A stretch of DNA of 64,000 bases from assembly GCA_016935975.1 (NCBI GenBank), contig JAFGPX010000259.1, forward strand, positions 11,230 through 75,229, read 5' to 3'. How positions within the stretch are numbered: position 1 is the stretch's first letter; every line of letters begins with the position of its first letter. Position numbers and translations under genes: made by a program. This DNA comes from Deltaproteobacteria bacterium. Lineage in GTDB: Bacteria > Myxococcota_A > Polyangia > Fen-1088. The notes beneath the pieces are model-generated. The model did no database searches. It was not told the DNA's origin and saw nothing but the letters and a program-made list of their open reading frames with translations. Positions 1-64,000 of this stretch are shown piece after piece.

Positions 1-1311
1 GCGATTCACCCCATTATCGGCAAGAAGGTCGCCATCAAGGTGCTGGCCGGCCGCCTGGCCAGGAACAAGAACGCCATCCGGCGCTTCGTGCTCGAGGCCC
101 GGGCGGTCAACGACATCCGCCATCCCGGCTTGGTGGACATCTTCTCGTTCGGCCAGCTCACCGACGGCCGCCATTACTACGTGATGGAGTTCCTCGAAGG
201 GCGCGACCTTGGCGACGTCCTGCGCGAGCGCATCTGTCTGCCCATGGCCGAAGCCGTGCCCATCTTCATCGAAGTCGGGCACGCCTTGGTGGCCGTCCAC
301 TCCAAGGGCATCGTCCACCGCGACCTCAAGCCGGAGAACATCCTGCTGCTCTCCGCCCCCCAGCCCGGCGGCCCGCGGGTCAAGCTGGTGGACTTCGGAC
401 TGGCCAAGCTGGTGGAGGGAGTGCCGGCGCACATGCGCGAAGGCGCCCCCAGCACCGCCGCAGGGGTCAACGTCGGGACGCCTCACTACATGTCGCCCGA
501 GCAGTGCCGCGGGCTCAAGGTCGACGCCCGCGCCGATCTCTACGCTCTCGGCGTGTTGCTCTACGAAACCCTGACCGGGAAGCTGCCTTTCGACGGCGCC
601 ACTCCTGTCGACATCTGGCAGGCCCACGCCGAGAAGCCGCCGCGCCCCCCCATCGCGGTGGCGCCCAACGCGGTCAGCCCCGCGCTCAACGCCGTCATCC
701 TGCGGCTGCTCGCCAAGCAACCCGAGAATCGATTCCGGTCGGCCGCCCATTTCTGTGCCGCGCTCGAGAACCTGAACGAAGACGGCCAGGCCAAGGCCAC
801 GCCGCAGCCCTTGCGCCTGGGCGAGCCCCACGACGACGTGGCCTCCACGCTCGAAGACTTGCCGGCGGTGCCGGGTGCCGAAACGGTCTCCACGGAGGAG
901 GAGCGCCGCAAGGAGATCGAAGACCTGCGCGCGAACCTGGGTCTGCACATCGAGGAGCCCGCGTCCGTCGGAGAGGGGCAGGAACAGATGAGCGCGCTGG
1001 TCATCAACCTGGGGCTGTCGCATGCTGCGGGTGACCGCAGACTCCCGCCCTTGGGCGGGAGTCACTCCTTGCCCCTGCCGGTGGCAGGAGCGAAGTCCGG
1101 CCAAGTGCGCCACATCGAGGAGCGCAAGTACGTGCCGCCGCTGGCGGCACCCAGCGTGCGGCCGGCGCCACAGCGCACGGCGGAGGGCCCGACGCGCGGG
1201 CCCGACGGGCTGGTCCGCGGCTCTGCGACTTCACGTCGCATGGTGCGCGTGGCGGCGGTCGCGCTTATTGTGGCTGCGGCCGTTGTGGCGGCCGTCCTCC
1301 TTCTCAGCTAG
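1..1311 (+). CDS. Ser/Thr protein kinase, 5' end outside window; C-terminal transmembrane anchor
   Basis: Frame 1 is open from base 1 (AIHPIIGKKVAIKVL = kinase VAIK motif). It has the catalytic loop HRDLKPENILL, DFGLAK and an APE-like SPEQ. The C-terminal hydrophobic helix is VAAVALIVAAAVVAAVLLL. Track ORF 40..1311 is the same frame. Confidence 0.85.
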   Translation, partial: AIHPIIGKKVAIKVLAGRLARNKNAIRRFVLEARAVNDIRHPGLVDIFSFGQLTDGRHYYVMEFLEGRDLGDVLRERICLPMAEAVPIFIEVGHALVAVHSKGIVHRDLKPENILLLSAPQPGGPRVKLVDFGLAKLVEGVPAHMREGAPSTAAGVNVGTPHYMSPEQCRGLKVDARADLYALGVLLYETLTGKLPFDGATPVDIWQAHAEKPPRPPIAVAPNAVSPALNAVILRLLAKQPENRFRSAAHFCAALENLNEDGQAKATPQPLRLGEPHDDVASTLEDLPAVPGAETVSTEEERRKEIEDLRANLGLHIEEPASVGEGQEQMSALVINLGLSHAAGDRRLPPLGGSHSLPLPVAGAKSGQVRHIEERKYVPPLAAPSVRPAPQRTAEGPTRGPDGLVRGSATSRRMVRVAAVALIVAAAVVAAVLLLS

Positions 1312-2683
1312 CCCGCATCGCGTTCTCGACGGCGGGCGCTTGCTTGGGCAGGGCGCTCGTGAGGTCTTCGTGGCCGTTCGCGGTGACCAGAATCGTGTCC
1401 TCGATGCGGATGCCGCGCACGTCGTGGAAAGCCGCGAGGCGCTCACGGCGCAAGCGATCCCTGGCTGCGCGGGTGCGCTCGGGATCGTCGAGGATGGCCG
1501 GCACCTGATAGAAGCCGGGTTCGATGGTGACGGCCATGTTCGGCACCAGGTCGCGATCCAGGCGCAGGGCCCGAAAGCCCGGGCTGGTCGAGCGCGTGCG
1601 GCCCGGGGCGTAGGCCGCGCGGTCGCCGAGGTCGTCGAGGTCGTGCACGTCCAGGCCGATGAGGTGGCCCACGCCGTGGGGAAAGAACAGGGCCACGACC
1701 CCATCGGCGACCAACTCGGCGGGATCGCCGCCCAGAAGGCCGAGGCCGATCAGTCCCTTGGCGATGGCATGGCTGGCGATGCCCTGCAGATCGAGGTAGC
1801 GCAGACCGGGGCGGACGGCGGCTACGGCGGCGGCCTGCGCGAGCAGGACCACGTCGTAGAGATCACGCTGGGTCGGGGAGAAGCGCCCGCTGACCGGCCA
1901 GGTGCGGGTCACGTCGCCGGCCCAGCCGCCGCGGGTTTCGGCGCCGGCGTCGATGAGCAGAAGATCTCCGTCGGCAAGCATGTGGTGGTGGTCTTCGTTG
2001 TGCAGGATCTCGCCGCGGACGGAGACAATCGAGGTGTACGACACGGTCATGTTGCGGCGGCACAGCTCGGCCTCCAGCGCGGCGCGCACCTCGCTCTCGC
2101 GGATTTTGGGGCGGGTGGCGCGCAGGCCGGCCAGGTGGGCGGCCACGGTCGCGTCGGCGGCCTCGCGCAGACCGGCGATGCCGGCTGCGTCGTGCACCAA
2201 ACGCATCGCGATGAGGGCATCGGCCAGCGGCTCGTCGGCGGCCGGCAACACGCCCGGACGGATCTCACGCCCGAGCAGGTTGGACTGTTCCAGGCAGGTT
2301 TCGAACTCGGGCGCCGGTAGCGTGCTGGTTGTCTTGCGGGCCAGGGTTTCGGCCAGCCTCGGCATGGGCAGCACGGCCACGCCGAACATCTCGGACAGCG
2401 CGGCGAAGTCCGGCACGGGGCCGGTCCACAAGGCGGCGTCGGCGGCCGGCTCGGGCAGGTAGAGTTGCCAGCGCTCGCCGCTCCACAACCCCATGGCCTT
2501 GGGGAGATGCAGGCCGAAGAGGTAGAGAAAGTGGCTGGCCGCGCGGAAGGGGTAGTGGCCCCGATGCGTGCCGCGGGGGCGCGGGGCGCCGGCGGCGATG
2601 AGGGCGGGCAGGTTGCCAAGGCGGGCGGCGAGCCGAGCCCGGCGCTCGGCACAGGCGGACGCGTCGAAAAACGAAAAATCCAT
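1304..2683 (-). CDS. pepP: Xaa-Pro aminopeptidase / M24B metallopeptidase (PepP-like)
   Basis: M24 'pita-bread' signature HGVGHLIGLDVHD, metal-ligand region and C-terminal IEPGFY motif; 459 aa, starts with ATG. Confidence 0.75.
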   Translation of the reverse strand: MDFSFFDASACAERRARLAARLGNLPALIAAGAPRPRGTHRGHYPFRAASHFLYLFGLHLPKAMGLWSGERWQLYLPEPAADAALWTGPVPDFAALSEMFGVAVLPMPRLAETLARKTTSTLPAPEFETCLEQSNLLGREIRPGVLPAADEPLADALIAMRLVHDAAGIAGLREAADATVAAHLAGLRATRPKIRESEVRAALEAELCRRNMTVSYTSIVSVRGEILHNEDHHHMLADGDLLLIDAGAETRGGWAGDVTRTWPVSGRFSPTQRDLYDVVLLAQAAAVAAVRPGLRYLDLQGIASHAIAKGLIGLGLLGGDPAELVADGVVALFFPHGVGHLIGLDVHDLDDLGDRAAYAPGRTRSTSPGFRALRLDRDLVPNMAVTIEPGFYQVPAILDDPERTRAARDRLRRERLAAFHDVRGIRIEDTILVTANGHEDLTSALPKQAPAVENAMRAS

Positions 2684-2773
2684 GCCCCCGCAGTATACGC
2701 CGGCGCGTAGACGATTCGCTTTCGTGCTCTTGCGCGTTCCTGCGCTCGTGCCAAGCTAGGCGGCGTAGGAGTC

Positions 2774-3087
2774 ATGCCGAAGCGCAGCCCACAGACCGAA
2801 CGCGAAGTCGCGACGCTCGAGAAGGTCAAGCTCGAAGTTCCCCGCCTGTTCGAGGTCGTACTGCACAACGACGACTACACCACGCAGGTCTTCGTGGTCT
2901 ACGTGCTCATGAGGTTCTTCCATCACGACTCCGCCACGGCCAACGAGATCATGCTCAACGTGCACACCAAGGGCTCGGGCGTGGCCGGCGTCTACCCGCG
3001 GGATATCGCGGAAACCAAGGCGAAGCAGGTAGTGACCTTCGCGCGGCAGCACGAGATGCCGCTCGAGTGTTCGGTGCGCAGGCAGTC

Positions 3088-3094
<7 letters not shown>
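2774..3094 (+). CDS. clpS: ATP-dependent Clp protease adaptor ClpS
   Basis: 106 aa; conserved ClpS core (YTTQVFVVYVLMRFF...ATANEIMLNVHTKG); sits immediately upstream of clpA, as is typical. Confidence 0.85.
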
Positions 3095-5463
<2,369 letters not shown>

Positions 5464-5570
5464 GACGCGGAGCCCGCGGAGGGCGCGGAGCGGGGAAGCG
5501 GAGGGTTCCATGTCCTGCTCCGGACCCTCTCCCGTCTCCGTGCTCTCTGGCTGCTCCGTGCCCTCGTGGT
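5464..5570. repeat. Palindromic intergenic element copy H (purine-rich arm / pyrimidine-rich arm hairpin), immediately after the clpA stop
   Basis: GACGCGGAGCCCGCGGAGGGCGCGGAGCGGGGAAGCGGAGGGTTCC-ATG-TCCTGCTCCGGACCCTCTCCCGTCTCCGTGCTCTCTGG. The arms are imperfect reverse complements and the right arm resembles copies C and E. Confidence 0.5.
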
Positions 5571-5609
5571 TTTTGCATCAGCCGGCCGCCCTGCGCGCTA
5601 TAAGGATTC

Positions 5610-7607
5610 ATGGATTTGACGCTCGACGATCTCCTCTCGCTGGTGAAACAGCGGGGCACTGCGGACAACTTCCCGGAGCGGGAGGAGCTGCACGGCCTGC
5701 TGGAGCCGTTCCGCGAGCTTGCCGACCAGGAATCCCTGCGCTTGGCCTTGGCGGCCGCCGTGCGCAAGGGAGATCGGCTGGTGGCCCGGGTCGCGTCGGA
5801 AGCCCTGGCGTTTCTCGGCAAGGAGGCTTCCGGTCCGCTGCTGGTGGCCATCGCGCTCGACGAAGCACTGACCACCACCCAGCGGGCCGCGGCGGTGTGG
5901 GCCATGGATCACCACATGCCGGCCTTTCGCACGCGGCTTTCTCCCGACGAGCAGTTCGTGTGCATCAGCCTGCCCGTCTTCGAGATGCTGGAAGACCCGG
6001 AAGCCGACCGGGGCTTCGGTCTCAGGATGCTGCTCGGCAGCTATGCCAGCATGGCCCCGGCCGCGCGGGATTCCTTCCTTTCTGCCATTGCCCATGCGGC
6101 CCGGACGCGCGGGCATCGCATGGCCGGCTTGTGCATGCATCTGCTCGCGGCCGAAAAGGACGAGGAACGGCGGCGCAGGCTGCTCGATCTCGTTGCGGCC
6201 GACGCCAGCCAGGAGGCGGTCGACCTGCTCGCAACCTTCGCCGCCAAGGCTGGCGATGCACGAGAGGCCAAGCACGCGCGTCGGCAATTGCATGTGCTGC
6301 GCGCCAAGGGCCTGCGCGGCGTGGTCAGACCGGATTTCCGCGAGTGTCGCGCCCTCGTGACCGGTGTCGACGGCGACGCCTGCTTCGCGGTCAACATCAT
6401 CCTGCCGCGCGTGCCGACCTTCGATGTCGCCAACTTGCTCTTTCACCTGGAGACGGGCCTGCGCGACGGGTTCGTGATGGAGAATCTGCCCGGCCGCAGC
6501 GTCGACGAGTTGATGGACAAGGTCAAGGAAGGCTGCGGGACGCTGTCGACCTTCGTGCCCATGCCGCTTGCGGCCCGTATCGTGGACGAGACGCTGCGGG
6601 TCTCCAAGCCGTCCGTTTTGCGAGATCCCGAACTCGCCAAGGTCATCGCAGCCGCAGAGCCCGCCTTGGCCGAGGCCCGCAAACAGGATTACGCGGAAAC
6701 CGCGCCGCCGGAGCACGCCACGGCCACGGCCGAGGAAACCAGCGAGATCCTGGACAGCGAGGGTTTCGAGTCGTGGTTCTTCGAGTCGCACGAGGGAACC
6801 GTGCGAAAGGCGACGGCTTTGGTGTTCGACAGGCCTGTTCGTTCCAGGGGCAAAGCCGGCGCCAAGACACTGGCGAACCGGATGGACAAGGCGACCACGG
6901 ACCTGGTCGAGCGGCTGCGGGCCGACAAGGAGCACCTCCGCTTGCAGAAGATGCTTCGCCACCAGGCCCGCTTGCTCGATTGCGCCCAGGACGAGAAGCG
7001 GGCCGAGCTGTGTCGCCGGCTCGCAGTCGAGGTCGAGCGGCCCGACAGCGTCTTTCTGACCACCATGGCCATACGCGCGATCATGGAGACGCTGCAGCAG
7101 CCATCCGAGGACGAACGACCAGAGCGCTTCGCCGAAGCACGCGCGCACCTGCGCGCCAGGCTCGCCCAGGAGGGGCACGGACATCGCAAACGGGATGTCG
7201 CCTGTCTCGACATGGCAGCGGCCGCGCATACCGAGATGGTCATCTGCAACCGCGAAGCGCCATCGGCGCGGCGGGTGTCGCTGGCCGCCATCGAAAACGC
7301 CGCGCTTGCCATGGGGACGGCGTTTGTCGAGGGGCTGCTCGCAGGCAGGGAAACCGGCGCTCTCGCCGACGGCCTGGTCGAGGAACTGGAGCGTCGCGAG
7401 CTGTTCCCGCCGAGGGAGAGAGGCCGTATCGCCAGAGAGATCATGACAGGCATGCTCAGTCTGCAGGATGGGGTCTGCGGGGAGGCTTGTCCCCACCGAT
7501 GCTTCGTCGAGCCGGATGGCGACGGGCGCGCGGCCTTCTACGCCGAGGGCCTGCCGTGGCATGGCTCCGATCCTCCGCGGCCGCCACGCAAACGCCACAG
7601 CGCCTGA
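5610..7607 (+). CDS. Hypothetical protein (665 aa), alpha-helical, unknown function
   Basis: ATG preceded by AAGGA. The residue composition is balanced (K/E/D/L-rich), whereas the equally long antisense ORF 5598..7796 is R/G/A/P-rich high-GC noise. I recognised no domain. Confidence 0.55.
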   Translation: MDLTLDDLLSLVKQRGTADNFPEREELHGLLEPFRELADQESLRLALAAAVRKGDRLVARVASEALAFLGKEASGPLLVAIALDEALTTTQRAAAVWAMDHHMPAFRTRLSPDEQFVCISLPVFEMLEDPEADRGFGLRMLLGSYASMAPAARDSFLSAIAHAARTRGHRMAGLCMHLLAAEKDEERRRRLLDLVAADASQEAVDLLATFAAKAGDAREAKHARRQLHVLRAKGLRGVVRPDFRECRALVTGVDGDACFAVNIILPRVPTFDVANLLFHLETGLRDGFVMENLPGRSVDELMDKVKEGCGTLSTFVPMPLAARIVDETLRVSKPSVLRDPELAKVIAAAEPALAEARKQDYAETAPPEHATATAEETSEILDSEGFESWFFESHEGTVRKATALVFDRPVRSRGKAGAKTLANRMDKATTDLVERLRADKEHLRLQKMLRHQARLLDCAQDEKRAELCRRLAVEVERPDSVFLTTMAIRAIMETLQQPSEDERPERFAEARAHLRARLAQEGHGHRKRDVACLDMAAAAHTEMVICNREAPSARRVSLAAIENAALAMGTAFVEGLLAGRETGALADGLVEELERRELFPPRERGRIAREIMTGMLSLQDGVCGEACPHRCFVEPDGDGRAAFYAEGLPWHGSDPPRPPRKRHSA

Positions 7608-7785
7608 GAGCGGGAGCGGCGCATGGCCCGGGAGCCGCCGGCGAGTCTGGCCCGCATTCTTCATCAGCCGCGTTTGGTCAGGGCGTCGTAGCGGGCTAGT
7701 GAACACGTCCACGGGCACGACCTTCTCCGGGTAGCGCGGGATCAGGGTGTCTCGCCCAACCTCCCCTGTGCTAGACATCTCCCCC

Positions 7786-9444
7786 ATGAGCATCACCGCC
7801 TCCGATATCTGGGAAAGGCTCCTAGCTCACCACAAGGCCGTCGCGCCGTTGCACATGCGCGAGCTGTTCGCGCGGGATCCCGAGCGCTTCGCGAAGTTCT
7901 CGCTGCGGCTTGGCGATCTGCTGCTCGACTACTCGAAGAACCGCATCACGGCAGAAACCATGGACCTATTGCGGGCCCTGGCGCGGGAGGCGGGGGTCGA
8001 GTCCATGCGCGACAAGATGTTCGCCGGCGAAACCATCAACTCGACCGAGAAACGGGCGGTCCTGCACGTGGCGCTGCGCAACTTGTCGTCGCGGCCTACC
8101 TGCGTCGGCGGCAAGGACGTCATGCCCGAGGTGCGCGCCGCGCTCAACCACATGAGCGCCTTCTGCGAGTCGGTGCGCAGCGGCGCCTGGACCGGGTACA
8201 CCAAGAAGCCCATGCGCGCCGTCGTCAACCTGGGCATCGGCGGGTCCGACCTCGGACCGGCGATGGTGTCCGAGGCGCTGCGCCCCTACCGGCGCGACGA
8301 TCTGGACCTCTATTTCGTGTCCAACGTCGACGGCTCGCACATTGCCGAGGCCCTCAAGCGCGTCGATCCCGAAACCACGCTCTTCCTCATCGCCTCCAAG
8401 ACCTTCAAGACGCAGGAAACCATGGCCAACGCGCACAGCGCGCGCGAGTGGTTTCTCAAGCAGGCCAAAAACAAAAAGCATATCGCCAAGCACTTCGTTG
8501 CCATATCGACCAACAAGCCGGAAGTCGTTACGGAAGTCGCCAAGTTCGACATCCCCACGGACAACGTCTTCGTCTTCTGGGATTGGGTCGGCGGCCGCTA
8601 CTCGCTGTGGTCTTCCATCGGCCTGTCCATCGCGCTCGGCAGCGGATTCGAGAACTTCCATGCCTTGCTCGAAGGCGCGCACGAGATGGACGAGCATTTC
8701 CGAGCCGCGCCGCTCGAGTGCAATTTGCCCGTCACCTTGGCCTTGCTCGGCGTTTGGTACAACAACTTCTTCGGCGCCGAAACCCACGCCATCCTGCCGT
8801 ACGACCAGTACCTGGCGCGCTTTCCCGCCTACTTGCAGCAAGGCGACATGGAGTCGAACGGCAAGCGGATCACGCGCGACGGCAAGCTCGTGGACTACCA
8901 GACTGGCCCGATCATCTGGGGCGAGCCCGGGACCAACGGCCAGCACGCTTTCTACCAACTCCTGCACCAGGGCACGAAGCTCGTACCGTGCGACTTCCTG
9001 GCCTCGGTGGGCACGCACAACCCGAGAGGCGAGCACCATGCCTTGCTGCTGGCCAATTTCCTGGCTCAGACCGAAGCGCTGATGAAGGGCAAGACGGAGG
9101 CCGAGGCGCGCACCGAGCTGGAAGCCGCCGGCGTGACGGGCGAGGCTCTGACGGCGCTCCTGCCGCACAAGGTGTTCCCCGGCAACAAACCGAGCAACTC
9201 GCTCTTGTACGACAAGCTCGATCCGCGCACGCTGGGCAAGCTCATCGCGCTATACGAGCACAAGATATTCGTGCAAGGGGTCATCTGGAACGTGAACTCG
9301 TACGACCAGTGGGGCGTGGAGCTAGGCAAGAAGCTGGCCGACGCCATCCTGCCCGAGCTGCGCGGCGGCGCCGACGTGTCCTCGCACGATGCTTCCACCA
9401 ACGGCCTCATCAACCAGATCAACCAGCGGCGCCGGCTGGGCTAG
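7786..9444 (+). CDS. pgi: Glucose-6-phosphate isomerase
   Basis: Collinear with E. coli Pgi ([47 protein letters not shown]). The track start 7747 is GTG; the first ATG at 7786 aligns with the E. coli N-terminus. Confidence 0.9.
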
Positions 9445-9460
9445 CGGCCATCCCGGCGAG

Positions 9461-9544
9461 CCAGGAAGAACAAGGAGGAACGCAGACGCAGAGACGGACA
9501 GTCGCCATGGAGTTTCCGGCTCTGTTTCTCTGTTTCTTCCCGTG
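9461..9544. repeat. Palindromic intergenic element copy A, directly after the pgi stop
   Basis: CCAGGAAGAACAAGGAGGAACGCAGACGCAGAGACGGACAG...CCGGCTCTGTTTCTCTGTTTCTTCCCGTG. The left arm is about 90% identical to copy B and the right arm matches copies B and D. Confidence 0.6.
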
Positions 9545-9627
9545 CACACTCCCCAACGGACCTGCCCTGGCGCTAGGACGACAAGCGCCTTGACAGGACG
9601 GCCCGGTTTCCGAATAGTGGCGGCTCC

Positions 9628-9792
9628 ATGGGAAAGCACGACAACCGCAACTCGATGAAGATGCGCCGTCGCAAGGCGCAGGGGAAGCTCAAGGAGCGCC
9701 GCAAGCGGCAGAAGGCCGAGCGTCAGGCGGCCCGCGCCGACGGCAAGCCCGCCAAGAAGTCGCGTCCCGCTCCGGCTCCGGCCAAGGAGTAG
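9628..9792 (+). CDS. Small highly basic ORF (54 aa, MGKHDNRNSMKMRRRKAQGKLKERRKRQKAERQAARADGKPAKKSRPAPAPAKE); not in the ORF track
   Basis: ATG..TAG open frame in the pgi-mutS gap, Lys/Arg-rich with non-random composition; the coding call is uncertain. Confidence 0.3.
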   Translation: MGKHDNRNSMKMRRRKAQGKLKERRKRQKAERQAARADGKPAKKSRPAPAPAKE

Positions 9793-9831
9793 GCCCGCCG
9801 CCGACCCTTTGCGCGTGGGGAGAAAGCCGCC

Positions 9832-12513
9832 GTGGCCGGCGACAAAGACAGCGGCACCACGGCGCTCATGCGCCAGTACCTCGACATCAAGGCGAGGTAC
9901 CCCGATGCCATCTTGTTTTTCCGGCTCGGGGACTTCTACGAGATGTTCTACGAGGATGCTGTCTTCGCGGCGCGCACGCTTTCTTTGACCCTGACCACCC
10001 GCGACAAGGGCAAGGAGGATCCGGTACCCATGGCCGGGGTGCCGCACCACTCGGCGCGCGGCTACATCGAGAGGCTGACCGAGCTCGGCCACCGCGTGGC
10101 CGTGTGCGAGCAGCTCGAGGATCCGAAGCTGACCCGTGGCATGGTCAAGCGGGGGGTGGTTCGCGTCATCACGCCAGGGGTGGTTCTTGACGAGGAATCC
10201 CTGGAGCCGCGCGCCCCCAACTACGTTGCCGCGGTGGCGGGCGAGGCGCGTGACGGCTTCGGCCTGGCCTTCGCAGACGTGACCACCGGCGATTTTCGCG
10301 CCACGTTCTGCGCCACTACCGAGGGCCTGCTCGACGAGCTGGCCCGCGTGGAGCCGCGCGAGATCCTGCTCGCCAAGCAAGACAGCGACTTGGCCGCCGC
10401 CATCCGGCGCACCTATGGCCACTTGGCGCAGACCCCGATGACCACGGCGGACGAGCCCGCACCCTGGACGACGCTCGGCGAGGCCTTGGGGGAAAGCCTC
10501 GACCGCGCCAGCCTGGAACGGTTGCCGCAAGTGGCGACGGCGGCGGCCCGGGTTGTTCGCTACGTGCGCGCCACGCAGGTTTGTGCGCCGTTGCCCACTA
10601 CCCGCCTGGAGTTGTTCCGGCGCGACGACTTCCTGGTCATCGACGAGCAGGCGCGCGCGCACCTCGAGCTCGTCGAAACCATGGTCGACCGCCGGCCGCA
10701 GGGGTCGTTGCTGCATCTGCTGGACGCCACGGTCACGGCCATGGGCGCGCGACTGCTGCGGCGGTGGCTGCTGTTTCCGCTCGTCGACATCGTGCAGATC
10801 CGGCGCCGGCAGGATGCGGTGGAGCGCCTGGTGGCGCAGCAGTCGCGGCGGGAAGCCGCGCGCGAGCTCCTCGGGGAGCTTGGCGACATCGAACGCTTGA
10901 CCACGCGCGCGCGTCTGGGCGTGGCCTCGCCGCGGGACCTGGCCGTGTTGGGCAGATCGCTCGCCCGCCTGCCCGAGTTGCGCGCTCTTCTGCGGCAGGC
11001 TACCGACGGATTGCCGGCCGTGGTCGCGGCCGAGGCGGAGTCCGGAGGGCTGCTCGACCTGGGGACCGACCTCGGCGCCGACCTGGCGGAGCGCATCGGC
11101 GCGACCCTGCGCGACGACGCCCCAGCCACCACCAAGGACGGCGGCTACGTCAAGCCCGGCGTTTCGTCCGAGCTCGACGAGGTGTGCGTCATCGCGAGCG
11201 GCGGCCGCGAAGGCATCCTGGCCATCGAGGCGCGCGAGCGCGAGCGCACTGGAATCCCGACGCTGAAGGTGAAGTACAACTCGGTCTTCGGCTACTTCAT
11301 CGAGGTCACGCGCTCGCGGCTCGGCAATGTGCCGCCGGAGTACACGCGCAAGCAGACCGTGGCCAACGCCGAGCGTTTCGTGACGCCCGAGTTGGCGGAG
11401 TACGAAGCCAAGATTCTGACCGCGGACGAGCGGCGCACCAGCCTCGAGCTCTCGATCTTCACCAAGCTGCGCGACGAGGTCGGCGAGGCGTCCGAGCGCC
11501 TGCTGGCCCTGGCTGGCCGCGTGGCCCGCGCCGACGTCCTCGCCGCGCTGGCCGAGCAGGCCCATCGCCACGACTACTGTCGTCCTCTGGTGGACGATTC
11601 CGAGGTCGTCGAGCTCGTGGCCAGCCGCCATCCCGTGGTCGAGCGCTTGGCCGCGGCGGGAGGCTTCGTGCCCAACGACGTCCGTCTCGACACCGAAAAC
11701 GAGCAGATGCTGCTTGTCACCGGGCCCAACATGGCGGGCAAGTCCACTCTCATCCGGCAAGTCGCGCTGGCCGTCATCATGGCGCAGATGGGCGGCTTCG
11801 TGCCGGCGCGCCAGGCGCGCATCGGGCTCTGCGACCGCGTGCTGTCACGCGTGGGCGCCGGCGACAACCTGGCCCGTGGCGAATCGACGTTCCTGCTGGA
11901 GATGCGCGAGACCGCGCACATCTTGCGCCACGCGACGCGGAAGAGCCTCATCATTCTCGACGAGATCGGACGCGGCACCTCGACGTACGACGGCGTGTCG
12001 ATCGCCTGGGCCGTGGCCGAGCACCTGCACGACCGCGTGGCGGCGCGCACCCTGTTCGCCACGCACTACCACGAGCTGTGCGCCTTGGCCGAAACCCACG
12101 GTCGCGTGCGCAACATGAGCGTGGCCGCGCGCGAGTGGCAGGGCGAGGTCGTTTTCCTGCGCAAGCTCACGCCCGGGGGCACGAGTCGCTCGTTCGGCAT
12201 CGAGGTGGCGCGTCTGGCCGGACTGCCCGAGACGGTCGTGGCTCGCGCACGCGCCATCCTCGGTCACCTGGAAGAGGGCGGGCCAGGCGGCAAAGACGCG
12301 CAACCCAGGCTGGCGCGGCCCGAGGAGGACGGCCGCTCGCAGCTATCGCTCTTCGCACCCCCCTCGAGCAGGGAGGCGGTGCGGCAAGGGGCAGCCGGAG
12401 CCGAGGCCGAGGTCTTGGCGGCGCTGCGCGCGGTGGATCTCGACGGTCTTTCGCCACGCGCAGCATGGGATTTGCTGGCGGAACTAGGCAAAAAGTTGAC
12501 GTCGGCCCATTGA
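9832..12513 (+). CDS. mutS: DNA mismatch repair protein MutS
   Basis: N-terminal mismatch-binding domain (MRQYLDIKARYPDAILFFRLGDFYEMFYEDA), Walker A GPNMAGKST and the C-terminal HTH region. The track start is GTG at 9832 with a GGGGAGAAAG purine run upstream; the first ATG is at 9868. Confidence 0.9.
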   Translation: MAGDKDSGTTALMRQYLDIKARYPDAILFFRLGDFYEMFYEDAVFAARTLSLTLTTRDKGKEDPVPMAGVPHHSARGYIERLTELGHRVAVCEQLEDPKLTRGMVKRGVVRVITPGVVLDEESLEPRAPNYVAAVAGEARDGFGLAFADVTTGDFRATFCATTEGLLDELARVEPREILLAKQDSDLAAAIRRTYGHLAQTPMTTADEPAPWTTLGEALGESLDRASLERLPQVATAAARVVRYVRATQVCAPLPTTRLELFRRDDFLVIDEQARAHLELVETMVDRRPQGSLLHLLDATVTAMGARLLRRWLLFPLVDIVQIRRRQDAVERLVAQQSRREAARELLGELGDIERLTTRARLGVASPRDLAVLGRSLARLPELRALLRQATDGLPAVVAAEAESGGLLDLGTDLGADLAERIGATLRDDAPATTKDGGYVKPGVSSELDEVCVIASGGREGILAIEARERERTGIPTLKVKYNSVFGYFIEVTRSRLGNVPPEYTRKQTVANAERFVTPELAEYEAKILTADERRTSLELSIFTKLRDEVGEASERLLALAGRVARADVLAALAEQAHRHDYCRPLVDDSEVVELVASRHPVVERLAAAGGFVPNDVRLDTENEQMLLVTGPNMAGKSTLIRQVALAVIMAQMGGFVPARQARIGLCDRVLSRVGAGDNLARGESTFLLEMRETAHILRHATRKSLIILDEIGRGTSTYDGVSIAWAVAEHLHDRVAARTLFATHYHELCALAETHGRVRNMSVAAREWQGEVVFLRKLTPGGTSRSFGIEVARLAGLPETVVARARAILGHLEEGGPGGKDAQPRLARPEEDGRSQLSLFAPPSSREAVRQGAAGAEAEVLAALRAVDLDGLSPRAAWDLLAELGKKLTSAH

Positions 12514-12535
12514 GCCTTGCCATGATGGAGATGCT

Positions 12536-13381
12536 TTGTTCAGGCACGCGGTTCTCGCCCTGGCCCTGCTGTTGATTCCCGGTTTCGCCCGGGCGGCGGC
12601 GCGCGCTCCGGCGAAGACGAGCATCGTGAAGGCTGGCGGCACGGCAGGATCGGCCAAGGCATCCAAGAAGCTGAGGGCCAAGGCGTCGAAGAAACCGAAG
12701 AGGCTTTCGCGCTATGCGCCGGTCGAGCTCTTCCAGGTCAACACCAAAGAGCGTCTCAAGCTGCGCTTCTACGACGACAGGGGCAGGCCCATCAGAGGCT
12801 GGCAGAAGCGCTTCAACCGGTTCATGCGCTGCCATCAAACCGGCAAGGTCTTCCGAATGGACGTCCGCCTGGCTCGTATACTCTACCAGATAGGCCGTCA
12901 TTTCGAAGGGCACCGCTTGGAGGTGGTCTCGGGCTTTCGCCACCCCAAGGTGGCCAAGAACCCGAAGAGCCCGCACAAGCAGGGCTTGGCGTGTGACTTC
13001 CGGGTGGCCGGCATCTCCAACGCAGTCCTGCGCGACTACCTGCGCAAGACGTTCAAACACACGGGCGTGGGCTACTATCCCAATTCGGTTTTCGTCCACC
13101 TCGACAATCGCAGAAAGGGGCCGTCGGCCTTCTGGATCGACTACGCGGGGCCTGGCGAGGCGGCGTCCTATGCGGAAAACCCGCGCGAAGATCTACGCAA
13201 CGGTCGCGCCGACCGCAAGCGGGGGCACGTCGAGGAGGAGGCGGGGCGTTCCGAGGGCGCGGACGACATGGCGCTGGCCGGCGTGGCCAGACTGGCGCGA
13301 GGCGCACCGTCGCGGGGCGAGAATACCTCGGGCTGGAGCCCCGTCGAAATCAAGGCACCCCCGGACACTTTCGGCGATTGA
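12536..13381 (+). CDS. Secreted DUF882 / peptidase M15A (YcbK-like) family protein
   Basis: Signal peptide (FRHAVLALALLLIPGFARA). M15A zinc-ligand pattern: SGFRHP...HKQGLACDF...VHLDNR. The start is probably TTG, preceded by GGAG. Confidence 0.7.
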   Translation: MFRHAVLALALLLIPGFARAAARAPAKTSIVKAGGTAGSAKASKKLRAKASKKPKRLSRYAPVELFQVNTKERLKLRFYDDRGRPIRGWQKRFNRFMRCHQTGKVFRMDVRLARILYQIGRHFEGHRLEVVSGFRHPKVAKNPKSPHKQGLACDFRVAGISNAVLRDYLRKTFKHTGVGYYPNSVFVHLDNRRKGPSAFWIDYAGPGEAASYAENPREDLRNGRADRKRGHVEEEAGRSEGADDMALAGVARLARGAPSRGENTSGWSPVEIKAPPDTFGD

Positions 13382-13444
13382 GCGTTGTGCATCAACCGCT
13401 TCCGGTGCTAGTGTTTGCCAGCCTTCGATCCAAGGAGAAGCGAG

Positions 13445-14383
13445 ATGAGAAGATCCGGACTTTTCTTCCTGGTAATGGTCGTAGCCGTAGCAACTGCTTC
13501 CGTGGTATTCGCGAAAGGCAAGAAGAGGAGGGCCGAGAAGGCGAGAGGCCCGGCGCCGGTCGCCAAGGCCGCGGAGATCAAGGAGTTCAAAGGAGAGTTC
13601 AAGTGGGGCATGAGCCCCAAGGACGTCATCGACAAGCTCAATGTCAAGATCGACGCTGCCTTCAAGGACCAGGTCGAGAAGTACCGCACGGATCCCGCGA
13701 AGTCGGATAGCGTCCGCCGCCAGATCAAGGCGGAAAAGGAGCGCGTGGCCAAGAGCCTGTTCAAGTTCGACGGCCAGAAGGGCGGCTGGGACGTGTCGAT
13801 CATCGATCAGGAATTCCTGCAGAAGAACGGCGAGTCGATGCTCTACTACAAGGAGCCGAAATCGACGCGCTACTTCTTCTTCTCGGGCGATTCGCTCTAC
13901 AAGATGTTCGTGGCTTTCGACAAGGACGTGGTCGCGGGCAAGAGCTTCCAGGAGTTCGGGGATCTGATGCAGCAGAAGTACGGCAAAGCCCAGATGGTGT
14001 ACCGGGACGTGGTGCTGCACGGCAAGAAAGACAGGGTTCTCGACGCTTTTCAGTGGCGCTCGGCCGAGGGGGATGGCTTGCGTCTGGTCGACCGCTCGAA
14101 GTTCTATGACGTTTATTGCCTGGTCATCTACGACCACGGGGTCGCCGATCGGCAGGAGGAAGTCAGGAAGAGCCAGGCCGCAGCCGCACCCAAGGGCTCG
14201 TTCGTGGACAGCGTGATCGAGGACAAGCTCAGCGATCGTGACGAGAACGACAATGTCATCGATCGCATTACCGGCAAGGAAGTGCTCAAGCCCGGCGAGC
14301 GTCGCGGCGGCAACCAGAACATCAAGGTGCCCTCGCCGGCCAGCGGCAGCGGCGAGATGAAGGCCGAGGACCGGGCCTACTAG
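13445..14383 (+). CDS. Secreted hypothetical protein (Lys/Glu-rich, signal peptide)
   Basis: ATG with AAGGAG seven nucleotides upstream; N-terminal hydrophobic helix LFFLVMVVAVATASVVFA; lower-GC codon usage than the antisense ORF 13193..14662. Track start 13415 is TTG. Confidence 0.55.
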   Translation: MRRSGLFFLVMVVAVATASVVFAKGKKRRAEKARGPAPVAKAAEIKEFKGEFKWGMSPKDVIDKLNVKIDAAFKDQVEKYRTDPAKSDSVRRQIKAEKERVAKSLFKFDGQKGGWDVSIIDQEFLQKNGESMLYYKEPKSTRYFFFSGDSLYKMFVAFDKDVVAGKSFQEFGDLMQQKYGKAQMVYRDVVLHGKKDRVLDAFQWRSAEGDGLRLVDRSKFYDVYCLVIYDHGVADRQEEVRKSQAAAAPKGSFVDSVIEDKLSDRDENDNVIDRITGKEVLKPGERRGGNQNIKVPSPASGSGEMKAEDRAY

Positions 14384-14450
14384 ATCGCTGTGTCGCAGTC
14401 TCCGCCCTTGACAGGGGCGGTCTGCATCAGCATGATTCGCACCCTTCCCA

Positions 14451-14714
14451 ATGGCGAACATCCAATCTTCAGCGAAGAAGAACCGGCAGCGCATCAAGGC
14501 GGAGGCCCGAAATGCCAGCCAGAAGTCGGCGATGCGTACGGCCGTCAAGAAGCTACGCGCTGCGATCGCGACCAAGGACGAGAAGCGAACGGTCGCGCTT
14601 CTCAAGGAGGCGACCAAGCTCGTCGCCCGTCTGGGCAGGCGTGGGATCATCAAGCGGCGCATGGCATCGCGAGAGATCTCGCGGCTGACGCGCGCTTCGA
14701 ATGCCGGGGCGTAG
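14451..14714 (+). CDS. rpsT: 30S ribosomal protein S20
   Basis: 87 aa; MANIQSSAKKNRQRIKAEARN...IIKRRMASREISRL is the classic S20 sequence. Confidence 0.9.
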   Translation: MANIQSSAKKNRQRIKAEARNASQKSAMRTAVKKLRAAIATKDEKRTVALLKEATKLVARLGRRGIIKRRMASREISRLTRASNAGA

Positions 14715-14875
14715 GCCTCGACAGTCAGGCCGCCGGCGCGGCCGCTGGGCGCTGGGCCGAGGCCGACGGGTGCGTCCGTGGGCGGCAGCGGGGGCGTGGG
14801 CGGCCAGCGTGTGCGCGGCTCGCGTGGCTTCGCGCGCGTTCTGCGTGGCGCTTGCCGCCGACGTCGGCGTGGCCC

Positions 14876-15892
14876 CTACTTCCCTGCCGCTTCTTCGGCC
14901 AGCCGGCGCACGAGGCGGGTCATCTGGACCTCGGGGTCGATGCGCGAGGACTTGAGGCTGCGGTCGGCCTGGTAGAGGTGCGCGAAGCTGCGCACGAGCG
15001 CGGTTGTGCTCATGCGCCTGGCAGGCGTCAGGACGTCCTCCAGAAAGAACGGAGCGATGCCGATGGCCGACGCCATCTCGTCACGCGGAGTCGAGGCCGC
15101 CACCAGCTCCTTGGCGCGCCAGATCTGGCGTAGCTGGCGCAGCAGCATGAACTGGATCTTGAGGGCCGGCTCGCGGTTGCGCAACAGGTTGGCCACCAGG
15201 CGCACGGCCTGGGCGCTGTCGCCGGTGGCGATGGCACGCGTGAGTTCGAAGATGCCCCTTTCGCGCGATTCGGGGACGATCTCCTCGACGTGTTCGCGCT
15301 TGATGGGGCCGTTGGCGAAAAGCGCAACCTGCTCCAATGCCTGCACCACCCGGCCGAGGTCCGGGCCCGCGGCCTCGGCCAGGGCCGCGACCGCGGCGCT
15401 ATCGATGGCGAGCCGGCGGCGCCTGGCCTCCCCGGCCAGCCAGGCCACGAGATCCCGATCCCTGAGCCTGGCGAACTCGTGGAGGAACCCCGCTTTGCGC
15501 AGGGCAAGGAAGACGCGCAGACGGCCGTCCACTTTCTCGCCAAGCAGTACCAGACAGCAGCGCGGGTTGGGGTCGGCCACGTAGGCCAGAAGCGGCTCCA
15601 TCTGCTCGGCCTTCACGGCATCGATGCCCGAGGCGATGACCAGCCTGCGTTTGCTCCACATCGGCAAGGTGCGCGCGGCGGCGATGACCTGGAGGAAGGG
15701 TGTCTCCCTGAGGTCGAAGACATCCCGGTCGAAGGCGGCGGGCGCGCTCTTCTCGCCGCCCAGCGCGGCGGTGCGGATGGCCGCGACGGCACGGTCGACC
15801 AGGAAACGCTCGCTGCCGTGCAAGCAGTAGATGGGGGCCAGATCGCCTTTGGCGATGTCGGCCAGGATGTCGGGGTTGGCGGTCTTGGCCAC
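14876..15892 (-). CDS. holA: DNA polymerase III delta subunit
   Basis: 338 aa; N-terminal HolA pattern (LAPIYCLHGSERFLVDRA) and delta C-terminal helical domain. Probable GTG start. Confidence 0.75.
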   Translation of the reverse strand: MAKTANPDILADIAKGDLAPIYCLHGSERFLVDRAVAAIRTAALGGEKSAPAAFDRDVFDLRETPFLQVIAAARTLPMWSKRRLVIASGIDAVKAEQMEPLLAYVADPNPRCCLVLLGEKVDGRLRVFLALRKAGFLHEFARLRDRDLVAWLAGEARRRRLAIDSAAVAALAEAAGPDLGRVVQALEQVALFANGPIKREHVEEIVPESRERGIFELTRAIATGDSAQAVRLVANLLRNREPALKIQFMLLRQLRQIWRAKELVAASTPRDEMASAIGIAPFFLEDVLTPARRMSTTALVRSFAHLYQADRSLKSSRIDPEVQMTRLVRRLAEEAAGK

Positions 15893-15905
15893 GCTTGCGT
15901 CCGGG

Positions 15906-17819
15906 CTATTTCAGGATGCGGACGGATTCGCCGTCCACGACATAGACGAGCGGCGGATCGATGCGGCTTCGGTCGGGTCCGAAACGAATGTCGCCGGTCA
16001 GGCCCTCGAAAGTCTGGGTGCCGAGGACGCGCAGCACGTCGGCGCGGGTTCTGGCGCCGCGCTCGACTGCGCCACGCAGGAGGAAGAGAGCATCGTAGCC
16101 ATAGGCATCCGTGGCGGTTGGCGAAGTGCCGTAGAGTCCCTTGAAGCGAGAGATGAAGCTCGCGCTCCGCGTGTCCTCGCCGGGATAGAAGCCAGGGCAG
16201 AGCATGGTCCCTTGAACGTAGCGTTCGACGTTGCGCAGGGACTTGGCCGAGATGCCGAGAGCGGTCGAAAGCAGCAAGCTCTCGCGGCGGCCGGGGCCCG
16301 AGGTGGCCGCGGAACGGGCCGACGAGAAGGCCAGGCGGGGCGAGCGTGGCCAGATATCGGCCACGGCGAGCGCCGGCGCGATGAGCTCGAGCCGGGCGGC
16401 GTTGTCCGGGATGTAGAGCGCGTCGAAAGGCAGCCTGCGCAGATTGGCTATCTCGTTGGCGAAGGTCGTGGCTCCCGGCGCGTAGGTGACGTATGCGGTG
16501 AGGGAGCCACCGCCTCTCTCCACCGCCCCGCGAAACGCGGCGGACAACCGCTTGCCCGCGCCGGTGTCGGGGCCCAAGATCGCGAACCGCCGGGCGCCCA
16601 GGGCGAGCGCCCGGCGCGCCAAGGTCACGGCGCGCGTCTCCGCCGCATGGATGACCGCGAACGCCGTGCTTTGGCCGCCGCCACTTCGCTCGTCGAGCAG
16701 GACGACGGGGATACCCTCGCGCGCGGCGTATTCCGCGCCGCGGGTGTCGGGCGTGGACACCACGCCGATGACCTTCTCCTCCCGGGCCAGGCCCAGGATG
16801 CCGGCCGAGGTTCCGCCGCCCAGGGGCGAACGCTCCGGCCCCGTCGCGGCGTCGCGCAGCAGGAGATGGAACTGGACCGGATTGGCGGCGTGGGTCGCGG
16901 CCGTGATCACGAGTGCGGCGCCGCGCAGGATGACTTCGCCGAGGCGTGCTTGGGCGCCGGAGAGCGGCACGACGAGACCCAGTCGCAGGGGATCTGCGGC
17001 AATCGCCGACGGTAGCTGCCGTTCGAATCCGAGCTGGCGACGGATGCCCATGACCTCCCGCTCCAGTCGGTCCGCGTTGCCTTTGTCCCCTCGCGCGCGC
17101 AAGGCAGCGACCGCCTTCTGTCCCAACACCGCACGTGCCAGCAGGCCGCGGCGGCCCACCAGGGCCTGCACGGCCGCAGGACCCGCGACTCTGACGGCGA
17201 ACTCCTGCGCGCGCTTGACGGCGTAGATACGCTCGGCAGGTCGGTTGCCTTCGATCTGCGCGTACAGCTCGAGCTGATCGATGGCGTCGCCGGGGTTGCC
17301 CAGCGCGAACAGCGACTCGGCCAGCGTCGAACGCAGCAGACGACGAACGTCGGGATCTGGCAACCCGCCCATGCCCAGGGGCGGAGCCGCGCCGAGGTAC
17401 CTCTGCAGCAGAGAGAGCGCGCGCGCATGGTCGAGCAGCTGTCCCGCGCACAAGCCGTCGAAGAACTCGCGCTCCGCGGCCGGCAGATAGGCGGTGTTGT
17501 CGTCGAGCACGGTCTTCGCCGCCGGCGCATCGCCTTGCAGCAGCAGAACCCCGATGAGCATGGCCGCGGCAGCGGGGCGTTGGTGGTGGTGGGGATGATG
17601 AAGCAAGAAGGCTTCCAGGCTGGCGCGCGCGCCGGGGTCGTAGACATTGGCCGCGCGGTTGGCGACCACGCGGAAATCGGCATCGCCGCCGGGATCGCCA
17701 GCGCCGCCGATACCCGCTAGGCCCTGGGCCGGTGGCAGGGGCTCCAAGGGCTTGTCCGCGCTCGCCTGCGTCGAAGCGCAGCCAAGCAAGAGCAGGAAAC
17801 CCAAAACGCCAAAGCGCAT
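15906..17819 (-). CDS. LppC/LpoA-like lipoprotein with periplasmic-binding-protein (PBP type 1) domain
   Basis: The first ATG gives MRFGVLGFLLLLGCAS with lipobox LLGC; TPR-like N-terminal half and ANF/PBP1-like C-terminal half. It sits upstream of holA, where the lptE/lipoprotein gene usually lies. Confidence 0.6.
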   Translation of the reverse strand: MRFGVLGFLLLLGCASTQASADKPLEPLPPAQGLAGIGGAGDPGGDADFRVVANRAANVYDPGARASLEAFLLHHPHHHQRPAAAAMLIGVLLLQGDAPAAKTVLDDNTAYLPAAEREFFDGLCAGQLLDHARALSLLQRYLGAAPPLGMGGLPDPDVRRLLRSTLAESLFALGNPGDAIDQLELYAQIEGNRPAERIYAVKRAQEFAVRVAGPAAVQALVGRRGLLARAVLGQKAVAALRARGDKGNADRLEREVMGIRRQLGFERQLPSAIAADPLRLGLVVPLSGAQARLGEVILRGAALVITAATHAANPVQFHLLLRDAATGPERSPLGGGTSAGILGLAREEKVIGVVSTPDTRGAEYAAREGIPVVLLDERSGGGQSTAFAVIHAAETRAVTLARRALALGARRFAILGPDTGAGKRLSAAFRGAVERGGGSLTAYVTYAPGATTFANEIANLRRLPFDALYIPDNAARLELIAPALAVADIWPRSPRLAFSSARSAATSGPGRRESLLLSTALGISAKSLRNVERYVQGTMLCPGFYPGEDTRSASFISRFKGLYGTSPTATDAYGYDALFLLRGAVERGARTRADVLRVLGTQTFEGLTGDIRFGPDRSRIDPPLVYVVDGESVRILK

Positions 17820-17854
17820 GGAGTATTTGTACGCCACTCGCACGGGCGAGTCGA

Positions 17855-19303
<1,449 letters not shown>

Positions 19304-19356
19304 GCGCCTTCTGTCCGCTGATCCTTCCCCAACCCTGGCCGCGGGGCAAGGAGTGG

Positions 19357-20169
19357 TTAGCTCAGCATCAGCGACTTGAGACCGCCGTTCGGGAAACGCA
19401 CGAGCAGGCTCGAACGCAGCACGGTCTCGACCTTGCCGCGGCCGAACTCGGGGTGCGAAATGACCTCGCCCACCTTGTAGCGGTCGCGGGCATCGAAGGA
19501 GCGAACATGGGTGGCTTCCGCCAGTTCGCGGCCGAGGACACGCAATTCCTCGGCCTTCTGCTCGGCCCGGCGCGCGGCTTCCGTCTCCTGCGGCGACGCC
19601 GCTGCAGCGGCTTTCTCCGTGGACCGGCGCGCGGGGGCGGTGCGGTAGCCGTGCCGGGCATTGCAGGCCTGGCAGACCACTTGCCTCGGCGCGTTGCCGA
19701 CCATGGCGATGATGGAATGGGTGGTGAGGCGGTCGCACGGGCCGCACCAGGCGTCGACCTCGCCGCCCACGCGCAAGGCAGGCGAACCGACGTTGCCCAT
19801 GGGGCGATCGCTACGCCAGGAAACCCCGGTGATCCGGCGCGCCTCGACCTCCGATGGCGCGGCACTGGCTTGGTCGCCGGTGTGCTCGCTGCCGATGCCG
19901 CCGATGCGGGGTAGCATCGAAGCGAGGCGGCGCAGGTCGGTCACGCGGCGGCCGAGCTTGCGCTCGATGGTTTCCCGCTCGGCTTCGGGACCGCTGGTGC
20001 ACAGATCGCGGTAGCGTTTCGACAAGCGCTCGACGGCCAGGTGCGCGTTCTTGACCAATTCGCGATCCTCGGCTCTTTCTTGCGCCGAGTGGACGAGCAG
20101 GGCCACTTCTCGTATCTCCTCGGTCAATTGCTCTAGCGACGATGTCATGCTGCCGGGACTTACTCCCAT
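19357..20169 (-). CDS. Hypothetical protein with CxxC...CxxC zinc-ribbon
   Basis: ATG start; zinc-ribbon [11 protein letters not shown]...[10 protein letters not shown]; C-terminal [16 protein letters not shown] motif. Its composition looks coding, unlike the overlapping plus-strand ORFs. Confidence 0.5.
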
Positions 20170-20316
20170 GACTGCGGCAGGAATTCAATATCCTCGTTTG
20201 GGACTACGAGTTGTGACTGGGGCAACGCTCGGTCGGCCCTGGCTTGGCAAGTGGTGATTGCTTCGCTCGGCAAGCCCGTCTAGCATACGGCCCGTCTCGC
20301 CTCCAGGAGCCACCGC

Positions 20317-22701
20317 ATGCGAACAATACCCGGTTCACTCGTTTCGCTTCTCGTCCTTGCTCTCGTTCCCGCGGCTGTGTCGGCCCAGCCTGGCGGCACG
20401 ACGCCACCTCCGGCACCCTGGCCGCCGCCTGCGGCGGCACCGGCGTATCCCGCGCCGACCTATCCGGCTCCCTACCCGGCGTCCGCGTATCCGGCTCCCG
20501 CACCGGCGCCGGCTCCCGCACCGGCGCCGGCTCCTATCCCCGTCTATCCCGCGCCGGGTCCCGTTCCCGCCCCGGGTCCTGCTCCCGCGCCAGCGCCGGC
20601 GCTTGCTCCGTTTGAGGGCGGGGAACCGGATGCGGCCCCGGAGCCCGCCACAGCTCCGGCCGCGGCTCCTGTTCCGGCGCCGGCGCCCGCCGCTTTGGAG
20701 CCCGACGCCACAACCGTCGCGCCTTCGCCGGAGACGGCGATCTCCGAGTCCGACGAACGCCCGCGCGGTTTCGTGCCGCAACTCAGCCTGGGCGGCTCGG
20801 TCGGGCTTCTGCACATGGGCTCGGCCGACGTCGGCAATGTCGGCCAGCTTCGCGTGGGCCTCCACGGCGAGTATTTCACGGGCAGCAACTTCTTGGTCCA
20901 GAGCGAATCCCCGCCGGCAAGTGACCGGAACCGGCGGCTGCAAGGCGCGCTTGCCTTCGGGGTCACCCCCATCGAACACCTCGAGATCTTTGGCGCCGTC
21001 CTGGGTTCCGCGAACGAGAACCGTCGTCTGTGCAGCACCGACCTTTCCGGCCAAGAGGTCTGCGTCTCCGAGGCCAATCGCACCGATCCCGAGCTCATCA
21101 AGTCGTTCGGCGATCTCCTGCTGGGGGCCAAGTTGGCCTATGGCGTGGGTCCGGGATTCTCGGCGGGCGGTGAGCTGGGGGTGCGCATGATGTCCTCGAT
21201 CAACGGCATCTCCTTCTCTCCGGACTCGACCTCGTTCTGGGTCAATGCCCTGGGCGCCTACGATCTCAAGCCGGCTAGGGAGGACGTGCCCCTTCGCTTC
21301 CACATGAACCTCGGGTACTACGTCGACAATTCCCGATACCTCGTGGACTACGATGCCAACGGCACGTCGGCTTTTTCCCGCTACGTTTCCCAATTCGCCT
21401 ACGGCATCTCGGGCAGCCGCTTCCGCCTGGCGCTGGCCGCGGACGCTCCCTTGCACGAGCTGGCCGAGGGGTTCTCGCTGCGCCCGCTCGTCGAGTACCA
21501 CTTCGAGTACCTGACCAGTTCGCCCGACCCGGAGATCGACCGCCAGCAGCACGTGGTCGGGCTTTGCGGCCAGCCAGGCAACGAGGCCTGCAAGGACAAC
21601 AAGGATCAGCACTGGGTGACTCTCGGCGTGCAGGGACAGGTGTTGCACGGCTTGACCCTCACGGTCGGCGTTGACGTCGCCCTGCGTTCGCCCGGGTACG
21701 CCTACGGTCCGGCCCTTGCGCCGTGGAACCTGCTTTTCGGTCTCGGCTACGCCCTGGACCTGGTGCCGCGCATCGTGCGCCACGTCCCGGTCGAGAAGGT
21801 CGTCATCAAGGAAGCGGCCATAAGCGAGGGGCTGGTGGCGGGACGGGTGGTCAGCGCCGCGGGGACGCCGGTCGAGAATGCCATCGTGGGCGTGAGCGGG
21901 CGGCAGCACTCGCGCGTGGTGACGGAGGCGGATGGCTCGTTCCAGAGCGTGCCGCTCGCGCCCGGACCGGTCGAGCTGGTGGTCGTGGCCGACGGTTTCG
22001 AAAGCGCCACCATGCGGACCGAGGTCATTGCGGGGCAGACCGCCAACATCGTGCTTCGTCTCACCCCCAAGCCGCCGGCGGCCCGCGCCTCCGGACGGGT
22101 CAGCGACGATTCCGGCAAAGGCGTGGTGGCCACCATCAAGCTGGCGGGGCCGCAAATCGCCGAAGGCAAGTCGGACGAGTCGGGCAACTTCGCGATCCCG
22201 GTCGCGCCTGGGGTGTACACCCTGCGGGTCGATGCGCCCGGATTCCTGTCCAAGGAGAGCCAAGTGACGGTAGCCGACGGCCGCGAGGGTGGGGTCAGCA
22301 TCACCTTGCACACCCGGCCGGCCGTGGCTGGGGTGAGCTTCAAGGACGGCAAGTTCAAGCTGCGTCAGGCGGTCACTTTCAAGCGTGTGCGTGGCAAAGC
22401 GGGCCCCGAGTTGACGGCGGGAATGCCGCACTTGCTTGACGAGGTGGTGGACATCCTGGCAAACCACCCCGAGATCCGCCGGATTCGCGTGGAGGCGCAC
22501 TGGGACGGCGGAATCGCCGCTAGCAAGGCGCAGGCCCTGACCGAAGCGCAGGCCAAGGCCGTCGCGAAGTACCTCGTGGAGCAAGGCATTGCGCCCGAGC
22601 GCGTGGTCGCGGAAGGCATGGGCGCCAAGAAACCGATCGTGCCCAACCTGGGGAAGGGCAAGCTCAAGAACCGCCGCGTCGAGTTCGTGGTGGTGGAGTA
22701 G
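20317..22701 (+). CDS. OmpA-family outer-membrane protein with Pro/Ala-rich linker, carboxypeptidase-regulatory-like domains and C-terminal OmpA domain
   Basis: Signal peptide (LLVLALVPAAVSA), PAPAPAPAPAP low-complexity region, a beta-rich middle, two CarbopepD_reg-like segments (GRVVSAAGTPVENAIVGV..., GRVSDDSGKGVVATIKL...) and a C-terminal OmpA peptidoglycan-binding motif (NRRVEFVVVE). AGGAG Shine-Dalgarno upstream. Confidence 0.8.
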   Translation: MRTIPGSLVSLLVLALVPAAVSAQPGGTTPPPAPWPPPAAAPAYPAPTYPAPYPASAYPAPAPAPAPAPAPAPIPVYPAPGPVPAPGPAPAPAPALAPFEGGEPDAAPEPATAPAAAPVPAPAPAALEPDATTVAPSPETAISESDERPRGFVPQLSLGGSVGLLHMGSADVGNVGQLRVGLHGEYFTGSNFLVQSESPPASDRNRRLQGALAFGVTPIEHLEIFGAVLGSANENRRLCSTDLSGQEVCVSEANRTDPELIKSFGDLLLGAKLAYGVGPGFSAGGELGVRMMSSINGISFSPDSTSFWVNALGAYDLKPAREDVPLRFHMNLGYYVDNSRYLVDYDANGTSAFSRYVSQFAYGISGSRFRLALAADAPLHELAEGFSLRPLVEYHFEYLTSSPDPEIDRQQHVVGLCGQPGNEACKDNKDQHWVTLGVQGQVLHGLTLTVGVDVALRSPGYAYGPALAPWNLLFGLGYALDLVPRIVRHVPVEKVVIKEAAISEGLVAGRVVSAAGTPVENAIVGVSGRQHSRVVTEADGSFQSVPLAPGPVELVVVADGFESATMRTEVIAGQTANIVLRLTPKPPAARASGRVSDDSGKGVVATIKLAGPQIAEGKSDESGNFAIPVAPGVYTLRVDAPGFLSKESQVTVADGREGGVSITLHTRPAVAGVSFKDGKFKLRQAVTFKRVRGKAGPELTAGMPHLLDEVVDILANHPEIRRIRVEAHWDGGIAASKAQALTEAQAKAVAKYLVEQGIAPERVVAEGMGAKKPIVPNLGKGKLKNRRVEFVVVE
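20395..20700 (+). repeat. Pro-Ala coding low-complexity tandem repeats (CCGGCGCCGGCTCCCGCA units) inside the ompA-like gene
   Basis: Direct visual repeats encoding (PA)n / PAPGP. Confidence 0.6.
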
Positions 22702-22712
22702 GTAGCGTCGGC

Positions 22713-22962
22713 GAGGAAGTCCGTAGAGGGCGCCAGAGGGGGACGAGGGCGCAGAGGCCGGAGCGGATTGCCGCACCGGCCTCGGGAGCCGTGGGGGACA
22801 AAACGGGGTCGTGGCCGCGGTCGCCAACGTCTACGGCCACGGTCACGTAGACGTCCACGACCAGCCATAGGGCGACGCCCACGGCCAGGTTCACGACGTC
22901 GCGCGGGACTCGGGGCCGGCCGCTCTGTGCCCTCGTCCCCCTCTGCGACCTCTACCCTTCCT
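22713..22962. repeat. Palindromic element copy G: about 250 bp with ~47-bp terminal inverted repeats
   Basis: Left TIR GAGGAAGTCCGTAGAGGGCGCCAGAGGGGGACGAGGGCGCAGAGGCCGG; the reverse complement of the right TIR is AGGAAGGGTAGAGGTCGCAGAGGGGGACGAGGGCACAGAGCGGCCGG (about 90% identical). It fills the whole gap between the convergent ompA and exbD genes, and its right end overlaps the exbD stop. Confidence 0.65.
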
Positions 22963-23536
22963 ATTCGCGTGACTTCAATACGAGCAGTCGGTAGTTCGCG
23001 TACTCGGCTTGGCCACACGAATACAGGACCTCGGTCAGCAGCCGATAGGGTGTGTTCCGATCCGCGATGATGGTCAACTCGCCTTCGAACTTCTGCCCGC
23101 TCATCTCCGCGATCTTCTTCTCCCGTCGGGCCACCTTGGACAGCGTTTCCACGAGCGGCGTGATGTAGTAGCCGTTGTCGCCGTCGCGCTTGAGCTGCGG
23201 ATCGATGCGCCCGTTGGTGATGGGCGCCACGGCGTCGCCCTCGACCAGCAGGACCCGCTTGGTGATGGTCACCGGCACCGCTTGCTTGGGTGCCAGCTGC
23301 GTCATCGACGGCGGCAGCATCAGGTTCTGGTCCATGTTCACGATCTCTGCCGACGAGGTGAAGCTCTTGAGCAAGAAGACCAGGATGATGGTCATCATGT
23401 CCATCATCGGGGTGATGTTCAGGTCCTTGATGTCCTCGGGCTCGGCCAGCTTGCGCGCGTAGCTGCGAATGGCCTTTTTTCCGGCAAGCCGGGCAGCCCA
23501 GGGGGAGGCAGGTTTCGCGCCGTCGGTTGCCATCAC
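22961..23536 (-). CDS. exbD: ExbD/TolR family biopolymer transport protein
   Basis: Single TM helix (MMDMMTIILVFLL) and periplasmic ExbD fold. Its start overlaps the stop of the upstream exbD paralog (GTGATG), suggesting translational coupling. Confidence 0.8.
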   Translation of the reverse strand: MMATDGAKPASPWAARLAGKKAIRSYARKLAEPEDIKDLNITPMMDMMTIILVFLLKSFTSSAEIVNMDQNLMLPPSMTQLAPKQAVPVTITKRVLLVEGDAVAPITNGRIDPQLKRDGDNGYYITPLVETLSKVARREKKIAEMSGQKFEGELTIIADRNTPYRLLTEVLYSCGQAEYANYRLLVLKSRE

Positions 23537-24060
23537 AAGATACCCGCCGCGAACACGACGTCCGGGAAGAGCGCCTTTTCTCGCTGGTCCTTCTCGTCCT
23601 TGTAGATGCGCATGGCGTCCAGCGTCTTGACCACGGTGTCGTAGGGCGTGATCGCGTCGGCGTTGAAAGTAGCTTTGGTTTCGTCCGAGAACTCTTTCTT
23701 GATCTCGGTGAGCTTCGCGGTCAACGCGGTGTAGTCATAGTCGCCAGAAGGTAGCTTGGGAATGGGGGGCATGACGCCACCCGAGCCGGCCAGGGTGAAG
23801 CCGCTCTGCCCCACCGTCACGGTGAGGTTGAGGGCGGGTTTTTCCTGCTGGTCGCCGCCGCCACCGCCCCCGAAGGTCGGCGAGGACACGTTCACGGTGC
23901 CGAGCGGCACCTGGTTTATGACCGAGGCCAGCAAGAAGATGATGATGTTGGTGACGATGTCCATGTAGGGAACGAGGTTGATCTCGCCGGTTTCTTCCTC
24001 GGCTTCCTCGAACTCGGCCCGCATGCGCCGCATGCGGGCCCGTACCTGGCGTTTGGTCAT
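23533..24060 (-). CDS. exbD: ExbD/TolR family biopolymer transport protein (second paralog)
   Basis: TM helix (PYMDIVTNIIIFLLA), Gly-rich linker and ExbD periplasmic domain. Confidence 0.8.
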   Translation of the reverse strand: MTKRQVRARMRRMRAEFEEAEEETGEINLVPYMDIVTNIIIFLLASVINQVPLGTVNVSSPTFGGGGGGDQQEKPALNLTVTVGQSGFTLAGSGGVMPPIPKLPSGDYDYTALTAKLTEIKKEFSDETKATFNADAITPYDTVVKTLDAMRIYKDEKDQREKALFPDVVFAAGIL

Positions 24061-24090
24061 CGTGCCTTGCCCCGGCAGGGATCCCTAGGC

Positions 24091-24735
24091 CTACTTCTGC
24101 TGCACTCCGGCCCCGTGCGCGGATTCCGCCAGGAGGTTCTCCAACTTGAGTGAAAAGGCCTCGAGATCCGCGGTCTGGCGCTTCGACATCGAGCCCAAGA
24201 TGGCGTGCGCGACGATGCAGGTCACGGCGATGCCGAGACCCATGGCGGTGTTGTTGAGCGCCTCGGAAATACCTCGGGCCAGCAGGTTGCTGCGCTCCTC
24301 GGGCTTGGCGGCCGCGACCGCGCCGAAGGCCCGGATGAGGCCGACGACCGTGCCCAGCAGACCGATGAGGGTCGCGATATTGGCCAGAGACCAGAGAATC
24401 TGGATGCGCTTCTTGATCATCGGAGTCACGTCCACCAGCGCCTCTTCGATGGCCTGGGCCACGGCAATCTCGCCGCGATGAAAGCGCTGGAGTCCCGCCT
24501 TGGCGACCTGCGCAACGGGAGCGGTGGTGGCCGAACAGAGCTTCACGGCTCGATCGAGGTTGTTGGCGAGCACGAGCTTGCGGATGTTCTCGAGGAAGGC
24601 CCGCGCGTTGACGCTGCTCTTGACCAGGAAGAAGAGCAAGCGGTCGACGATGAACGACAGCACGATGACCGACACCAGCAGGTTGAAGTACATGAGGGTT
24701 CCACCCTCTTCCAGGAACTTGGCGAATCCTTGCAT
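24091..24735 (-). CDS. exbB: MotA/TolQ/ExbB proton-channel protein
   Basis: Three TM helices; conserved TolQ/ExbB C-terminal region (ISEALNNTAMGLGIAVTCIVAHAIL). The track ORF extends to 25092, but the first 119 aa are R/P/S-rich; the Met preceding the first TM helix is at 24735. Confidence 0.8.
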   Translation of the reverse strand: MQGFAKFLEEGGTLMYFNLLVSVIVLSFIVDRLLFFLVKSSVNARAFLENIRKLVLANNLDRAVKLCSATTAPVAQVAKAGLQRFHRGEIAVAQAIEEALVDVTPMIKKRIQILWSLANIATLIGLLGTVVGLIRAFGAVAAAKPEERSNLLARGISEALNNTAMGLGIAVTCIVAHAILGSMSKRQTADLEAFSLKLENLLAESAHGAGVQQK

Positions 24736-24983
24736 CTCATCCTCCGCGGGCGTCTTGAGCCCGCCAGAGCCATCCCGCATGCGGGCTCGGCGGAAAGCGA
24801 CTTTGGTCTCCTCGGGATCCCGTGTTACGGGGCGGTATCTTATAGGTGGGCCTTGGCGTGTCAAGCGAGGTGCATGCGGGCTATCCCGGCGAAATCGGCT
24901 GCGAAGCCCAGAGCGATGCGCGTGTGAAGGCGTCCGCTTTTGTGCCGGCAAGTCCGATTTCCCCGGGTATTCTTCACCGGCCG

Positions 24984-25907
24984 ATGACGGATGCTGACAG
25001 ACTGGCTGCGGTGCGCTTTGCGTTCCTGACCCCGCGAGCCTTGCCGAAGGCGGAAACCCTGCCGGGCCGTGTTGTGGTCCTGGATATCGCATTTGCCGCC
25101 GATACCGGCAAGACTTCCTTTGCCACCGTGACCTTGCCTTTCATTTCCGGTCTGGGCTCGCGCCTCGCGGCCTGGGTCGATCACCACGAGCACGAGCGGC
25201 ACGCGGACTACGCGGGGGACGAGCGCTTCGTGCTGGCCAGCAAGTCCCAGCATGGCGGCTGCCCCGAGATGGTGACCCCCGAGCTGGTTGCCCGCCTTGG
25301 CCCAGCCGACACCATTGCGATGCACGTCGATCTGGACGGCCTGTACGCCGGCGCCAAATGGCTGCTGGGCGGAATCGAGCCGTACGAGGGCGCCGACCGG
25401 GACGCGCGCGCCGTGGACACCCGCCGTGGCAGGCCCAGCCCCATCGCCGAGAGGATCGATCGTGCGCTGCGGGCTCGCTTTCGCGACGAGTCGCTCAAAC
25501 ACCGCATCATGCAGTATTTGCTCGCTCGCACGCGGGCCCCCCATCACTACGCGGAAATCGACGCTGCCGCCCGCCTCGTCGACCCCCTGCTGGAACAGGC
25601 CCAGCGCCTCTCCGAGCAGTACCGGGTCGACGGCGACGTGGCCTATCTGGAGGTCAAGTCGAACGCGCCTTATGACAAGACCGAGCTCCTGCTGCTCGGC
25701 CAGCGGCGGGCGCTCGTGGCCGTGGTGCGCGATGCCGGCTCGCTCTCCATTGCGGCGGATTTCGAATCGGGCCTGGATTTCGTCAGGCTCTTCAACCTCG
25801 GCGGGGGCATGCCCACGCGAGTTTCCGTTCCCGAGGCCCGGCGTGACGAGGTGCTGGCCAAGCTCGCGCAGCTCGCGCAAGGCGCGCGCAACCCTACTCG
25901 TTCTTGA
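24984..25907 (+). CDS. Hypothetical protein (307 aa)
   Basis: ATG MTDADRLAAVRF... I recognised no domain. Its composition is more protein-like than the antisense ORF 24861..26018. Confidence 0.4.
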   Translation: MTDADRLAAVRFAFLTPRALPKAETLPGRVVVLDIAFAADTGKTSFATVTLPFISGLGSRLAAWVDHHEHERHADYAGDERFVLASKSQHGGCPEMVTPELVARLGPADTIAMHVDLDGLYAGAKWLLGGIEPYEGADRDARAVDTRRGRPSPIAERIDRALRARFRDESLKHRIMQYLLARTRAPHHYAEIDAAARLVDPLLEQAQRLSEQYRVDGDVAYLEVKSNAPYDKTELLLLGQRRALVAVVRDAGSLSIAADFESGLDFVRLFNLGGGMPTRVSVPEARRDEVLAKLAQLAQGARNPTRS

Positions 25908-27096
25908 AGCGATCGACCTGGAACTCGCTCGACTGCCCGGGCGTGCTGGTGGCCGGGGTCGGCGTGTAGCCCGTGCGACCGCTGGCGCCGGGGTTGAAGT
26001 CCGTGCTGACGCTGCCACCCTTGCTGACCCCGCGGAAGACCAGCGCGAAGTCGTCCGCGTTGGTGGAGGCGGAGAGCGCCTCTTCGTAGGTGACGAAGCG
26101 GTTCTTGACCAGCTCGGTCAGCGATTGGTCGAAGCTGACCATACCGTACGGATCGCGACCCGAAGCGATGGCCTCGTTGACCTCGCGGGTGCGCCGGGGA
26201 TCGGCGATCAACTCCTTGACCCGGGCGGTGTTGATCAGGATCTCGACGGCCGGGACCATGCCCATGCCGTCGGCGCGCGCCACGAGTCGCTGCGAAATGA
26301 CGCCACGGAGAACCGCGCACAGTTGCAGGCGCGCCTGCTGCTGCTGGTGAGGCGGGTAGAGGGCCACGATGCGGTTGATGGTTTCGACCGCGTCGACCGT
26401 GTGCAGGGTCGAGAGCACGAGGTGACCGGTCTCGGCGGCAGTCAAGGCGATCTCGGTGGTTTCGAGGTCGCGCATCTCGCCGACCAGAATGACGTCGGGA
26501 TCCTGGCGCAAGGAGGCGCGCAGGGCGCGCGCGAAGGACGTGGTGTCGAAGCCGATCTCGCGCTGGTTGATCACGCTGCGCCGGTCCTTGAAGGCGAATT
26601 CGATCGGATCCTCGATGGTGACGATGTGGACCGCCTTGTGCGAGTTGATGTAGTCGACCATGGCCGCCAGGGTGGTCGACTTGCCCGAGCCGGTGATGCC
26701 GGTGACCAGGACCAGGCCGCGTCTCTCCTCGGCGAGATCGAGTACCTTGCGCGGCAGATTCAAACGCTCGAAGGGCGGCACGTTGGGGGGGATGAGGCGC
26801 ATGACCACGCCCATGACCCCGCGTTGTTGCAGGACGTTCACGCGGTAGCGGTAGCCGTCCTGGGTCGAGTAGGCGAGGTCCACGTCCCAGTTCTTCTCGA
26901 AGATCTCGCGTTGCCGCGGGTTCATCATGCTGAGCCCGAACTCCTCGATGGCCTCCTGGGTCAGCGGCGGCACGTTGGCGACCGTGCGCAGGTCGCCCTT
27001 CACCCGGAAAATGGGTGGCAGCCCGACCTTGAGGTGGACGTCGGAGGCGCCGAGTTGGCGGGCTGCCCCAAGCACTTTGTCGAGAACGGTGATCAT
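25894..27096 (-). CDS. pilT: PilT/PilU-family type IV pilus retraction ATPase paralog with Ser/Thr/Gly-rich C-terminal tail
   Basis: Walker A GITGSGKST; PilT signature regions (HIVTIEDPIEF, ILVGEMRD, His box LVLSTLHT); about 50 extra C-terminal residues. Confidence 0.85.
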   Translation of the reverse strand: MITVLDKVLGAARQLGASDVHLKVGLPPIFRVKGDLRTVANVPPLTQEAIEEFGLSMMNPRQREIFEKNWDVDLAYSTQDGYRYRVNVLQQRGVMGVVMRLIPPNVPPFERLNLPRKVLDLAEERRGLVLVTGITGSGKSTTLAAMVDYINSHKAVHIVTIEDPIEFAFKDRRSVINQREIGFDTTSFARALRASLRQDPDVILVGEMRDLETTEIALTAAETGHLVLSTLHTVDAVETINRIVALYPPHQQQQARLQLCAVLRGVISQRLVARADGMGMVPAVEILINTARVKELIADPRRTREVNEAIASGRDPYGMVSFDQSLTELVKNRFVTYEEALSASTNADDFALVFRGVSKGGSVSTDFNPGASGRTGYTPTPATSTPGQSSEFQVDRFKNE

Positions 27097-27181
27097 GGCT
27101 TCTTGGTTCGTCGGCGGCTGCGCCGATAGGCTCGCAGGCCTACGACCATGAGGGTAGCACGAGCCGGGAAATGCGCGTCTT

Positions 27182-27210
27182 TTGACCTTTTTCCGGGACT
27201 CCCCTAGGGT
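27182..27210 (+). promoter_or_regulatory. Candidate sigma-70-type promoter (TTGACC - 17 nt - TAGGGT) for the tandem-receiver regulator
   Basis: Seen in sequence about 9 nt upstream of the GTG start at 27219. Confidence 0.3.
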
Positions 27211-27218
27211 CTTGGTTC

Positions 27219-28262
27219 GTGGGCAGCCCCAAGACCGAGGCCGGCGGCGGCCAGGAGGTACTGGTTCTCGACGCGGACGAGACGGTTCGCAAGGGCGTGG
27301 AGCGCCTGTTCCGCGAGGCCGGGCTCTCCGTCACCGTCCTCTCCGACATCGAGCGCGCGCAGGATCAGATAGCCAATCGCTTCTTCCCCGTGGTGCTCGC
27401 GGACCTGGACACGCCCAAGCAGGACTCCGGGATCGATCTCGTCAAGTTCGTGCGCGAGCGCTCGCCCTTGACCGCGGTCATCGTGATGAGCCGCCGCATC
27501 GGTTTCGACGCTGTCGCGCCGGTCTTTCGCGCCGGCGCCACCGACGTGATTCCCAAGGCGCGCGAGTACGTCCGCGACCTGCGCGAGCGCGTCGTCCAGG
27601 CTTCGAACGACGTCAAGGCGGCAAAGGCGCGGGAGCAGCTTCTGATCGATCTCATCGAGTTGAACGAGGAGCTGTTGCGCCGGATGATGGGGCTGTCGCG
27701 GCAGGCGATCGACGCGGAGGACAAGCTCAAGGCGCGCGAGGGCGGCCTCTCGTCTTCGATCACCGGCTTGGGGGCGCTCAACCTGCTGCTGGTCGACGAC
27801 GATCCGACCCTGGCCAACGAGCTCGAAAAGGAGCTGACCGAGGACAAAGGCTGGCGCGTGCGGCACGTGCAGACGGGGGGCGAGGCGCTCGACAGCGCAT
27901 CGCAGGTTCCGCCCATGGTGCTCGTGGCCAAGGAGAACCTGCCCGACCTGACCGGCACCATGGTGGTCAAGACCATCAAGGCCACGGTTCCCAGCCTCAT
28001 CGCCATGGTTTTCGCGCCGCCCGCGCCCGGACATGCCGGTGAGGTGCGCATCGCCGACCAGAGCCGACTGCACGTGCTGCTGCCGCAGTTCATGGCGCCC
28101 GCGGAGCTCGTGACCCAGCTCGCGGAGGTGCGCGAGGCGCTTCTGCGCAAGGCCAAGGACCGCCGCTACGTCAAGATCTTCCAGAATCGGTTCGCCGACG
28201 TCTTGGAAAAGTGCAACCGGCTCAAGCAGCAGGTTGACGCCCTCGTCAGCAAGGGCAAGTAG
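27219..28262 (+). CDS. Response regulator with two tandem receiver (REC) domains, no output domain
   Basis: REC1: VLVLDADETV...VVLADLDTP...DVIPK. REC2: LLLVDDDPTL..., in which the expected phospho-acceptor Asp is a Lys (MVLVAKENLPD), so it may be a pseudo-receiver. GTG start. Confidence 0.7.
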   Translation: MGSPKTEAGGGQEVLVLDADETVRKGVERLFREAGLSVTVLSDIERAQDQIANRFFPVVLADLDTPKQDSGIDLVKFVRERSPLTAVIVMSRRIGFDAVAPVFRAGATDVIPKAREYVRDLRERVVQASNDVKAAKAREQLLIDLIELNEELLRRMMGLSRQAIDAEDKLKAREGGLSSSITGLGALNLLLVDDDPTLANELEKELTEDKGWRVRHVQTGGEALDSASQVPPMVLVAKENLPDLTGTMVVKTIKATVPSLIAMVFAPPAPGHAGEVRIADQSRLHVLLPQFMAPAELVTQLAEVREALLRKAKDRRYVKIFQNRFADVLEKCNRLKQQVDALVSKGK

Positions 28263-28272
28263 CGACGCGTGG

Positions 28273-29106
28273 CTACCTTGCCAGGAGATGGCTTCCGTGC
28301 ACGTTGCCGAGCGCGGCGAGCATGGTTTGGCGTACGTGGGGGTATTCGACCTCGAGGCGGTCGAGCAACAGCTTGATTTGCTTGCGTTGAGCTTGCGGGC
28401 GTACATCGCACAGCCGGCACGGCAGGAGGGGCACCCTGTGGCGGGCGGCCAACTCCGCCAGGTCGCTTGCCGCGCAGTAGATGAGCGGCCGGATGACCAC
28501 ATGTCGGCGGTCGTCACTGGTCAGACGGGCGGGCATCGCCGCGAGCTTGCCCGCGAAGAAGAGATTGAGGAGCAGGGTTTCCACGGCATCGTCACGGTGG
28601 TGGCCGAGCGCCACCTTGGTGCAGCCGAGATCGTCGGCCACACGGTAGAGAATCGCTCGGCGCAGACGGGCGCACAGTGAGCAGGGCGTCTGCTGCTCGG
28701 CCAGGGTGGCCTTTACGATGCCGTAGGTGTCTTCGCGCACGAGCTTGTGCTCGAAGCCTTGTGCTGCGAGCCACGCCAGAAGCGGCGCCGGATCATGTCC
28801 CGGGTGTCCCTGATCGAGGTGTACCGCGACCAGGCCGAAGGACACTGGTGCGCGTCGGCGCATGGCTTCCAGCAGCAGGAGCAGGGCATAGCTGTCCTTG
28901 CCGCCCGACAGCGCCACCAGGATGCGGTCGCCCGCCGCGATGAGGTCGAAGTCCGCGATGGCCCGCCCCACGTCGTGCAGCAGACGTTTCTTCACCACAG
29001 AGGGTGGGGAGGACACGGAGGGCGGAGGGAAAGGGGGATCCGGATCCGCGCCCTTCCCCTTTCTGTGCTCTCCGTGCTCTCTGTGCTCTCTGTGGTGCAA
29101 GGACAC
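28273..29106 (-). CDS. ttcA: tRNA 2-thiocytidine(32) synthetase TtcA (PP-loop ATPase)
   Basis: Collinear with E. coli TtcA (KRLLHDVGRAIADF..., PP-loop SGGKDS, CxxC pairs). The 5' ~35 codons (HREHREHGEH..., PFPPP) overlap repeat copy E. The track start is GTG; an in-frame GTG at about 28998 is an alternative true start. Confidence 0.75.
   Translation of the reverse strand: MSLHHREHREHGEHRKGKGADPDPPFPPPSVSSPPSVVKKRLLHDVGRAIADFDLIAAGDRILVALSGGKDSYALLLLLEAMRRRAPVSFGLVAVHLDQGHPGHDPAPLLAWLAAQGFEHKLVREDTYGIVKATLAEQQTPCSLCARLRRAILYRVADDLGCTKVALGHHRDDAVETLLLNLFFAGKLAAMPARLTSDDRRHVVIRPLIYCAASDLAELAARHRVPLLPCRLCDVRPQAQRKQIKLLLDRLEVEYPHVRQTMLAALGNVHGSHLLAR
28995..29095. repeat. Palindromic element copy E, with a GGATCCGGATCC centre
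   Basis: CCACAGAGGGTGGGGAGGACACGGAGGGCGGAGGGAAAGGGGGATCCGGATCCGCGCCCTTCCCCTTTCTGTGCTCTCCGTGCTCTCTGTGCTCTCTGTGG. The termini CCACAGAG / CTCTGTGG are inverted repeats. Confidence 0.6.
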
Positions 29107-29185
29107 TATTCACCCGGTTGGCAGAGGGGGATAGGGCGCTAGAATAGTGTGCGAGGCCCGGGCGTGCTAGAGCCGAGGGGTCGGC

Positions 29186-30371
29186 ATGATCAGCGAAGCC
29201 AGAACAGGACAGCCAAGACGCACTTCCCTCGTGCGCTGGGTTCTGCTCGCGCTCATCATCCACGCGGAGATCGGCGGCTTGCTCGGCATCGCGCTGTATT
29301 TCTGGGCGCCCCGGCAGGCCGAGGTCGAAGCCAAACGACGCGAGGCCATGGCGAGCGCCGAGCCGATTTCGGTCAGCACGCTCGACGACGAAACCGCACG
29401 CAAGATCATCGCCGACCTCGAGCGTCAGGAAGAGAAGGCCAAGCTGGCGGAGGCGAAGAAGGAGGAAGAGTCGGTTCGTGCGCCCGGGCAAGTCGTCGAC
29501 TTGCCCCGTCCGCGGGAGGAGCGGCGTCCCGACGAGGCGCGCTTTGCCGCCGAATACGACTCGTGGGTCGAGAAGGAAACCAGGCGCTACGGCAAGTTCG
29601 ATCCGAATTCGCAGCAGCGCCACAGCGGTCCGAGCGACGCAAGGCGACGCAACCAGCCCGAGCTGACGCCCAACCCATCCGAGATCCCGGCTTCCCCCGG
29701 ACCCCTCGCCATGCGTATGCCCGGCGAGGAGAGGCGGCTGGCGCGGTCCCGCTCCGACAAGATGTCGCCGTGGCACGAGACGCCGAGCAGCGACGAGCCG
29801 CTGCCGGAAGATCCGGACGGTGTCTTCTCGCGCAAGGGAGGGGGCAACGCCACGCCGGCTCCGTCCGAGCGCGCCGAGGAGGAAAGCGGTGGCCGGCCCG
29901 GGCTCTACGGTCTGGTGCCGTCCGAGGAGCAGATTGCGCGCGCCGTGGGCAGCGGCACGCAGGACCACCTCGCCGATATCGACGAAGGCGACGAAACCGC
30001 TCTTAACGCCAAGCGCTGGGTCTACGCCACCTTTTTCAACCGCGTCAAAGAGAAGGTGCGCGATCACTGGAAGCCGGCGGAGGTGTACCAACGGCGCGAT
30101 CCCTCGGGTCGCATCTACGGCACCGAGGATCGCTACACCCTCCTCAAGGTCAGCCTCAAGGCCGACGGCTCGCTGGCCGACGTCTCGGTCGCCCATACCT
30201 GCGGGCTCGACTTTCTCGACGATACCGCGGTTACCGCCTTCCAAGAGGCACAGCCGTTCATCAACCCCCCCCGCCGCCTGCTCGAGGCCGGAGGCGGCAC
30301 GGTCACCTTCGGCTTCGGTTTCTTCTTCGAGGTGTCGGGCGCCCCCCGCCTGCGCCTGTTCCGCTACCGAT

Positions 30372-30379
<8 letters not shown>
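29186..30379 (+). CDS. TonB-family energy transducer (N-terminal TM anchor, charged linker, TonB C-terminal domain)
   Basis: TM helix WVLLALIIHAEIGGLLGIALYFW, EK-rich linker, and a C-terminal domain with TonB_C topology (ATFFNRVKEKVRDHWKPAE...YTLLKVSLKADGSLADVSV...LDFLDDTAVTAFQEAQPF). Confidence 0.6.
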
Positions 30380-33068
<2,689 letters not shown>

Positions 33069-33193
33069 GGCGCGCAATGCTACCAAGGCAGCGTCGGAAG
33101 GTCGAGCACGCCAGCGACGAGCGGGCGAAAATTGCTCACTTCCCGGCCGGCGAGTGTGTAAAAAGGAAGCATCAGCAGGACCAAGCCCACCCC

Positions 33194-34699
33194 ATGCTCA
33201 GACGATACCTTCCGGATTCCCTCACGGCGCCGTGCGTGTTTCTCATGGTTCTGGCGTGGCCGCTCGCAGCCCTTGCGGCTTCCGAAGACAGCGGCGCGCA
33301 GGCCCAGGACGAAGAGGCCGCGGATCCGGTGGCCGAGATACAGCAACTGAACCGTACCGGCATGCAGTACTTCGACGATCTCAATTACGCCATGGCAGAG
33401 AAGATGCTGCTGCAGGCGCTCGCTATGGTCGAGAAATCGGACCTGGCGCACGGGCCGGCGGGGTTGGCCACCAACGGCAACCTGGCAGTGCTCTACAGCG
33501 CCGGGCTCAGGCAACCGGACAAGGCCGTCCACCACTTCAAGAAGGCGCTGGCCATCAAGCCGGATCTGAGGCTGAGCAAGCAGCGGGCGACGCCGGAGAC
33601 CGAGGCCAACTTGGCGCGCGCCAAGGCCGAGATGGCAGGAGGCGCCGGTCCCGCGCCGGGAGCTCCCACCGCGCCCGCGGCCTCGGCCGAGAACCCCCTG
33701 AGCTGTCCGACCGGGGGGGAAATCCACCAAGGCGACGAAATCACGTTCAATTGCACGACCAGCGAGACGCTGAACCCGGCGAACGTGATGCTCTACTACA
33801 AGGCCAACGGCGCCGAGGACTACCAGGCGCTGCAGATGACCAAGGAAGAAGCGTCCGGCGGCATCACGTCATGGACGGCCAAGGTCCCAGGTGCGCACAC
33901 CCAGGCGAGCGCAGTCCCCTTCTTCGTCGAGGCAAACGATGCGGACGGCGAAAGCCTCGCTGTCTCGGGCAGCGAGGACAATCCCAGCGTCATCGTGGTG
34001 CATGGTGGAGGCGTCGCCATGGGGCCGCCACCCCTGGACGGCGAAGAAGAGGAGGAAGAAGAGGAAGAAGAGGAATACTATGAGATAGACGACGCAAACC
34101 CGCTCGCGGCTCTCGAACGGGACCGTTGGCGGGAGCACGAGGGGTCGAAGGGGACCTGGTTGCTTTCCTTGGGCATGGGTTCCGGCCTGGGCTATGCGTC
34201 CGGGCATTCCACGGAGGCGTTCGGCAAGTTCAAGGTCGGGTTCAGTCCCGGATTCGCGCCGGCGACCCTCGGCCATGCCGTGTGGGAAGTCGCCTATTTC
34301 GTGGGCCGGCAGACCGCCTTGTCGCTCGGCGGCCGGCACCAGTGGATCACCGGCGGTCCCCCCGGGACGGCGACCGGCGCGCATACTCTGCTCCTGCGCT
34401 CGCTCTTCTTCACCGAGGAGAAGGGCAAAGTCCGCTGGTACTTTGCGTGCGCCGCGGGGTGGGGCGAAGGCTTCCGCATGCAGGTCGAGGCGAACGTCAG
34501 CGACGAAGAGGGCAACCCCACCGGACAGACCGTGAAGGACACAGTGCGTGGCGGGCCATTCGTGGCCGGAATTGGCGGTGGCATGCTCTACAAGCTGGCC
34601 CGGCGTTGGCATCTGACCATCGATACGCAGGCCTTGGCCGGATTCACCCATTTCTCGGCGGTTTTCGACCTGACCGCAGGCGCGCGCTTGGTGTTCTAG
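33194..34699 (+). CDS. Secreted hypothetical protein with TPR-like N-terminal region, poly-Glu tract and C-terminal beta-rich domain
   Basis: Signal peptide (VFLMVLAWPLAALAA); run of about 12 Glu; Gly/aromatic-rich C-terminal half. Confidence 0.55.
   Translation: MLRRYLPDSLTAPCVFLMVLAWPLAALAASEDSGAQAQDEEAADPVAEIQQLNRTGMQYFDDLNYAMAEKMLLQALAMVEKSDLAHGPAGLATNGNLAVLYSAGLRQPDKAVHHFKKALAIKPDLRLSKQRATPETEANLARAKAEMAGGAGPAPGAPTAPAASAENPLSCPTGGEIHQGDEITFNCTTSETLNPANVMLYYKANGAEDYQALQMTKEEASGGITSWTAKVPGAHTQASAVPFFVEANDADGESLAVSGSEDNPSVIVVHGGGVAMGPPPLDGEEEEEEEEEEEYYEIDDANPLAALERDRWREHEGSKGTWLLSLGMGSGLGYASGHSTEAFGKFKVGFSPGFAPATLGHAVWEVAYFVGRQTALSLGGRHQWITGGPPGTATGAHTLLLRSLFFTEEKGKVRWYFACAAGWGEGFRMQVEANVSDEEGNPTGQTVKDTVRGGPFVAGIGGGMLYKLARRWHLTIDTQALAGFTHFSAVFDLTAGARLVF
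34040..34076 (+). repeat. GAA/GAG trinucleotide tract encoding about 12 consecutive Glu
   Basis: gaagaagaggaggaagaagaggaagaagaggaa, seen directly. Confidence 0.7.
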
Positions 34700-34891
34700 C
34701 CCCGCGTTTCCGGCAGCAGACTTCGCCCGGCCGGTTTGTCATCGGCGTTCCCAATGTAGCCCTGCAGGTTGTTCTCAACTGGGGGAGATGGAACGCAGTA
34801 CCACAAACACTCGGTTGCGCGGGTCCGTGGCTGTTGCCGCCGCGGTTGCGGGGATCTATCGCACTGTGCGAGACGGTAGGGTGAAGTCGTC

Positions 34892-35563
34892 ATGCAACTA
34901 GTCGTTGCGACCCCCAACGTCGCCAGCGCGGCGGTTCGAGCGGCGCTGCTCGATCCAGCGACCCTGTTTCCCTCGTGCATTCCGGTCGGCTATGCTGTGC
35001 CCGTCGCTGCCGTGCAAAAGGACAAGACCAGGGCCAAAGCCACAGAGGCGAGCGAAACCGCGCTCGCGGCCCTCTACGCGAAATACGCGCCGGCCATCTA
35101 TGCCCATTGCCGCCGCTTCATGCAGTCCCCGGCTGCGGCGAGGGACGCCACGCAAGAGGCCTTCGTGCGCGTGCTCGCGCACGGCGTGGTGTTGCCGCGC
35201 GAAGAGGAGGCCTTGCGCTACCTGTACCGCGTGGCCACCAATGTCTGTCTGAACCTGTTGCGCGAGCACAACGTGCATACGCGGGCCGCGCCCGCGCTGG
35301 CGGCGCGCGCCCAGCACGTGGGTTCGGCCGAAAGCGGGCTGGCGGATCGCGAGTTCGTCGAGGTCGTGCTCGAGCGCTGTGGGGAAGGCGGCGCGCAGGT
35401 GGCCATCATGCACTACCTCGACGGCATGTCGCAGGTCGAGATCGCCCAGGTGCTCGGTATCACGCGCCGGACGGTCTTCAATCGCCTGCGCAAGTTGGCG
35501 CGCGTGGCAGGTGAGCTGTTGCGGACGAGCCCGCGCACTGCCGTCACCAAGGAAGGAGGATAG
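34892..35563 (+). CDS. ECF-family RNA polymerase sigma factor (sigma-70 regions 2 and 4)
   Basis: Region 2 (LYAKYAPAIYAHCRRF...EAFVRV) and region 4 HTH (MHYLDGMSQVEIAQVLGITRRTVFNRLRKL). The N-terminal limit is uncertain and a GTG start downstream is possible. Confidence 0.75.
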   Translation: MQLVVATPNVASAAVRAALLDPATLFPSCIPVGYAVPVAAVQKDKTRAKATEASETALAALYAKYAPAIYAHCRRFMQSPAAARDATQEAFVRVLAHGVVLPREEEALRYLYRVATNVCLNLLREHNVHTRAAPALAARAQHVGSAESGLADREFVEVVLERCGEGGAQVAIMHYLDGMSQVEIAQVLGITRRTVFNRLRKLARVAGELLRTSPRTAVTKEGG

Positions 35564-35572
35564 CCCGAGAAG

Positions 35573-36340
35573 ATGTCCGCCTGTCCGTCACGCATCGAGA
35601 TCTCGCGCTGGGAAGCCGAGCCCGCGTGCGAGCGCCCCGCCGACTTCACGTCGCACGTGGCGGGGTGTGCCCGCTGCGCGGCAGTGCTCGAGGACATCGG
35701 CAGCGCGCGGTCGTTCCTGCTGGGCGCCGATCCGGAACAGGCCAGCGCGCGCGCCGCCCGGGCCATTGTCGAGAGGGCCCGGCAGCGCCGGGACAAGCGG
35801 CGGTGGTTGCGCATTCTGGCTCCGGCCTTCTTGGTCCCGGCCGCGGCGGCGCTGCTCTTCGCCACGAAGCCGGCACTTTTCCTCGCTGGCCAGGGCGAGC
35901 ACGGCAGCACCGGGGTCAAGGGCGGGCTGGTCCTCGAAACCTACTGCAAGCGCGGCGAGCAGGTGCTGCCTGCGGTGGACGGTCAGGATTTCCTCGCGGG
36001 TGATCGCCTGCGCTTCGCCTACACCTGCGCCCGGCCCGGATACCTCCTGGTGTTCGGTGTCGACGATCAGGGGCGGATCTTCCCCTACTACGAGGAGGGG
36101 GTGCTCGCGGGGGTGTTCGCCGAGGCTGGCGCGCGCGTGCTTCTGCCCGGCTCGGTGGAGTTGGACGGTCACCGGGGCTGGGAGCGCGTTTACGCGCTGT
36201 GGTCAGAGACCCAGTTCCGCGATGACGTCGTGCGCGCGGCGGTGGCCGCTGGACTAGCTGCGGCAGGGAATGACATACGCCGCGTAACAACTCTTGACCT
36301 GCCGGTAGAACAAGTGTCAATGCTACTACGGAGACCCTGA
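35573..36340 (+). CDS. Anti-sigma factor (zinc-finger HxxxCxxC N-terminus, single TM, periplasmic domain)
   Basis: HVAGCARCAAVLED zinc-binding anti-sigma motif, TM helix WLRILAPAFLVPAAAALLFA, and a position immediately downstream of the ECF sigma gene. Confidence 0.65.
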   Translation: MSACPSRIEISRWEAEPACERPADFTSHVAGCARCAAVLEDIGSARSFLLGADPEQASARAARAIVERARQRRDKRRWLRILAPAFLVPAAAALLFATKPALFLAGQGEHGSTGVKGGLVLETYCKRGEQVLPAVDGQDFLAGDRLRFAYTCARPGYLLVFGVDDQGRIFPYYEEGVLAGVFAEAGARVLLPGSVELDGHRGWERVYALWSETQFRDDVVRAAVAAGLAAAGNDIRRVTTLDLPVEQVSMLLRRP

Positions 36341-36341
36341 G

Positions 36342-37889
36342 ATGCGCTGCTTGGGCCTGCTTGTATTGGCGATGGGACTTGGCGTCTGTGCCACGCCAGC
36401 GTGGGCCGAGTCCGGCCAGGTTCGTTTCGGGCTCGTTGCGGGCAACAACCTGGGCCGCGATCCGGCGCGCACCTTGCGCTATGCCGAGGAGGAAGTTGGA
36501 CGACTCTCCGATCTGCTCAGGAGCAGTGGTGACTTCGACGAGGTGGTGACCTTGCGCGGGGCCAGCAAGGCCGAGATCGAAGCGGCCTTGGTGCAAATGC
36601 AGCAGCGGCTCGAGGCCGCCAGGCGCAGCGGCCGCCAGACCCTCTTCCTTTTCTACTACTCCGGGCATGGGGACAACGATGCTCTGGAGATCGGCTCCGA
36701 GCGCTTGCTGCTGCGCGACCTTCGCACGTTTCTGGAACGGCTGAAGTCGGCCGATGTGCGCGTGGCGTTCGTCGATGCGTGCCAGTCCGGCGCCCTGACC
36801 GGCGTGAAGGGCGGCAGGCGCACGCCCGGCTACGAGGTGCGTTTGGCCGACCCCGGACGCGTCAAGGGCATGGCCATCGTCACCTCTTCCACGGCCAACG
36901 AGCTGTCGCAAGAGTCGGATGACCTGCGGGGCTCCTTCTTCAGCCAGAGCATCATGGCCGGGCTGCGCGGCGCCGCGGACACCTCGCGCGACGGACAAGT
37001 GACCCTGGGCGAGGTCTACCAGTTCGCCTTCAACCGCACCCTGTCGAGCACGGCTGCCAACCTGACCGGTGGCCAGCACCCGACCTACGACTACCGCATG
37101 GCCGGTGCCGGCGAGGTCGTGCTGACGCGCACGCGGCCCCGGGACGCGCGCCTCGCCTTCGTGCGCGAGGCCGGAGCGACCTACGCGGTGGTCAGCCGCA
37201 GCAGCGGCGACGTGCTGGCCGAGGTGACGTCGAGCCCGAACGAGGACTTGTACCTGGCCGTGCCCGCCGGCGAGTACCGCTTCGTGCGGCGTACGATCGG
37301 CGAGGTTCGCGAACGCACCCTCGCGCTGGCGCCCGGCAGCGTGACCGTGGTCGAGCCGAGCGGCATGGTGAAGGTGGAACAGCCGAACGCACGCAGCAAG
37401 AGCGCGGAGATCGAGCTACGCAACCAGCTCGGGGCCTACGCCGGCCTCAGCACCTCGGTCGTCCCGGGCAGTCCCGCCTACGTCGGCACGCTGGCCTTGG
37501 CCTTCGCGCGGGATCTCGGCGCCTTTGCCCTGCGCGGGCGGGCCAGCGTGTCTTCCTTCGATGCTCAGCAGAACGTGTATCGTTCGACGCTTCTGCGGGC
37601 CGGGGTGAGCGTGGACTTGCTGCTGCCCGTGCTGCGGGTCTCCCGGTTCTCGGTGGGTCTCGGTCCCAGCGTGGGAATGCCGATCGCGCGCCAGGAGGAC
37701 ATGTTCGGCACGGTCACCAGTTCCTTCGGTCTGAGCTATGGCGCGGCGTTGGTCCTGAACGCGAGGCTCTACGGCAGGACCTGGCTTTCCCTCAGTCTCG
37801 ATGGCGGGGGTGAGGTCTTCCGTCTCGACGGGCAACGCGTCCATCGCGCCACGGGCAGCGCGTTGCTTGGCGCCGTGTTGAGCCTCTGA
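36342..37889 (+). CDS. Secreted caspase-like (peptidase C14) protein with C-terminal beta-barrel-like domain
   Basis: Signal peptide MRCLGLLVLAMGLGVCATPAWA; C14 His-Cys dyad (H109 in FLFYYSGHGDND, C147 in VAFVDACQSG); C-terminal 180 aa with alternating hydrophobic pattern; start 2 nt after the anti-sigma stop. Confidence 0.7.
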   Translation: MRCLGLLVLAMGLGVCATPAWAESGQVRFGLVAGNNLGRDPARTLRYAEEEVGRLSDLLRSSGDFDEVVTLRGASKAEIEAALVQMQQRLEAARRSGRQTLFLFYYSGHGDNDALEIGSERLLLRDLRTFLERLKSADVRVAFVDACQSGALTGVKGGRRTPGYEVRLADPGRVKGMAIVTSSTANELSQESDDLRGSFFSQSIMAGLRGAADTSRDGQVTLGEVYQFAFNRTLSSTAANLTGGQHPTYDYRMAGAGEVVLTRTRPRDARLAFVREAGATYAVVSRSSGDVLAEVTSSPNEDLYLAVPAGEYRFVRRTIGEVRERTLALAPGSVTVVEPSGMVKVEQPNARSKSAEIELRNQLGAYAGLSTSVVPGSPAYVGTLALAFARDLGAFALRGRASVSSFDAQQNVYRSTLLRAGVSVDLLLPVLRVSRFSVGLGPSVGMPIARQEDMFGTVTSSFGLSYGAALVLNARLYGRTWLSLSLDGGGEVFRLDGQRVHRATGSALLGAVLSL

Positions 37890-38176
37890 TCGGGGGCGCA
37901 CGGGGCCGGGCACTTTCCCAAGGCCCGGACATGTCCGGCACGCGGACACTTCCGGAAGGGGCGTGTACAAGGACCCTGACCTCGTGTACAGTGCACGCGA
38001 GCTTGTTGAGGGTGCCCGTCCTTTCTGTTGGTGACCGCATTCGTGGGGTTCCCACCCCTTGCCGTTCGCTTGTTGGCAAGGGCGAAGAGCCACCCAAGGG
38101 GTGGTCATGCACAGAAGGAGCAGCACCACGCACGTTTGGGGCGCCAAGCCCCTGGTTTCCAACCTTGGGAGTGACC

Positions 38177-40018
38177 ATGTTGCGCACAATGAGATTGACG
38201 GCCTTTCTCGGAACCATCCTCGTGGCAAGCGCGGCGCTGGCGGCGGAGCCGAGCAAGCCCGCCTCCGACGACAAAGCCGCGGAGAGCGGCAAGGCAGGAA
38301 CCCCAACCCCCGCTCCGACCGCGACTCCGGCGGCTGCGCCCGCCCCGGCCGCTCCGGCGGCGACTCCGGCCGCCACGCCCGCCCGGGCCGCGGTGCCGCC
38401 GCCGCCTCCTCCTCCCCCGCCCGAAGCCGATGAGGCGTCCGAGTCAGAGGCCGCTCCGGTCAAGGCCCGGAAGAAGCGGACGATCGGCTCGGCGGGTATG
38501 GATACACAGAGCACGACCATCGGCGGCGCCGTGGATCTGGGCGATGCCGCCGCGGAGAAGGACTGGCGCTTCAAGTTCAAGGGTTTCTTCCGCGCGCCCA
38601 TGCGCCTGGGTATCGACGCCAGCGGTAGCCTGACGCCGGGCGAGATGCAATACCATGCGCCGCCCGTGGTGCCCGACGGCAACTACACGCGCTGGTCGTA
38701 CACCAACCTCAATCCCGGCCCGTGGGCCGAGTTGCTTTTCCAGTACGGCAATCAGCAGGTCATGATGACCACGTCGATCGCCAGCTACAACATCACCACG
38801 GGCGGCTGGCGCGAACTGCAGGATCAGCTCGGCATCGATCGCGCCTTCTTGACTCTCAAGTTCCCCGAGGCGCTCGGCGATATCGGCGGCATGGCCTTCG
38901 ACGTGGGCATCTTCCAGAACGCCTACGGCGCCGCCGGCAAGTACGACGCCGGCGAGTACGAAACCTACGTCATCGGTCGTACCCGCATGGCCGGCGTGAC
39001 GGCGACCGCGGACTTGGAAGTCGCCGACGACGTCAAGGTCATCTTCGAGGGCGGCGGTGGGGCCAAGGTCGATCAGCAGTACCAGCGCTACGAGAGCGGT
39101 GCCGCGACCTACGACTACCCGACGTGGATGCCCTATCCGGGGAACAAGACTCAGCAGGGCACCAACATCCTCGTGCACGGTCACGCCGGTGCCCTGCTTC
39201 GGGGCGTCTTGATGGCGCAGGCCCACTACATCGGCTCCTTCGTCAAGGACAAGCGCTGGAATGTCGGCACCACGGGCGGCACATCGGGGACCTTTCCCGC
39301 CGACGGCACCGTTCCGGGCTACGGCTATATCCAGGTCGCCGGCATTGACCTGAAGCTCAATGGCGGCTGGATGGGCGACGGCTATCTCGGCTACTCCTAC
39401 ATCAAAGCGAAGAACGCCCTCACCATCAACGATTCGATCGAGGTGCTCCATTCGCAGGGCGGCTGGCAGTTCACGCAGAACTACTTCCCCACGGAATACG
39501 CGGCCGGGGTGGGTGGCAACGGCGAGATTCATACCATCGGTGGTCAGTACACCTTCAGCTTGGCTGGCTTCATGATGCGTCCCCGTCCGTTCTGGGGTCA
39601 GGCCGTCGACGTCACGATTCGTCCGTACTTCATGTACAACAAGGTCGTGGGGACGCCGGGCGGCGCGGACGACGTGACCAAGTTCAAGGGCGGCCTCGAT
39701 CTCCTGTATTCCTTCATGCCGATGATGGCGGCCGGTCTGCGCCTCGACAGCGTGAATCCGAACATGGACAACAGCGAGCAGACCTTCTACGTCGTCTCGC
39801 CCCGCCTGGTCTTCCGCAGCGAGTTCGTCACCCACGAGGCCGTCGTGTTGCAGTACTCGTTCTACAAGTACGGTGCGGCCTACACCGATCCAGCCAAGTC
39901 GGCCGCGGTGATGCCATGGCCTTATGGCCAGTACGGCACGTGGAGCATCGGCTCGGCCGGGCTCAACATGCAGCCCGACAAGCACGTGCTCTCGCTGTGG
40001 GCCCAGATGTGGTGGTAG
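38177..40018 (+). CDS. Secreted putative outer-membrane beta-barrel protein with Pro/Ala-rich N-terminal linker
   Basis: Signal peptide (MLRTMRLTAFLGTILVASAALA), PAPTATPAAAPAPAAP...PPPPPPPPP linker, Gly/Tyr/Trp-rich beta-strand pattern and aromatic C-terminus (WAQMWW). The track ORF starts at 37931 but its first 82 aa lie in palindrome-rich non-coding-looking DNA. Confidence 0.6.
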   Translation: MLRTMRLTAFLGTILVASAALAAEPSKPASDDKAAESGKAGTPTPAPTATPAAAPAPAAPAATPAATPARAAVPPPPPPPPPEADEASESEAAPVKARKKRTIGSAGMDTQSTTIGGAVDLGDAAAEKDWRFKFKGFFRAPMRLGIDASGSLTPGEMQYHAPPVVPDGNYTRWSYTNLNPGPWAELLFQYGNQQVMMTTSIASYNITTGGWRELQDQLGIDRAFLTLKFPEALGDIGGMAFDVGIFQNAYGAAGKYDAGEYETYVIGRTRMAGVTATADLEVADDVKVIFEGGGGAKVDQQYQRYESGAATYDYPTWMPYPGNKTQQGTNILVHGHAGALLRGVLMAQAHYIGSFVKDKRWNVGTTGGTSGTFPADGTVPGYGYIQVAGIDLKLNGGWMGDGYLGYSYIKAKNALTINDSIEVLHSQGGWQFTQNYFPTEYAAGVGGNGEIHTIGGQYTFSLAGFMMRPRPFWGQAVDVTIRPYFMYNKVVGTPGGADDVTKFKGGLDLLYSFMPMMAAGLRLDSVNPNMDNSEQTFYVVSPRLVFRSEFVTHEAVVLQYSFYKYGAAYTDPAKSAAVMPWPYGQYGTWSIGSAGLNMQPDKHVLSLWAQMWW

Positions 40019-40022
40019 GCCG

Positions 40023-41924
40023 ATGACGGCCGGCAGGCTGCTGCCGTGCCTCCTCGGGGTGGCGGCCTGCGTTCCCGTGGCGCAGAGCGGGCGTGGCCCA
40101 GGCGGCACGGCCGGTCCACCCGCGAGCGGCAAGACCGGCCAGGGGAACCAGCCAGCCGGCCCGCAGGCCGAGGCTCAGGGCGAAGCCAAGGTTCTGGTCA
40201 ACCAGGTCGGCTACTTCCCGGACCTGGCCAAGGTGGCGGTGGTGCGCGCGGAGGCCCAGCAGCCGCTCGAGTGGAAACTCCTGGCCGGGTGTGACCGCGA
40301 GGTGGCCTTCGGCAAGACGCAGCCAGCCGGGCGGGATGTGCCCGCGGGCGAGCATGTGCACGTCATCGACTTCTCGCCCTGGAAGGGCACGGGCGAGGGC
40401 TTCGTGCTCGCCGTGGGCGCCGACCGCAGCCGGCCCTTCGCGATCGGTACCGGGATCTACCGCAAGCTCAAGTACGACGCGCTGGCGTACTTCTATCACA
40501 ATCGTTCCGGCCTCGAGATCGCCATGCCCTTTGCCGGGGGAGATCCGTGGACGCGGCCCGCCGGCCATCTTTCCGACAAGAGCGTGCCCTGCCTGCCCGA
40601 CTCGGGCTGCGACTACTCGCTCGACGTGACCGGCGGCTGGTACGACGCGGGCGATCACGGCAAGTACGTGGTCAATGGCGGCATCTCGGTGTGGACCCTG
40701 CTCAATCTGTACGAACGGGCGGTGCATGTCGGCAAGTCGGCGGCGGCGCTGGCCGACGGGACCATGAACATCCCGGAGGCGGGCAACAAGGTCGCCGATC
40801 TGCTCGACGAGGTTCGCTGGGAGATCGAGTTCTTGCTCAAGATGCAGGTGCCCGACGGCCAGCCGCTGGCGGGCATGGTCCACCACAAGGTGCACGACGA
40901 GAAATGGACGGCGTTGCCGCTTCCGCCCCACGAAGATCCGATGCCTCGCTTTCTGCACCCGCCGTCCACCGCGGCGACGTTGAACCTGGCAGCGGTTGCC
41001 GCGCAAGCCGGCCGCATCTGGAAGAGTATCGACGGCAAGTTCGCCGCGCGTTGTGTGGCGGCGGCCGAGAAGGCCTGGGCCGCGGCCGTGGCAAACCCGG
41101 CCGTCCTGGCCAAGCCGGGAGGGGTCGGCGGCGGCCCCTACGAGGACAAGCACGTCGAGGACGAGTTCTACTGGGCGGCGGCCGAGCTCCACATCACCAG
41201 CAGACGCCCGAAGTACCGGGAGTTTCTGGCCTCCTCGCCGGACTACCTCAAGGTCAGGACACGAATGGGCGAGGGCGAGGGCGACGGTATCCCCTCGAGC
41301 ATGACCTGGCAGGACGTGGCGGCGCTAGGGACCCTCTCGCTGGCCGTGGTGCCGCGCGCGCTGCCGGCCGCGCAGAGGAAGACCGCGCGCGCTGCCGTGG
41401 TGGCGGCCGCGGACGCCTACCTGGCGATTCTCAGGACCCGCGGCTATCGCGTGCCCATCCACTGGGGCCAGAAGAACCAGTCGCCCTGGGGCAGCAACTC
41501 GTTCTTGCTCAACAACCTCATCGTGCTTGGCTTGGCCGCCGACTTCACCGACGGCCGCAAGTACACGAACGCCGTGGTCGCGGGCATGGACTACATCCTC
41601 GGCCGCAACGCTTTGGAGCAGTGCTACGTGACGGGCTACGGGGGCAAACCTCTCGAAAACCCGCACCATCGCTTCTGGGCCCACCAGAAAGACCCGAAGT
41701 TCCCGCACGCGCCGCCCGGGGCGGTTTCCGGGGGTCCCAACTCGGGGCTGCAAGATCCCTACGCAAAAGCAGCCGGCTTGCAGGGTTGCGCCCCCGACCG
41801 CTGTTTCGCCGACCACATCGAATCGTGGTCCACCAACGAGGTCGCCATCAACTGGAACGCGCCCCTTGCCTGGGTGCTGTTCTATCTCGACGAAAAGGGC
41901 GGCGCCGGGCGAGCCGGCAAGTAG
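40023..41924 (+). CDS. Glycoside hydrolase family 9 endoglucanase with N-terminal Ig-like (CelD_N) domain; probable lipoprotein
   Basis: GH9 signatures (GGWYDAGDHGKY, catalytic region HRFWAHQKD...NEVAINWNAPL); N-terminal LLPCLLGVAACVP lipobox-like sequence. Confidence 0.8.
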   Translation: MTAGRLLPCLLGVAACVPVAQSGRGPGGTAGPPASGKTGQGNQPAGPQAEAQGEAKVLVNQVGYFPDLAKVAVVRAEAQQPLEWKLLAGCDREVAFGKTQPAGRDVPAGEHVHVIDFSPWKGTGEGFVLAVGADRSRPFAIGTGIYRKLKYDALAYFYHNRSGLEIAMPFAGGDPWTRPAGHLSDKSVPCLPDSGCDYSLDVTGGWYDAGDHGKYVVNGGISVWTLLNLYERAVHVGKSAAALADGTMNIPEAGNKVADLLDEVRWEIEFLLKMQVPDGQPLAGMVHHKVHDEKWTALPLPPHEDPMPRFLHPPSTAATLNLAAVAAQAGRIWKSIDGKFAARCVAAAEKAWAAAVANPAVLAKPGGVGGGPYEDKHVEDEFYWAAAELHITSRRPKYREFLASSPDYLKVRTRMGEGEGDGIPSSMTWQDVAALGTLSLAVVPRALPAAQRKTARAAVVAAADAYLAILRTRGYRVPIHWGQKNQSPWGSNSFLLNNLIVLGLAADFTDGRKYTNAVVAGMDYILGRNALEQCYVTGYGGKPLENPHHRFWAHQKDPKFPHAPPGAVSGGPNSGLQDPYAKAAGLQGCAPDRCFADHIESWSTNEVAINWNAPLAWVLFYLDEKGGAGRAGK

Positions 41925-41992
41925 GCGGGGATGTCTGTCGGCAGCCGGGCACCGGAGGGTGGTGAGAAACGAGGGTGGGGTGCAATCCCGGT

Positions 41993-42090
41993 CCTGAAGG
42001 CAAGACAGGGAGGAGGAGAGAAGCAGAGGTGGACAGGAATTGCGGAATGGCGTTGATTCTTCGGCTCTGTTCCTCTGGTTCTTCCTGTTG
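41993..42090. repeat. Palindromic element copy D, between the GH9 stop and the cysE start
   Basis: CCTGAAGGCAAGACAGGGAGGAGGAGAGAAGCAGAGGTGGACAGG...CGGCTCTGTTCCTCTGGTTCTTCCTGTTG. The right arm is nearly identical to copy A's right arm. Confidence 0.6.
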
Positions 42091-42133
42091 AAACTCAGGT
42101 GACCGGCATTGGGGCTGAGAGTAGATTTCAGCC

Positions 42134-43042
42134 ATGCCTGCCGATTTCAAGACGCCTCCCACCCGAGCCCACCGCCAGCTTGCCGAGCGCATCCTGCGCA
42201 TGGGCCGCAAGGCCGGCGAGCCCGCGCTCGCGGGGGCCTTGCCCTCGACGTACGAGGTGGCGTTCATCGTCAACGACTTCCTGTCGCTCGTCCTGCCCGG
42301 CACGCGGCGTACCCGCCTGGTCGAGGGGTCCTCGCGTGCGCGCGCGCGAGAGAGGCTGGCCGAGGTCCTCGCCGATCTCGAGACGCGGTTGGAATCGGCG
42401 TTGCTGCTCACCGCGCACCGGTCGCACGTGGGCAAGGGCGCCGCCAAGGACGGTTGCCTGCGCAAGGCTCGCGCCATCACGGCGAGCACCCTGGTGGCGC
42501 TGCCGGAGCTGCGCTCGCTGCTCGCCGAGGATGTGCGCATCGCCTTCGAGGCGGATCCCGCGGCCACCGGCACCGACGAGGTCATCGCCTGCTATCCCGG
42601 GCTGTACGCTATCGCCATCTACCGTGTCGCGCATCGCTTGCTGCGCGCGGGCGGCGAATTGCTACCGCGCATGATGACCGAGTACGCGCACGGCCGCACC
42701 GGCATCGACATCCACCCCGGCGCCACCATCGGTTCGCCCTTCTTCATCGACCATGGCACCGGCATCGTCATCGGCGAAACCACCCGCATCGGCGACTCCG
42801 TGCGCATCTACCAGGGCGTGACCCTGGGCGCGCTCTCGATCAAGCGGCACAAGGCGTTGACGCCGGCCGGTGGCAAGTCGGCGATTCCCCAGCGCCACCC
42901 CACCATCGAGGACGACGTGGTCATCTACGCCAACGCGACGATTCTCGGTGGCGATACCGTGATCGGCAAGGGCGCCGTGGTTGGCGCCAACGCCTGGATC
43001 ACCTACTCGGTGCCGCCCGGGCGGCGCGTGGGCGGCGGCTAG
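42134..43042 (+). CDS. cysE: Serine O-acetyltransferase
   Basis: SATase N-terminal helical domain plus left-handed beta-helix hexapeptide repeats ([44 protein letters not shown]). Confidence 0.8.
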
Positions 43043-43062
43043 CTCTGCGCCAGGTCGCGCCG

Positions 43063-44337
43063 ATGGCGATTTCGCCGCGCCTCGTGAGGATCCTGCGCGA
43101 CATCTCCGCGGAGATCCTGGAGGCGCAGAAACCTCTCCGCATGATTCGTGCGTTGGACTGGCCGCCGGAGGTCGCGCGGGACTTCTTCGCCCGCGGCGCG
43201 GTCGTGCTACCCAAGCCGAGCTACGACGTTCCGGCCGGAGTCGGGGATGCGCTGGCGGCTTTCCGGGCACTGTCGCGCCGGCTCGTCGGCGAGAACGAGA
43301 TCGAGCGCTTTCTCTACCGGACATGCGACTCGATGTCGACCGCAGCGCGCATGCTGCTGGCCATCGGCACCCGGGACTTCTACCACCACTCGGTCGAGCT
43401 GTATGGCCATCCCGCCGGGCTCTCGTCGGATCGGCGCACGACCAACCTCGATCTCGCCCGGCACTTCGAGCAGGTGGTGGCGAGCTTCAAATCGCCTCCT
43501 TCACCCGAAGACCAAGCCATGCTGGGTGCGGAGGCCGCGGCGGGCATTCTGCGCGAGCGCTTCGCCGAGTGCTTTCCCGGGCATCCCGTGAAGGTGAAGG
43601 TGGTCAAGCATCTCGCGGGCACGGCCGCGAGCACGCCCACGGAGATCCGCCTTCGGCGCGATGCTCGCTTCTCGCCGCGCGATTTGCGCCTGCTCGAATT
43701 TCACGAGGGCCAGGTGCATATGGCCACCTCGATCAACGGCCGCGCCCAACCCGTCATGGCGTTCATCGGCGCGCCTTCGCCGCGCGCTACGCGCACCCAG
43801 GAGGGCCTGGCCGTTTTCACCGAGTTCGTCACCGGCGCGACCAGCCTGCCGCGCGTTCGGCGCTTGTGCGACCGGACCTTCGCCATCCATGCGGCGGAAG
43901 GCGGCGCCGACTTCGTCGATCTCTACCGTTTCTTCGTCGAGCGCGGATACGACGAGCACGCGGCTTTCGACTGCGCCCGGCGCGTGGTGCGCGGCGGACT
44001 GGTCGGGGGAGGGGCGCCCTTCACGAAGGACGGCTGCTATCTCGATGGTCTTCTGCGCGTGACCAACTTCTTGCGCGCCGCTTTGACCCGCGGGCACAGC
44101 CAACTGGTCAGGCTGCTCTTCGCGGGCAAGCTGGCGGTCGACGACACGCCGCTTTTCGATCGTCTGGCGCGCGAGGGTCTGGTCGCCGAGCCGGTCTATG
44201 TGCCCGCCTGGGCCAGGGATCTGTCGTTTCTGACCGCCTTCATGAGCTACACCGTTTTCCTCGGCAAGAGCGACCTTCTGGCCGAGCAACGCCGTTTGGA
44301 GGACCAGCTGGCGCGCGCCGAGGAGGACTTCCAGTAG
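43063..44337 (+). CDS. DUF1704 'QEGLA-motif' family protein (flavohemoglobin-expression-modulating protein family)
   Basis: Contains the family-defining RTQEGLAVFTEF motif. The track ORF 42109..44337 is the same frame, but its first 318 codons overlap cysE in a different frame, so it is trimmed to the first ATG after cysE. Confidence 0.6.
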   Translation: MAISPRLVRILRDISAEILEAQKPLRMIRALDWPPEVARDFFARGAVVLPKPSYDVPAGVGDALAAFRALSRRLVGENEIERFLYRTCDSMSTAARMLLAIGTRDFYHHSVELYGHPAGLSSDRRTTNLDLARHFEQVVASFKSPPSPEDQAMLGAEAAAGILRERFAECFPGHPVKVKVVKHLAGTAASTPTEIRLRRDARFSPRDLRLLEFHEGQVHMATSINGRAQPVMAFIGAPSPRATRTQEGLAVFTEFVTGATSLPRVRRLCDRTFAIHAAEGGADFVDLYRFFVERGYDEHAAFDCARRVVRGGLVGGGAPFTKDGCYLDGLLRVTNFLRAALTRGHSQLVRLLFAGKLAVDDTPLFDRLAREGLVAEPVYVPAWARDLSFLTAFMSYTVFLGKSDLLAEQRRLEDQLARAEEDFQ

Positions 44338-44340
44338 GAC

Positions 44341-44470
44341 GGGTACGGTGGGAAGGGCGGAGCGCACAGAGGGGACAGGGAGGGCGCGGGGAGGGAAAGC
44401 GCCGGGTTTGGCGAGAGCTACGCCTTACCCGGCTCAGCGCTCTCCGCTCGCTCTGCGCCCTCTCCGGTCC
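44341..44470. repeat. Palindromic element copy F (degenerate); its pyrimidine arm runs into the 3' end of lipA
   Basis: GGGAAGGGCGGAGCGCACAGAGGGGACAGGGAGGGCGCGGGGAGGGAAAGCGCC... then GCTCTCCGCTCGCTCTGCGCCCTCTCCGG inside the lipA C-terminal codons. It resembles the TIR of copy G. Confidence 0.4.
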
Positions 44471-45504
44471 AGCACGAGCGGGTGTTGGCTGGAGGCGTGG
44501 TAGCTCGAGCGCACCAGCGGTCCGGATTCCACGTGAGCGAAGCCCAGGGCCAGGGCTTCGTCCTTGAGCGCGGCAAATTCCGCGGGCGTCACGTAGCGCT
44601 CGACGGGTAGGTGCTGGCGCGAGGGCCGCAGGTATTGGCCCAGGGTCAGGATCTCGACGCCCGCGCGGCGCAGATCGCGCATGGTGGCGCGGATCTCGTC
44701 GAGGGTTTCGCCCAGGCCCAACATGAGGCCGCTCTTGGTCAGGGCGCCTCGCGCTCCGGCGTGGTCCAACACGCGCAGCGAGCGCTCGACGTCGGCTTGC
44801 ACGCGCACCGTGCGACAGAGGCGCGGCACGGTTTCCAGGTTGTGGGCGAAGACGTCGGGAGCGGCGTCGAGCACGACGTCCACCGCGGCCGTGTCGCCCC
44901 GGAAGTCGCTGACCAGGGCTTCCAGCACCAGATGGGGGCAGCGCGCCTTGACGGCGCGAATGGTGCTGGCCCAGTGGGCGGCGCCGCCGTCCGCGAGGTC
45001 GTCGCGGGTCACGCAGGTGATCATCGTGTACGCCAGGTCGAGCTCGGCCAGCGCGGTTGCCACGCGCTCGGGCTCGCCGGGGTCCGGGGGCAGGGGCCGG
45101 CCCGTGGGCACGTCGCAGAACTGGCACGAGCGCGTGCACAGCCCGCCCAGGATCATGATGGTCAAGGATTTCTCGCCCCAGCATTCCCCGATGTTGGGGC
45201 AGGAGGCGCTTTCGCAGACCGTGTGCAGGCCGAGAGTATGCACGCGCTCGCGCAGGTCGAAGTACGTCCGGCTGGCAGGCAGGCGCGCGCGGATCCAGGG
45301 CGGATGGCGCGGGCGCGCTTGCGCGGCCGCCTCGGACTGGCCCAGGACGCGCAGGCGCCGCGACCGGGTATCGACCATGGATCGCACGAGGGAAATCTGC
45401 GCCATTCCGAGGTGGATGTCGATGGCGGATCTGCGTCTTCCCGGCGCAATGGCCTGGGTTTCTTGACCGCCTGCTATGATGGGGCGCCTCATGCAGAGGA
45501 CCAT
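44434..45504 (-). CDS. lipA: Lipoyl synthase
   Basis: Radical-SAM and auxiliary cluster motifs (CESASCPNIGECWG, CTRSCQFCDV) and collinearity with LipA. The N-terminal limit is uncertain (several in-frame Met); the C-terminal ~12 aa are encoded by repeat F's arm. Confidence 0.85.
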   Translation of the reverse strand: MVLCMRRPIIAGGQETQAIAPGRRRSAIDIHLGMAQISLVRSMVDTRSRRLRVLGQSEAAAQARPRHPPWIRARLPASRTYFDLRERVHTLGLHTVCESASCPNIGECWGEKSLTIMILGGLCTRSCQFCDVPTGRPLPPDPGEPERVATALAELDLAYTMITCVTRDDLADGGAAHWASTIRAVKARCPHLVLEALVSDFRGDTAAVDVVLDAAPDVFAHNLETVPRLCRTVRVQADVERSLRVLDHAGARGALTKSGLMLGLGETLDEIRATMRDLRRAGVEILTLGQYLRPSRQHLPVERYVTPAEFAALKDEALALGFAHVESGPLVRSSYHASSQHPLVLDRRGRRASGER

Positions 45505-46156
45505 CGTCGTTGGCGACGTTCACGGCTGTGTCGACGAATTGCAGCTCTTGCTGCGCCGGTGCGGTTACGCCAAGGGGGACCGCGTGGTACTCGCGGGCGA
45601 CCTGGTGGCCAAGGGACCGGACTCGCAGGGGGTGGTGCAGTCTGCGCGCGAGAACGGCTTTTTGGCCGTGCTGGGCAACCACGACGCTTTCGCGCTCGCC
45701 CATCGCCGACAAGCGCACGAGCACGCCCGTCCGGGACGGCACGGCTACATCGCCAGCCTGCGTCCGGCGGACTGGGAGTACCTGCAGACTCTGCCGCTCT
45801 ACCTGCGACTTGGACCGGCCAAGCCGGGCGAGCGTGATATCCTGGTGGTCCACGCCGGTCTGGTGCCGGGGGTGCCTCTCGACAAGCAGAGACGCGAGCA
45901 CTTGCTGAGTCTGCGCAGCATCACCGACACGGGAGAGCCCACCAGCCGGTTGCTGTTGCACTACCCCTGGGCCGCGCGCTGGCAGGGCCCCGAGCGCTTG
46001 GTGTTCGGGCACGATGCCGTGCGCGGGCTGCAGCGGTGGCCGCTGGCCCTCGGCCTCGACACGGGCTGCGTGTACGGCCGTCTGCTCACGGCGCTCCTTC
46101 TGCCCGAGGGCGAGCTCGTGCAGTTGGCCGCGCTCCGGCGCTACGCCAGCAGGTAG
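45476..46156 (+). CDS. PPP-family metallophosphoesterase (Ser/Thr phosphatase / ApaH-like)
   Basis: GDVHG...GDLVAKGPDS...GNHD metallophosphatase motifs; 226 aa. Confidence 0.7.
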   Translation: MMGRLMQRTIVVGDVHGCVDELQLLLRRCGYAKGDRVVLAGDLVAKGPDSQGVVQSARENGFLAVLGNHDAFALAHRRQAHEHARPGRHGYIASLRPADWEYLQTLPLYLRLGPAKPGERDILVVHAGLVPGVPLDKQRREHLLSLRSITDTGEPTSRLLLHYPWAARWQGPERLVFGHDAVRGLQRWPLALGLDTGCVYGRLLTALLLPEGELVQLAALRRYASR

Positions 46157-46185
46157 CCGGCTGCGCATGCTAAACTCTGCGGGCT

Positions 46186-46554
46186 TTGCTGGTCGAACTC
46201 AAAAAGCTCTACTCGTTCGAAGCCGCCCACCGTTTGCCGCGCGTGCCGGCGGGGCACAAGTGCTCGCGCATGCACGGACACAGTTATCGCGTGGAGATCG
46301 CGCTCTATGGGCCGGTCGATCCGGCGACGGGTTGGCTGGTGGATTTCGCCGTCATCGACGACGCCTGGGCTCCGCTCTATGAGCGATTCGACCATCACAC
46401 CCTGAACGACGTTCCCGGCCTCGACAACCCGACCTGCGAGAATCTGTGCGCCTTCGTCTGGAATGCCTTGGCCGGCAAGGTTCCGCACTTGGCCGCCGTG
46501 ACGGTATGGGAAACCGCGGACGCCTGCTGCACCTTCCGCGGCGGCGACAGCTAG
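46186..46554 (+). CDS. queD: 6-carboxy-5,6,7,8-tetrahydropterin synthase
   Basis: 122 aa; Zn/catalytic motifs (CSRMHGHSY, HHTLND). Confidence 0.85.
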   Translation: MLVELKKLYSFEAAHRLPRVPAGHKCSRMHGHSYRVEIALYGPVDPATGWLVDFAVIDDAWAPLYERFDHHTLNDVPGLDNPTCENLCAFVWNALAGKVPHLAAVTVWETADACCTFRGGDS

Positions 46555-46567
46555 GGGCAGGGCCAAG

Positions 46568-47377
46568 GTGAACCTCCTGCGTTGCCTCACGCTGAACCTG
46601 TGGGGGGCCGAGCCGCCTCTCGAAGCGCGCATGGCCGCGATTGCCAAGGGCCTGCGCGAGCTTCTGCCCGACGTGGTGGCTTTGCAGGAGGTGCGCGAGG
46701 TGCCTGGGCAGCTTGCCAACCAGGCCGAAACCCTGGCCGGGGAGGCCGGCCTGCACCACGTGTTCGCACCAGCCGTACCCTTCGGCGGCGGGCACGAAGG
46801 TCTTGCCATACTGGCGCGCGACGAGATACTGGAGCACGCGGACCGGGAACTTCCGCACGCCCGGCCCGACGAGCGGCGCGTGCTGCTGTCCGCGCGCATC
46901 CGTCACGGCGGCGGCAGCGTGTGGGTGCACACCACGCACCTCAACTACCGTCTGACCCACGGCAAGCAGCGCGAGGATCAGGTGCAGGCCGTCGAAGCGT
47001 CCATCGCCGGCCGCACGACGGACCGGCCGCAGATTCTCATGGGTGACTTCAATGCCCGGCCCGAGTCCGACGAGATACGCTGGCTGCGCGGCCAGGTCAC
47101 GCTGGGCGGCCGGCGCACGTACTTCCAGGACGCCTGGGAGCGACTGCACCCCGGCGATCCGGGCTGGACCTGGGCGCGCTCCAATCCCTACACGGCGAAG
47201 CTGGCCTTTCTGGAACCGGACCGGCGCATCGACTACGTCTTCGTGACCCCGATGCGCGGCGATGGACGCGGCACCGTCCATTCCTGCAGCATGGCCTTCC
47301 GCCAGCCCACGGCCGAGCAGGTCTTCGCATCCGACCATTTCGGTTTGCTGGCGGAGATCCAGATCGAGCCTTCTTGA
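46568..47377 (+). CDS. Endonuclease/exonuclease/phosphatase (EEP) family protein
   Basis: EEP motifs (LTLNLWG, VALQEV, GDFNARP, SDHFGLLAEIQ). Confidence 0.7.
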   Translation: MNLLRCLTLNLWGAEPPLEARMAAIAKGLRELLPDVVALQEVREVPGQLANQAETLAGEAGLHHVFAPAVPFGGGHEGLAILARDEILEHADRELPHARPDERRVLLSARIRHGGGSVWVHTTHLNYRLTHGKQREDQVQAVEASIAGRTTDRPQILMGDFNARPESDEIRWLRGQVTLGGRRTYFQDAWERLHPGDPGWTWARSNPYTAKLAFLEPDRRIDYVFVTPMRGDGRGTVHSCSMAFRQPTAEQVFASDHFGLLAEIQIEPS

Positions 47378-48267
47378 TGTTCCGCCTGGCTCAAGTCAGC
47401 GATCCGCACTTCCGGTCTTTCCGCCCGGCCAGCCTGCGCCAGCTACTCGGCAAGCGCGCCATCGGCGCTCTCAACCTGCTTCTGCGCCGCCGCTTCAAGC
47501 ACCGCATGGAGCTTCTGCAGGCGCTGCTCGTGGATGTGCGCGGCCGGCCCCTCGATCACCTGGCGCTGACCGGCGATCTGTGCAACGTAGCGCTTGCGTC
47601 CGAGTGGAACGCGGCTCTGCGCTGGATCGAGGCCACCGGTCTTTCGCCCGAGCAGGTGACGGTGATTCCCGGCAACCACGACGCCTACGTTCCCGAGGTG
47701 ATCGAGCAGGGCACCTTCGAGCGCTTGTTCGCTGCCTACCTGACCGCGGATCTGCGCGCTGGCGCGGAGACCTATCCTTTCGCGCGTTTCCGCGGTGACG
47801 TGGCTCTCGTGTGCGCGAGCACCGCGGTGCCCACCGGCGATCTCGGTGCCTGGGGGCGCATGGGCGAGGCGCAGCTCGCTCGCCTGGAATCGTTGCTGAT
47901 GATGCCGGAGGTGAAAGCCCGCTGCCGCCTGCTGCTCATCCACCACCCACCGCAAGTGAACCGGCACGGCGAGCAATTGAACTTGAAGGACCGCGAGGCA
48001 TTGCAAGACGTGCTCTCGCGTGCGGGGGCCGACTTGGTCATGCATGGCCACGACCATCGCGACTTTTTCAAGGAGCTGCCGGGACCGGGCCGTAGCCGCA
48101 TTCCCGTGGTGGGCGTGGGCTCGGCATCCTACGCCGGCGGCCCCGACCGTCGCGCGCGCTATCACATCTACGAGATCGAGGGATCGAGCATCACGGTCGC
48201 CACCTACGTCCACGACCCGGCGACGAGAAGGTTCGTCGAGTACCGACGCAAGCAGGTGGCGGCGTAG
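47377..48267 (+). CDS. Calcineurin-like metallophosphoesterase
   Basis: SDPHF...GDLCN...GNHD...HHPP...GHDH motifs. Track start 47374 is TTG; the ATG at 47377 overlaps the upstream stop (TGATG). Confidence 0.7.
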
Positions 48268-48291
48268 CGGCCTTGCCCCGATACCGGTCAG

Positions 48292-48388
48292 CCAGGGGAA
48301 AACAAGGGGGAACGGAGACGCAGAGACGGACCGGAATGATCGAAACGCCTCTGATTCTGAGGCTCGGTTCCTGTGTTCTTCCCTGTGG
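48292..48388. repeat. Palindromic element copy B, between the phosphoesterase stop and the convergent glycine-zipper gene stop
   Basis: CCAGGGGAAAACAAGGGGGAACGGAGACGCAGAGACGGACCGG...CTCGGTTCCTGTGTTCTTCCCTGTGG. The termini CCAGGG / CCCTGTGG are inverted. Confidence 0.65.
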
Positions 48389-48397
48389 GTGCTTTTC

Positions 48398-48954
48398 CTA
48401 GAAGCGCCCGACGAGCGCGGGCACGAAGGCATGGCTGCCGTCGGACTGACGGACGGGGGCCAAGGTGGCGGAGTACTTGCGGTAGCCCTCGACGAAGCCG
48501 ACGGCAAAGCCGCCTACCGTGCCGGTGAGCACGCCGATGGAGGCGCCGAGCAAGGCGTACTCGAACTCCTTGGCGTAGATGGCGGCCATACCGCCAGCGA
48601 TGCCGCCCAGCACCGCGCCCAGCCCGGCCCCGTACAAGCCGTCGCGCATGACGTAGGCGTTGCGATGCGGCTTGTGCTGGGCCATGTCCACGACGCCCAG
48701 GGTCAGGCCGAGCACGGCCCCCGAGAGGGCGCCTATGCCCGTGCCGTAGGCGACGGGTTTCCACCCACCGGACTTGTCCCAGGTGTCGCTGCGCGAGAAC
48801 ATGTAGCCGGTGGCGGCGCCGGCGATGGCGCCGACGAGCAGGCCTTGGTAGGCGCCGTCGAAGACCGTGGGCGGCGGCAGATCCGCGGCATGCGCCGGAC
48901 GGCCAAGGCCTACGACCAGGGCGCAGGCGATTGCCGAATAGGCACAGCGACGGG

Positions 48955-48958
<4 letters not shown>
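48398..48958 (-). CDS. Small secreted glycine-zipper protein (186 aa)
   Basis: Signal peptide [24 protein letters not shown], repeated GxxxG/AxxxG segments, and an ATG that overlaps the tkt stop (ATGA). Track ORF 48398..49843 is the same frame but overlaps tkt out of frame upstream. Confidence 0.5.
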
Positions 48959-50955
<1,997 letters not shown>

Positions 50956-51082
50956 GCTGTGATGCTCCTAAAGCAGGCTTGACTAGCGAGCCGTTTGCTA
51001 GCACGAGGCAGCTGGCTTGCCTAGCCGGCATCGTGCAGATATCGACGCGACTTCGTCCAGATGCGGCGGACCGCGGTAGGGC

Positions 51083-51646
51083 TCAGTCGCCCAACCAGGC
51101 GTAGCTGCCGGCCTGGATGCGCGCTAGCTGCAGGGTATCGATGCGCCCTCTGCGTTCCGGCGACTGGAGCGCAGAGTAGAGTGCCTTCGCCAACTCGTCC
51201 GTGGCGCCCCGCAGCCTGCGGATGGCCAAGAGCGAAAGGAGATTGGCGACCGGTAGATTCTGCTCCCCGTCGTGGTCGAGCAGGGCGAGCAGGTCCTCGC
51301 GCTTGATTTCGACCACGGTGGCGTCGCCAAGCGCGCTGATCGAGACTGCGCATGGCTCGCCGTCCAGCGCCGGCATCAGGGCGAGAAGGCTCCCCGGCCC
51401 CGAGATGGACAGGATGTGCCGCTGGCCGGCAATGCACTTGGCGATTTCGAACTGGCCGGCCATCACCACGAAAAAGCGGTCGATGGCTTGGCCCTCTGCA
51501 CAAAGCGTGGATGAGGCGTGGATGGCTCGCCTCTGGCCGACACGCAGCAGGGCCCGGCCATTCGGCCCGTGCAGGCTTGCGCTTCCGCCCTCGCTGCCGG
51601 ACTCGTTCACGCCGAGCCCCTTAGCCGGGAGAAGCACGGGGCCCAC
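51083..51646 (-). CDS. Cyclic-nucleotide-binding (cNMP) domain protein
   Basis: cNMP beta-roll pattern (FFVVMAGQFEI...GPGSLLA...AVSISALGDATVVEIKREDL). Its start overlaps the upstream cNMP gene by 40 nt, so a frameshifted single tandem-cNMP gene is possible. Confidence 0.55.
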   Translation of the reverse strand: MGPVLLPAKGLGVNESGSEGGSASLHGPNGRALLRVGQRRAIHASSTLCAEGQAIDRFFVVMAGQFEIAKCIAGQRHILSISGPGSLLALMPALDGEPCAVSISALGDATVVEIKREDLLALLDHDGEQNLPVANLLSLLAIRRLRGATDELAKALYSALQSPERRGRIDTLQLARIQAGSYAWLGD

Positions 51647-52152
51647 GTCGGAGGCACTGCGGTCTGCGATGTCACGTTGCGAACGGGATCGCGAGGCACA
51701 GGCCCGTCGCAGCGGAGTTCACGGTCGATGCGATCGTCGACGGTGCGCAAGCGCCGAAGCACATCGAGGAATACCGCGCTGACCAGCGCCGCGGCCGAGC
51801 GCGGGGCCTGCTGGCGCATGCGAACCAGATCCTCCCGTCCCAACTCCAAGACCGTGGCAGGCTGGCTGGCCACCAGCGTGACCGGCCTGGGCGCGGGATC
51901 GATGCAGAACATCTCGCCGAAAACCGCGCCTTCGCATAGGTGAGCTATCTCGTGCGGTTCATCGTTCTTGCTCTCGACCCGCGCGGATAGGGCGCCTTGT
52001 GTCACGACGAGCATGGTGCTACCGTACTCTCCGTGCGAGCACACGATTTCGCCGGTTTCGTACTTCCTTTCGCGCATGAAACGAGCGAGGTCGGCACGTT
52101 CGGGCTCGGTAAGCGACTGGAACAGGCGCACGTTCCGCAGCGGGTACGTCAT
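51607..52152 (-). CDS. Cyclic-nucleotide-binding (cNMP) domain protein
   Basis: LFQSLTEPERADLARFMRER...GEIVCSHGEYGSTMLVVTQG...GEMFCI...ATVLELGREDL is the canonical cNMP-binding fold. Confidence 0.6.
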   Translation of the reverse strand: MTYPLRNVRLFQSLTEPERADLARFMRERKYETGEIVCSHGEYGSTMLVVTQGALSARVESKNDEPHEIAHLCEGAVFGEMFCIDPAPRPVTLVASQPATVLELGREDLVRMRQQAPRSAAALVSAVFLDVLRRLRTVDDRIDRELRCDGPVPRDPVRNVTSQTAVPPTWAPCFSRLRGSA

Positions 52153-52322
52153 CTTCTCCTCTCCACTCGCATCGGCAGGGCCGTCGGCAAACTTCAGCCC
52201 TCATGGAGGTTTTTCCCTCTGCGGGCGGGCGCACGCCCAGGCAGCCGCAGTCGCCTGGATGTGCCAGTGCGTCGAAGAGCTGCTTGCCGGCCCGTGTGCC
52301 AGCCATTTGCCAACAGGTGAGC

Positions 52323-54080
52323 ATGGCGAGCAGTCCCGAGCCCCCTGACGTGGCTTTGACGTCGAGCGTTGACAGCGGCTCGCGCGCGATGGAGCGCGTA
52401 CTGCTGGTGGACGACAGCAAGTTGGTGCGCGACTACGTGGGCAGTCTGATTGCCGACTGGGGGTTCCGGGTCGAGACCGTGGGCAGCGGGCGCGCCGCCC
52501 TGGCGGCCTTGGAAGCAAGTCCGGTCGACGTGATCGTGACCGAGGTTCGCATGCCGGAGATGACCGGCCTCGAGCTTCTGACCACCCTGCGGGTGCGCGG
52601 CGTGTCCGCCCCGGTGATCATGCTCTCCTCCGTGTCGCGCACCAGCGAGATCCTGAGCGCCATCCACCAGGGGGCGTTCGACTATGTCGTCCGGGACCAG
52701 GCCATCGAGCCTCTGCGGCTCGCCCTTCTGCGCGCGATGCAGCACGTGCACCTGGTGAGGGAGAACGTCCGGCTCGGCAAGGAGATCGAGGGACTAGGCG
52801 CCGTTCTCGACAGGCGCGTGCGCGAGCGCACGGCGGAGCTCGAACAGGCCAACGCGCGGCTTCTCGCCGAGCGGAGCCAGATGGAGGCCGCCCTGGCCCG
52901 GGTGAGCGAAAGTCAAGAACAGCTGGTGCAGGTGGAGAAGATGGCGAGTATCGGGCTTCTGACCTCCGGTATCGCCCACGAGATCAACAACCCTCTGGCC
53001 TTCATCTTGCCCAACTTCGAGCTCATCGAGGTCTGGCTCGAATCGACGCGCAAGGGCAAGACCACGGGGCGCGTGCCAACCTTGCAGGAGCTGGGCAAGC
53101 TCGTCGCCGAGTGCCGCGCCGGGCTCGACCGTATCTCGCGCCTGGTGCGCCAGTTGCGCGTCTTCTCGCACCCGGGGCGGCACAACCTGGGGCCGGTCGA
53201 CGTCGACGTGGTGGTTCGCTCGGTGGTCGGGTTGGTCGAGCGGGAGATCGCCGGTCGCGCCGAGGTGACGGTGTATTCCGGCATGGACTGCATTGCCCGT
53301 GGCAACGAGGATCACCTCCGGCAGGTGCTGCTCAACCTCCTTCTCAATAGCGCGCAGAGCTTCTCTGCCGAGACGGGAGGCGGCCGTATCGAGGTCGTCG
53401 TGGAGCGCAGGCAGGGCGACGTCGCGATCCGCGTGATAGACAACGGTTGCGGCATCGCCCCGGAAAACTTACGGCGGGTTTTCGATCCCTTCTTCACCAC
53501 CAAGCCGGTGGGGTTCGGTACGGGCCTGGGCCTTTCCATCTCTCGGGATCTCGTCAAGAAGATGGACGGCAACATCACGTTGGAGAGTCAGCTCGGCCGC
53601 GGGACGGTCGTCAACGTGACCTTGCGCAGGTGGCGCGAGCAGGGCGGGAGCCAGGCGGCTCTCGATTCCCTGCGCACGCCCACGCCGGAGATTGTCGGGC
53701 CGAATCTCGGGCGGCGCTTGTCCATCATCATCATCGAGGACGAAACCGCGCTGCTTGCGCCCCTGCGTCGCATGCTGGCCTGCGACCACGACATCATCAC
53801 CTTCAGCGATCCGCGCGACGGCATGCGCTGCCTGGTCGAGCGCGACCCTCCAGACGTGATCATCTGCGACATCAACATGCCGATCGTGGGGGGCATCGAG
53901 CTCTACGAAGAGGTCAAGCGCGTCCGGCCCTTCTTGGCCAGGCGCTTTCTCTTTCTGACGGGCGGTGTCTCCGAGGAAGCGGCGGGGCTTCTGGCCGAGG
54001 GACGGCGGATTATCGAGAAGCCGGTGCACCGCGAGGAGTTGGTCGCCGCGATCGAGGGCATCGCCGCGGCGAAAGAGTAG
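52323..54080 (+). CDS. Hybrid sensor histidine kinase (REC - HisKA - HATPase_c - REC)
   Basis: N-terminal REC (VLLVDDSKLV...VIVTEVRMPEMTG), H-box HEINNPLAF, N/G-box ATPase region (DNGCGI...GTGLGL) and C-terminal REC (IIIIEDE...ICDINMPIVGG). The first ATG after an R/P-rich leader is at 52323. Confidence 0.8.
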   Translation: MASSPEPPDVALTSSVDSGSRAMERVLLVDDSKLVRDYVGSLIADWGFRVETVGSGRAALAALEASPVDVIVTEVRMPEMTGLELLTTLRVRGVSAPVIMLSSVSRTSEILSAIHQGAFDYVVRDQAIEPLRLALLRAMQHVHLVRENVRLGKEIEGLGAVLDRRVRERTAELEQANARLLAERSQMEAALARVSESQEQLVQVEKMASIGLLTSGIAHEINNPLAFILPNFELIEVWLESTRKGKTTGRVPTLQELGKLVAECRAGLDRISRLVRQLRVFSHPGRHNLGPVDVDVVVRSVVGLVEREIAGRAEVTVYSGMDCIARGNEDHLRQVLLNLLLNSAQSFSAETGGGRIEVVVERRQGDVAIRVIDNGCGIAPENLRRVFDPFFTTKPVGFGTGLGLSISRDLVKKMDGNITLESQLGRGTVVNVTLRRWREQGGSQAALDSLRTPTPEIVGPNLGRRLSIIIIEDETALLAPLRRMLACDHDIITFSDPRDGMRCLVERDPPDVIICDINMPIVGGIELYEEVKRVRPFLARRFLFLTGGVSEEAAGLLAEGRRIIEKPVHREELVAAIEGIAAAKE

Positions 54081-54134
54081 GTCGTGCCGTTGTGCGTGGC
54101 GCAGTGGGCGGCTTGCACGGAGCAGACAATTGCC

Positions 54135-54170
54135 TTGACCTCATCGGTGTCGCCTCGTATGAACCATACG
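54135..54170 (+). promoter_or_regulatory. Candidate promoter of the merR-like/isc operon: TTGACC - 17 nt - TATGAA, with the perfect palindrome CGTATGAACCATACG over the -10
   Basis: Seen directly: TTGACC at about 54135-54140, palindrome at about 54156-54170, 14 nt upstream of the ATG at 54184. Confidence 0.4.
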
Positions 54171-54183
54171 CAAACGTAAGGGT

Positions 54184-54693
54184 ATGGGTATGGTTTCCGA
54201 TAGAAGAAACAGTAAGTTAGCTCTCCTCAAAGTGGGCGACCTGGCTCGCCGCACGGGCAAGACGGTGCGCGCCATTCATCTCTACGAGGAGATGGGACTT
54301 CTTTCTGCGCCGGTCCGCTCCAAGGGCGGATTTCGCATGTACTCTGGCGATGGGGTCAAGCGCATCGAGTGGATCCAGAAGCTTCAAGACATGGGTTTCT
54401 CGCTTCCCGAGGTCAAGACCTTCCTGCGCGTGTGGCAGGAAAGCGCCACCGCGCCGGCGGCCATGGCCACGGTACGCGAGATCTTCGCCGAGAAGCTGCG
54501 CGAAACCCGCGAGACCATCGCGCGTTTGTCGCGGCTAGCCGACGAACTCGGCGACAGCCTCAAGTACCTCGAGCGCTGCCGCTTCTGTAGCTCCACGCAC
54601 GCGCAGAGCGAATGCTGCGCGTGCGGCAGCCAGGATTCCGACCAGGCGGTGCCCCTGCTGGTCGACGGCATCGCGAATCGAAACACGCCATGA
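54184..54693 (+). CDS. MerR-family transcriptional regulator with Cys-rich C-terminus
   Basis: N-terminal MerR HTH ([26 protein letters not shown]) and C-terminal [18 protein letters not shown] (5 Cys). Its stop overlaps the iscS start (ATGA). Confidence 0.75.
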
Positions 54694-55907
54694 CGCTCAA
54701 GCTGCCCATCTACATGGACTACCAAGCGACCACGCCGGTCGACGAGCGCGTGCTTCTGGCCATGTTGCCGTATTTACGGGAGGATTTCGGCAATGCCGCC
54801 AGCCGATCGCACGGGTTCGGCTGGCGCGCCGAAGAGGCGGTCGAGAAGTCGCGCGAGGAGGTTGCCAAGCTGATCGGGGCTGCCGGCAAGGAGATAGTCT
54901 GGACCTCGGGCGCGACCGAATCCGACAACCTGGCCATCAAGGGCGTGGCGGAGTACTACAAAGACCGCGGCAACCACATCGTCACGGCGGCAACCGAGCA
55001 CAAGGCCGTGCTCGACACCTGCAAGCGGCTCGAGAAGCAGGGCTTTCTGGTGACCTACCTGCCCGTGGATCCCGACGGGCGGGTGAATCCGGCTGCCGTG
55101 GCCTCGGCCATGACCGACAAGACCATTCTGGTGTCGATCATGCTGGCCAACAACGAGATCGGCACGGTCAACCCGGTCGACGAGATCGGCCAGGTCGCGA
55201 AGGCCGGCGGCGCCTTCTTCCACATCGATGCCGTGCAGGGCGTGGGCAAGATACCTTTCGACGTCGGCCGCAGCCGCGCCGACCTGGTGTCGCTCTCGGC
55301 GCACAAGATGTACGGGCCCAAGGGCATCGGGGCGCTCTACGTGCGGCGCAAGCCGCGCGTGCGCCTGACGCCCATCATCGACGGCGGCGGCCACGAGCAC
55401 GGCATGCGCTCGGGCACGCTCAACGTGCCGGGCATCGTGGGCTTCGCCAAGGCCGCGGAGCTTTGCCGGCTGGAAATGGCCGAGGAAGCGGCCCGCGTGC
55501 TGGCCCTGCGCGAACGGCTGCGGCAGGGCATCGAGGCGAGCGTGCCCAACACCAGCGTGAACGGCTCTCTCGCGCACCGGCTGCCAGGCAACCTGAACAT
55601 CAGCTTCGCCTTCGTCGAGGGCGAGGCCATGATGATGGCGCTCAAGGACGTGGCCGTGTCCTCGGGCTCGGCCTGCACGTCCGCCTCGCTGGAGCCGTCC
55701 TACGTGTTGCGGGCCCTGGGCGTGGGCGAGGAGATGGCCCATTCATCCATTCGTTTCGGGCTTGGCAGATTCACCACGCAAGAAGAAGTCGACTACGTGG
55801 TCGACCTGGTGGCGAGCAAGGTGAAGAAACTCCGGGAGATGTCGCCCTTGTGGGAATTGGCGCAATCCGGCGTCGACCTCAAGAGCATCCAATGGTCAAG
55901 GCACTAG
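54690..55907 (+). CDS. iscS: Cysteine desulfurase IscS
   Basis: PLP-lysine region [18 protein letters not shown], active-site SSGSACTS, and a conserved N-terminus [16 protein letters not shown]-like. Confidence 0.9.
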
Positions 55908-55918
55908 AGGAAGCGGCA

Positions 55919-56320
55919 ATGGCATATAGCGACAAGGTGATCGACCATTACGAGAACCCGCGCAACGTGGGCAGCTTGGATCCGTCTGCGCCCAACGTCG
56001 GTACCGCGCTGGTCGGCGCGCCGGCGTGCGGCGACGTCATGAAGCTGCAGATCCAGGTGGGCAAGGACGGGATCATCGAAGACGCGAAGTTCAAGACCTT
56101 CGGGTGCGGCTCGGCCATCGCGTCCTCGTCGCTGGCCACCGAGTGGATCAAGGGCATGACCATCGACCAGGCCATGTCGGTCAAGAACACCCAGATCGTC
56201 GAGGAGCTGAGCCTGCCGCCAGTCAAGATCCATTGCTCGGTGTTGGCCGAGGACGCCATCAAGGGCGCCATTGCCGACTATCGCAAGAAGCAGGATGGGA
56301 AGGCGGAGAGCGCGGCGTAG
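55919..56320 (+). CDS. iscU: Fe-S cluster assembly scaffold IscU
   Basis: MAYSDKVIDHYENPRNVG..., GAPACGDVMKL, FKTFGCGSAIASSS and LPPVKIHCSVLAEDA are hallmark IscU motifs. Confidence 0.9.
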   Translation: MAYSDKVIDHYENPRNVGSLDPSAPNVGTALVGAPACGDVMKLQIQVGKDGIIEDAKFKTFGCGSAIASSSLATEWIKGMTIDQAMSVKNTQIVEELSLPPVKIHCSVLAEDAIKGAIADYRKKQDGKAESAA

Positions 56321-56339
56321 ACTCTCGGGGGGAAGCGAC

Positions 56340-56675
56340 ATGGCAATTCAGGTCACCGAAAAAGCGATTGCCGCCATCCAGGCGGCGGCGGCCAAACGCC
56401 AGACTCCGCCCAAGGGATTGCGCGTCGGCATTCGTGGCGGCGGATGCACCGGGTTCTCGTACCTGTTCGAGTGGTCGGACGCCGAGGCGCGGCCCGAGGA
56501 TCGGGTGCTTTCCTTCGAAGACGGTCGGGTCAACGTCTTCGTCGATCCCAAGAGCTTCGCGTTTCTCGACGGCTCGACCCTGGATTTCGCAAGCACCCTG
56601 ATGGCCAGCGGCTTTCGCTGGCTGAACCCCAACGTCAAGTCGACTTGTGGTTGCGGCGAGAGCGTCCAGTTCTAG
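56340..56675 (+). CDS. iscA: Fe-S cluster insertion protein IscA (HesB family)
   Basis: 111 aa; GLRVGIRGGGCTGFSY and C-terminal STCGCGESF motifs. Confidence 0.85.
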   Translation: MAIQVTEKAIAAIQAAAAKRQTPPKGLRVGIRGGGCTGFSYLFEWSDAEARPEDRVLSFEDGRVNVFVDPKSFAFLDGSTLDFASTLMASGFRWLNPNVKSTCGCGESVQF

Positions 56676-56688
56676 TAGACTCGGGCCA

Positions 56689-57340
56689 ATGATCTGCTGG
56701 TCCTGCCAGAAGGCCGCGGGCGAAGGCGTGTTGTGCGCCGCCTGCGGCGCCGTGCAACCGCCCGATTCCAAGGCCGACTACTTCCAGGTCTTCGGTATTC
56801 CCGAGGTCTATGCTCTCGACGAGGCCGGGCTGGAACAGCGCTACAAGGAGCTGACCAAGCTGCTGCACCCCGATCGCTTCGCGCGCGCCGACCCGCGGGC
56901 CCGGCGGGCATCGCTCGAGCGGTCGGTGCAGCTCAACGAGGCCTGGCGTACCTTGAAGGACCCGATCCGGCGGGCGGAGTACATGCTCCTTCTGGCCGGC
57001 ATCGACATCGGCGAAATGGCGGGCACCGGCCGGCAGCCGGCCGACCACGTCACGCTGCCGGTGCCGCCGGTTCTGTTGATGGAGGTGATGGAGCTGCGCG
57101 AGGCCTTGGCCGCGGCCCATGCAGCCAAGGACGTGCACGAGACCGAGGCCCTGATTGCCAAGGTGCAAAGCCGTCTCAAGACGGTCGTGGAGGACGTGGC
57201 CAAGGGTTTTGCCGCCTCGCCGCCCGAGCTGTCCTTCGTCGCGGCTCGCCTCGTGGGCGTGCGCTACTACCGGCGCTTCCTCGACGAGGCGCGCTTGCTG
57301 TGGGAGCAGGAGGGCGCCGGGCCGGGCAAAGACCACAGCC

Positions 57341-57351
<11 letters not shown>
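56689..57351 (+). CDS. hscB: Fe-S assembly co-chaperone HscB with N-terminal tetracysteine motif
   Basis: J-domain ([15 protein letters not shown]...HPDRF) and HscB C-terminal helical domain. The N-terminal CWSC...CAAC resembles the zinc-binding N-terminus of eukaryotic HSC20. Confidence 0.75.
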
Positions 57352-59250
<1,899 letters not shown>

Positions 59251-59254
<4 letters not shown>

Positions 59255-59598
59255 GCGCGCGCATCCGTTTCGAGCCGGACGGCGTCGAGGCCGAGGTCCC
59301 GGTCGGCACGACCATCAAGGAGGCCGCCGAGAGGTGCGGCGCTCATTTGGGCTCGGCCTGTGGTGGGGTTTGCGCGTGTTCCACCTGCCACGTCTACGTC
59401 AAGGAAGGGCTCGACGATCTCTCCGCAATGGAGATGGCGGAAGAGGATCGCCTCGACGGTGCCTTCGACGTGCGGCCCAATTCGCGTCTGGGCTGCCAGG
59501 CGGTACTGCGGCAGGATCGCGGGTACGTGGTCGAGATCACCCGCGAGAGCCTGGAAGCCTTCTTCGACGAGTACCCCGAGCTGCGCGGCGGGCGCTGA
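59251..59598 (+). CDS. fdx: [2Fe-2S] ferredoxin of the isc operon
   Basis: Adrenodoxin-type Cys ligands ([14 protein letters not shown]...LGCQ); ATGA overlap with the hscA stop. Confidence 0.85.
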
Positions 59599-59629
59599 AG
59601 CCCGGCGCGTCTCTCCGCCCCACGGCACT

Positions 59630-59887
59630 TCACGGGCGTCGTAGCTGCGATTCCATCAGGCGCAGGACGTCCGCCACGGTGCGCAGCTCCATGAGCGTGT
59701 CGATGTCCGGATCGAACGCGAACTCTTCGGAGATGCGCGAGACCGCCTCGATGCGTTTGAGACTGTCGAGATTCAGATCCTCGGTGAGCCGGAGGCGAGC
59801 TTCGATGCGCTCGACCGGCAGGCCCGAAAGCTCGGCGAGCACGCTGTAGAGCTCAGCGCGGAAATGCTCGATATCACCGGTCGCCAA
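59630..59887 (-). CDS. Acyl carrier protein
   Basis: 85 aa with a phosphopantetheine-attachment DSL motif (LNLDSLKRIE), downstream of a fatty-acyl-AMP ligase. Confidence 0.8.
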   Translation of the reverse strand: MATGDIEHFRAELYSVLAELSGLPVERIEARLRLTEDLNLDSLKRIEAVSRISEEFAFDPDIDTLMELRTVADVLRLMESQLRRP

Positions 59888-59950
59888 GCGTCGATTCCTC
59901 GATCGAGAAAGGTGCGCCGGCCGGGCAGAAGCCAGGGCGCGCGCTGCGGC

Positions 59951-61660
59951 TCATGGGGTGCTTCTCCCACGGTAGAGCGCCTCCAGATTCTGCGCGAGAT
60001 ACTGCCGCTTCATGAGCTGGCGCTGGAGCTTACCACTCGAAGTCCTGGCCACCCTGCCCTTGGGAACGAGAACGATCTCGTAGGGCTTGGTTTCACAGCA
60101 CGCAAGGACCGCCTCCGTCACCTGCGCGAGAAGCCGGGGTGTCTCGTGGTCCTGCAACTTGGCTTCGACTTCTTGGACGATGACCAGGCATTCCTCGTCG
60201 TCGCGGTCGATGGAGAAAGCCACGGCGCCGCCGGTTCGCAGCCCGGGATGGCTGGCCGAAACACGCCGCTCGATGTCCTCGGGGTAGTAGTTGCGCCCAT
60301 TGACGATGATCATGTCCTTGAGACGGCCCGTCACGAAGAGCTCGCCGTGATCCAGGTATCCGAGATCGCCGGTGCGCAGGTAGGGGCCCTCGCCGTCGGC
60401 CAGGCGCGCACGGAAGGTTTCTTCGCTCGCCTCGCGCTTGCCCCAGTAGCCCTGGGCCACGCAGGGGCCGGCGACCCAGATCTCGCCGATCTCGCGTTCC
60501 GCGCAGACCGCGCGTGTCCGTGGGTCGACCACGCGCACGTCCGCGCCTTCGATCGCCGAGCCGCAACCCACGAGAGTCCGGGCCTGGCTGCCTGCGGCTG
60601 GCCGGGCAACATTGGTCGCCAGCGCCGCGGCGTCGAGCGTCTGGGTAACGAGCGGGGCCAAGTGCTTGCTGGCCGTGACCATGAGGGAAGCCTCGGCAAG
60701 TCCGTAGCAGGGGTGAAGCGCATGGGGCCGGAAACCGACGGGCGCGAACTTGGCGCGGAAGGCGTCCAGGGTGCCGGCCCGGATGGGCTCGGCGCCGCAG
60801 AAGGCCACCTCCCACGAGCTGAGATCGAGGTCGGTCATCTCGGCGGGCTTGATGCGCGAGACGCACAGATCGAACGCGAAGTTGGGGCCGCCGCTGATGG
60901 TGGCGGCAAAACGCGCGATCGCCTGCAGCCATCGGACGGGCCTCAGCGCGAAGGCCAGCGGCGACATCAGATAGACGGGGAACCCGGCGAACAGCGGCTG
61001 CAGAATGCCGCCGATGAGGCCCATGTCGTGATACGGGGGCAGCCAGATGCAGCCGACGGAGCCGGCATGGCTGCGGAAGTTGGTTTGGATGGCCCGGAGG
61101 TTCTCGAGAAGATTGCGCTGGCTGAGCATGACTCCCTTGGGCTCGGCCGTGGACCCCGAGGTGTATTGCAGCAGAGCGAGCGAATCGGCGCGGCGACGGA
61201 CAGGTGCGCTGCGGCTGCCGGCCGCGCCGGCCAGATCCTCGGTGGCGATCCAGTCGAAGGGCCGGGGCCGCGCGGTCGCGTGGAGGTGGGCGGCCAGCTT
61301 CTGCAGGATGGCCGTGGAGGCGAGGGCGGCGCGCGGGCGCGCGTCCTCGATGATGCGAGAAAGGCGGTCGAAGCTCCCGTAGTACTGCGGCGGATAGACG
61401 GGAACCGCGACGGCGCCGGCGTAGAGGCACCCGTAGAAGGCGATGACGTAGTCGAGGCCCGGCAGATGGCAGACGAGAACCCGGTCGTCTTCCCTGACCA
61501 CGGCGCGGAGGCGCTCCGCCACGACCATGGCTCGGTCGTGGAGTTCGCCGTAGGTGCAGCGCTTCTCGTCGAGCTTGCCGCTCAAGAAGGCGTAGGCGAG
61601 AGCCTCCGGCGTCGCCTGCGCGCGCTGCTGCAAGAGCTCGACGAGGCTGTTCCAGACCAA
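59951..61660 (-). CDS. Fatty acyl-AMP ligase (FAAL) / long-chain acyl-ACP synthetase-like adenylating enzyme
   Basis: AMP-binding motifs (LQYTSGSTAEPKGVMLS, YGLAEASL, TGDLGY) plus the FAAL-type insertion region; paired with a downstream ACP. Confidence 0.8.
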   Translation of the reverse strand: MVWNSLVELLQQRAQATPEALAYAFLSGKLDEKRCTYGELHDRAMVVAERLRAVVREDDRVLVCHLPGLDYVIAFYGCLYAGAVAVPVYPPQYYGSFDRLSRIIEDARPRAALASTAILQKLAAHLHATARPRPFDWIATEDLAGAAGSRSAPVRRRADSLALLQYTSGSTAEPKGVMLSQRNLLENLRAIQTNFRSHAGSVGCIWLPPYHDMGLIGGILQPLFAGFPVYLMSPLAFALRPVRWLQAIARFAATISGGPNFAFDLCVSRIKPAEMTDLDLSSWEVAFCGAEPIRAGTLDAFRAKFAPVGFRPHALHPCYGLAEASLMVTASKHLAPLVTQTLDAAALATNVARPAAGSQARTLVGCGSAIEGADVRVVDPRTRAVCAEREIGEIWVAGPCVAQGYWGKREASEETFRARLADGEGPYLRTGDLGYLDHGELFVTGRLKDMIIVNGRNYYPEDIERRVSASHPGLRTGGAVAFSIDRDDEECLVIVQEVEAKLQDHETPRLLAQVTEAVLACCETKPYEIVLVPKGRVARTSSGKLQRQLMKRQYLAQNLEALYRGRSTP

Positions 61661-61734
61661 GTCTCACCTCGGAAGGACGCGGGCCGGGCACATAGAGGCG
61701 GGCAGGCGGAAGGCAGCGAGCATGATCCTGCAAG

Positions 61735-62718
61735 CTATCCCAGCCGACGCGCGACCTCGACCAGCTTGTCCATGGTCGCGTCGAAGGCCGGGTCGACGAC
61801 TTGGCGAGTCGGGTCGGCGTCGTAGTAGGCCATGATCTCTCCGGCCCCGCGCGAGAAGGGGATCTCGGCCTCCCAGCCGGGGATCAGGCGCTTGACCTTG
61901 CTGTTGTCGAAGATCATGCTGTGGGCCTTGTCGCCGAGCAGGCTGTCGCCCCACTCGCGGTCGTGCTTCGCGATGATCTCGGATGGCAGGTGCACGAGCT
62001 TGGCCGTGGCGCCGGCGGCCTTGGCCACAAGCGAGTGGATCTGGTTCCACGACAGCCACTCGTCGGACGTGATGTGGAAGGTATCGCCGATGGCGCGGTC
62101 GTTGCCGAGCAGGCCCACGAAGGCGCGGGCGAAGTCCTCGTGGTGGGTCAGGGTCCACAGCGACGTGCCGTCGCCGTGAACCACCACGGGCTTGCCGGCT
62201 CGCATGCGATGCACGACCGTGTAGCCGCCGTGGCAAGGCAGAAGCGTGCGGTCGTAGGTGTGCGATGGCCGCACCACGGTGAAGGGGAACCTGTCGCGGC
62301 GGTAGGCGGCGAGCAACGCCTCCTCGCAGGCGATCTTGTTGCGCGAGTACTCCCAGAACGGGTTGTCGAGCGGCGTGGACTCGGTCACGGGCAGGCTGCG
62401 CGGCGGGGTCTGGTAGGCCGAGGCCGAGCTGATGAACACGTACTGGCCGGTGCGGTCGCGGAAGAGATCGAGGTCGAACGCGATGTGCTCTGGCGAAAAC
62501 GCCACGAAGTCGACGACCACGTCGAACGTCTGGCTGCCGAGCGCGGCGCGCGCCGAGGCCGGATCGCGGATGTCGCCCTCCAGCAGCTTGATGCCGAGCG
62601 GAAGCGGCCGCCCGGTCTTGCCGCGCCGCAGGTGAAAGAGCTGGAGGCCCGCCTCGACCGCGACGCGCGAGCAAGCCGAGCTGATGATCCCCGTTCCGCC
62701 TATGAATAGAACCTTCAT
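61735..62718 (-). CDS. NAD(P)-dependent epimerase/dehydratase family protein
   Basis: Rossmann GxxGxxG (MKVLFIGGTGIIS) and YxxxK region (YSRNKIACE). The track ORF extends to 62970 through repeat copy C, whose translation is low-complexity; trimmed to the Met preceding the Rossmann fold. Confidence 0.75.
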   Translation of the reverse strand: MKVLFIGGTGIISSACSRVAVEAGLQLFHLRRGKTGRPLPLGIKLLEGDIRDPASARAALGSQTFDVVVDFVAFSPEHIAFDLDLFRDRTGQYVFISSASAYQTPPRSLPVTESTPLDNPFWEYSRNKIACEEALLAAYRRDRFPFTVVRPSHTYDRTLLPCHGGYTVVHRMRAGKPVVVHGDGTSLWTLTHHEDFARAFVGLLGNDRAIGDTFHITSDEWLSWNQIHSLVAKAAGATAKLVHLPSEIIAKHDREWGDSLLGDKAHSMIFDNSKVKRLIPGWEAEIPFSRGAGEIMAYYDADPTRQVVDPAFDATMDKLVEVARRLG

Positions 62719-62751
62719 CTCTCCTCCTGGGCCGTCTGGGATCTCCGCCAC

Positions 62752-62860
62752 AAAGGAAACGGAGAACGCAGAGGCCGGAAAACAAGAAGGGTTCCGGATC
62801 CAAGATCCGAACCCTTCCTCTTCTCCCTCCGTCTCCGTATCCTCTGTTGTTTCTCCCTGG
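62752..62860. repeat. Palindromic element copy C, between the epimerase start and the EF-G stop
   Basis: AAAGGAAACGGAGAACGCAGAGGCCGGAAAACAAGAAGGGTTCCGGATCCAAGATCCGAACCCTTCCTCTTCTCCCTCCGTCTCCGTATCCTCTGTTGTTTCTCCCTGG. It has nested inverted repeats and shares the CCGGATCC centre with copy E. Confidence 0.6.
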
Positions 62861-64000
62861 CTATTCCTCTTCTTCCGCCGCCATCTTGGAGTCGGCCACG
62901 ACCTTGTCCATGAGATGGCCGGGCAGTTCGTCGTAGTGCGAGAACTCAATCGAGAACCCACCGCGGCCACCGGTGATGGAGCGCAGGTCGGACGAGTACT
63001 TCAGGGTTTCGGACATCGGCACGATGGCGCGGATCACTTCGCCCTTGGGTGTCGAGTCCATGCCCTCCACGCGGCCGCGCCGGTGGTTGAGATCGCCGAT
63101 GACGTCGCCCATGCAGTCGCTCGGGCACTGGACCTGGAGTCTCATGATGGGCTCGAGCAGGTATGGCCTGGCTTGCTTGAACGCCGCCTGGAAGCCCTTC
63201 GAGGCCGCGATTTCGAACGAGCGCGAGTCCGAGTCGACGTCGTGGTACTTGCCGTCGAACAGCCGGACCCTGACGTCGGTCACCGGGTAGCCGGCGATGA
63301 CCCCCCTGGCCATGCGGTTGCGCATGCCCTTCTCGACGGAAGGGATGAACTGGCGAGGTACCGCGCCGCCCACGATGTCGTCGACGAACTCGAAGCCGCC
63401 GCCGTGGGGCAGGGGCTCCATGTCGATGTAGATGACGCCGAACTGGCCGCGACCGCCGGTTTGCTTCTTGTGCTTGCCCTCGACGTTCTGGGCCTTGCCC
63501 TTGATGGTTTCGAGATACGGCACCTTGGGGGCGAGCAGCTCGACCTCGACGCCCGCGCGGCGCAGGCGATCGACGACGACCTCGACGTGGACCTGGCCGG
63601 TGCCGCCGAGCAAGATCTCCTTCGACTGTGGATCGTGGCTGACCTTGACGGCGACGTCAGAGTCTATGATTTCGTTGAGCTTGACCGCGACCTTGTCCTC
63701 GTCGCCCTTGCTCTTGGGATGGAGCGCGTACGTGATGAGCGGCGCGGGGATCTTGGGCCGGGGCAGGGCGAAGGGTGCCTTGTCGTCGGCCAGCGTGTCG
63801 CCGGTCTTGGTCGACTTGAGCTTGGCCACGGCCACGATGTCGCCCGGTAGGGCCTCGGAGACCGCGAGGCGGCTCTTGCCTTGCAGGGCGTAGAGCTGGC
63901 CGAAGCGCTCCTTGGTGTCGCTGTTGACCGACAAGAGGGTCGCATCGCTCGTCAGCTTGCCGGTCAGGACGCGCAGAATGGACAGACGCCCGATGTCCGA
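62861..64000 (-). CDS. Elongation factor G family GTPase (C-terminal domains II-V; 5' part outside window)
   Basis: EF-G domain IV/V motifs (HKKQTGGRGQFG, GYPVTDVRVRL, FEIAASKGFQ, acidic C-terminus). The open frame continues to the window edge. Confidence 0.85.
   Translation of the reverse strand, partial: SDIGRLSILRVLTGKLTSDATLLSVNSDTKERFGQLYALQGKSRLAVSEALPGDIVAVAKLKSTKTGDTLADDKAPFALPRPKIPAPLITYALHPKSKGDEDKVAVKLNEIIDSDVAVKVSHDPQSKEILLGGTGQVHVEVVVDRLRRAGVEVELLAPKVPYLETIKGKAQNVEGKHKKQTGGRGQFGVIYIDMEPLPHGGGFEFVDDIVGGAVPRQFIPSVEKGMRNRMARGVIAGYPVTDVRVRLFDGKYHDVDSDSRSFEIAASKGFQAAFKQARPYLLEPIMRLQVQCPSDCMGDVIGDLNHRRGRVEGMDSTPKGEVIRAIVPMSETLKYSSDLRSITGGRGGFSIEFSHYDELPGHLMDKVVADSKMAAEEEE

What the first reader, a model, noticed from the sequence alone, without database searches (positions are those of the whole stretch)
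22713..22962. Long-TIR member of the palindromic family filling the whole ompA-exbD convergent gap
A 250-bp element carries ~47-bp terminal inverted repeats that are about 90% identical (core CAGAGGGGGACGAGGGCGCAGAG). They flank a ~160-bp unique core that contains only a low-quality 76-aa ORF.

The right TIR overlaps the exbD stop codon. This looks like a non-autonomous transposable element (MITE), or the full-length progenitor of the shorter copies.
Basis: seen in the sequence. Interest (0 to 1): 0.6.

Follow-up and report, generated by a model that had tools for sequence, protein, structure and literature searches.

The report
Long hairpin repeat between convergent genes
The gap between two genes that face each other is filled by a 249-base palindrome whose arms are copies of a 34-base repeat found between genes in many uncultured myxobacteria. 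It looks like an old, locally evolving RNA hairpin at the ends of both genes, not a recently inserted jumping element.

Summary
Bases 22714-22760 and 22919-22962 are inverted repeats, with 42 matches, a 23-nt core differing at one base, and 0 of 100 shuffles matching. The ompA-like/exbD gap folds at -165 kcal/mol (z = -7.8), and the right arm overlaps the exbD stop codon by 2 nt.

The MITE or progenitor reading is not supported:
- There are no target-site duplications.
- The 158-nt core has no second copy in any sequence I could reach.
- The 76-aa ORF has no homologue among 5.8 billion proteins.
- Every orthologous gap from related metagenomic genomes is also 220-322 nt, never empty.
- Those gaps carry homologous pieces of the arm (L042, L043) or of the inner core (L045).

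Each arm contains a sharply bounded 34-nt unit, GGAGAGRGCRCAGAGGGGGACGAGRGCRCAGAGG. This unit recurs at non-orthologous intergenic sites in other uncultured Myxococcota, always in the order purine arm then pyrimidine arm. The inserts between the arms are unrelated and range from 14 to about 370 nt. One recurrent insert is a GxxExxY (PDDEXK_3) gene between comM and recA.

Best reading: a vertically inherited, module-built palindromic spacer. It works like REP/BIME or rRNA intervening-sequence stems, as an RNA 3'-end hairpin (inferred). How the unit spreads or is conserved is unexplained.

The parts
22714..22760 (+). Left arm, purine-rich on the + strand. It has a 13-nt outer extension (AGGAAGTCCGTAG...) followed by the family unit and GGCCGG.
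22724..22758 (+). Copy of the 34-nt family unit: two GAGRGCRCAGAGG modules joined by GGGAC. This copy has one extra C in the outer module.
   Evidence: nhmmer with a profile of 15 units, score 25.4; unit boundaries
22734..22756 (+). 23-nt core CAGAGGGGGACGAGGGCGCAGAG. It pairs with 22923-22945 with one G/A difference, which gives a G.U pair in the + strand RNA.
22754..22783 (.). Inner hairpin with a 13-bp stem (GAGGCCGGAGCGG / CCGCACCGGCCTC) and a 4-nt loop.
   Evidence: (I4)
22761..22918 (.). Core of 158 nt. It is itself a degenerate palindrome made of nested hairpins and hexamer-periodic GTSGYC/GRCSAC repeats. It is single-copy.
22803..22862 (.). Inner hairpin block (I3 and I5). It is homologous to the near-perfect hairpin in the orthologous gap of L045-47, so it is inherited at this site.
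   Evidence: (score 45 against a null maximum of 24)
22919..22962 (-). Right arm, pyrimidine-rich on the + strand. Its last 2 nt lie in the exbD stop codon. The family unit is at 22922-22955.
   Evidence: (score 32.1)
22664..22894 (-). 76-aa ORF, judged not to be a gene.
   Evidence: No Pfam match. No homologue among 5.8 billion proteins. No conserved frame in the orthologous gaps. Its codon-like GC periodicity is explained by the hexamer repeats.
20317..22701 (+). Upstream convergent gene: an OmpA-domain protein with CarboxypepD_reg repeats. Its TAG stop lies 12 nt before the left arm.
22961..23536 (-). Downstream convergent gene: exbD, the last gene of an exbB-exbD-exbD operon (24091..24801, 23533..24060).
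5455..5570 (.). Family member. The purine arm starts at the TAG stop of a ClpA/B-type AAA+ gene, and the pyrimidine arm is followed by TTTTTG.
28990..29101 (.). Family member built of 9-nt GAGAGCACA units. It abuts the GTG start of a PP-loop (TtcA-like) gene in a divergent gap.
44338..44470 (.). Family member in the convergent gap between a MATCAP-family gene and lipoyl synthase. Its pyrimidine arm overlaps the last codons of lipA.

Best explanation
The 249-bp element is a vertically inherited palindromic spacer that evolves in place. Its arms are copies of a lineage-wide 34-nt purine-rich repeat (two GAGRGCRCAGAGG modules plus GGGAC). It is not a recently transposed MITE.

Transcribed from either side, it gives the same kind of RNA. 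A stem of roughly 40 bp, purine arm 5' and pyrimidine arm 3', starts 12 nt past the stop codon of the ompA-like gene and inside that of exbD. The stem closes a 160-nt structured loop.

The most likely role is a two-way 3'-end structure that insulates the two convergent operons. It could stop or stall read-through transcription, block 3' exonucleases, or offer a long double-stranded stem for RNase III. REP/BIME hairpins and the stems of 23S rRNA intervening sequences work this way.

Shown here: the anatomy, membership of the repeat family, inheritance at this site, and the absence of MITE hallmarks. Inferred: the RNA-level function. Unknown: how the unit is kept so similar at unrelated sites.

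Inheritance at this site:
- Ten orthologous exbD/ompA-like gaps are all 220-322 nt.
- L043 has the unit directly after the exbD stop, matching 48 of 57 aligned positions. Four-fold synonymous sites in exbD match at only 53-62%.
- L042 has 49-nt arms of the same module type.
- The L045 hairpin is homologous to window 22804-22862.

A termination role for this gap:
- The closest relatives (L034, L035, L036) carry a canonical two-way terminator hairpin here, with an A run and a T run.
- Family member 5455-5570 ends in TTTTTG.
- Family units abut stop codons at most sites.

Constraint on arms but not loops:
- At the orthologous L005/L031 site the arms are at least 88-94% identical.
- The 85-101-nt loop there is unalignable, and the neighbouring intergenic DNA is about 80% identical.

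Double changes that keep pairing:
- GGGGG has become GGCGG on both arms of L042.
- C has become G on both arms of L058.

Precedent:
- The Coxiella 23S intervening sequence is a 428-nt element with a 28-bp terminal stem (-143 kcal/mol). It is cut by RNase III within the stem (PMC4990558).
Against: - The outer stem is followed by no U run on either strand, so it is not a canonical intrinsic terminator.
- No transcript data exist for this organism.
- A purely structural role does not explain why the arm sequence itself is nearly identical at unrelated loci in different organisms, nor why arm mismatches show no strand preference.
- The closest ortholog (L034, 92% ExbD identity) manages without a long inverted repeat (z = -0.9), so the long stem is not indispensable.
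- One family member (28990-29101) sits in a divergent, 5' gap.
Confidence: 0.55

Rival explanations
1. It is a non-autonomous mobile element. In this reading the 34-nt units are the terminal inverted repeats of a hairpin-bounded cassette whose gene-carrying form holds a PD-(D/E)XK GxxExxY gene. The window element is then a gene-less relative, either mobilised in trans or a relic of such an insertion.
For: - The unit has sharp boundaries and a consensus shared by non-orthologous sites in different organisms.
- All 8 independent paired loci have the same polarity, with the purine arm outside-left.
- The same arms enclose unrelated inserts of 14 to about 370 nt.
- The arms enclose a GxxExxY gene in L006, L023, L050 and L058.
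- 78 of 120 GxxExxY homologues carry arm-derived N-terminal extensions.
- One unit lies inside the NuoC C-terminal tail, as if inserted there.
- L042 and L043 differ abruptly in the outer arm despite identical ExbD proteins.
Against: - No target-site duplications were found in 7 pairs.
- The window core is single-copy and shows no trace of a GxxExxY gene.
- All sampled GxxExxY cassettes with these arms sit at one conserved locus, comM-recA, which points to vertical inheritance rather than transposition.
- No empty orthologous site exists.
- The exact 20-mer occurs at only one locus per genome in 185,579 representative genomes.
- No transposase was seen.
Confidence: 0.25
2. It is a neutral by-product with no function. 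In this reading the palindrome arose by inverted duplication or template switching in a long, unconstrained convergent spacer. It is kept symmetrical by arm-to-arm gene conversion and by slippage among short purine modules.
For: - The palindromy extends beyond the family unit both outward (AGGAAG..GTAG) and inward.
- L042 has a tandem 50-nt duplication, and one family member has 9-nt unit expansions.
- The region turns over rapidly between strains with identical ExbD.
- The long inverted repeat is absent in the closest ortholog.
Against: - It does not explain the 34-nt consensus shared with unrelated loci and organisms.
- It does not explain arm conservation above synonymous-site identity.
Confidence: 0.1
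3. It acts at the DNA level. In this reading the paired 13-nt modules are binding sites for a protein (nucleoid, recombination or regulatory), or the palindrome extrudes as a cruciform.
For: - The sequence itself is conserved, not just the pairing.
- At the variable module positions only A/G changes are seen, regardless of the partner arm.
- The direct-repeat module structure has an 18-nt period.
Against: - No candidate protein is known, and nothing at the locus suggests one.
- The elements are placed tightly against stop codons, which fits transcripts better than DNA sites.
Confidence: 0.07
4. The core encodes a small protein: the 76-aa ORF on the exbD strand, or a shorter valine-rich peptide.
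For: - GC content in the core is three-periodic (0.83/0.49/0.85) in the frame of the ORF.
- Valine-rich hydrophobic stretches appear in the same strand of several orthologous gaps.
Against: - There is no Pfam match and no homologue among 5.8 billion proteins.
- Frames, lengths and stop positions are not conserved among orthologs.
- The ORF overlaps the ompA-like gene by 38 nt.
- The periodicity follows from GTSGYC hexamer repeats that also form the hairpin.
Confidence: 0.03

Closest known systems
REP / BIME elements and REPINs of enterobacteria and pseudomonads
   Same: They are short intergenic repeats, often in inverted pairs that form RNA hairpins at the 3' ends of genes. They are inherited vertically and persist for a long time in a lineage (REPIN papers listed). 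Their roles in mRNA stabilisation and termination are known from the E. coli literature (my own knowledge).
   Different: - The 34-nt unit here is a purine-rich tandem of two modules, not itself a palindrome.
- Spacers between paired units vary from 14 to about 370 nt and are unrelated, whereas a REPIN moves as one unit with a fixed spacer.
- The exact unit has a very low copy number per genome.
- No RAYT transposase was examined.
MITEs such as Correia/NEMIS and ERIC
   Same: They have terminal inverted repeats of a few tens of bases around a short non-coding core, lie between genes, and can act as RNase III or terminator hairpins.
   Different: This element has no target-site duplication, no family-wide conserved core, no empty sites and no parent IS.
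Intervening sequences of 23S rRNA (for example Coxiella burnetii, PMC4990558)
   Same: A long terminal inverted repeat forms a very stable stem (-143 kcal/mol there, -165 here) that closes a loop of a few hundred nt. That loop may carry a small ORF. The stem is an RNase III substrate. The origin of these elements as mobile DNA is suspected but unproven.
   Different: The window element is not in rRNA and carries no ORF. Its gene-carrying relatives hold a GxxExxY (PF13366) gene rather than S23p. RNase III cleavage was not tested.
Bidirectional intrinsic terminators between convergent genes
   Same: A symmetric GC-rich hairpin fills a convergent gap and abuts both stop codons. Orthologous gaps L034-L036 contain a canonical terminator of this type.
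   Different: No A or U runs flank the outer stem. The stem is far longer than needed, and its sequence belongs to a dispersed family.
Rickettsia palindromic elements (from my own knowledge)
   Same: They are palindromic repeats that can sit inside coding regions and add peptide segments. The unit in the NuoC tail of L003 resembles this.
   Different: There is no sequence relation. The window copy is intergenic.

Membership tests
MITE | Terminal inverted repeats | tested here: met
   The arms are about 47 and 44 nt with 42 matches.
MITE | Target-site duplication flanking the repeats | tested here: not met
   The flanks are gtcggcg|...|attcgcg with no direct repeat. None was found at six other paired elements either.
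MITE | Several copies sharing the internal sequence | tested here: not met
   The core is unique in the window and in all 58 fetched loci except the orthologous site. Only 64 kb of the source genome is available.
MITE | Parent element with the same repeats around a transposase | tested here: inconclusive
   None was found in the window or in the 32 loci holding the arm 20-mer. The full source genome was not available.
MITE | Presence/absence polymorphism at orthologous sites | tested here: not met
   All orthologous gaps are 220-322 nt and partly homologous. No empty site was found.
REP/BIME/REPIN | A unit that is itself an imperfect palindrome | tested here: not met
   The unit is purine-rich with two direct modules.
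REP/BIME/REPIN | High intergenic copy number | tested here: inconclusive
   The window holds four loose family hairpins in 64 kb. The exact 20-mer occurs at only one locus per representative genome.
REP/BIME/REPIN | Inverted doublet with conserved spacer (REPIN) | tested here: not met
   Spacers are 14, 27, 83, 101, 158, 345 and 368 nt and are unrelated.
REP/BIME/REPIN | Cognate RAYT transposase in the genome | not testable with these tools
   Only a 64-kb window of the source genome is available.
Intrinsic bidirectional terminator | GC-rich hairpin just after the stop codons of both convergent genes | tested here: met
Intrinsic bidirectional terminator | U run after the stem on each transcript | tested here: not met
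   No terminator-like site was found in the gap. The only run is an internal GUUUUG on the - strand RNA, 22796-22801 on the + strand.
Intrinsic bidirectional terminator | Transcript 3' ends at the hairpin | not testable with these tools
   No transcript data exist.
23S rRNA intervening-sequence-type hairpin cassette | Long terminal stem closing a loop of hundreds of nt | tested here: met
   compared with PMC4990558.
23S rRNA intervening-sequence-type hairpin cassette | Small ORF in the loop | tested here: not met
   The 76-aa ORF was rejected. There is no GxxExxY remnant. Relatives L006, L023, L050 and L058 do carry one.
23S rRNA intervening-sequence-type hairpin cassette | RNase III cleavage in the stem | not testable with these tools
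   This needs an experiment.
Any Rfam family | Match to a curated covariance model | tested here: not met
   There are no matches at gathering score in the whole window. Only chance-level hits appear in 22600-23060.

The most novel reading that the evidence does not exclude
The 34-nt purine/pyrimidine unit pairs define an undescribed class of hairpin-bounded cassettes in Myxococcota, and by the look of the flanks of distant GxxExxY genes, in other phyla too. The gene-carrying form would encode the PD-(D/E)XK GxxExxY nuclease. Gene-less forms such as the window element would be its non-autonomous or relic derivatives. This would give GxxExxY proteins a function in homing or maintenance of hairpin elements. 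It would also link them mechanistically to the unexplained intervening sequences of 23S rRNA.
Probability: 0.15. Interest if true: 0.75.

Novelty: new variant of a known kind. Interest (0 to 1): 0.4.

Why it matters
On its own the element is an ordinary kind of thing: a dispersed palindromic intergenic repeat that probably shapes the 3' ends of transcripts.

Two points go beyond that. First, the arm sequence is held almost constant across different uncultured myxobacteria while everything between the arms is free to change. That calls for a sequence-specific factor or a copying mechanism not yet known in this phylum. Second, the same arms bracket GxxExxY nuclease-fold genes. This gives a testable handle on a very large protein family of unknown function, and on the origin of hairpin-bounded inserts such as the rRNA intervening sequences.

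There is also a practical consequence. Gene callers read through these arms and deposit proteins with artefactual 'AEGTEGEEGTE' N-termini and 'SVPSSPSVPS' C-termini.

Tried and rejected
- **Source genome:** exact look-up of the window's ExbD found nothing on record. The best relatives are 92% identical and metagenomic, so no strain-level comparison was possible.
- **Rfam:** no match at gathering score over the whole window and only chance-level hits at relaxed thresholds.
- **Promoter and terminator scan of the gap:** nothing found.
- **BLAST of the element against plasmids and phages:** no match.
- **76-aa ORF as a gene:** rejected, with no Pfam match, no homologue and no conserved frame.
- **Core as a decayed GxxExxY gene:** rejected. 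blastx hits touch only the arms, and tblastn finds no GxxExxY gene in the window.
- **Shorter family members as deletion derivatives of this element:** rejected.
- **Target-site duplications:** none.
- **Strand bias of G.U-compatible mismatches, as a test of RNA-level against DNA-level selection:** no preference, so uninformative.
- **Mobility of GxxExxY cassettes, tested by looking for different genomic contexts:** all retrieved copies sit at the same comM-recA locus, so there is no evidence of movement.
- **Literature searches on myxobacterial repeats and on GxxExxY proteins:** no description of this family found.
- **CRISPR repeat and retron a1/a2 repeats:** considered and dropped, because the units are inverted rather than direct and there is no reverse transcriptase or array.

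Full report
**1. The observation**

The window is high-GC DNA, 64-70%. Its ExbD is closest to metagenomic proteins, and the only named hit among those listed is from a 'Polyangia bacterium'. The source genome itself is in none of the collections.

An OmpA-domain gene (20317..22701 +) and the last exbD of an exbB-exbD-exbD operon (22961..23536 -) face each other across a 259-nt gap.
- The 23-nt core lies at 22734-22756 and 22923-22945 and differs at one base. It is found nowhere else in the window, with 0.00 expected by chance.
- Gapped alignment extends the arms to 22714-22760 and 22919-22962, with 42 matches.
- Weaker palindromy continues inward to 22795 and 22878.
- The gap folds as one closed hairpin: -164.8 kcal/mol (z = -7.8) on the + strand and -155.4 kcal/mol (z = -6.6) on the - strand.
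- The right arm ends inside the exbD stop codon.

**2. The arms belong to a real family with a sharply bounded unit**

Each arm is two copies of GAGRGCRCAGAGG joined by GGGAC. Module clusters on both strands mark four hairpins in the window: 5455-5570, 22714-22962, 28990-29101 and 44338-44470. Dinucleotide shuffles gave 0 or 1 such clusters.

I scanned the 185,579 species-representative genomes and the metagenome collection for the arm 20-mer. The scans returned 32 loci. About 14 distinct loci share a 34-nt unit, GGAGAGRGCRCAGAGGGGGACGAGRGCRCAGAGG, and similarity stops abruptly at both of its ends.

The outer module of this unit was not part of the search pattern, so its conservation is independent evidence for the unit. 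The units lie between genes and usually abut a stop codon. The exceptions are one copy inside the alanine/proline/serine/threonine-rich C-terminal tail of NuoC (L003/L010) and a lone match in a planctomycete coding region (L004), which is probably chance.

Where two units are paired, the order is always purine arm then pyrimidine arm. This holds at 8 independent loci. As a result, the transcript of either strand has the purine arm 5'. The sequences between paired arms are unrelated and range from 14 to about 370 nt.

**3. It is not a classical MITE, nor the progenitor of the shorter copies**

- No direct repeats flank the element or six other pairs.
- The 158-nt core has no second copy in the window or in 273 kb of fetched loci. 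The only hits are the orthologous site and a simple GTGGCC/GTGGTC repeat.
- The shorter hairpins in the window share nothing with this core beyond chance.
- The 76-aa ORF has no Pfam match, no homologue among 5.8 billion proteins and no conserved frame in orthologous gaps. Its codon-like GC periodicity comes from hexamer repeats that also build the inner hairpins.
- No Rfam family matches.
- Nothing similar is present in the plasmid or phage collections.

**4. The element has been inherited at this site**

I fetched orthologous loci through ExbD homologues of 85-92% identity. Gene order is conserved in all of them, and the gap is always 220-322 nt, never empty. The gaps compare with the window as follows:
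- L043 carries the family unit immediately after the exbD stop. It matches the window's right arm at 48 of 57 aligned positions, whereas four-fold synonymous sites of exbD match at only 53-62%.
- L042 has 49-nt arms of the same module type and a 50-nt tandem duplication.
- L044 has one module on each strand.
- L045-47 have a near-perfect inner hairpin homologous to window 22804-22862.
- The closest relatives, L034-L036, lack a long inverted repeat (z = -0.6 to -0.9). Instead they hold a canonical two-way terminator hairpin, AAGGGCTCGGACTTCGGTCCGGGCCCTTTTT.

The region is also dynamic. L042 and L043 encode identical ExbD proteins and are about 96% identical in the 3' part of exbD. Yet the first 25 nt or so after the stop codon cannot be aligned between them.

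**5. The arms are constrained and the loops are not**

L005 and L031 are orthologous sites downstream of a sigma-54 activator gene. There the two arms are about 88-94% identical, the 85-101-nt loop is unalignable, and the intergenic DNA just downstream is about 80% identical.

Some changes are present on both arms and so preserve pairing: GGCGG in L042, and G at position 18 in L058. Most arm-to-arm mismatches are A/G transitions (19 of 24), with no strand preference. This analysis therefore cannot separate selection at the RNA level from selection at the DNA level.

**6. An unexpected link to a gene family**

In L006 and L023 the same arms enclose a 123-aa PD-(D/E)XK GxxExxY gene (PF13366, E = 5e-41). 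Homologues of that protein in public data are typically called with two extensions. At the N-terminus they carry 'AAEGTEGEEGTE', which is the purine arm translated. At the C-terminus they read through as 'SSVPSSPSVPS', which is the pyrimidine arm translated. By a rough motif count, 78 and 67 of the top 120 homologues show these.

More distant homologues carry 'FTTESTEGTE' and 'SVPSVVKNS'. These correspond to the termini of the window hairpin 28990-29101.

All contigs fetched for these proteins place the cassette at one conserved locus between comM and recA. The link therefore shows that such arms bracket a gene over long evolutionary times. It does not show that the cassette moves. The window contains no GxxExxY gene or remnant.

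**7. Mechanism**

The reading I commit to is that the element is the current state of an old, fast-evolving palindromic spacer. Its arms are kept close to a lineage-wide consensus. It acts on the transcripts of both convergent operons as a long 3' hairpin, by blocking read-through, protecting against exonucleases, and/or being processed by RNase III.

Support comes from four observations:
- The element is placed against both stop codons.
- Canonical terminators occupy the same gap in relatives.
- Family member 5455-5570 has a U run after its pyrimidine arm.
- There is a close structural parallel with the RNase III-cleaved stems of 23S intervening sequences (PMC4990558).

All of this is inference, because no transcript data exist. 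The absence of U runs at the outer stem and the sequence-level conservation of the unit are not explained by structure alone.

The main rival, at about 0.25, is that the units are ends of a hairpin-bounded mobile cassette related to the GxxExxY genes. Neutral palindrome growth, a DNA-binding site and a small protein are less likely.

**8. Comparison with known systems, and novelty**

The element works like REP/BIME hairpins, MITE-derived terminators and intervening-sequence stems, but it fails defining tests for each:
- For a MITE, it has no target-site duplication, no shared core and no empty site.
- For REP/REPIN, the unit is not palindromic and the spacer is not fixed.
- For an intrinsic terminator, the outer stem has no U run.
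- For an intervening sequence, it has no ORF and is not in rRNA.

I found no description of this family in the searchable literature. I rate it a new variant of a known kind and of moderate interest. The window element itself is ordinary in role. The conserved 34-nt unit and its association with GxxExxY genes are the parts worth following.

Noticed in passing
L006 272-709; L023 2917-3349; L050 and L058 around 1500-1990: A GxxExxY (PF13366) gene sits inside a hairpin made of the same purine and pyrimidine arms, at a conserved locus between comM (Mg-chelatase-like) and recA. This is seen in many metagenomic contigs.
   Followed up: partly
Proteins P0121-P0194 (homologues of the L006 gene): Gene callers read through the hairpin arms. 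As a result, public GxxExxY proteins carry artefactual N-termini such as AAEGTEGEEGTE or FTTESTEGTE, and C-termini such as SSVPSSPSVPS or SVPSVVKNS.
   Followed up: partly
window 28990-29101: This family hairpin is built of 9-nt GAGAGCACA units and lies in a divergent gap. It directly abuts the GTG start (28995) of a PP-loop/TtcA-like gene. Its centre, AAAGGGGGATCCGGATCCGCGCCCTT, resembles the terminator hairpins of L034, L036 and L044.
   Followed up: partly
window 44338-44470: This family hairpin lies between a MATCAP-family gene and lipoyl synthase. Its pyrimidine arm overlaps the last 12 or so codons of the lipA ORF (44434..45504 -).
   Followed up: partly
L003 2942-3060 and L010 851-960: One family unit plus a (GTGGCC/GTGGTC)n repeat lies inside the alanine/proline/serine/threonine-rich C-terminal tail of NuoC, just before nuoD. 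It looks as if an element has been absorbed into coding sequence.
   Followed up: partly
L042 4074-4110 compared with L043 786-815; L042 4254-4353: Two contigs encode identical ExbD proteins, yet the first 25 nt or so after the stop codon are unalignable between them. L042 also has a 50-nt tandem duplication of the ompA-side arm. This points to rapid restructuring of the arms.
   Followed up: partly
L034 1179-1212; L036 about 4206-4245: The orthologous gap in the closest relatives holds a canonical bidirectional intrinsic terminator: a GGGCCCGGAC/GTCCGAGCCC stem flanked by A and T runs.
   Followed up: yes
window 22699-22701, 22961-22963, 5461-5463, 44335-44337; L005, L025, L031, L043: The stop codon next to the purine arm is TAG at most sites, often as GTAG or TAGGA. 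TAG is usually the rarer stop codon in high-GC genomes (my own knowledge). I did not test whether the element supplies or selects the stop codon.
   Followed up: no
L005 7483-7500 and L031 (reverse) 2140-2157: A conserved palindrome, TTGCCAAATTGGCA, lies immediately after the hairpin downstream of a sigma-54 activator gene. It may be a regulator binding site.
   Followed up: no
window 29123-29146: GCAGAGGGGGATAGGGCGCTAGAAT resembles the arm core and ends in a -10-like TAGAAT, about 40 nt upstream of the ORF that starts at 29186.
   Followed up: no

Follow-up and report, generated by a model that had tools for sequence, protein, structure and literature searches.

A conserved operon of an ECF sigma factor, a zinc-type anti-sigma factor and an outer-membrane caspase-family protease as a possible module of regulated proteolysis across the envelope

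Described systems related to the locus

Classical regulated intramembrane proteolysis (RIP) of anti-sigma factors is represented by the DegS/RseA/RseP/sigmaE and PrsW/RsiW systems and by Prc in cell-surface signaling. To our knowledge, the site-1 proteases of known systems are serine or metallo enzymes with an inner-membrane or free periplasmic location and are usually encoded apart from the sigma/anti-sigma pair. Caspase-family proteases enter the picture in DdvA-DdvS, in which a periplasmic TPR-CHAT domain is fused to the anti-sigma factor; CHAT is proposed to cut DdvA's own TM-proximal linker, and its removal makes DdvA an RseP substrate (PMC11506125). In the type III-E craspase, Csx29 (TPR-CHAT) cleaves Csx30, an ECF sigma binder, and the system also includes Csx31 and RpoE (bioRxiv 10.1101/2022.08.17.504292; PMC10028731); some Csx30 C-terminal domains are DUF4384 (bioRxiv 10.1101/2022.08.17.504292). 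ECF54 sigma factors have genes for CHAT, subtilase and carboxypeptidase proteins in their genetic context; the group is described as having no anti-sigma factor, and control by proteolysis has been put forward for it (PMC8999054). Orthocaspases cut after basic residues (PMC6426788), and they and other proteases are recurrent fusion partners of DUF4384 (PMC7475262, PMC6426788).

The locus analyzed here lies in a 64-kb window (the whole stretch of DNA that was studied). Domain searches bore out the prediction of an earlier sequence-only reading that it encodes an ECF sigma factor, a zinc-binding anti-sigma factor and a secreted caspase-like protease:

34892-37889, + strand: ECF sigma/anti-sigma/C14 protease trio, with all three genes in place
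35012-35563, + strand: ECF sigma factor of 183 aa, probable GTG start in a conserved context (Sigma70_r2, Sigma70_r4_2, TIGR02937)
35573-36340, + strand: single-pass class-I (zinc-type) anti-sigma factor with a periplasmic DUF4384 beta-sandwich (HVAGCARC, profiles, AlphaFold2)
36342-37889, + strand: secreted C14 (metacaspase-like) cysteine protease (PF00656, AlphaFold2, Foldseek)

DdvA-DdvS and craspase are the closest precedents for this trio. Both DdvA-DdvS and the trio are myxobacterial, hold an ECF sigma factor through a single-pass zinc-type anti-sigma factor and carry a periplasmic clan-CD His-Cys protease domain, and in both a flexible TM-adjacent linker is the proposed cleavage target, with RseP acting afterwards (our proposal for the trio). 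However, the DdvA CHAT domain, fused to the anti-sigma factor, would act on itself in trans within a dimer, whereas the protease of the trio is a separate C14 protein that lacks TPR and CHAT domains and has its own outer-membrane barrel, and the anti-sigma factor bears a small DUF4384 sandwich. DdvA controls CBASS/CRISPR defense genes, whereas the candidate target of the trio is a GH9 operon, and the N-terminal domains match only weakly in sequence (E = 0.79). Craspase resembles the trio in that a caspase-family protease cleaves an ECF-sigma-binding protein (as would be the case here) and in the DUF4384 domain shared by some Csx30 proteins and our anti-sigma factor. In contrast to the trio, it is cytoplasmic, is RNA guided through Cas7-11 and cuts after Met or Leu; at our locus CRISPR genes are absent, the protease lies outside the cytoplasm and a basic P1 residue is predicted.

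The remaining systems share fewer elements. As in classical RIP, we propose that a site-1 cut of the periplasmic domain would be followed by a site-2 metalloprotease and sigma release, with an apparently autoregulated operon, but the trio differs in its dedicated, outer-membrane-anchored caspase-fold cysteine protease. FecA-FecR-FecI likewise comprises three co-encoded parts across both membranes (an outer-membrane barrel, an inner-membrane anti-sigma factor and an ECF sigma factor), whereas the trio has no TonB-dependent transducer or FecR domain, its 8-stranded barrel is only an anchor, and its outer-membrane partner carries the protease. Metacaspases and orthocaspases (C14B: TbMCA2, AtMC4/AtMC9, Yca1 and cyanobacterial enzymes) have in common with the protease their fold, the HG...DxCxSG signature, acidic S1 positions, a candidate site of autoprocessing downstream of the catalytic Cys and a recurrent association with DUF4384; the protease is set apart by secretion, fusion to an outer-membrane barrel and its genetic tie to an ECF pair. 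ECF54 also has a caspase-superfamily protease conserved beside the sigma factor, but the canonical anti-sigma factor of the trio is absent from ECF54 by description (PMC8999054). The earlier claim that the trio is not a described regulatory unit therefore stands in part: coupling of caspase-family proteases to ECF anti-sigma factors has precedents in DdvA-DdvS and craspase, but we found no description in the literature of the split arrangement, in which the C14 protease is anchored in the outer membrane and the anti-sigma factor carries DUF4384. We likewise found no orthocaspase in the literature with a defined physiological substrate of the anti-sigma kind.

Composition and conservation of the trio

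The intergenic gaps are 9 nt (35564-35572), as previously given, and 1 nt (36341) rather than 2, with no promoter or terminator signal inside the trio, and we regard the three genes as co-transcribed on one transcript. Of 80 related loci, which come from Myxococcota, Fibrobacterota, Acidobacteriota and Spirochaetota, at least 75 have the full trio. This conservation across phyla strongly supports the idea of a dedicated unit. The order sigma factor, 240- to 330-aa single-TM protein and protease on the same strand was seen in 65 loci; six more have the partners but are truncated at a contig end or required an HMM for detection, and four are permuted (protease, sigma factor, anti-sigma factor). 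In Fibrobacterota, Acidobacteriota and Spirochaetota, the trio is still kept at a protease identity of 32 to 40%. The protease and anti-sigma factor are very probably obligate functional partners.

The sigma factor matched Sigma70_r2 (7.6e-12), Sigma70_r4_2 (2.9e-8) and TIGR02937 sigma70-ECF (66.2 bits; cutoff, 42.9). Its longest ORF begins at ATG 34892. We doubt that this is the real start, because GCCGTGGAAAA is kept in relatives at GTG 35012 and the sequence 5' of this codon shows DNA-like rather than codon-like conservation; GTG 35012 is probably used instead. Two features lie around this region:

34967-34996, + strand: conserved block TTTCC-N-GGCTATGCT, 15 nt upstream of GTG 35012
34788-34901, + strand: 37-codon remnant (MERSTTN...RDGR...) of a gene for a Cys-rich lipoprotein of ~200 aa, recognized by comparison with relatives

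Of 64 upstream regions, 19 contain the block, and these belong without exception to the two Polyangia clades. The block has invariant third codon positions and is present as a single copy in the window; it is possibly a basal promoter with a sigma-70-like -10 element (TATGCT). The lipoprotein gene heads the operon in most close relatives, and the window retains only its N-terminal remnant. At loci L001, L002, L004-L008, L024 and L030, the lipoprotein ORF (197 to 210 aa) begins ~40 nt after a TTCCCA-N15-TTGTT motif.

The anti-sigma factor and the protease contain the following sites and parts:

35918-35923, + strand: anti-sigma K116-G117, candidate for site-1 cleavage, where a disordered juxtamembrane linker (residues 98-116) ends
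36666-36782, + strand: catalytic dyad His109 (36666-36668) and Cys147 (36780-36782), with D145 two residues before Cys147
36807-36812, + strand: protease K156-G157, candidate autoprocessing site in a disordered loop (residues 149-172)
37422-37883, + strand: C-terminal 8-stranded outer-membrane beta-barrel anchor (AlphaFold2, Foldseek)

The predicted HxxxCxxC zinc motif and single TM helix of the anti-sigma factor correspond to H28-x3-C32-x2-C35 (HVAGCARC, residues 28-35) and a hydrophobic helix at about residues 79-97, and its family profile matches ChrR (1.1e-3) and RslA (3.2e-3). Residues 141-213 match DUF4384 (E = 6.3e-5) at 23.4 bits, just below the Pfam cutoff of 27 bits; NCBI labels an identical protein "DUF4384 domain-containing," and 16 of 42 orthologs match DUF4384 on their own (8 of 42 for zf-HC2). 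In the AlphaFold2 model, the linker (residues 98-116) stays below a pLDDT of 50, and residue 120 opens the first strand. No residue of the protein is more conserved than K116, one of only two invariant columns among 42 diverse orthologs with a mean column identity of 22%. Among 143 representatives (clusters at ≤50% identity), 138 have K and 4 have R at this position (K/R in 142/143), and the next residue is G in 135. Lys-Gly could instead be conserved for a structural role where the DUF4384 fold begins.

The protease consists of a caspase fold (residues 27-240), a beta-sandwich (260-337) and an 8-stranded barrel (361-514), in an AlphaFold2 model with a mean pLDDT of 79.8. As anticipated, 36342-37889 gave a Peptidase_C14 (PF00656) match (residues 31-222, E = 8.8e-13; 48.9 bits against a cutoff of 21.4), and the predicted N-terminal domain resembles caspase-7/-3/-9 in Foldseek. 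The His109/Cys147 dyad, proposed from sequence, sits on this C14 fold and is invariant in 74 close and 52 distant homologs; over the same 126 sequences, D145 and the acidic pocket positions are also invariant. The best solved relatives of the family profile are the metacaspases AtMC9, AtMC4 and Yca1 (E = 1e-7). DACQSG aligns with DSCHSG of AtMC4 and LRYAExD/E with LRGCxND, and E/D51 and D145 align with Asp95 and Asp211 of TbMCA2, which accommodate basic P1 residues (PMC4357240, PMC6426788). From these alignments, the protease looks metacaspase-like, active and basic-specific.

The signal peptide of the protease, MRCLGLLVLAMGLGVCATPAWA/ES, has counterparts in its relatives. At the other end of the protein, the small beta-barrel noted earlier has 8 strands at a pLDDT above 90 (AlphaFold2), and Foldseek matched it to the OmpA transmembrane domain, Ail, OmpX and NspA (E = 8e-8 to 1e-5). 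The barrel region is retained in 74 of 77 homologs, and 56 of 77 end in a beta-signal-like Phe; the window protease ends in ...VLSL, with Leu in place of the Phe typical of outer-membrane beta-signals. In OmpA and OmpX, both barrel termini are periplasmic. The barrel is of this type, so the protease would share a compartment with the anti-sigma linker: its catalytic domain is predicted to lie on the periplasmic face of the outer membrane, a topology compatible with reaching that linker.

A consensus, T/V-R/G-x-K-G-G, is common to the anti-sigma linker and the loop that follows the catalytic Cys of the protease. In the protease, T-G/R-x-K-G-G is invariant in all 77 homologs examined, K lies exactly 9 aa after Cys in 63/63 paired loci, and the surrounding loop (149-172) has a pLDDT below 50 (AlphaFold2). 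The protease/anti-sigma pair reads ALTGVKGG and GSTGVKGG in the window and AITRLKGG and DDIRLKGG in L054. Same-locus identity over P6-P2 amounted to 56 matches, compared with 42.9 ± 4.5 for shuffled partners (4 of 2,000 shuffles reached 56), a modest effect in a test that ignores phylogeny. In L029 and L033, the protease has no adjacent partner and retains its own K-G; the motif is therefore intrinsic to the protease and is alone no proof of a shared cleavage site.

Promoter motif and the adjacent GH9 operon

Upstream of the trio and of the operon that follows it, we found these elements:

34748-34773, + strand: TTCCCA-N15-TTGTT copy 1, candidate ECF-type autoregulatory promoter upstream of the sigma operon
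37964-37992, + strand: sigma-70-like promoter of the next operon (TGTACA, 17-nt spacer, TACAGT), from a phylogenetic footprint of 11 loci
38049-38074, + strand: TTCCCA-N15-TTGTT copy 2, candidate sigma-dependent target promoter, 103 nt upstream of a 613-aa gene
38177-41924, + strand: probable regulon operon of a 613-aa secreted protein and a GH9 cellulase (Pfam; adjacency to the trio)

The downstream elements described earlier are present: a 287-nt gap, whose palindromes comprise four short inverted repeats, then a large secreted protein and GH9. The 613-aa protein (38177-40018, ATG 38177) had no match in a Pfam search; after 4 nt follows the cellulase (40023-41924, ATG start), with a lipoprotein-type signal and matches to Glyco_hydro_9 (9e-102) and CelD_N. 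TTCCCA-N15-TTGTT has exactly two matches in the 64 kb (expected, 0.01), both oriented toward operons, although the pattern was derived from those two sites, which makes the shuffle statistic post hoc; independent evidence comes from the conservation of the motif in relatives. Both syntenic positions keep the motif in 11 relatives, and the sigma-operon copy is kept in all clade-1 loci. Clade-2 loci have a variant, TTCCCAC-N-GCGTGTT, upstream of the sigma operon; there, the GH9 operon is divergent from the sigma gene, and the motif is on the opposite strand, facing the GH9 operon. The GH9 operon adjoins the trio in two different arrangements among relatives. The two conserved copies point to autoregulation by the sigma factor and to a target operon. 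The sequence-only reading had seen a potential weakness in independent transcription with no ECF-dependent promoter; a candidate cognate promoter precedes the operon. TTCCCA-N15-TTGTT differs from the canonical GGAAC...CGT ECF promoter. It could be bound by another regulator instead.

Proposed mechanism and competing explanations

We tentatively propose, as a realistic possibility, that the trio is a trans-envelope module of regulated proteolysis in which the protease acts as the site-1 protease and cuts the anti-sigma factor at K116. At rest, the anti-sigma factor would hold the sigma factor at the inner membrane, with its DUF4384 sandwich on a flexible linker of ~20 residues ending in K116-G117, and the protease, exported by its Sec signal peptide, would be anchored in the outer membrane through its own barrel and face the periplasm. 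Since protease and anti-sigma factor come from one transcript, a latency mechanism would be needed; a signal would render the protease active, probably via self-cutting at K156-G157. We infer that the active protease would then cut after K116 (site-1 cleavage) and that an RseP-type site-2 protease and cytoplasmic proteases would finish the truncated anti-sigma factor. The freed sigma factor would transcribe from TTCCCA-N15-TTGTT its own operon and, in this lineage, the 613-aa/GH9 operon. If this is true, bacterial caspase relatives gain a concrete, testable job in anti-sigma cleavage.

The protease had originally been placed downstream of the sigma factor, as an effector of envelope stress or lysis. 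A signaling component acting on the anti-sigma factor fits better, because of the near-obligate linkage despite permutation, the linker K-G that mirrors the post-Cys loop and the acidic S1 positions. We consider it unlikely that the protease is a sigma-dependent effector (in envelope or secreted protein remodeling, degradation or killing), with DUF4384 sensing alone and general DegS- or Prc-like proteases processing the anti-sigma factor. Target genes are common in ECF operons, the single transcript with its short gaps would suit one, and the protease K-G persists where no partner is adjacent, but a mere target is unlikely to stay linked in so many loci, across phyla and through permutation. 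Such an effector would also leave unexplained the linker's basic residue and Gly and their likeness to the protease loop, and PADLOC gave no toxin, lysis or defense signature.

Distinctly unlikely, in our view, is a nonproteolytic relay like FecA-FecR-FecI, in which the outer-membrane protein binds the anti-sigma factor through a caspase fold serving as a binding or sensor domain, and a conformational change or lost contact exposes the anti-sigma factor to other proteases. The clustering of outer-membrane barrel, inner-membrane anti-sigma factor and ECF sigma factor is that of cell-surface signaling, and transducers are reported to protect anti-sigma factors against proteolysis (PMC11637429); however, invariance of His109, Cys147 and the acidic pocket argues for catalysis, and the TonB-dependent transducer, plug, signaling domain and FecR domain are all absent at the trio (Pfam, Foldseek). 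That the anti-sigma factor mimics the protease's own loop would also suit a tethered pseudosubstrate or inhibitor, whose K-G linker and DUF4384 fill the active site until its loss frees sigma factor and protease together. We hold this to be very improbable: the sandwich's weak resemblance to the Bacillus intracellular proteinase inhibitor (3isy, E = 0.044) appears among many generic Ig-like matches, none of these fold matches is significant, an anti-sigma factor acting as a protease inhibitor has no known precedent, and P1' Gly and K/R interchange equally fit a cleaved site. Caspase-family proteases with ECF pairs do control defense islands in Myxococcus (PMC11506125), but an anti-phage or conflict system like DdvA-DdvS or caspase-containing defense islands is extremely unlikely here, as PADLOC returned a weak generic caspase match (6e-5) and none for the partner proteins. 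The neighbors of the trio are housekeeping or carbohydrate genes (an aconitase-like ORF, a TPR protein and GH9), and the conserved second promoter copy points at the GH9 operon.

Domain architecture of the trio

The anti-sigma and protease proteins of the window (G+C, ~67%) are identical to proteins from an uncultured "Deltaproteobacteria" (Myxococcota/Polyangia-like) metagenome-assembled genome. ORF analysis recovered three co-directional genes on the plus strand, which an earlier sequence-only reading had described as an ECF sigma factor, a zinc anti-sigma factor, and a secreted caspase-like protease:

34892-35563, + strand, ECF sigma gene (ORF; Pfam and NCBIfam matches)
35573-36340, + strand, anti-sigma gene (ORF; zinc motif; TM helix; DUF4384 match)
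36342-37889, + strand, C14 protease gene (signal peptide; Peptidase_C14 match)

That reading had given intergenic gaps of 9 and 2 nt; the first stands, and the second is 1 nt. The first product matches Sigma70_r2 (E = 7.6e-12) and Sigma70_r4_2 (E = 2.9e-8) in Pfam, with no region-3 (r3) match beside them, and scores 66.2 bits with TIGR02937 against a cutoff of 42.9, which assigns it to the ECF (group 4) sigma factors as proposed. The true start is probably the GTG at 35012. At this GTG, GCCGTGGAAAA is conserved among relatives, and upstream of it TTTCC-N-GGCTATGCT (34967-34996) is conserved as DNA, third codon positions included, but not as protein. The TTTCC-N-CTATGCT block was also considered as a regulon motif and rejected, since it occurs as a single copy in the window and is thus not a shared motif.

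The second product carries the expected HxxxCxxC motif (HVAGCARC, residues 28-35) and one hydrophobic helix at residues ~79-97. H28, C32, and C35 are present in the window protein and in 142-143 of 143 representatives chosen at a pairwise identity of ≤50%. About half of the distant orthologues lack HxxxCxxC and keep the TM helix and periplasmic domain, and zf-HC2 matches 8 of 42 orthologues. A profile built from these 42 diverse orthologues matches ChrR (E = 1.1e-3) and RslA (E = 3.2e-3), with weak matches to RsiW and DdvA. By its N-terminal domain, its HxxxCxxC motif, and the adjacent sigma gene, the protein is of the class I zinc (ZAS) type and is predicted to bind and inhibit its sigma factor and to bind zinc. 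In an AlphaFold2 model built on 72 homologues (mean pLDDT, 80.0), the 255-aa chain begins with N-terminal helices (residues 7-50), continues as a long helix containing the TM segment (54-97) and then as a disordered linker (98-116; pLDDT <50), and forms a beta-sandwich from residue 120, its only domain beyond the linker. This protein scores 23.4 bits with DUF4384 (PF14326), below the cutoff of 27 (E = 6.3e-5); DUF4384 matches 16/42 orthologues at E ≤0.01, and many close homologues have a precomputed PF14326 match. A Foldseek search for a solved relative of the sandwich returned nothing significant, only generic Ig-like sandwiches (best E = 0.011). The anti-sigma family is large, with 4,909 representatives of 50% identity clusters matching at E ≤1e-3 and 1,734 at E ≤1e-10. 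One cluster representative, P0395 (758 aa), has a different architecture, in which the periplasmic domain is matched in four separate stretches as tandem DUF4384-like repeats.

A Pfam run on the third gene returned the anticipated Peptidase_C14 family (PF00656) above its cutoff (48.9 bits versus 21.4; E = 8.8e-13; residues 31-222). The N terminus is a Sec signal peptide; a lipoprotein signal (LGVC) was considered and rejected, as Val occupies position -1 and homologues do not conserve the Cys. AlphaFold2, run with 74 homologues, gave a model (mean pLDDT, 79.8) that comprises a caspase-type alpha/beta domain (residues 27-240; pLDDT mostly 80-95) with a disordered loop directly after the catalytic Cys (149-172), a beta-sandwich (260-337), and an 8-stranded barrel (361-514; pLDDT >90). 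Foldseek against the PDB matched the N-terminal domain to caspase-7, -3, and -9 and Sf-caspase-1 at E values of ~1e-5, the best being caspase-7 1shj_B (E = 1.5e-5; TM score of 0.75 normalized to the target). The placement of His109 and Cys147 on a C14 fold, put forward from the sequence, thus agrees with the predicted structure, and the YSGH109G and DAC147QSG motifs of this dyad are invariant in 74 close and 52 distant homologues. By sequence, dyad, and predicted fold, the protein is a member of peptidase family C14. Homology of the protease beta-sandwich (252-345) to the anti-sigma DUF4384 domain was rejected at an hhalign probability of 0.8%.

All seven of the solved-structure sequences matched by A4, the protease-family profile that includes distant homologues, are metacaspases (E = 1.3e-7 to 2.9e-4), and the metacaspases matched include AtMC9, AtMC4, Candida MCA1, and Yca1. 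In these alignments LRYAExD/E corresponds to LRGCxND and DAC147QSG to DSCHSG. H109 and C147 align with the His and Cys of metacaspases and also of legumain. In sequence, the protease is nearer to metacaspases than to caspases, and its DxCxSG motif is that of C14B. Position 51 is Glu in the window protein and Asp in most distant members, and D145 is invariant. Via AtMC4, these two positions align with Asp95 and Asp211 of TbMCA2, the S1-pocket acids that take basic P1 residues (PMC4357240, PMC6426788). Together with the invariant K-G motifs described below, the pocket residues suggest that the protease would cleave after Arg or Lys.

The C-terminal small beta-barrel suspected from the sequence is borne out by the 8 predicted strands and by Foldseek matches to the OmpA transmembrane domain, Ail, OmpX, NspA, and OmpW (E = 7.6e-8 to 3e-5). 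The barrel region is kept in 74 of 77 homologues, and 56 of the 77 end in Phe; outer-membrane beta-signals usually end in this residue. Since OmpA/OmpX-type barrels have both termini on the periplasmic side, the protease domain is predicted to lie on the inner face of the outer membrane.

Recurrence of the trio and a shared Lys-Gly motif

Scanning one genome per species yielded 319 stretches that code for a protease relative. In the best 80 of these 319, a survey of C14 genes beside ECF pairs, as suggested by the sequence-only reading, found the trio to be recurrent. In 65 of the 80 loci, the protease lies downstream of a sigma gene and a 240- to 330-aa single-TM gene, all on one strand; in 6 more, the partners are cut by a contig end or needed an HMM for detection, and in 4 (L050, L053, L059, and L062) the order is protease, sigma, anti-sigma. 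Only L029 and L033 lack partners. Carriers are labeled Myxococcota/Polyangia, Fibrobacterota, Acidobacteriota, and Spirochaeta, with protease identity down to 32% among the examined loci. The trio is a conserved unit.

Several features of individual loci were noted. At L035 (6728-8308), the protease carries an in-frame fragment of the sigma N terminus and no anti-sigma gene is present, which is probably a deletion or an assembly artifact. Eleven loci on high-GC contigs (L038, L039, L052, L053, L055, L057, L061, L066, L069, L074, and L075) are labeled "uncultured Enterobacterales" or "Bifidobacterium breve," almost certainly through binning or labeling errors. In 22 distant loci (protease <45% identical), a fourth gene, absent from the window, directly follows the protease with gaps of ~2-4 nt (e.g., L037:6778-7884, L064:3542-4507, and L077:8539-9480); its product of 300-370 aa has a lipoprotein-type signal, lacks a Pfam family, and is sometimes duplicated.

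Across the 42 anti-sigma orthologues, whose mean column identity is 22%, invariance is confined to the columns of K116 and D198, with G117 nearly invariant. Of the 143 representatives, 138 have Lys and 4 have Arg at position 116, 135 have Gly at position 117, and 90 have Arg and 23 have Gly at position 114 (P3). K116 is the final residue of the disordered linker in the AlphaFold2 model. The protease has a Lys-Gly of its own that is invariant (77/77 homologues) and lies within the disordered loop exactly 9 residues after the catalytic Cys in 63/63 paired loci, a spacing similar to that of the cut between the subunits of caspase-3 and caspase-7, ~12 residues after the catalytic Cys. Protease loop and anti-sigma linker share the consensus T/V-[R/G]-x-K-G-G, as in the window and three of the related loci:

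Paired Lys-Gly segments (protease loop; anti-sigma linker)
Window: ALTGVKGG; GSTGVKGG
L054: AITRLKGG; DDIRLKGG
L041: EMTRMKGG; SSIRMKGS
L079: VVTAFKGG; DHVTFKGK

Identity between same-locus partners over P6-P2 amounts to 56 matches, versus 42.9 ± 4.5 with shuffled partners (reached in 4 of 2,000 shuffles), by a statistic that ignores phylogeny. The Lys/Arg-only exchange, the exposed linker, and the predicted basic-P1 pocket give K116-G117 the appearance of a cleavage site, short of proof.

Candidate promoters and the neighboring operon

Phylogenetic footprinting found TTCCCA-N15-TTGTT ahead of both the sigma operon and the next gene. The features concerned are as follows:

34748-34773, + strand, TTCCCA-N15-TTGTT copy 1 (footprint)
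37964-37992, TGTACA-17-TACAGT sigma-70-like element before the 613-aa gene (conserved in the footprint)
38049-38074, + strand, TTCCCA-N15-TTGTT copy 2 (footprint)
38177-40018, gene for a 613-aa protein (signal peptide; Pro/Ala-rich linker with a Pro9 run)
40023 (ATG), GH9 gene, 4 nt past the stop of the 613-aa gene (lipoprotein-type signal)

The 64-kb window holds exactly 2 copies of the motif versus 0.01 expected from shuffles, a post hoc statistic, as these two sites supplied the pattern. Relatives provide independent evidence: the motif is present in 12/12 relatives of clade 1, the Polyangia clade of close relatives, and in 11 of them at both syntenic positions; L007 and L024 have one copy each, their contigs ending before the other position. 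In the second Polyangia clade, the 613-aa/GH9 operon is inverted and divergent from the sigma gene, and the shared intergenic region has one motif copy per strand, each facing its own operon. This orientation-dependent placement fits a promoter. ECF sigma factors typically autoregulate, and we infer that TTCCCA-N15-TTGTT is the cognate promoter of the trio sigma factor. The canonical ECF promoter GAAC-N15-19-CGT is essentially absent from 64 regions upstream of sigma. Scans of 34500-38400 found no generic sigma-70 promoter and two terminator-like sites, no more than chance. In 36 distant loci, CTTTCC-N16-GGGTCC lies upstream of sigma in 8 and GTCCAA in 16, which may mark the counterpart promoter of another clade.

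The 613-aa gene is always accompanied by the GH9 gene. Its product ends in WAQMWW, and no Pfam or NCBIfam family was found for it; all 266 detected homologues are unnamed. Just past the protease stop, at 37897-37955, a palindrome of the GGACATGTCC type is repeated (inverted repeats I1 and I2), and similar palindromes (GGACATGTCC and GGACGTCC) occur at the matching place in L001, L002, L008, and L030; possible functions are an operator or a terminator stem that lacks a T-tract.

In most close relatives, the operon opens with a gene for a ~200-aa Cys-rich lipoprotein (MERR...SCGTG...RDGRGEVF...; no Pfam family) between TTCCCA-N15-TTGTT and sigma (e.g., L001:4319-4945, L002:167-793, and L008:4932-5525). 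Only a 37-codon remnant is left in the window (34788-34901), and in L003 and L009 the remnant continues in frame into the sigma ORF. No homology was found between this lipoprotein and the one encoded after the protease in distant loci. Further upstream, an ORF at 33077-34699 codes for 540 aa that include a TPR region and 12 consecutive Glu residues. In the close clade this ORF shows synteny with the trio, with varying distance and sometimes an intervening PD40/TolB-like gene (L003:3153-5084); no evidence was seen that it is part of the module.

Proposed mechanism, precedents, and competing explanations

That anti-sigma factors are subject to regulated proteolysis is well established. Bacteria carry orthocaspases and metacaspase-like proteins in abundance; few of their natural substrates and roles are known, and discussion of these usually centers on cell death. 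A role of the caspase superfamily in sigma control has been demonstrated for craspase, in the cytoplasm, and proposed for DdvA. For the myxobacterial anti-sigma DdvA, self-cleavage in the TM-proximal linker by a fused CHAT domain in the periplasm has been proposed, and DdvA without that domain becomes an RseP substrate (PMC11506125). Craspase Csx29 cleaves the sigma-binding Csx30, some of whose C-terminal domains are DUF4384 (bioRxiv 10.1101/2022.08.17.504292), and DUF4384 is recurrently fused to orthocaspases and other proteases (PMC7475262, PMC6426788). These precedents make the cleavage logic proposed below plausible. Whereas DdvA fuses TPR-CHAT to the anti-sigma, the C14 protease of the window is a separate protein that matches neither TPR nor CHAT. 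In the limited literature collection searched, we found no publication on this split arrangement, in which a C14 protease brings its own outer-membrane barrel and has a K-G motif in common with a DUF4384 anti-sigma; the main text of the ECF re-classification (PMC7826278) mentions none of caspase, C14, CHAT, or DUF4384.

Beside the architectures, predicted compartments, linkage, motifs, and motif placement observed here, we infer a series of proteolytic steps, a signal, and a sigma dependence of the promoters. The outer-membrane-tethered, metacaspase-like protease would be the dedicated site-1 protease of the anti-sigma, the disordered linker offering a candidate site (K116-G117) and the trio a candidate protease for a site-1/site-2 scheme. 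Upon activation, probably including self-cleavage at K156-G157, it would cut the anti-sigma after K116. RseP-type and cytoplasmic proteases would then clear the remainder, and the released sigma would drive its own operon and, in this lineage, also the 613-aa/GH9 operon. The module thereby offers bacterial caspase relatives a specific candidate substrate, the anti-sigma after Lys116, and a read-out motif. If the scheme is true, a caspase-fold, outer-membrane-anchored cysteine protease joins the known ECF-activating proteases and links three hitherto separate observations: DdvA, with its proposed self-cleaving CHAT domain, the craspase-Csx30-sigma axis, and the DUF4384-protease fusions.

A wider and rather unlikely reading is that the module forms a phylum-spanning class of trans-envelope sensors, with a GH9 cellulase and a secreted protein that lacks a known family as the output in Polyangia. 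With the protease fixed to the outer membrane and its Lys-Gly substrate to the inner membrane, cleavage, and through it sigma activation, would in this reading report the state of the envelope. Candidate states would be the outer- to inner-membrane distance, the integrity of the outer membrane or of peptidoglycan, Ca2+, or a polysaccharide fragment in the periplasm. If this sensor reading is true, a bacterial metacaspase-like protease would for the first time have a defined physiological substrate and function. The GH9 candidate target operon and the occurrence in Fibrobacterota hint at control of polysaccharide degradation, a link whose support is confined to the Polyangia loci.

The main rival, less probable though plausible, is the view of the sequence-only reading, in which sigma controls the production of the protease as an effector that could serve in envelope stress or programmed lysis. 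That view leaves unexplained both the near-obligate linkage, which persists through permutation of gene order, and the invariant basic residue with Gly in the anti-sigma linker, which the site-1 scheme treats as the point of cleavage. A non-catalytic relay like that of FecA is disfavored, since the dyad and pocket positions are strictly conserved. FecA/FecR/FecI signaling uses a TonB-dependent transducer, whereas the barrel in the window has 8 strands and is OmpA/OmpX-like, and the trio has no TonB_dep_Rec, Plug, STN, or FecR matches. There is little support for the anti-sigma as a pseudosubstrate inhibitor of the protease, and little for the trio as an anti-phage defense system; the PADLOC comparison was negative, with only a weak generic caspase match (6.1e-5, 20 bits) and a marginal sigma match.

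Follow-up and report, generated by a model that had tools for sequence, protein, structure and literature searches.

The eight palindromic elements that occupy intergenic gaps in a 64,000-nucleotide stretch of DNA from a Deltaproteobacteria bacterium (referred to here as the window) are, on balance, best regarded as lineage-specific insertions of non-coding palindromic repeats, belonging to a widespread and apparently uncatalogued superfamily whose members may act as RNA hairpins at the 3′ ends of transcripts. Sequence comparison indicates that the family is much wider than an earlier note on this DNA had supposed and that it has a distinctive architecture of repeated units. The MITE- or REP-like reading offered in that note was broadly right, and its observation is partly confirmed: the hairpins are real, but the proportion of gaps that they occupy and their membership of one single family were both overstated.

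Position and anatomy of the eight elements

The gene map of the window (67% GC) was drawn from third-position GC and checked both by Pfam and by the gene calls of syntenic contigs. At all eight of the sites reported earlier a hairpin is present whose 5′ arm is rich in purines and whose 3′ arm is rich in pyrimidines, and intergenic runs of at least 80% purine coincide with all eight elements. The true extents of B, E and G are larger than those first given and are set out in Table 1. The copy letters used at that time were evidently out of coordinate order; the letters A to H used here follow the coordinates.

Table 1. Positions, strands and main features of the eight elements in the window (slashes in D and H separate element from flank)
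Copy	Position	Strand	Features
A	5452-5575	+	Hairpin 5466-5560, then ancestral T5 run 5571-5575; the final codons of clpA and its TAG stop are supplied by the left terminus, TTCACCACATAG (canonical TTCACCACAGAG)
B (type 1)	9445-9573	+	129 nt after pgi; hairpin core 9461-9544; bounded by TAG 9442-9444 (pgi stop) and TAG 9574-9576
C (composite)	22702-22962	.	Between convergent OmpA-like and ExbD genes; outer purine and pyrimidine arms 22713-22768 and 22915-22962; unrelated inner hairpin at about 22790-22905
D (most canonical)	28991-29099	.	TTCA/CCACAGAG...CTCTGTGG/TGCA in a divergent gap; left terminus, read on the minus strand, contains the ttcA GTG start (28995)
E (type 1)	41976-42121 (approximate)	+	After GH9 gene; core 41993-42090; outer stem CAATCCCGGTC/GACCGGCATTG; then ancestral TAG at 42122-42124
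F	44338-44470	.	Between convergent MATCAP-like and lipA genes; hairpin 44373-44470
G (flagged, type 1)	48268-48398	+	131-nt insert in a convergent gap; core 48292-48388; a TAG on either side (48265-48267 and 48399-48401)
H	62749-62860	-	Starts right after the EF-G stop (TAG/CCAGGG, minus strand); ends about 35 nt before ATG 62718, the true epimerase start, itself preceded by AGGAGG

Compared with dinucleotide shuffles, the RNAfold z-scores were −4.1 to −6.3 for A, D and H (−4.1 for A, with a fold of −65 kcal/mol, −6.3 for D and −4.4 for H) and −1.9 to −2.6 for B, E, F and G; copy C folds at −165 kcal/mol and the extended copy E at −63 kcal/mol. The arms of the elements contain almost no stop codons.

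Almost every gap of more than 90 bp had been said to carry an element; on our own gene map about 8 of 19 such gaps do, namely 3 of the 4 convergent, 4 of the 9 tandem and 1 of the 6 divergent ones. The description of the elements as flush against stop codons and often between convergent genes fared better, since seven of the eight adjoin a stop and three lie between convergent genes; the exception is copy D, which sits in a divergent gap and adjoins the GTG start codon of ttcA (the NCBI annotation, using this start, calls the same 240-aa TtcA, P0121). The elements land at or overlap gene ends, and some of them contribute a stop codon, a start codon or a small number of terminal codons: in addition to the contributions to clpA and ttcA listed in Table 1, the right arm of copy F encodes the last ten residues of LipA (RRGRRASGER*). 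A placement of copy H flush with the start of the next gene was rejected in view of the true epimerase start.

A TAG stands directly 5′ of the element in 9 of 10 Myxococcota copies, as GTAG in 6 of them. Because TAG is the stop codon in 33 of 54 cases overall (61%), its association with the elements (9 of 10 element-adjacent stops) is not significant. In the wider family described below, the stop of a long ORF lies about 1-20 nt from one end in 20 of 28 IMG/VR elements.

Empty sites in syntenic relatives

Syntenic relatives of the window (transketolase 85-88%, TtcA 78% and PGI 83-84% identical) were compared with it site by site; the closest GTDB species representative (L001) has a LipA identity of 78% and is fully syntenic over 20 kb. 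Empty sites were found in these relatives for A, B, D, E, F and G. Copy G is an insertion of precisely 131 nt, with a TAG duplicated at its two borders: in L092 the two convergent stops overlap (GGGC-TAG-AAGCGCCCG), and the window reads GCG-TAG-(131 nt)-TAG-AAGCGCCCG, so that the duplicated TAG leaves each of the convergent genes with a stop of its own. The same site is empty in L094 also, and holds unrelated hairpins in L089, L090 and L091. At the site of copy F, the ends of MATCAP and lipA overlap, or are separated by 3 nt, in L089, L090 and L092, and F is thus an insertion as well. Copy D is absent in L095 and L097, with the adjoining promoter-like GCGCTAGAATAGTGTGC conserved, and copy A, which lies between the clpA TAG and the ancestral T-run, is absent in L098 and L099. 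Where the window has TAG-(129 nt)-TAG at copy B, the empty site of L099 has only TAA-GCTGC before a conserved TTGACA promoter, and L098 carries a different insert, likewise between TAGs. Copy E replaces an Smr gene that is found in all of the relatives examined, none of which carries an element there.

Copies C and H are older than the others. L095 retains the right arm of C and L097 retains part of it, with a compensatory change from CAGAG/CTCTG to CGGAG/CTCCG, and at the site of H a diverged hairpin of the same design, barely alignable with H, follows the EF-G stop in L089. The idea that the elements are kept at orthologous sites was rejected for L001 and five closer metagenome relatives, in which they are mostly absent and other, unrelated hairpins stand in their place.

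Target-site duplication is exact for G (TAG...TAG, against the empty site of L092) and suggestive for B (TAG...TAG); A, D, F and H have none. Nor was any seen in 33 elements of the wider family, where the palindrome runs 0-10 nt into A/T-rich flanks. No transposase or autonomous partner was found in the 64-kb window, and four ORFs flanked by distant arm pairs showed no transposase domain.

Arms built from a repeated unit

Across 20 arms the motif CAGAG was counted 28 times where 3.4 would be expected (z 13.5), and 18 of the arms contain it; CRGAG/CTCYG is about ten times as dense in the elements (18-20 per kb) as elsewhere in the sequence (1.7-1.9 per kb). Of 22 intervals between successive CRGAG motifs, 10 measure 9 nt, 4 measure 18 nt and 3 measure 8 nt, so that each arm is a short direct array of an 8-9-nt unit and the two arms are inverted copies of each other. 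Each element is composed of two inverted arms, each made of three to five direct copies of the unit, with a variable loop between them. The unit reads CACRGAG in the 5′ arm, CTCYGTG in the 3′ arm, and has often drifted to CGCGGAG or GCAGAG in this 67% GC genome; the termini resemble TTCACCAC...GTGGTGAA.

Arrays of at least two to three units per arm, with a period of 8-9 nt and termini of this form, were indeed found, and copy D is canonical in full. Copy A keeps the terminus and has its CRGAG units at the 9-nt spacing, the units having drifted to CGCGGAG; CRGAG units are retained in H, F, B, E and G and, in copy C, in the outer arms.

Isolated arms fold at 0 to −5 kcal/mol, the sole exception being the left arm of A (−17). 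Arms that are nearly purine-only or pyrimidine-only are unable to fold on themselves, so that the only fold available would be that of one arm against the other. In the type-1 alignment (see below), registers slid by 1-3 nt still pair at 45-57%, and the hairpin would thus tolerate indels as well as, via G-U pairs, transitions.

Relatedness of the copies and the type-1 subfamily

The earlier note had placed all of the copies in one family; by plain pairwise similarity B, E and G alone, which are clear homologues, form one. Significant alignments between copies, the lack of which that note had named as fatal to its claim, do exist: inside the window, B, E and G align with one another by blastn at E 1e-8 to 1e-4 (9e-5 for B and E). 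Among themselves A, D, F, H and C reach only E 0.001-0.06, and their best matches are almost always other elements. The consensus quoted for the family is in fact the left arm of G; B shares it at 92% over 36 nt (E 1e-8), copy E at 73% over 88 nt (E 2e-7), and the pairwise statements made at that time hold, namely a common core for G and B, a common right arm for G and E and a common CCGGATCC centre for D and H.

A pattern spanning both arms of B, E and G, which we call type 1, has three matches in the window and none in 100 shuffles. In a metagenome scan it uncovered two further members, L081 and L086, each of them between convergent genes unrelated to those of the window; the other six of the eight metagenome matches were set aside as chance or coding. 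The five type-1 copies are 73% identical, and their homology runs through the loop and leftwards as far as the stop codon of the upstream gene. The elements have spread as units to unrelated loci. Model R1 scores E at 114 bits, G at 103 and B at 93.8; applied to about 300 kb of related Myxococcota sequence, it returned the five type-1 copies only, the next-best hits being other elements of the window, and no type-1 copies were found in 178 kb from the close relatives L089-L099. The type-1 alignment gave no covariation above shuffles, because purine and pyrimidine arms pair equally well once shuffled. B, E and G form a diverged subfamily with an extra outer segment.

A wider family in several phyla

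Since pairwise similarity is insufficient, the case for a common superfamily of the window copies rests on a covariance model made from outside sequences. IMG/VR was scanned with a 20-base pattern of three units seeded from copy D (CCACAGAG-N1-2-CACRGAG-N1-2-CACRGAG), and at least 120 stretches match, against about 0.1 expected by chance. Twenty-two paired elements among them have a median length of 98 nt, come from loci with a GC of 0.51 to 0.70 and yield the consensus ATTCACCACAGAG-ACACAGAG-ACACAGAGAA...loop...TTCTCTGTG-TCTCTGTG-CCTCTGTGGTGAAT. In the alignment of these 22 sequences (A6), 96.6% of cells are paired and 15 cells are compensatory, against 6.8 in shuffles, a number reached by none of 500 shuffles; compensatory changes have kept the two arms complementary. 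The flanks in the wider family are TTCA/TGAA, not GTAG.

The covariance model built on this alignment (R2) contains IMG/VR stretches only, without any sequence of the window. It nevertheless matches copy D at 50.5 bits (E about 1e-11), H at 26.9 bits (E 1e-5 to 1e-4), A at 26 bits (E 2e-5 to 2e-4) and E at 20.4 bits (E 1e-3 to 7e-3), as well as the type-1 relatives L081 (33.7 bits) and L086 (27.2 bits). Individually B, G and F are not significant (E 2-4, with F at about 2), and C gave no match. Among 74 unrelated species loci, R2 matches two elements in Verrucomicrobia, two in Vicinamibacterales and also Anaerolineaceae and another Acidobacteriota MAG; the unit varies among CACAGAG, CACGGAG, CACGAAG and CACGAAA. 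One Verrucomicrobia locus (L009) has a purine/pyrimidine hairpin with the termini of copy D, TTAACCACAGAG...CTCTGTGGTT.

The restriction to Myxococcota that had been suggested was therefore wrong, the same architecture being present in Verrucomicrobiota, Chloroflexota and Acidobacteriota in addition to the IMG/VR stretches. As far as these matches indicate, the element type is present in at least four bacterial phyla and on many virus-flagged contigs.

Comparison with known repeats and hairpins

ERIC/IRU, Correia/NEMIS and RUP are non-coding elements of 70-300 bp with long inverted termini and a variable centre; they are present in many dispersed copies, show insertion polymorphism between relatives, adjoin coding regions and form a long hairpin on transcription. 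As bacterial MITEs, they constitute a class of transcribed palindromes at gene ends (PMC3733652). The window elements have the TIRs, the length (50-500 bp), the non-coding nature and the multiple dispersed copies that define MITEs, and classical MITEs are their nearest match, being alike in size, inverted termini, variable centre, dispersal and polymorphism. Unlike those of MITEs, the termini of this family are arrays of a repeated 8-9-nt unit instead of a unique TIR, no consistent target-site duplication was seen, and the distribution takes in several phyla and virus-flagged contigs; repeated-unit termini, lack of consistent duplication and cross-phylum spread together set the family apart from classical MITEs. 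We know of no IS related to the CACRGAG-array elements.

REPs, which are palindromes of 20-40 bp with an unpaired GTAG or CGTC tag, occupy positions 3′ of ORFs, to which they can contribute a TAG stop (PMC3733652). Like REPs, BIMEs and REPINs, the window elements follow ORFs, in tandem as well as in convergent gaps, can provide a TAG stop, largely lack target duplication and may act as RNA hairpins. They differ from REPs in size, at 85-145 nt with stems of 30-45 bp, and in that no tag separable from the host stop codon and, within the 64 kb, no RAYT was found; a REPIN, moreover, is a doublet of short palindromes (two inverted REPs, each palindromic), whereas the arms here are unable to fold alone. 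Of the REP/BIME or MITE reading given earlier, what survives is thus a set of dispersed, insertion-polymorphic, non-coding palindromes at gene ends; the definitions of REPs, canonical terminators and a consistent duplication do not.

Among the enterobacterial BoxC, PIT and TMECO repeats, TMECO (CCCTCNCCC-N3-6-GGGNGAGGG-N3-GGGNGAGGG) opens with the pyrimidine arm and combines stems of 9 nt with a third strand (PMC4666352). These repeats are similarly intergenic, dispersed and G/C-rich, with segregated purine and pyrimidine arms and a copy number that varies between close relatives, but in the elements described here the purine arm comes first whichever strand is read, and the stems are much longer; no BoxC, PIT or TMECO match, not even a two-block hairpin, was found on either strand of the window.

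Like intrinsic terminators, the elements place a strong hairpin right after a stop codon, and a T5 run follows directly on the stem of copy A, as T4 follows that of copy G after 6 nt. Unlike them, most copies have no U-tract, their stems are 3-5 times longer than usual, and their sequence is conserved across loci and phyla. Canonical intrinsic terminators were rejected, only A having T5 after its stem and a consensus terminator scan of 40-50 kb giving fewer sites than shuffles (2 against 4.3), none of them at E, F or G. Most copies, having no U-tract, are unlikely to work by classical intrinsic termination.

Integron attC sites were also rejected, with no RYYYAAC or GTTRRRY core sites in or within 10 nt of any copy and with flanking genes that are syntenic housekeeping genes, and a resemblance of TTCACCACA to a DnaA box (7/9) was judged a coincidence. 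The earlier note did not recognize the family, and neither did Rfam 15, which at gathering threshold gave no match for the window or for six other carrier loci and in E-value mode only sub-threshold look-alikes of miRNA precursors. Literature searches for Myxococcota repeats and for sequence strings yielded nothing relevant, the consensus strings matching unrelated primers only, and BLAST against plasmids gave no match.

Mode of action and alternative explanations

The reading that we favor overall holds the elements to be non-autonomous mobile DNA. Because they sit inside 3′ untranslated regions, the transcript would fold into one long unbranched hairpin, and this hairpin may serve as a 3′-end structure, whether as an exonuclease barrier, a processing site or an aid to termination. 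Copy D, located in a promoter or 5′ region, speaks against a role in the 3′ untranslated region.

In the tandem gaps of the window and of L089, four of five elements (A, E, H and the L089 copy) fold better by 11-19 kcal/mol on the strand of the upstream gene, the fifth being neutral; for copy H the minus strand is favored by 13.4 kcal/mol, and G-U counts on the sense and antisense strands are 23:10. Eighteen IMG/VR elements with a direction inferred from crude ORF calls showed no sense-strand folding bias (9 vs 9). The G-U excess in the window could also stem from a transcription-linked mutation bias. Between the two levels of action, a role as RNA appears more likely than one as DNA, although it is unproven.

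A bolder version of events, which we hold only tentatively, would make the CACRGAG-array hairpin a distinct cross-phylum mobile 3′-end module, different in kind from REPs, classical MITEs and intrinsic terminators, which is inserted at stop codons and whose unit is recognized by a dedicated factor. Its hosts would be Myxococcota, Verrucomicrobiota, Acidobacteriota and Chloroflexota together with their phages, and the factor could be an unusual transposase or a sequence-specific RNA-binding protein of termination or processing.

It is rather doubtful, but deserves consideration, that the elements act at the level of DNA, their unit arrays being binding sites for a protein (a transposase, a nucleoid protein or a gyrase-like factor) or forming a cruciform or other non-B DNA, in which case the position at gene ends would merely mirror where insertions are tolerated. 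A conserved unit at a regular 8-9-nt spacing, as in multi-site transposon ends, would fit such a role, as would stems that are nearly perfect palindromes (the 96.6% pairing of A6), the even folding of the two strands in the wider sample and the location of copy D in a divergent promoter region; the E. coli BoxC/PIT repeats, which are also segregated into purines and pyrimidines, showed neither promoter nor terminator activity (PMC4666352). Yet the many G-T mismatches of the tandem-gap copies in the window weaken a cruciform and pair in the sense-strand RNA, a candidate protein was not found, and most elements of the wider family (the 20 of 28 above) lie just 3′ of ORFs.

We consider it unlikely that the elements are REP/REPIN-like sequences mobilized by a Y1 (HUH) tyrosine transposase of the RAYT or TIRYT kind, which would insert a single-stranded DNA hairpin beside a short target without duplicating it. 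The absence of duplication throughout the 33 elements would be expected of such a mechanism, and so would the start of 9 of 10 Myxococcota copies directly 3′ of TAG, GTAG-tagged REPs being found downstream of ORFs, where they donate TAG stops, and some Y1 transposases being flanked by long TIR families (PMC3733652). This TAG, though, is the stop codon of the host gene and the commonest stop in this genome anyway, the flanks of the wider family differ from GTAG, both elements and stems exceed the size of REPs, arms that are not self-palindromic make no REP doublet, and no Y1 transposase was seen near any copy.

A separate origin of each element as an ordinary terminator or stabilizer hairpin, with a resemblance imposed by functional and compositional constraint, is very improbable and largely refuted. 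It would account for the placement at gene 3′ ends, the ancestral T-run after copy A, the other, unrelated hairpins at the same sites in relatives and the fact that H and its L089 counterpart can hardly be aligned despite their common design and position; it is contradicted by the homology of B, E, G, L081 and L086 through loops and flanks at unrelated loci, by the exact insertion of G, by the recurrence of the 20-base pattern in unrelated contigs and by the match of D to a model from other organisms. That the similarities are a GC-rich low-complexity coincidence, a view to which the weak pairwise values of A, D, F, H and C and the abundance of similar-sized chance repeats in the window might lend themselves, is refuted by the type-1 pattern and its shuffles and by the blastn, CAGAG, IMG/VR and R2 results.

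Implications

A random sample of 80 species loci of 20 kb yielded elements of this kind in about 7, and IMG/VR gave the stretches described above, yet the elements are absent from Rfam. They reshape gene ends, as the clpA stop codon, the annotated ttcA start and the tail of LipA, all supplied by elements, make plain; and because of the near-absence of stop codons from the arms, ORFs run through the elements, which will lead to systematic mis-annotation of starts and stops in MAGs. Since their presence or absence differs between close relatives, they can serve to mark strains and are likely to cause breaks in assemblies.

If the elements do terminate or process transcripts, they would fill a gap in high-GC and soil phyla, where hairpin-plus-U terminators are scarce, and would offer a portable part for the engineering of these phyla; if they instead represent a new, stop-codon-targeting form of mobilization, they would be of interest for transposon biology.

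Overlap of the elements with coding sequence

The palindromic intergenic elements of the window do not always stop at gene boundaries, and copies A, D and F reach into adjoining genes. The terminal GTGGTGAA of copy D contains the annotated GTG start and the second codon of ttcA, both lying among the last base pairs of the copy D stem; the start codon would be masked by the hairpin if this were transcribed in the 5' UTR. The N-terminus of TtcA in relatives differs from that in the window. At the other end of genes, copies A and F add coding sequence: the last three codons of clpA and its TAG stop match the terminus of copy A (CCACATAG vs. the canonical CCACAGAG), and the right arm of copy F encodes the LipA tail RRGRRASGER*. 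Across the window, 33 of the 54 called genes end in TAG, 20 in TGA and one in TAA, a predominance of TAG stops that is unusual at 67% GC.

Coordinates of overlaps, repeats and changes in gene content
Feature	Sequence	Position
Copy D over ttcA start	window	28991-29000, minus strand
Copy A over clpA end	window	5452-5463
Copy F over LipA tail	window	44434-44466
Inner hairpin of copy C	window	22790-22905
Similar hairpin, lipA/MATCAP gap	L001	11050-11150
Site of missing Smr-domain gene	window	41925-42133
Site of missing M20 peptidase gene	window	7608-7746
Small ORF	window	about 9590-9770
Unrelated hairpins at shared sites	L091	12560-12680
	L001	6365 and 6460
	L089	12560-12665
	L098	11630-11800
Element array	L129	5740-6125
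BoxC/TMECO-like blocks	L051	10906-10974
Acidobacteriota hairpins	L036	15708-15846
	L072	314-409

Purine/pyrimidine repeats elsewhere

On one IMG/VR contig (L129) the element forms a head-to-tail array of three units of about 120 nt, each preceded by GGCGGCTAGGAAGAAAACAAGATGA. BoxC/TMECO-like blocks (CCCTCGCCCTCC..GGAGGGAGAGG..GGTGAGGGTGG..CCCTCACCCTCGCCCTCTCCC) at a Deltaproteobacteria MAG locus (L051) are likewise purine/pyrimidine-segregated, but they are a different repeat from the CACRGAG-array elements. Two Acidobacteriota loci carry purine/pyrimidine hairpins directly 3' of stop codons, composed of different short units, namely (GCAGGGA)n and CAGGGAT/CAGGGGT; at the positions tabulated, neither was matched by R2, the covariance model of the wider hairpin family.

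Gene content and hairpin repeats at shared sites

Two genes found in all syntenic relatives examined are absent from the window: an Smr-domain gene flanked by the GH9 and hexapeptide transferase genes, whose place is now taken by copy E, and an M20 peptidase gene between the 665-aa gene and pgi. The gap between pgi and mutS holds a basic small ORF of 53 aa with a TTGACA-17-GAATAG promoter, conserved and annotated as a gene in two syntenic contigs of closer relatives (L098 and L099).

Copy C has another, unrelated hairpin as its centre, with GTSGTGGMC-like units at a period of ~6 nt; a hairpin of this kind also occupies the lipA/MATCAP gap in the closest GTDB species representative (L001). In relatives, unrelated hairpin repeats of other kinds, among them a tandem GCGTGGCTGCCTCTCCCCGC.GCGCGGGGCGAGGC and two copies of GGGGCGGGTTTSAAACCCGCCCC, occupy the same convergent or post-stop sites. 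These ends of genes resemble hot spots of insertion.

What the first reader, a model, noticed from the sequence alone, without database searches (positions are those of the whole stretch)
54135..54693. Cys-rich MerR-family regulator translationally coupled to iscS in place of IscR, behind a palindrome-bearing promoter
The Fe-S assembly operon here is led by a 169-aa MerR-type protein, not by the usual Rrf2-family IscR. Its C-terminus carries five Cys ([18 protein letters not shown]) and its stop overlaps the iscS ATG (ATGA).

Fourteen nt upstream of its start lie TTGACC - 17 nt - TATGAA and a perfect palindrome CGTATGAACCATACG covering the -10. That is a typical layout for autoregulation. The Cys cluster could ligate an Fe-S cluster or a metal, making this a candidate analogue of IscR from a different protein family.
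Basis: partly seen in the sequence, partly recalled or inferred. Interest (0 to 1): 0.5.

Follow-up and report, generated by a model that had tools for sequence, protein, structure and literature searches.

The report
MerR-type regulator heading Fe-S assembly operons
The iron-sulfur cluster assembly (isc) operon here is led by a MerR-type regulator with four invariant cysteines, one member of a large, apparently undescribed family that sits in front of ISC, SUF or Mrp iron-sulfur genes and looks like a stand-in for the usual regulator IscR.

Summary
The gene, its MerR domains, the Cys-rich tail, the ATGA overlap with iscS and the TTGACC-17-TATGAA promoter-like site are all real.

It is common by chance and absent from related promoters. 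The conserved element lies next to it, at 54161-54184. It is a 10-4-10 inverted repeat (consensus AACCCTTACG-N4-CGTAAGGGTT) that overlaps the -10 box, the expected transcription start and the ribosome-binding site. It is present in all 81 promoters compared.

Four cysteines are conserved, not five (CxxC-x8-CxxC). They are invariant in 78 unselected relatives at 30-84% identity and present in essentially all of 111 full-length cluster representatives.

Seventy-eight of 78 close loci, including a distant relative in cultured Chondromyces crocatus, place the gene directly before iscSUA-hscBA. Of 14 distant members sampled, 10 precede iscS, 3 precede sufB and 1 precedes an Mrp/NUBPL carrier.

Best reading: an autoregulated repressor dedicated to Fe-S biogenesis, a functional analogue of IscR or SufR built on a MerR scaffold. 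Its Cys4 loop probably holds an Fe-S cluster, but this is inferred and untested; a Zn or redox site is the main rival.

No description was found in the searchable literature. I rate it a new variant of a known kind, of moderate to high interest.

The parts
54135..54140 (+). -35-like hexamer TTGACC
   Evidence: Read directly. TTGAC or TTGTC lies upstream of the operator in 80/80 aligned loci, at 25-26 nt in 44 of them, with a non-conserved spacer.
54158..54163 (+). -10-like hexamer TATGAA, 17-nt spacer after the -35; its last 3 nt are the first 3 nt of the operator
   Evidence: Relatives have TATAAC, TATCAC or TATGAC at the same place. The strict consensus scan does not call it because the final T is missing.
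54161..54184 (.). Conserved 10-4-10 inverted repeat (GAACCATACG caaa CGTAAGGGTA), the predicted operator. It spans roughly -9 to +15 of the promoter.
   Evidence: Scores 16/20 against the consensus AACCCTTACG-N4-CGTAAGGGTT. All 81 promoters score 14-20, against a background maximum of 14. It is the only site scoring >=15 in the 64-kb window, and such sites in 719 kb of loci lie only at merR promoters. The motif is also found before SUF-linked and distant ISC-linked members.
54156..54170 (.).
   Evidence: Present in the window, but one of 29 such repeats there and not conserved in homologous promoters. Its right arm is part of the left arm of the true operator.
54178..54182 (+). Shine-Dalgarno AAGGG, inside the right arm of the operator
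   Evidence: Lies 7 nt upstream of ATG 54190. Relatives show the same arrangement (CGTAAGGGTT, then 5-8 nt, then the start codon).
54190..54693 (+). MerR-family regulator gene (167 aa from ATG 54190; 169 aa if ATG 54184 is used)
   Evidence: Pfam MerR_1 5e-14, MerR-DNA-bind 2e-11, MerR 2e-10. It falls below every NCBIfam equivalog cut-off. More than 1400 homologues were found. The AF2 model has pLDDT 84.9 and a MerR fold.
54229..54429 (+). [quoted passage not shown]
   Evidence: Pfam MerR_1 covers residues 16-82. Residues R22-E36 are invariant. The region aligns to the DNA-binding domains of MerR, CadR and CueR in the PDB.
54577..54624 (+). Cys4 sensor loop [16 protein letters not shown] (C132, C135, C144, C147 invariant; C145 variable), between dimerisation helix alpha5 and the C-terminal helix
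   Evidence: 78/78 unselected relatives; 108 of 111 full-length representatives match the motif pattern; the other 3 have variant 4-Cys spacings. The loop has low pLDDT (57-63), as expected for a loop modelled without its ligand.
54652..54672 (+). Conserved C-terminal motif PLLVDGI (family pattern P-x-L-V/I-x-G), predicted short helix alpha6
   Evidence: Invariant in alignment A1 and conserved across 50%-identity clusters. Predicted helix 156-165 (167-aa numbering) at pLDDT about 81.
54690..55907 (+). iscS (cysteine desulfurase); its ATG overlaps the merR stop (ATGA)
   Evidence: NCBIfam IscS 8e-195, above cut-off. The overlap is seen in 38 of 79 loci.
55919..59598 (+). iscU (55919-56320), iscA (56340-56675), hscB (56689-57351), hscA (57341-59254), fdx (59251-59598)
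   Evidence: Pfam and NCBIfam hits; start coordinates.

Best explanation
The gene encodes a dimeric MerR-family transcription factor dedicated to iron-sulfur cluster biogenesis. It is a non-orthologous replacement for IscR or SufR. It is the first gene of the operon it controls (merR-iscSUA-hscBA-fdx).

Its winged-helix domains bind the 24-bp 10-4-10 dyad at 54161-54184. That dyad overlaps the -10 hexamer, the transcription start and the ribosome-binding site of a normal 17-bp-spacer promoter. A bound protein should therefore block RNA polymerase, so it acts as a repressor. It would not twist DNA to activate transcription as classical MerR proteins do.

The four invariant cysteines lie in the loop between the dimerisation helix and the last helix. 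This is the position of the metal-binding loop of CueR and ZntR and of the [2Fe-2S] site of SoxR. I propose they ligate an Fe-S cluster delivered by the very machinery the operon encodes. The cluster-loaded protein would bind and repress. When cluster supply falls, or clusters are destroyed by oxidants, the apo-protein would release the DNA and the operon would be derepressed. This would close a homeostatic loop like that of holo-IscR.

Shown here: family membership, synteny, operator conservation and position, and Cys4 invariance.
Inferred: that this protein binds the operator, that it represses, that the ligand is an Fe-S cluster, and which form binds DNA.
For: Synteny
- MerR lies directly upstream of iscSUA-hscBA in 78/78 assessable GTDB loci at 52-80% identity.
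- The same layout is found in cultured Chondromyces crocatus CP012159.
- Distant members (about 32-48% identity) precede iscS, sufB or a full sufBCDS-sufT-sufA-nfuA operon, or an Mrp/NUBPL Fe-S carrier.
- That makes 14/14 sampled distant members next to Fe-S biogenesis genes, across three different machineries.

Operator
- The 10-4-10 dyad scores 14-20 of 20 in 81/81 promoters, against a background maximum of 14.
- Sites scoring >=15 occur only at merR promoters in 719 kb of sequence.
- The dyad persists before SUF-linked and distant members.
- Its 9-4-9 core, ACyCTTACG-N4-CGTAAGrGT, has the geometry of the firmicute MerR and ZntR 22-bp operators (PMC1526738).
- It sits after a 17-bp-spacer promoter and includes the ribosome-binding site.

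Sensor
- The Cys4 motif is invariant in 78/78 unselected relatives and present in essentially all 111 full-length representatives.
- It lies between alpha5 and a confidently predicted alpha6 helix.

Absences
- No Rrf2/IscR gene was found in the window or in 655 kb of flanks.
- No curated family claims this protein.
Against: - No biochemical data exist. A CxxC-x8-CxxC motif is also typical of structural Zn sites.
- Classical MerR proteins bind DNA with or without their effector, so ligand-dependent release from DNA would be atypical for the family.
- The promoter lacks the canonical final T of the -10 hexamer, and the consensus scan does not call it. The transcription start is therefore inferred.
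- An IscR encoded elsewhere in the genome cannot be excluded with these tools.
- The window's own operator has a degenerate left arm (7 of 9 core positions symmetric).
- The metagenome scan for further operator copies gave no clear additional targets.
Confidence: 0.5

Rival explanations
1. Same regulator and same operator, but the Cys4 loop holds Zn(II), as a structural site or a thiol redox switch. Oxidation of the thiols would release Zn and change DNA binding. The operon would then respond to oxidative stress rather than to cluster occupancy.
For: - CxxC-x(8-9)-CxxC spacing is typical of Zn knuckles.
- The same operon's HscB carries a CxxC-x9-CxxC that aligns with the Cys4 N-terminal domain of human HscB.
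- The loop is modelled with low confidence in both predictions, so the model does not discriminate between ligands.
Against: - A purely structural Zn site would leave the regulator with no evident signal input.
- The motif occupies the effector loop of MerR-type sensors, and its strict linkage to three different Fe-S machineries points to the product as the signal.
Confidence: 0.2
2. It is a thiophilic-metal sensor (Cu, Zn, Cd or Co), like its nearest relatives CueR, ZntR, CadR and MerR. It would raise Fe-S biogenesis when such metals poison cluster assembly.
For: - The best NCBIfam and PDB matches are CueR, MerR, ZntR and CadR.
- Source databases annotate members as 'copper efflux regulator'.
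- Cu(I) is known to target the Fe-S assembly machinery (PMC11672702).
Against: - All equivalog scores are far below cut-off (for example CueR 75.8 against a cut-off of 147.4).
- Only the DNA-binding domain and alpha5 align; the metal-binding loop does not.
- No Cys is conserved outside the C-terminal loop, so the cysteine that MerR and ZntR contribute from the start of alpha5 has no counterpart (only four Cys columns are invariant).
- There is no efflux gene nearby, and no 19-20-bp-spacer promoter of the kind needed for MerR-type activation.
Confidence: 0.12
3. The four cysteines bind a single iron ion, rubredoxin-style, so the protein senses free iron rather than assembled clusters.
For: Two CxxC pairs are the rubredoxin ligand set (general knowledge). 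Iron availability is a sensible input for Fe-S biogenesis.
Against: Nothing here specifically supports it. Most known iron sensors use N/O ligands (Fur, DtxR). The one MerR-like iron-responsive regulator described, MliR, has no effector domain and no Cys (PMC9478572).
Confidence: 0.08
4. The conserved dyad is bound by a different factor (for example an IscR encoded elsewhere), or it acts as an RNA hairpin. The MerR protein would then regulate other genes.
For: - Binding was not tested.
- In Chondromyces the whole dyad lies after the -10 and could be transcribed.
Against: - The dyad travels with the MerR gene across ISC, SUF and distant contexts.
- It has MerR-type 9-4-9 geometry.
- In one distant locus (L087) it lies upstream of the -35, so it cannot be RNA there.
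- The window's leader RNA folds no better than shuffled sequence (z = -0.79), and there is no Rfam match.
- In my judgement, from recalled consensus sequences and not tested here, the dyad does not resemble IscR type 1 or type 2 sites.
Confidence: 0.05

Closest known systems
IscR (Rrf2 family, [2Fe-2S]) of Proteobacteria
   Same: It is the first gene of the isc operon. It is autoregulated from a site at the core promoter. It has a Cys-based sensor site. Holo-IscR represses the isc promoter (PMC11672702), which is the logic proposed here.
   Different: The fold is unrelated: Rrf2 winged helix against MerR winged helix plus antiparallel coiled coil. The ligand set differs (3 Cys + 1 His against 4 Cys). 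The operator sequence differs. No Rrf2 homologue was detected in the window or its flanks.
SoxR (MerR family, [2Fe-2S])
   Same: It has the MerR scaffold, with four Cys from a single C-terminal loop after alpha5. It is one of the closest structural matches (2zhg).
   Different: SoxR's motif is CX2CXCX5C (general knowledge); here it is CX2CX8CX2C followed by a roughly 20-residue tail carrying PxLVxG. The SoxR model scores 51.6 bits against a cut-off of 116.9. SoxR activates from a long-spacer promoter and controls soxS, not Fe-S biogenesis.
Heavy-metal MerR sensors (firmicute MerR, ZntR, CadR/PbrR, CueR)
   Same: These are the best sequence and structure matches over the DNA-binding domain and alpha5. 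Their operators are 22-bp 9-4-9 dyads with ACyC...GrGT ends, like the firmicute MerR and ZntR operators (PMC1526738).
   Different: Their dyads sit inside a 19-20-bp -35/-10 spacer and mediate activation by DNA distortion. Here the spacer is 17 bp and the dyad overlaps the -10 and +1. The metal-binding loop is not homologous. The target genes are Fe-S assembly genes, not efflux or detoxification genes.
SufR (cyanobacterial and actinobacterial Fe-S-sensing repressors of suf)
   Same: SufR is an Fe-S-cluster-bearing repressor encoded next to suf genes (general knowledge). Some members of the present family head sufBCDS operons.
   Different: The protein families differ (DeoR/ArsR-type against MerR). 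There is no sequence relationship.
[quoted passage not shown]
   Same: It is a MerR-superfamily protein linked to iron homeostasis. An Mrp/Nbp35 gene is among the genes it affects (PMC9478572).
   Different: MliR has no effector-binding domain and no cysteines, and belongs to the MlrA-like subgroup. It is not a relative of the Cys4 family described here.

Membership tests
MerR family of transcription factors | N-terminal winged helix-turn-helix (Pfam MerR / MerR_1) | tested here: met
   PF13411 at 52.5 bits (cut-off 21.6) and PF00376 at 40.7 bits (cut-off 28.2). Foldseek matches to CadR, SoxR and CueR at probability 1.00.
MerR family of transcription factors | Long alpha5 helix forming the antiparallel coiled-coil dimer interface, followed by a C-terminal effector region | tested here: met
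   PF09278 MerR-DNA-bind at 45.1 bits. The AF2 model has a helix at 88-128 with pLDDT >90, then a Cys loop, then a helix at 156-165. Dimerisation itself was not modelled.
MerR family of transcription factors | Operator dyad inside an over-long (19-20 bp) -35/-10 spacer, giving activation by DNA distortion | tested here: not met
   The spacer is 17 bp, and the dyad starts inside the -10 and runs downstream. The criterion is taken from PMC1526738 and PMC11672702. This bears on the mode of action, not on protein-family membership.
SoxR | CX2CXCX5C [2Fe-2S] motif and a score above the TIGR01950 cut-off | tested here: not met
   The motif here is CX2CX8CX2C. TIGR01950 scores 51.6 bits against a cut-off of 116.9.
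CueR / ZntR / MerR / CadR equivalogs | Score above the equivalog cut-off, with the family-specific metal ligands | tested here: not met
   CueR 75.8 vs 147.4; MerR 65.9 vs 150.9; ZntR 60.5 vs 168; CadR-PbrR 58.7 vs 151.5. PDB alignments stop at about residue 122, before the Cys loop.
IscR / Rrf2 family | Rrf2-type winged helix with a C-terminal 3Cys+His cluster site | tested here: not met
   There is no Rrf2 Pfam hit on this protein. The resemblance is functional only.
Fe-S cluster-sensing regulators (functional class) | Protein binds an Fe-S cluster that controls its DNA binding | not testable with these tools
   Only indirect support is available: an invariant Cys4 loop and exclusive linkage to ISC, SUF or Mrp genes.
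Autoregulated operon-leader repressors (functional class) | Conserved dyad at the regulator's own core promoter | tested here: met
   81/81 promoters carry the dyad. It overlaps the -10, +1 and ribosome-binding site in the window's clade. Binding by this protein was not tested.

The most novel reading that the evidence does not exclude
This is a third, independently evolved class of Fe-S-cluster-sensing master regulators, after Rrf2-type IscR and SufR. It would combine a MerR scaffold with a new CxxC-x8-CxxC cluster site. Paralogous members would control ISC, SUF and Mrp carriers, with identified members so far in Myxococcota and the taxa of the most distant ones unknown. It would work as a cluster-dependent repressor from a -10/+1 operator, not by the DNA-twisting activation that defines the MerR paradigm.
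Probability: 0.45. Interest if true: 0.7.

Novelty: new variant of a known kind. Interest (0 to 1): 0.6.

Why it matters
Control of Fe-S cluster biogenesis has been worked out mainly for IscR in Proteobacteria and SufR in cyanobacteria and actinobacteria. For most other phyla the regulator is unknown.

This family would fill that gap for Myxococcota. At least 560 GTDB species genomes encode a relative, and there are 145 distinct 50%-identity clusters at E<=1e-30.

It would add a second Fe-S-type sensor, besides SoxR, to the MerR scaffold. It would also give a natural example of a MerR-family protein converted from a DNA-twisting activator into a promoter-occluding repressor.

The idea is directly testable. 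There is a defined 24-bp operator, four candidate ligand cysteines and a cultured carrier (Chondromyces crocatus Cm c5).

It also corrects a widespread misannotation: source databases call these proteins "copper efflux regulator" or "ZntR".

Tried and rejected
1. It is not conserved and such repeats are frequent by chance.
2. A canonical MerR promoter reading, with the dyad inside a 19-bp spacer using ATAACT as -35 and TAGGTT or TTGATT as -10: rejected. In relatives the start codon follows the dyad by 5-8 nt, and in L011 no alternative in-frame start exists.
3. An RNA hairpin or known RNA motif in the leader: no Rfam hit and no fold above shuffled sequence.
4. Search for further operator copies (a regulon):
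   - The 64-kb window has only one good site.
   - Flanks of the merR loci (719 kb including the window) have none outside merR promoters.
   - A metagenome scan with CCTTACG-N4-CGTAAGGG returned 120 stretches. Only 17 were flagged next to a MerR gene, plus a few where the site or the gene is cut by a contig end. Most of the others look like chance matches with unrelated GC content and flanks.
   - One candidate (L187) remains unresolved.
5. IscR in the neighbourhood: none found. The whole genome could not be searched.
6. Assigning a taxon to the most distant, low-GC members: the sources give no organism names.
7. Structure: two AF2 runs give a confident MerR core, but the Cys loop stays at pLDDT about 57-63. 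No coordinates are returned, so Cys-Cys distances could not be measured. The afdb50 fold library was unavailable.
8. Literature: eight full-text searches found no paper on a MerR-type regulator of isc or suf. MliR is unrelated.

Full report
**1. What is in the sequence**

ORF 54184-54693 (+) encodes 169 aa. It matches Pfam MerR_1 (residues 16-82), MerR and MerR-DNA-bind above their cut-offs. Its only cysteines are the five in [16 protein letters not shown] (54577-54624).

The TGA stop overlaps the ATG of the next gene as ATGA. That gene is iscS (NCBIfam IscS 8e-195). It is followed by iscU, iscA, hscB, hscA and an ISC-type ferredoxin. Upstream is a hybrid histidine kinase ending at 54080.

The hexamers TTGACC (54135-40) and TATGAA (54158-63) are separated by 17 nt. 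The descriptive part of the finding is therefore correct.

**2. The named palindrome is not the relevant one**

CGTATGAACCATACG is a 6-3-6 inverted repeat, not a perfect palindrome. The window holds 29 perfect 6-3-6 repeats and 306 six-bp-arm repeats with loops of 0-8 nt. A random 60-bp stretch therefore has about a 25% chance of containing one.

Aligning the upstream regions of 80 related loci shows that this repeat is not conserved. What is conserved is a neighbouring 10-4-10 inverted repeat, consensus AACCCTTACG-N4-CGTAAGGGTT.

- The best match in the 300 nt upstream of the gene scores 14-20 of 20 in all 81 promoters (window plus 80 loci).
- The best match in a random 300-nt stretch of the same loci scores mostly 10-11, with a maximum of 14 in 340 samples.
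- The window's copy is 54161-54184 (GAACCATACG caaa CGTAAGGGTA, 16/20).
- It is the only site scoring >=15 in the 64-kb window. In 719 kb of loci such sites occur only at merR promoters.

**3. Promoter geometry**

In most loci a TTGAC motif lies 25-26 nt upstream of the dyad. The intervening sequence is not conserved, and TATNAC immediately abuts the dyad. The last three bases of the -10 hexamer are thus the first three of the dyad.

The right arm contains the ribosome-binding site (AAGGG or AAGAG), and the start codon follows 5-8 nt later. This has three consequences.

- It argues for ATG 54190 as the start (167 aa). Most homologues are 162-168 aa, and their N-termini align there.
- It argues against NCBI's shorter call for the same contig (P0001, 153 aa).
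- It excludes a classical MerR layout with the dyad inside a 19-20-bp spacer, because the -10 would then lie on or beyond the start codon.

The tool's strict sigma-70 scan does not call the window's promoter, since TATGAA lacks the final T. The promoter and the transcription start are therefore inferred from conservation, not demonstrated.

The dyad's 9-4-9 core (ACyCTTACG-N4-CGTAAGrGT, 22 bp) has the same architecture as the firmicute MerR operator (ACCGTGTAC-4-GTACAGGGT) and the ZntR operator (ACTCTGGAGTCGACTCCAGAGT) described in PMC1526738. That paper also notes that a MerR-type dyad paired with a 17-bp-spacer promoter implies repression or derepression rather than activation.

There is no Rfam match, and the leader RNA folds no better than shuffled sequence.

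**4. The protein family**

A database search returns more than 1400 homologues. The top 120 are 69-99% identical, 162-169 aa long, and come from Polyangia and other Myxococcota MAGs.

An exhaustive profile search of 1.84 billion cluster representatives finds 145 distinct 50%-identity clusters at E<=1e-30.

Four cysteines (C132, C135, C144, C147; CxxC-x8-CxxC) are invariant, while C145 varies.

- They are invariant in 78 relatives chosen only by rank, at 30-84% identity.
- Of 111 representatives whose alignment reaches the C-terminus, 108 match C-x2-3-C...C-x2-C. The other three have variant four-Cys spacings.

A C-terminal P-x-L-V/I-x-G motif (PLLVDGI here) is also conserved.

AlphaFold2 with the 78-sequence alignment gives pLDDT 84.9. 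The model shows a winged helix, a long alpha5 (88-128), a low-confidence Cys loop (pLDDT about 57-63), and then a confident short helix at 156-165. This is the layout of MerR-type metal sensors, with the Cys4 segment in the place of the metal-binding loop.

The nearest solved structures (B. megaterium MerR, CadR, Tn501 MerR, CueR, SoxR) align only over residues 13-122. All NCBIfam equivalog scores are far below cut-off. The protein is therefore a MerR-family member, but not a CueR, ZntR, MerR, CadR or SoxR.

**5. Genomic context: the strongest evidence**

At least 560 GTDB species genomes encode a relative. In the 80 best loci (52-80% identity), the gene lies directly upstream of iscS-iscU-iscA-hscB-hscA in 78 of the 78 loci that extend far enough. 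The ATGA overlap occurs in 38 of 79 loci, and about 65 of the ~74 with a valid measurement have a gap of 20 nt or less.

The table shows the next gene downstream for the 14 sampled distant members.

| Member(s) | Identity to window | Next gene(s) |
|---|---|---|
| P0282, cultured Chondromyces crocatus Cm c5 | 48% | iscSUA-hscBA-fdx |
| P0247, P0206 (Myxococcota), P0240, P0261, P0174, P0375 | 32-42% | iscS (ISC operon) |
| P0152 | about 40% | iscS-iscA |
| P0251 | about 34% | Mrp/NUBPL-type Fe-S carrier |
| P0183, P0227, P0246 | 31-42% | sufB; for P0246 a complete sufBCDS-sufT-sufA-nfuA operon with an overlapping start |

All 14 sampled distant members sit immediately before Fe-S biogenesis genes of three different machineries. 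The dyad motif is also found before SUF-linked (16-17/20) and distant ISC-linked members (14-19/20).

No Rrf2/IscR homologue is detectable in the window or in 655 kb of related loci.

**6. Mechanism**

Shown:
- A MerR-family protein with an invariant Cys4 loop is co-transcribed with Fe-S biogenesis genes.
- A MerR-type dyad is conserved at its own core promoter.

Inferred:
- The protein binds this dyad and represses by occluding the -10, the start site and the ribosome-binding region.
- The Cys4 loop binds an Fe-S cluster made by the operon's products.
- The cluster-bound form is the repressor. This would give feedback like holo-IscR, which binds and represses when cluster-loaded (PMC11672702).

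I put about 0.8 on [quoted passage not shown]. I put about 0.5 on the full model including an Fe-S ligand.

Rivals are a Zn or thiol redox switch (0.2), a thiophilic-metal sensor (0.12), a mononuclear iron site (0.08), and a different factor or RNA acting at the dyad (0.05). Sequence alone cannot separate Fe-S from Zn for a CxxC-x8-CxxC site.

**7. Comparison with known systems and novelty**

- Functionally it resembles IscR and SufR. It is not a member of either family.
- Structurally it is nearest to SoxR: a MerR scaffold with four Cys in one loop. It fails the SoxR motif and score.
- MliR, the one described iron-linked MerR-like protein, has no effector domain and no Cys (PMC9478572).
- Eight full-text searches found no description of a MerR-type regulator of isc or suf.
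- A 2024 review of bacterial metal sensing lists no such member among unconventional MerR proteins.
- Source databases label members "copper efflux regulator" or "Zn(II)-responsive regulator of zntA". The context suggests these labels are wrong.

I classify it as a new variant of a known kind: a MerR-family sensor and an Fe-S biogenesis regulator, in a combination and promoter geometry not previously described. The caveat is that the literature check is limited to the held library.

**8. Verdict**

Interest 0.6.

Noticed in passing
window 56689-57351 (hscB): HscB carries an N-terminal CxxC-x9-CxxC ([19 protein letters not shown]). Human mitochondrial HscB (3bvo), which has a Cys4 N-terminal domain, aligns from residue 3. 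E. coli and Vibrio HscB align only from residue 29-30. This is a eukaryote-type tetracysteine HscB in a myxobacterial ISC operon.
   Followed up: partly
L042, L045, L048, L054, L058, L068, L085, L087 (merR promoters): The right arm of the operator is often followed by a 6-nt-register repeat (CGTAAGGGTTAGGGTT). As a result a second, shifted dyad match appears 6 nt downstream. It may be an extra half-site, or just the ribosome-binding context.
   Followed up: no
L187:3496-3545 (metagenome contig, GC 0.68): An operator-like site, AAC-CCTTACG-CGAC-CGTAAGGG-ATAGGTTT, lies about 26 nt upstream of an ORF starting MRDVAIIG (Rossmann-like). The ORF is cut by the contig end and there is no merR adjacent. 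It is a possible additional regulon member.
   Followed up: partly
window 54232 (GTG) vs 54190 (ATG): The NCBI protein for the same contig (P0001, 153 aa, 99% identical) starts at the GTG of V17. Two things argue for the upstream ATG: the conserved L-x-L-L/I-K residues before that position, and non-start codons at that position in homologues.
   Followed up: yes
P0178, P0203 (cluster representatives): Some database 'proteins' are MerR N-termini fused to IscS sequence, probably through frameshifts or miscalls at the overlapping stop and start. They are incidental further evidence of adjacency.
   Followed up: no
window 52320-54080 and L001, L004-L008: A hybrid histidine kinase with receiver domains at both ends lies immediately upstream. 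It is syntenic in the closest relatives but not in more distant ones.
   Followed up: no
window 59630-61660 (- strand): Directly after fdx, on the opposite strand, are an acyl-carrier-protein-like ORF (85 aa) and a fatty-acyl-AMP-ligase-like ORF (569 aa); both assignments are by eye from the translations, not tested. No iscX follows fdx here, whereas a distant relative (L087) has an iscX-type gene (PF04384) after hscA.
   Followed up: no
L209:10139-10534: In one distant ISC-linked locus a Fur-family gene follows fdx in the same orientation.
   Followed up: no
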